Below, one piece after another: positions 1 through 314 of a DNA stretch of 314 nucleotides. The translations under genes and the position numbers were made by a program. How positions within the stretch are numbered: the first letter of the stretch is position 1; each line of letters begins with the position of its first letter. The stretch lies in NCBI RefSeq assembly GCF_003334385.1, contig NZ_QOWN01000207.1. The stretch is one strand, 5' to 3'. This DNA is from Escherichia coli (GTDB lineage Bacteria > Pseudomonadota > Gammaproteobacteria > Enterobacterales > Enterobacteriaceae). The notes beneath the pieces were generated by a model. That model made no database searches and had not been told where the DNA came from. It worked only from the letters and a program-made list of their open reading frames with translations.

Positions 1-313
1 AGAGAGCGTAGGCCAGTTCGTCATCCAGTGTTTTCCATGTCTGCTTGTATTCGCGATGAATGGCAGCAATGACCGGGTTGATTTTTCCTGTTGAATTTTC
101 AGTGTGCTGTTGATTGGCTCTGGCGCGGGCGAGATCAACAACAGACGTGTATTTTCCGGCTTCCTTGCGTTCACCTTCGCGACGTTTTTTCCAGATGCGC
201 ATCTCTGCCTGAATTTCGGGCCATTTGGCACCAGGCTTACATTTATGCTTAACCCACCCGATGGCATGCAGCTTAAGCTCCGGATACATGGCGTTAACTT
301 CTGGCATTTTCAT
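1..313 (-). CDS. Hypothetical protein, partial (N-terminal 104 codons; C-terminus beyond the window start). Hydrophilic with a basic Lys/Arg cluster; function not recognised.
   Basis: Reverse-complement translation from the ATG at + 311-313 runs 104 sense codons to + 2 with no stop, leaving + 1 as the first base of the next codon. The other two minus-strand frames stop within the first few codons. Codon usage favours CTG, CCG, GCC, CGC, AAA and GAA, typical of enterobacterial genes. Amino-acid composition is protein-like and mixed charged/hydrophobic. The true start is uncertain because only one base lies upstream of the ATG inside the window, so no Shine-Dalgarno can be checked and the frame could extend further upstream. 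Confidence 0.8.
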   Translation of the reverse strand, partial: MKMPEVNAMYPELKLHAIGWVKHKCKPGAKWPEIQAEMRIWKKRREGERKEAGKYTSVVDLARARANQQHTENSTGKINPVIAAIHREYKQTWKTLDDELAYAL

Positions 314-314
314 C

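Follow-up and report, generated by a model that had tools for sequence, protein, structure and literature searches.

A short Escherichia coli sequence with ATG codons at its edge is an internal fragment of a prophage exonuclease gene

Qin/CP-933P-type lambdoid prophages encode an exonuclease of the family PHROG 2082. In the loci that we inspected, the gene order is dicB - ydfD - exonuclease - xis - int, and the annotation shows no gene, hence no recT, separating the exonuclease from xis. The intact gene comprises 2472 nt (823 codons); locus L002, for example, carries the full gene at positions 3540-6011. A copy adjoining ydfD in the Qin prophage of E. coli K-12, historically named ydfE, is close to it (~95% DNA identity, with the same start codon and Shine-Dalgarno sequence) but, unlike the intact 823-codon copies, is a pseudogene cut by IS2. 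A literature search on ydfE and Qin returned nothing on the start or function of the exonuclease gene. Another described relative is RecE (exonuclease VIII) of the Rac prophage, which occupies the same slot in the early-left operon of a lambdoid prophage. Long proteins of the RecE type, including Rac RecE, can lose N-terminal residues and retain nuclease function. Lambdoid recombination modules that include DnaQ-like nucleases have been described (PMC12315714, section 9).

The stretch of DNA analysed here (the window; 314 nt, all of it considered) belongs to the first of these systems. It is a fragment of the Qin/CP-933P exonuclease gene (e.g., WP_016238688.1 in E. coli VR50 and VUF53467.1 in phage mEp460_ev081), in the same gene order, and the comparison brought out no difference. 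The reverse complement of the window is identical (100%) to positions 4001-4314 of locus L001, within an annotated CDS. Of 5,426 complete E. coli genomes searched with megablast, 3,946 contain a match to the window (up to six copies per genome; 898 records at 99% identity or more), and the CDS that covers each match is named 'exonuclease' or given a comparable name. Seventeen phage records also contain it, including mEp460_ev081, Tritos, Evi, HannyBb, PhiR42_1 and the PPompW/Stx2a phages. At the DNA level, identity is 100% to strains VR50, ML35 and O157:H7 and 99.7% to mEp460_ev081, and in VR50 and ML35 the exact window sequence lies within intact 2472-nt genes.

The encoded protein gives the same assignment. 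Against the 823-position PHROG 2082 profile, the peptide encoded by the window covers positions 155-258 (E 2e-74), and the full-length protein of L002 matches with 1855 bits over positions 1-822. The exact 823-aa protein is present on 296 contigs, and its cluster at 90% identity has 18,012 members, which are named 'exonuclease' or '3'-5' exoribonuclease'. Thus, open frame, DNA identity and profile match identify window positions 1-313 (minus strand) as an internal coding segment, codons 155-258, of an already known and abundantly annotated prophage exonuclease gene that runs past both window ends. Probably, the window represents a short contig derived from a repeat common to several prophages, which would explain why both of its ends fall inside the gene.

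The central region of the 823-aa protein (residues 245-626), which takes in the final 14 codons of the window, is homologous to Rac RecE (NCBIfam NF007259, 274.6 bits). The match lies far under the cut-off of that model (1269 bits) and is confined to residues 245-626. Residues 1-244, which have no assigned function and include most of the window (residues 155-244), are without a match to the RecE model. At the C-terminus, instead of the 5'-3' nuclease of Rac RecE, we identified a DEDDh Rv2179c-like 3'-5' exonuclease domain of the DEDDh / DnaQ-like family PF16473 at residues 642-813, outside the window (E 1.5e-66, covering model positions 2-177 of 177). The same residues match RNase_T weakly, residues 643-776 have sequence matches in the PDB to 8kel and 8ken ('Exodeoxyribonuclease'), and PADLOC returned only a weak generic DEDDh match. 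The protein is a mosaic of an N-terminal region, a RecE-like centre and a DEDDh 3'-5' exonuclease C-terminus. It fills the slot of RecE in the early-left operon, yet it is not a RecE equivalog. Some records name the 823-aa protein 'exonuclease VIII', a name that the NF007259 result does not support.

The initial annotation was drawn to one end of the window, where it placed a start codon. Read directly, the coding strand begins GATGAAAATG, and in-frame ATG codons of the minus strand are indeed present at 311-313, 305-307 and 287-289 (CAT on the plus strand in each case), with a single base ahead of the first (position 314; C on the plus strand, G on the coding strand). The same strand and frame contain one more ATG, at 200-202, which had not been listed before. 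The frame that contains these codons has no stop across the window (104 codons, MKMPEVNAMYPELKLHAIGW...DDELAYAL), and the remaining two minus-strand frames have many stops. Numbered within the 823-codon gene, the codons that had been labelled Met1, Met3 and Met9 are Met155, Met157 and Met163, and the additional ATG is Met192.

The clustering of these codons is statistically unremarkable. The full protein contains 18 methionines in 823 residues, and at least three methionines fall within a 9-residue stretch in 781 of 5000 shuffles of its sequence (16%). ATG codons clustered at one end of a short window provide weak evidence that a gene starts there.

We inferred the upstream context of the window from identical and near-identical public copies. 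The 12 annotated loci that we inspected share one CDS start, an ATG located 462 nt (154 codons) upstream of window position 313. From this ATG the translated extension runs into the window without a stop (...DGHIVEAL-MKMPEVNAMYPE...), so that 154 open codons precede the edge ATGs, and the first in-frame stop ahead of them is a TAA three codons upstream of the annotated ATG (two loci translated). The sequence ahead of this ATG is AATGAGGTAAAACAAAATG, with small variants among the eight loci checked, and includes a GAGGT Shine-Dalgarno sequence 8-9 nt from the start codon.

The predicted pairing with the anti-Shine-Dalgarno sequence separates the annotated start from the codons in the window. 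The best duplex at the annotated ATG has -6.3 to -6.9 kcal/mol (eight loci computed), against a mean of -2.56 kcal/mol over all positions of the ORF, only 6.9% of which reach -6.3 kcal/mol or lower. At Met155 and Met157 the best duplex has -0.2 kcal/mol and at Met163 -0.5 kcal/mol, i.e., there is essentially no complementarity at any of the edge ATGs. The value for Met192 (-3.6 kcal/mol) is about 0.4 sd stronger than the ORF mean and in the ordinary range.

The initial annotation had rejected GATGAAA ahead of the ATG at 305-307 as a Shine-Dalgarno sequence, which the pairing energy bears out. It had also allowed for a start further upstream, correctly, and had proposed that extending the sequence past position 314 could reveal an open stretch with a better-placed ribosome-binding site and start; public copies contain just this, an open frame leading back to an ATG with GAGGT and an in-frame TAA. 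The codon at the edge was mistaken for a start, and the true start, which had been left unresolved, lies 462 nt past window position 313. On its minus strand, the window almost certainly represents codons 155-258 of an exonuclease gene that starts outside it, with the edge ATGs as internal methionine codons. Ribosomes would be expected to use the annotated start, at the ATG with its GAGGT and in-frame TAA, and elongating ribosomes would decode Met155, Met157 and Met163 like any other methionine, within a helical domain in the N-terminal part of the protein (residues ~105-205).

Substitution patterns indicate that the region ahead of the window is coding sequence. We compared L002 with L005, L008, L006, L007 and L003 (89-96% nucleotide identity). 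For codons 1-154, dN/dS is 0.06-0.16 in the exonuclease frame vs 1.2-2.3 in the two shifted frames, a pattern that signals purifying selection on these codons in that frame; the lack of in-frame coding constraint that would mark the region upstream of a start was thus not observed ahead of the edge ATGs. For the window codons, dN/dS in the minus-strand frame is 0.16-0.18 in the two most diverged comparisons.

The N-termini of homologues also point upstream of the window. We searched residues 1-300 exhaustively against 1.84 billion representative sequences with HMMER and obtained 117 matches, 44 of which have at least 480 aa. The initial annotation had suggested comparing homologue N-termini, and 41 of these 44 long representatives have ~93-250 residues preceding the alignment column of residue 104. 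Among the matches listed, most begin to align at their own residues 3-15, opposite query residues 3-5. Homologue N-termini do not coincide with the edge ATGs, and conservation of the methionines does not follow the pattern of a start: of 45 aligned family members, 4 have Met155 (311-313) and 5 have Met157 (305-307), the latter being Thr in the PPompW phages (L005). Met163 (287-289), part of the motif (A/S)MYPE, is the family-wide methionine (Met in 32 of 45, Leu in 8); in the other 13 it gives way to Leu, Ala or Ile, as expected, from the alignment, for a buried structural hydrophobic residue. Met192 (200-202) is variable in homologues.

A word-indexed homologue search with the 104-aa window peptide returned only fragments and frameshifted pieces. 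None of the 25 such proteins that we inspected has MKMPEV, MPEVNA or MYPELK as its N-terminus. One representative from the HMMER search, P0087 (176 aa, MKTPEI...), does begin at the Met155 column, but frameshifts garble its sequence throughout and we rejected this start as a gene-caller artefact. For fragmentary proteins over the window, the protein database lists PF27430/PF27432. Many public proteins over this segment come from small contigs (229-541 nt).

We considered whether the upstream part of the gene could be broken in the genome of the window (by an insertion sequence, a deletion or a frameshift), making it a pseudogene for which a gene caller might choose an edge ATG. The gene is often decayed (IS1203 in TR01, IS2 in K-12, a truncating deletion in a BL21-type strain, frameshifts in O145 and PPompW), many frameshifted fragments are on record, and P0087 shows where such a call can fall, at the Met155 column after frameshifts. 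However, all breaks that we saw are inside the window or downstream of it and none lies between the true start and the window. Among the 3,906 records holding the window, 3,849 also keep the colinear extension of 835 nt with a coverage of at least 80% (~1.5% are without it), so the colinear upstream part is nearly always retained. Even in a disrupted copy the edge ATGs would be relics of internal codons and not an evolved start. We regard such a disruption as very unlikely.

The edge methionines were also weighed as a real secondary start within the gene. Initiation at Met155 or Met163 would yield a shortened isoform that lacks the N-terminal alpha/beta domain together with half of the following helical domain. 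The ATGs exist and are in frame, Met163 is widely conserved (the 32 of 45 above), and the tolerance of RecE-type proteins to N-terminal truncation counts in favour of such a product. The anti-Shine-Dalgarno energies (-0.2 to -0.5 kcal/mol) are weaker than the ORF average, though, Met155 and Met157 are poorly conserved, the exchange of Met163 for Leu, Ala or Ile in 13 of 45 sequences is a structural-residue pattern, and a scan of the window gave no promoter-like site. The position in the fold is a further objection. In an AlphaFold2 model of residues 1-300 (alignment of 47 sequences, mean pLDDT 90.5), an alpha/beta domain (residues ~1-100) is followed by an all-helical domain (~105-205, pLDDT 97-98), a low-confidence linker (206-245) and further helices from residue 247. 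Met155 is at the end of a predicted helix (146-156). Residues 155-163 sit inside the helical domain of the model, and a start there would remove three of its predicted helices, i.e., would begin the protein in the middle of a domain. The N-terminal 300 residues have no informative relative among solved structures. We consider internal initiation extremely improbable, and attach scarcely any credence to the variant in which Met163 or Met155 serves as a low-level, leaderless-like or Shine-Dalgarno-independent start for a shorter exonuclease isoform without the alpha/beta domain.

A feature on the plus strand (an antisense ORF or a regulatory RNA), beside which the minus-strand ATGs would be incidental, is a negligible prospect: two ORFs (91-252, 53 aa, and 114-212, 32 aa) and one terminator-like hairpin (165-182) could be cited for it, but neither ORF extends to 287-314, a lone terminator-like site is no more than shuffled sequences would give (mean 0.6, sd 0.8), no promoter-like site and no Rfam match at E <=1 were found in the window, and the substitutions fit the minus-strand frame (window dN/dS as given above). 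We rejected the two ORFs as antisense chance ORFs inside a constrained gene. The preferred reading remains that of an internal fragment of the exonuclease gene, and the window should be labelled as such, not as a gene start, with no start-codon ambiguity left. The importance of this finding is one of bookkeeping only.

The hairpin and the CGTTTTTTCC that follows it lie at window positions 165-192 on the plus strand, antisense to the gene, and one such site is at chance level compared with shuffled sequences. Repeats in the window are limited to a 10-nt direct repeat in two copies and a 13-nt imperfect inverted repeat, which we judged to be due to chance.

Several inspected copies of the gene are broken. 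In O157:H7 TR01 (L001 4625-5930), the copy with the exact window sequence is split by IS1203 ~310 nt downstream of the window, and two pseudogene pieces are annotated. The IS2 element of K-12 (L003 3328) cuts the gene at approximately window position 8-9, leaving codons 1 to ~256 as a pseudogene. In Nico21, which is derived from BL21(DE3), similarity to the window ends at approximately position 280, just past Met163 (L004 4056-4068), and the excisionase gene xisR lies within ~10 nt of that end; the sequence points to a deletion that took the rest of the exonuclease gene. Gene copies in O145 and PPompW are frameshifted. In phage Tritos, the antisense sRNA DicF is annotated upstream of dicB (L006 1904-1956), in the same operon as the exonuclease gene, which confirms the Qin-type dicB operon context.

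Follow-up and report, generated by a model that had tools for sequence, protein, structure and literature searches.

A lysine/arginine-rich predicted helix end in the N-terminal module of a RecE-related prophage exonuclease of Escherichia coli

RecE, the exonuclease VIII of the Rac prophage, is in its full-length form the basis of direct-cloning recombineering. Its long N-terminal region boosts linear–linear recombination, and DNA-end tethering has been speculated for this part of the protein. Two kinds of charged helix also offer a comparison. Arginine-rich or basic-helix nucleic-acid-binding peptides, such as those of the lambdoid N proteins, are short helices rich in Arg and Lys, and recognised ER/K single alpha-helices are far longer than 10–12 residues. 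Here we analyse a Lys/Arg-rich segment encoded within a 314-nt stretch of E. coli DNA (the window), which is an internal part of a prophage exonuclease gene. This gene is known, widespread and annotated before, and the charged stretch itself is ordinary. Literature searches on ydfE, on Rv2179c-like prophage proteins and on the N-terminal domain of RecE yielded no functional data for the segment region.

As a short, helical Arg/Lys-rich run in a lambdoid prophage protein, the segment resembles the lambdoid N-type peptides. However, it lies inside an 823-aa protein, has only three Arg, which stand alongside three Glu, and its basic residues are not conserved. It resembles ER/K-type single alpha-helices in that opposite charges alternate at i, i+3/i+4 along a helix predicted to be exposed, but the exposed part would be only about 10–12 residues long and contains a Gly at 201.

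The window is open throughout in one frame of the minus strand. This frame runs from position 313 without a stop (translation MKMPEVNAMY...WKKRREGERKEAGK...DDELAYAL); the remaining two minus-strand frames contain many stops, and the ORFs of the plus strand are two short ones of 53 and 32 aa. The translated 104-aa fragment matched the PHROG family phrog_2082 ('exonuclease', E=2e-74), with residues 1-104 aligned to profile positions 155-258 of 823, and an NCBIfam scan of the same fragment matched no family. By megablast, the window was matched in 3,946 of 5,426 complete E. coli genomes. Among the matches listed, the best E. coli copies, which include those of E. coli O157:H7 and VR50, were 100% identical to the window and lay inside genes annotated as exonuclease. 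Seventeen phage records also matched, including Tritos (99.0%) and mEp460 (99.7%). Many database entries are partial proteins. Two precomputed Pfam accessions are attached to close relatives: PF27430, which spans roughly the N-terminal 90 residues, and PF27432, which lies downstream and probably covers the window region.

We compared four loci for neighbourhood and numbering: E. coli O157:H7 TR01, phage Tritos, K-12 and VR50. The Tritos gene (gp27) has 2,472 nt and encodes 823 aa (L002:4540-7011); the window starts 462 nt into it, in the same frame. VR50 carries an intact 823-aa copy in a prophage adjoining ompW (L005:3040-5511), with 100% identity over the window region. The O157:H7 TR01 copy (L001:4540-8324) is split by IS1203, and in K-12 the corresponding gene is ydfE (L003:4079-5549), a pseudogene of the Qin prophage that is cut by IS2E. 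The gene order dicB-ydfD-exonuclease-xis-int occurs in all four loci, which have the same or nearly the same sequence. Judged from these copies, the window matches the Qin/CP-933P/PPompW-type exonuclease (ydfE; Tritos gp27; PHROG 2082) in frame, in its 823-aa length and in neighbourhood, with no substantial difference; its allele reads EAGK where most alleles of this type read ETGK. Frame and offset in the O157:H7, Tritos and VR50 loci show that the ATG at 311-313 encodes Met155, inside the protein, and is not a start codon. The original prediction, made from the sequence of the window, had taken the fragment for a complete small protein and numbered the segment 41-54. The fragment comes from inside a multidomain nuclease of 823 aa, and since the Met at 313 is codon 155, WKKRREGERKEAGK comprises residues 195-208. 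The features are collected in Table 1.

Table 1. Features of the window, with positions counted from its first nucleotide and residues numbered as in the 823-aa protein.
Feature	Position	Strand	Basis or remark
Internal part of exonuclease gene, codons 155-258	2..313	-	YdfE / CP-933P / PPompW type, 823 aa
Predicted helix 185-206, last well-packed helix of domain B	158..223	-	AlphaFold2 models
Lys/Arg-rich segment WKKRREGERKEAGK, residues 195-208	152..193	-	7 K/R, 3 E, net +4
W195 codon (TGG), best-conserved position of the segment, presumed core anchor	191..193	-	Trp in 35 of 40 rows counting the query, column entropy 0.73 bits
K196-K197-R198-R199, lineage-specific basic block containing the A6 run	179..190	-	Alignment A1
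TCGCGAA, upstream copy of 7-nt direct repeat	176..182	-	
R203-K204, family-conserved Arg-Lys pair	164..169	-	Aligned with Arg of RecE 'TDRGLL'
Low-confidence helix 212-227, then variable, gap-rich linker between domains B and C (residues 207-246)	38..157	-	AlphaFold2, alignment
TCGCGAA, downstream copy of 7-nt direct repeat	50..56	-	
First helix of domain C (TLDDELAYAL), residues 247-258	2..37	-	AlphaFold2 helix 247-257

The N-terminal part of the protein was modelled by AlphaFold2 on residues 1-344 with the 40-sequence alignment described below. The model had a mean pLDDT of 92.2 and a pTM of 0.51. It comprises an alpha/beta domain A (about 1-95), an all-helical domain B (about 105-206; helices 111-121, 129-140, 146-156, 165-178 and 185-206) and a helical domain C that starts at about 247, where L250 is nearly invariant in the alignment. 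The nuclease domain of the 823-aa protein, which lies outside the window, can be assigned as a DEDDh 3'-5' exonuclease. Pfam found one domain only in Tritos gp27, Rv2179c-like DEDD (PF16473) at 642-813 (E=5e-67), and nothing in 1-640. DEDDh-type motifs (DLET, WGNGANFD and HNALDD) were found by eye in the full-length sequence, and a PDB sequence search returned weak matches to the DEDD domain only (8kel and 8ken). PADLOC, run on the full-length protein, gave a weak and generic DEDDh match on the C-terminal domain only, and we therefore assign no defence system.

The relationship to RecE is one of shared and exchanged parts. Residues 262-625 match K-12 RecE 278-591 (BLASTP, E=2e-62, 40% identity), and the two are near-identical from about residue 470 on, including a CxxC...CxxC element. 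The end of domain B (W195...R203) aligns, via intermediate relatives, with RecE 'EAYLNADYTDRGLL', and both genes lie in an early-left region adjoining xis-int. In contrast, the C-terminus here is DEDDh 3'-5' (PF16473), whereas that of RecE is a PD-(D/E)XK 5'-3' nuclease, and at the aligned stretch K-12 RecE reads YLNADYTDRGLL and has no KKRR block. The NCBIfam ExoVIII model (NF007259) scored 290.8 bits against a cut-off of 1269, with the match confined to residues 453-625, and a local phmmer comparison with the PD-(D/E)XK region of RecE (600-866) gave no match to P0121. Because of this low ExoVIII score and the lack of the RecE nuclease domain, the exonuclease is best classed as a RecE-related mosaic and not as RecE. 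No recT is annotated in the O157:H7, Tritos and VR50 loci. The CxxC...CxxC element (CTACGQTGGGNCPDCG) occupies residues 551-566 of Tritos gp27, outside the window, and corresponds to RecE 517-532; it is possibly a zinc ribbon, and it sits in the stretch most similar to K-12 RecE.

The family as a whole is also mosaic, as shown by local mapping of modules across P0121-P0269. There are two alternative N-terminal modules, either domains A and B as here or the type found in K-12 RecE 1-180. A domain C common to both comes next, and after it a PD-(D/E)XK or a DEDDh nuclease; all four combinations were seen. Many relatives have C-termini unlike both nuclease types; for one of these, P0131, Pfam returned nothing significant.

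The segment is basic, though a little less so than first thought. Seven of its 14 residues are Lys or Arg (K, K, R, R, R, K, K), not eight as had been counted, and these are interspersed with three Glu. The T6 run reported on the plus strand at 185-190 was borne out, and corresponds to A6 (codons AAA AAA) on the coding strand. Seven Lys/Arg per 14 residues is the maximum reached anywhere in the full-length protein, in this single densest stretch. This is set in a protein that is acidic overall (90 K+R against 150 D+E, net -60), in which residues 161-200 form the sole clearly positive 40-residue block (+6) and the strongly acidic blocks are 561-600 (net -14), 121-160 and 361-400 (net -8 each). 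The view that the segment is the most distinctive local feature therefore stands for its density of Lys and Arg. It is weaker for clustering as such, as shuffled sequences of the same composition reached 7/14 in 7% of cases for the full length (823 aa), 8% for residues 1-344 and 14% for the window's 104 aa. The basic cluster is real and locally distinctive, but statistically marginal.

To place the segment in its family, 173 relatives were collected from a search of 1.84 billion representative proteins, and per-column statistics were taken from an alignment of 39 relatives and the query (40 rows, alignment A1). Within the segment, only W195, R203 and, to a lesser degree, K204 persist across the 39 relatives. 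Position 203 is Arg in 31/39 rows and basic in 82%, K204 is basic in 62% and K208 in 44%. The original prediction had looked to homologues for conservation of the basic residues, and this failed for the KKRR block: position 196 is basic in 12% of the relatives and mostly Leu or Ile, and the next three positions are basic in 42% (K197), 20% (R198) and 20% (R199). The full set of seven Lys/Arg is confined to the closest E. coli alleles, WKKR[RQ][ED][GAS]ERKE[TA]GK, and to a second allele, RKKRMEKERKEGGA, which is about 57% identical. Relatives beyond these alleles have 0-6 Lys/Arg, and those at <=46% identity 2-6; in both counts most have 2-5, and net charges run from -3 to +3. In the 29 relatives below 40% identity the means are 3.2 Lys/Arg and a net charge of +0.6, and 15 of these 29 have a proline among the first eight positions of the segment.

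As W195, R203 and K204 persist in the relatives whereas KKRR does not, the family-level motif reads W-hydrophobic-x(5-6)-R-[KE], with KKRR as a lineage-specific elaboration. The second E. coli allele keeps its seven Lys/Arg although W195 is replaced there, and this retained basic richness in a diverged allele may reflect a degree of selection within Escherichia for positive charge. In the linker just after the segment (query residues ~209-223), many distant relatives including K-12 RecE share the motif R-T-x-S-G-A-x-A-G-G-G-N-x-T-D-R; at the position of this glycine-rich motif the window's E. coli allele differs and reads SVVDLARARANQQ.

Structure prediction made the segment helical, the point on which the original prediction had sought a check. 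The segment forms the last third of helix 185-206, where the chain exits domain B, and a separate AlphaFold2 model of residues 100-245 gave the same helix. Confidence is high at the start of the segment and then falls, with a pLDDT of 96 at 191-200 and of 74, 70, 57 and 58 in the four following ten-residue blocks. It drops below 50 at 227-235, and alignment columns 224-239 are filled in 12-40% of the relatives only. Helix 185-206 carries a hydrophobic stripe (W185, I188, position 191, M192, W195 and position 196) that goes no further than 196; hydrophobic residues occupy positions 197-205 in <=24% of family sequences. As the stripe ends there, residues 197-206 would form a solvent-exposed extension of the helix. 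On a helical wheel K197, K204 and K208 lie opposite the hydrophobic stripe, and R199 and R203 lie on the stripe side. The spacing of K196/E200, R198/E202 and E200/K204 would permit intrahelical salt bridges. Fold searches placed the segment in no known DNA- or RNA-binding fold. Apart from uncharacterised proteins, the Foldseek matches in AFDB50 were essentially all from enterobacteria and carried the names exonuclease, ExoVIII or Qin prophage protein.

Variants in the databases touch the same region. The TCGCGAA copies are 126 nt apart, and in the database protein P0114 exactly the 42 codons between them (residues 200-241) are deleted in frame, so that the entire linker is lost together with half of the basic segment. 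This variant fits a dispensable connector, but P0114 is a single-member cluster and may come from a defective gene. A second database protein, P0117, reads WKNVAKVNARKPENTR after W195. Because this is the window's other frame, P0117 has lost one base in the A6 run; either an error in sequencing or a genuine pseudogene allele could account for it. The fragmentary relatives P0149, P0154, P0175 and P0211 also change frame in this region. A -1 slippery site at A6 was considered and rejected by eye, as the 0-frame heptamer is G AAA AAA and not X XXY YYZ.

At the nucleotide level the window was otherwise quiet. Rfam gave no match on the window and a promoter scan of it found no promoter-like site. 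Antisense to the gene, positions 165-190 of the plus strand could form a weak terminator-like hairpin with a 5-bp stem followed by the T6 run. As one terminator-like site was observed against 0.6 expected in shuffles, this hairpin is probably due to chance.

What, then, does the basic segment do? We favour the reading, with a probability of about 0.6, that it is an exposed, salt-bridged helix extension leaving domain B, anchored by W195 and bearing a lineage-specific positive patch, and that its role is structural. The segment would be the exposed C-terminal third of the exit helix 185-206 of domain B, a domain that belongs to the N-terminal, non-catalytic module of a RecE-related exonuclease encoded by a prophage. 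W195 would hold the helix in the domain core, and the family-conserved pair R203 and K204 would sit at the chain's exit from the domain. The KKRR block (196-199) would be a recent addition restricted to the E. coli lineage, and together with E200, E202 and E205 it would give i to i+3/i+4 pairs of opposite charge that stabilise the protruding helix. This helix would lead into the flexible, variable linker to domain C. From the W195 anchor, the R203-K204 exit pair, the charge-paired helix and the flexible linker, we infer that the segment most likely serves as a charged stalk or hinge. The positive patch, small and set on a strongly acidic protein, would be a by-product, and could attract nucleic acid or an acidic partner weakly and non-specifically by electrostatics.

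The original prediction took the segment as the likely DNA or RNA contact surface. On this reading the basic helix would serve to hold or guide DNA (or RNA) for the exonuclease domain at the C-terminus, or act as a tether for DNA ends. In its favour, it belongs to a nuclease, which must handle nucleic acid, and it is the stretch densest in Lys and Arg of a protein with a net charge of -60, in which residues 161-200 form the only clearly positive block. The predicted helix with K197, K204 and K208 on the face opposite the hydrophobic stripe, the conservation of R203 and K204 and the charge kept by two diverged E. coli alleles also speak for it. However, four of the seven basic residues (K196-R199) are unconserved, distant relatives have a net charge near zero and often a proline, and the net charge of the segment itself is only +4 because of the three interspersed Glu. 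The clustering is not significant against shuffles, the model's confidence decays along the segment into the adjoining variable linker, and the fold searches lend no support. Poor conservation or placement in a linker, which the original prediction had named as speaking against such a role, is largely what was observed. We therefore consider a nucleic-acid contact unlikely. In its stricter form, a conserved, specific nucleic-acid-binding site, the proposal is not supported, because most of the basic residues are not kept in relatives.

The positive helix might instead dock on an acidic surface, for example the protein's own 561-600 or the acidic tail of some partner from host or phage, and so regulate the nuclease. 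The very acidic stretches of the same protein (-14 at 561-600, -8 at 121-160 and 361-400) would offer partners, the pTM of only 0.51 despite a pLDDT of 92 implies that the arrangement of the domains is not fixed, and pairing of the N-terminal module with either of two unrelated nuclease domains is as expected for an adaptor or regulatory module. The case is wholly inferential, though, and meets the same poor conservation of the basic residues, so that we regard docking as improbable. The segment might also have no function of its own, being a fortuitous cluster of charges where the sequence is rich in Lys, tolerated because it lies at a domain boundary. The shuffle probabilities of 0.07-0.14, the rapid fading of basic character with divergence and the P0114 variant, which lacks residues 200-241, agree with this. 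Yet W195 and R203/K204 are clearly constrained, and the basic count is kept in two diverged groups of E. coli alleles; we give this explanation little credence too. A broader and speculative idea, with a low chance of being right, is that domains A, B and C of the N-terminal module act as an adaptor independent of the nuclease, which prophages combine with a 5'-3' PD-(D/E)XK or a 3'-5' DEDDh nuclease, and that the conserved W195...R203-K204 element, which the KKRR helix extends in E. coli, is part of its grip on DNA ends or on a partner.

By itself, a charged helix end in a widespread, annotated prophage gene matters little. The alignment nevertheless pinpoints a few constrained positions, W195, R203 and K204, in an N-terminal module that is shuffled between two unrelated nuclease domains. 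Among residues to mutate, a conserved role would be sought in R203 and K204, and a lineage-specific effect of charge in KKRR. If the adaptor idea were true, it would provide a first handle on the role of RecE's long N-terminal region.

Follow-up and report, generated by a model that had tools for sequence, protein, structure and literature searches.

Unevenly conserved tryptophan, histidine and cysteine residues in the YdfE_C region of an Escherichia coli prophage exonuclease

Coding content of the window

The window, by which we mean the whole 314 nt stretch of DNA that was analyzed, has a single reading frame open over its entire length, on the minus strand (window:1-313:-, 104 of 104 codons), with the translation MKMPEVNAMYPELKLHAIGWVKHKCKPGAKWPEIQAEMRIWKKRREGERKEAGKYTSVVDLARARANQQHTENSTGKINPVIAAIHREYKQTWKTLDDELAYAL; the remaining two minus-strand frames are interrupted by stops. 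Two plus-strand ORFs (91..252 and 114..212, both with TTG starts) were judged spurious, lying antisense to a well-supported CDS and matching no family. An Rfam scan of both strands of the window (E up to 1) gave no match, and an NCBIfam search with the window peptide alone returned no family. The peptide carries tryptophans at residues 20, 31, 41 and 93, histidines at residues 16, 23, 70 and 86, and only one cysteine (residue 25), and includes the motif LHAIGWVKHKC. The earlier note on this DNA placed the four tryptophans, H16, H23 and the cysteine correctly; the coordinates that it used, 35..256, run from the codon of W93 (35–37) to that of W20 (254–256), with the H16 codon (266–268) just beyond them.

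All 104 residues are identical to residues 155–258 of a CDS of phage mEp460_ev081 (L002:5540-8011, 823 codons, frame in register). Upstream of the part corresponding to the window, the frame extends for 154 codons (L002:5540-6001) to an ATG with a plausible ribosome-binding site (GAGGTAAAACAAAATG) at L002:5540. The methionine first numbered M1 (window 311–313) is the internal Met155 and not a start codon. The placing of the residues in the N-terminal half of a protein was an artefact of the window, given the 154 codons upstream, and full-length numbers are obtained by adding 154 (H170, W174, H177, C179, W185, W195 and W247). The coding fragment and the predicted structural elements within it are as follows.

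2..313, minus strand: internal coding fragment, residues 155–258 of an 823 aa prophage exonuclease (open frame, sequence identity, phrog_2082, PF27432)
242..283, minus strand: predicted helix, residues 165–178 (window residues 11–24; AF2 DSSP, pLDDT 96–97)
Within the window, minus strand: Pro/Gly loop, residues 179–184 (AF2)
158..223, minus strand: predicted helix, residues 185–206 (window residues 31–52; AF2, pLDDT 96–98 to residue 200)
38..157, minus strand: poorly conserved linker, residues 207–246 (window residues 53–92; low pLDDT, 46–71; gapped or variable in homologues)
5..37, minus strand: predicted helix, residues 247–257 (window residues 93–103; AF2, pLDDT 94–97), starting at W93/W247

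Gene identity, context and spread

The window peptide matched the profile of phrog_2082 ('exonuclease') at positions 155–258 of 823 (E=2e-74) and also that of phrog_5943 (E=4.8e-58). Precomputed Pfam matches to PF27430 and PF27432 are available for proteins that share 99% identity with this region (P0001, and many others for PF27432). These families are named YdfE_N and YdfE_C, respectively; the window falls within YdfE_C, and the 3' part of its coding sequence enters the start of the region shared with RecE. The domain is thus already catalogued by both Pfam and PHROGs, and the finding is an ordinary one that falls within existing family definitions. It carries little wider weight, as it concerns residues in a catalogued domain of one of the commonest E. 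coli prophage genes. The literature on ydfE was found to contain incidental mentions only.

By megablast, many E. coli chromosomes carry an exact (100%) match to the 314 nt. Of 5426 complete E. coli genomes, 3946 have the sequence, at 6709 places in total and with at most six copies per genome. Records of temperate E. coli phages (mEp460_ev081, Tritos, Evi, HannyBb and others) match at 97–99.7%, always under a CDS labeled 'exonuclease' or 'exodeoxyribonuclease VIII'. A tblastn search of the phage collection with residues 100–260 retrieved 17 E. coli phages only, with no wider taxonomic reach. The gene order dicB-ydfD-exonuclease-xis-int is common to O157:H7, mEp460_ev081 and the Qin prophage of K-12, and places the gene in the early-left position of lambdoid phages, between kil/dicB-type genes and xis-int. 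The layout of the E. coli copies recurs around two distant homologues, P0114 and P0138. In P0138, which is 31% identical, a Sipho_Gp157 gene (PF05565; L007:6145-6714) overlaps the exonuclease gene and precedes xis-int; the E. coli copies have no gene between the exonuclease and xis-int, so that downstream gene content varies by lineage.

Architecture of the full-length protein

Beyond the window, Pfam-A detects an Rv2179c-like 3'-5' (DEDD) exonuclease domain (PF16473) at residues 642–813 (E=1.5e-66). The preceding region resembles exonuclease VIII: BLASTP aligned residues 262–625 with residues 278–591 of K-12 RecE (38% identity, E=6e-60), and the NCBIfam ExoVIII model NF007259 matched residues 245–626 only, with 274.6 bits against a curated whole-protein cut-off of 1269, a score at which the protein is not an equivalog of RecE. 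The complete gene (L002:5540-8011) encodes a mosaic protein, in which a RecE-like N-terminal and middle scaffold is followed by a DEDD exonuclease in place of a PD-(D/E)XK nuclease. Some database copies are still labeled 'exonuclease VIII'.

About 370 residues downstream of the window's histidines and cysteine lies a CxxC-x7-CxxC knuckle (C551, C554, C562 and C565; CTACGQSGGGNCPDCG, residues 551–565), which gives a weak DZR match in Pfam-A and is zinc-ribbon-like. K-12 RecE shares it (aligned segment ACNACGQTGGDNCPDCG). The knuckle interrupts a low-complexity linker rich in Gln, Glu and Pro, immediately ahead of the catalytic domain.

Thirty-one diverged full-length homologues carry the N-terminal module, and the nuclease domains found among them were of different types, with six Exonuc_VIII (PF06630), three DUF3799 (PDDEXK-like) and two Rv2179c-like domains. 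As its homologues carry differing nucleases, the module is an accessory unit joined to interchangeable nuclease domains. The window would encode the latter half of this non-catalytic module (YdfE_N plus YdfE_C), which phages probably attach to one nuclease domain or another, here an Rv2179c-like DEDD 3'-5' exonuclease. A PDB sequence search with the full protein matched the C-terminal DEDD domain only (8kel and 8ken; E ~1e-5), leaving the window region unmatched, and a Foldseek search of the BFVD viral models returned no match at E <= 0.001; together, these results indicate a helical subdomain without a recognizable solved relative.

Conservation of the tryptophan, histidine and cysteine residues

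Searched exhaustively by phmmer, a set of 1.84 billion cluster representatives yielded 177 matches to residues 1–360. Conservation was counted over 37 non-fragmentary representatives of 50%-identity clusters, each spanning 60% or more of the window region and ranging from 17 to 98% identity. The residues under study, all encoded on the minus strand, are listed below.

266..268 (codon), minus strand: H16/H170, kept in 6/37; Glu in 10, Gln in 6
254..256, minus strand: W20/W174, kept in 12/37, close relatives only; otherwise Ala in 8, Asp in 5, Tyr in 4
Window residue 23, minus strand: H23/H177, kept in 5/37
239..241, minus strand: C25/C179, helix C-cap; Cys in 12, Phe in 8, Thr in 4, Trp in 3 and Val in 2 of 37
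Window residue 31, minus strand: W31/W185, kept in 26/37; adjoining P186 kept in 32/37
Window residue 41, minus strand: W41/W195, kept in 28/37
35..37 (codon), minus strand: W93/W247, Trp in 4 of 27 ungapped; Leu in 8, Tyr in 6, Phe in 5

An alignment of this kind had been proposed as the check on W20, W31, W41, H16, H23 and C25, and over these 37 homologues it separates them clearly: W31 and W41 are conserved, but W20, H16, H23 and C25 are not. In each of two independent MAFFT alignments (A1 and A2), W195 was among the only columns with a conservation of 90% or more, and R49/R203 is kept in 27/37. The W185-P186 pair and W195 are retained down to 20–30% identity, in homologues with different catalytic domains. 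A natural allele (P0026, P0030, P0034 and P0054) has Arg at W195, which indicates that this tryptophan is not indispensable. At H16, the substitution is seen even among close relatives, with Leu in P0003 (83% identical over the window) and Phe in P0057.

Predicted structure and the tryptophan face

Residues 1–360 were modeled with AlphaFold2 from a 40-sequence alignment. The mean pLDDT was 89.3, rising to 96–98 over residues 151–200 and dropping to 71, 62, 46 and 54 for successive blocks of residues across 201–240; the pTM was only 0.48, which makes the packing between domains uncertain. In the helix at 185–206, W185 and P186 form part of a conserved K-W-P-(E/D) motif at the N-terminal cap, and W195 lies inside the helix. 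On a helical wheel calculated from the alignment, the hydrophobic moment of this helix points to 319 deg, close to W185 (0 deg), I188 (300 deg), M192 (340 deg) and W195 (280 deg), and this hydrophobic face (W31/W185, I34/I188, M38/M192 and W41/W195) is also the conserved face. In the preceding helix, 165–178, the hydrophobic face holds I18/I172 and V21/V175, and the variable face holds H170, W174 and H177; the moment is at 299 deg, and the three residues are at 140 (H170), 180 (W174) and 120 deg (H177), in low-information columns. The last helix of the window, 247–257, carries a conserved T-L-D-x-E-(I/V)-A-x-A-L motif, and it is here that the detectable homology with RecE starts.

Judged by conservation, substitution pattern and helix geometry, the most likely role of W185 and W195 is structural: together with I188 and M192 they would make up the hydrophobic side of a single amphipathic helix and pack the helical subdomain. 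W174, H170 and H177 would be lineage-specific residues of the helix before it, on the variable face that lies opposite the hydrophobic one; the C179 site would simply be a hydrophobic position in the family, and the W247 site may be one at which an aromatic or aliphatic residue begins the conserved helix that follows. The W185-P186 pair and W195 are the best-conserved landmarks of the module, and would be sensible first targets for mutagenesis directed at the differences between full-length RecE and its nuclease domain.

The roughly regular spacing of the tryptophans (11 and 10 residues), to which the earlier note drew attention, was compared with shuffles of the 104 aa window peptide. Two successive, nearly equal Trp gaps of no more than 15 residues occurred in 7% of shuffles (p ~0.07, for Trp alone and before multiple testing), three Trp within 22 residues occurred in 31%, and Ile, Leu and Asn in the same window display spacing of the same kind. 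Considering these rates and the number of residue types that might have been remarked upon, the spacing does not go beyond chance. Nor do the tryptophans form a periodic stripe on a single helix, as W174 is on helix 165–178 and W185 and W195 are on helix 185–206. Since the 11/10 spacing spans two helices, and W20 (12/37) and W93 (4/27) are variable, the three- or four-fold periodicity is best regarded as a coincidence. The suggestion of a helical aromatic stripe was roughly right for W31 and W41, which are conserved and share a hydrophobic face, but it fails for W20, on a different helix and a variable face, and for W93.

Taken as a whole, the explanation that we consider probable is that the window gene is an intact orthologue of the K-12 Qin pseudogene ydfE, an exonuclease of Qin / CP-933P type lambdoid prophages, in which the conserved W185 and W195 serve in packing, their spacing is coincidental, and there is no metal site.

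Interaction surfaces

A conserved hydrophobic helix face could, instead of packing within the subdomain, be a protein-protein interface. In one form of this idea, the near-invariant W195 and the K-W-P-E cap would belong to a portable targeting or partner-binding module that lambdoid phages fuse to nucleases of differing chemistry (PD-(D/E)XK 5'-3' in RecE, DEDD 3'-5' in the window protein and DUF3799 in others), with the Trp face as the surface that interacts with a DNA end, a host protein or an annealase. We rate this as improbable when set beside the structural model; if true, it would offer a way into the N-terminal region of RecE, which has long gone unexplained. A related proposal, also unlikely in our assessment, is that W174, H170 and H177 make up a lineage-specific, exposed aromatic/imidazole patch that contacts nucleic acid or a partner, with the W185/W195 face serving as an interaction surface as well. 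It draws on the clustering of H170, W174 and H177 on the non-hydrophobic face of helix 165–178, on the Lys/Arg-rich surroundings (KHKCKPGAK and WKKRREGERK), and on the protein being a nuclease whose relative RecE acquires activity on linear-linear substrates through its N-terminal region (PMC11611040).

Decay, deletions and mosaic alleles

Many copies of the gene are damaged. In O157:H7 TW14359 it is split by IS1203 about 360 nt downstream of the window (L001:5540-9324), and K-12 ydfE (L003:4079-5549) is truncated by IS2. Many database 'proteins' (P0079, P0086, P0088, P0069, P0095 and others) result from frameshifts, their translations passing into another minus-strand frame of the same region. 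There are also natural in-frame deletions: allele P0038 has lost about 28 residues within window residues 4–31, and with them H16, W20, H23, C25 and W31, while allele P0017 has lost about 41 residues (window residues 45–85), corresponding to the low-pLDDT linker. The deletion junctions coincide with short motifs that are repeated at the peptide or DNA level (..MK.PE / KWPE.. and ..KKRRE / IHRE..), a pattern suggestive of slippage at such repeats or recombination between them.

A divergent cassette, ERQxExINDARRDLKPTAKWPDVQAYFLxRKKRxE, occupies window residues ~13–47 in P0026, P0030, P0034 and P0054, from E. coli and E. albertii. Its flanks stay ~85–100% identical, and the pattern looks like mosaic recombination within the gene. 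This E. albertii-type allele, 60–63% identical, has E/R/L at the His/His/Cys positions, and its residues at the sites of the four tryptophans are D, W, R and W. It may represent either a recombinant cassette or a decaying gene.

It could be argued from the insertions, the many frameshifted fragments, the in-frame deletion alleles and the unremarkable shuffle statistics that all the residues noted reflect nothing more than the chance composition of a prophage pseudogene in decay, with constraint on none of them. The retention of W185-P186 and W195 down to 20–30% identity, alongside different catalytic domains, argues against this, as do the intact 823 aa copies in phage genome records. Judged by the conservation of W185, P186 and W195, the idea is largely refuted, and we regard it as highly improbable.

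The histidine/cysteine patch

Of the readings considered, the least credible takes H16-x6-H23-x-C25 (H170, H177 and C179), possibly joined by a ligand from farther along the chain, to be a site that binds metal. In its favor, the three residues are near neighbors in the sequence, with H170 and H177 spaced i/i+7 on one helix face, the closest 12 cluster representatives retain the cysteine, and further Cys and His residues occur elsewhere in the complete protein. Against this, at least two His and a Cys within 10 residues are found in 9.8% of shuffles, and three or four ligands conserved across the homologues were not found, the C179 site being mostly Phe, Thr, Trp or Val where it is not Cys. 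All three residues are replaced in the E. albertii-type allele and in RecE (K/K/F). Lack of conservation is what the earlier note itself had named as refuting evidence, and the metal site that it raised does not hold up. The check that it proposed, for further Cys/His ligands in the C-terminal part of the protein missing from the window, does turn up C551, C554, C562 and C565, but these residues constitute a separate knuckle with four ligands of its own. On this sequence evidence, the patch is very unlikely to bind metal.

Comparison with known systems

The patch resembles classical Cys/His zinc motifs (zinc finger, zinc ribbon) in having two His and one Cys within 10 residues. It is unlike them in offering only three candidate ligands, none of which is conserved, and the view already expressed from the letters, that a classical zinc finger is unsupported in the window, stands.

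The closest known counterpart is YdfE, the K-12 Qin pseudogene b1577, which has the same gene position (dicB-ydfD-ydfE-...-int). Its cluster representative, P0111 (527 aa), is 94% identical over residues 1–356. They differ in that K-12 ydfE is cut short by IS2, whereas the family of the window gene has intact 823 aa copies with a C-terminal DEDD exonuclease.

A more distant relative is RecE, exodeoxyribonuclease VIII of the Rac prophage, with which a non-catalytic N-terminal and middle region is held in common according to both BLASTP and hhalign. In the hhalign comparison, profile columns 171–277 (the window region from about residue 169 on) aligned with RecE 184–299 at a probability of 97.3% (E=2.6e-11). 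At the sites of W174, W185 and W195, RecE has Asp, Leu and Tyr, and at those of H170, H177 and C179 it has Lys, Lys and Phe. On these alignments, YdfE_C, as an accessory module near the N-terminus, and the N-terminal region of RecE are distant homologues. The catalytic parts differ: RecE is a PD-(D/E)XK 5'-3' nuclease and the window protein has an Rv2179c-like DEDD 3'-5' domain, with PF16473 and no PF06630 match at its C-terminus. They also differ in gene neighborhood, as the window gene has no recT-like annealase gene next to it and is followed directly by xis and int. The PDB structure of RecE covers its C-terminal domain only.
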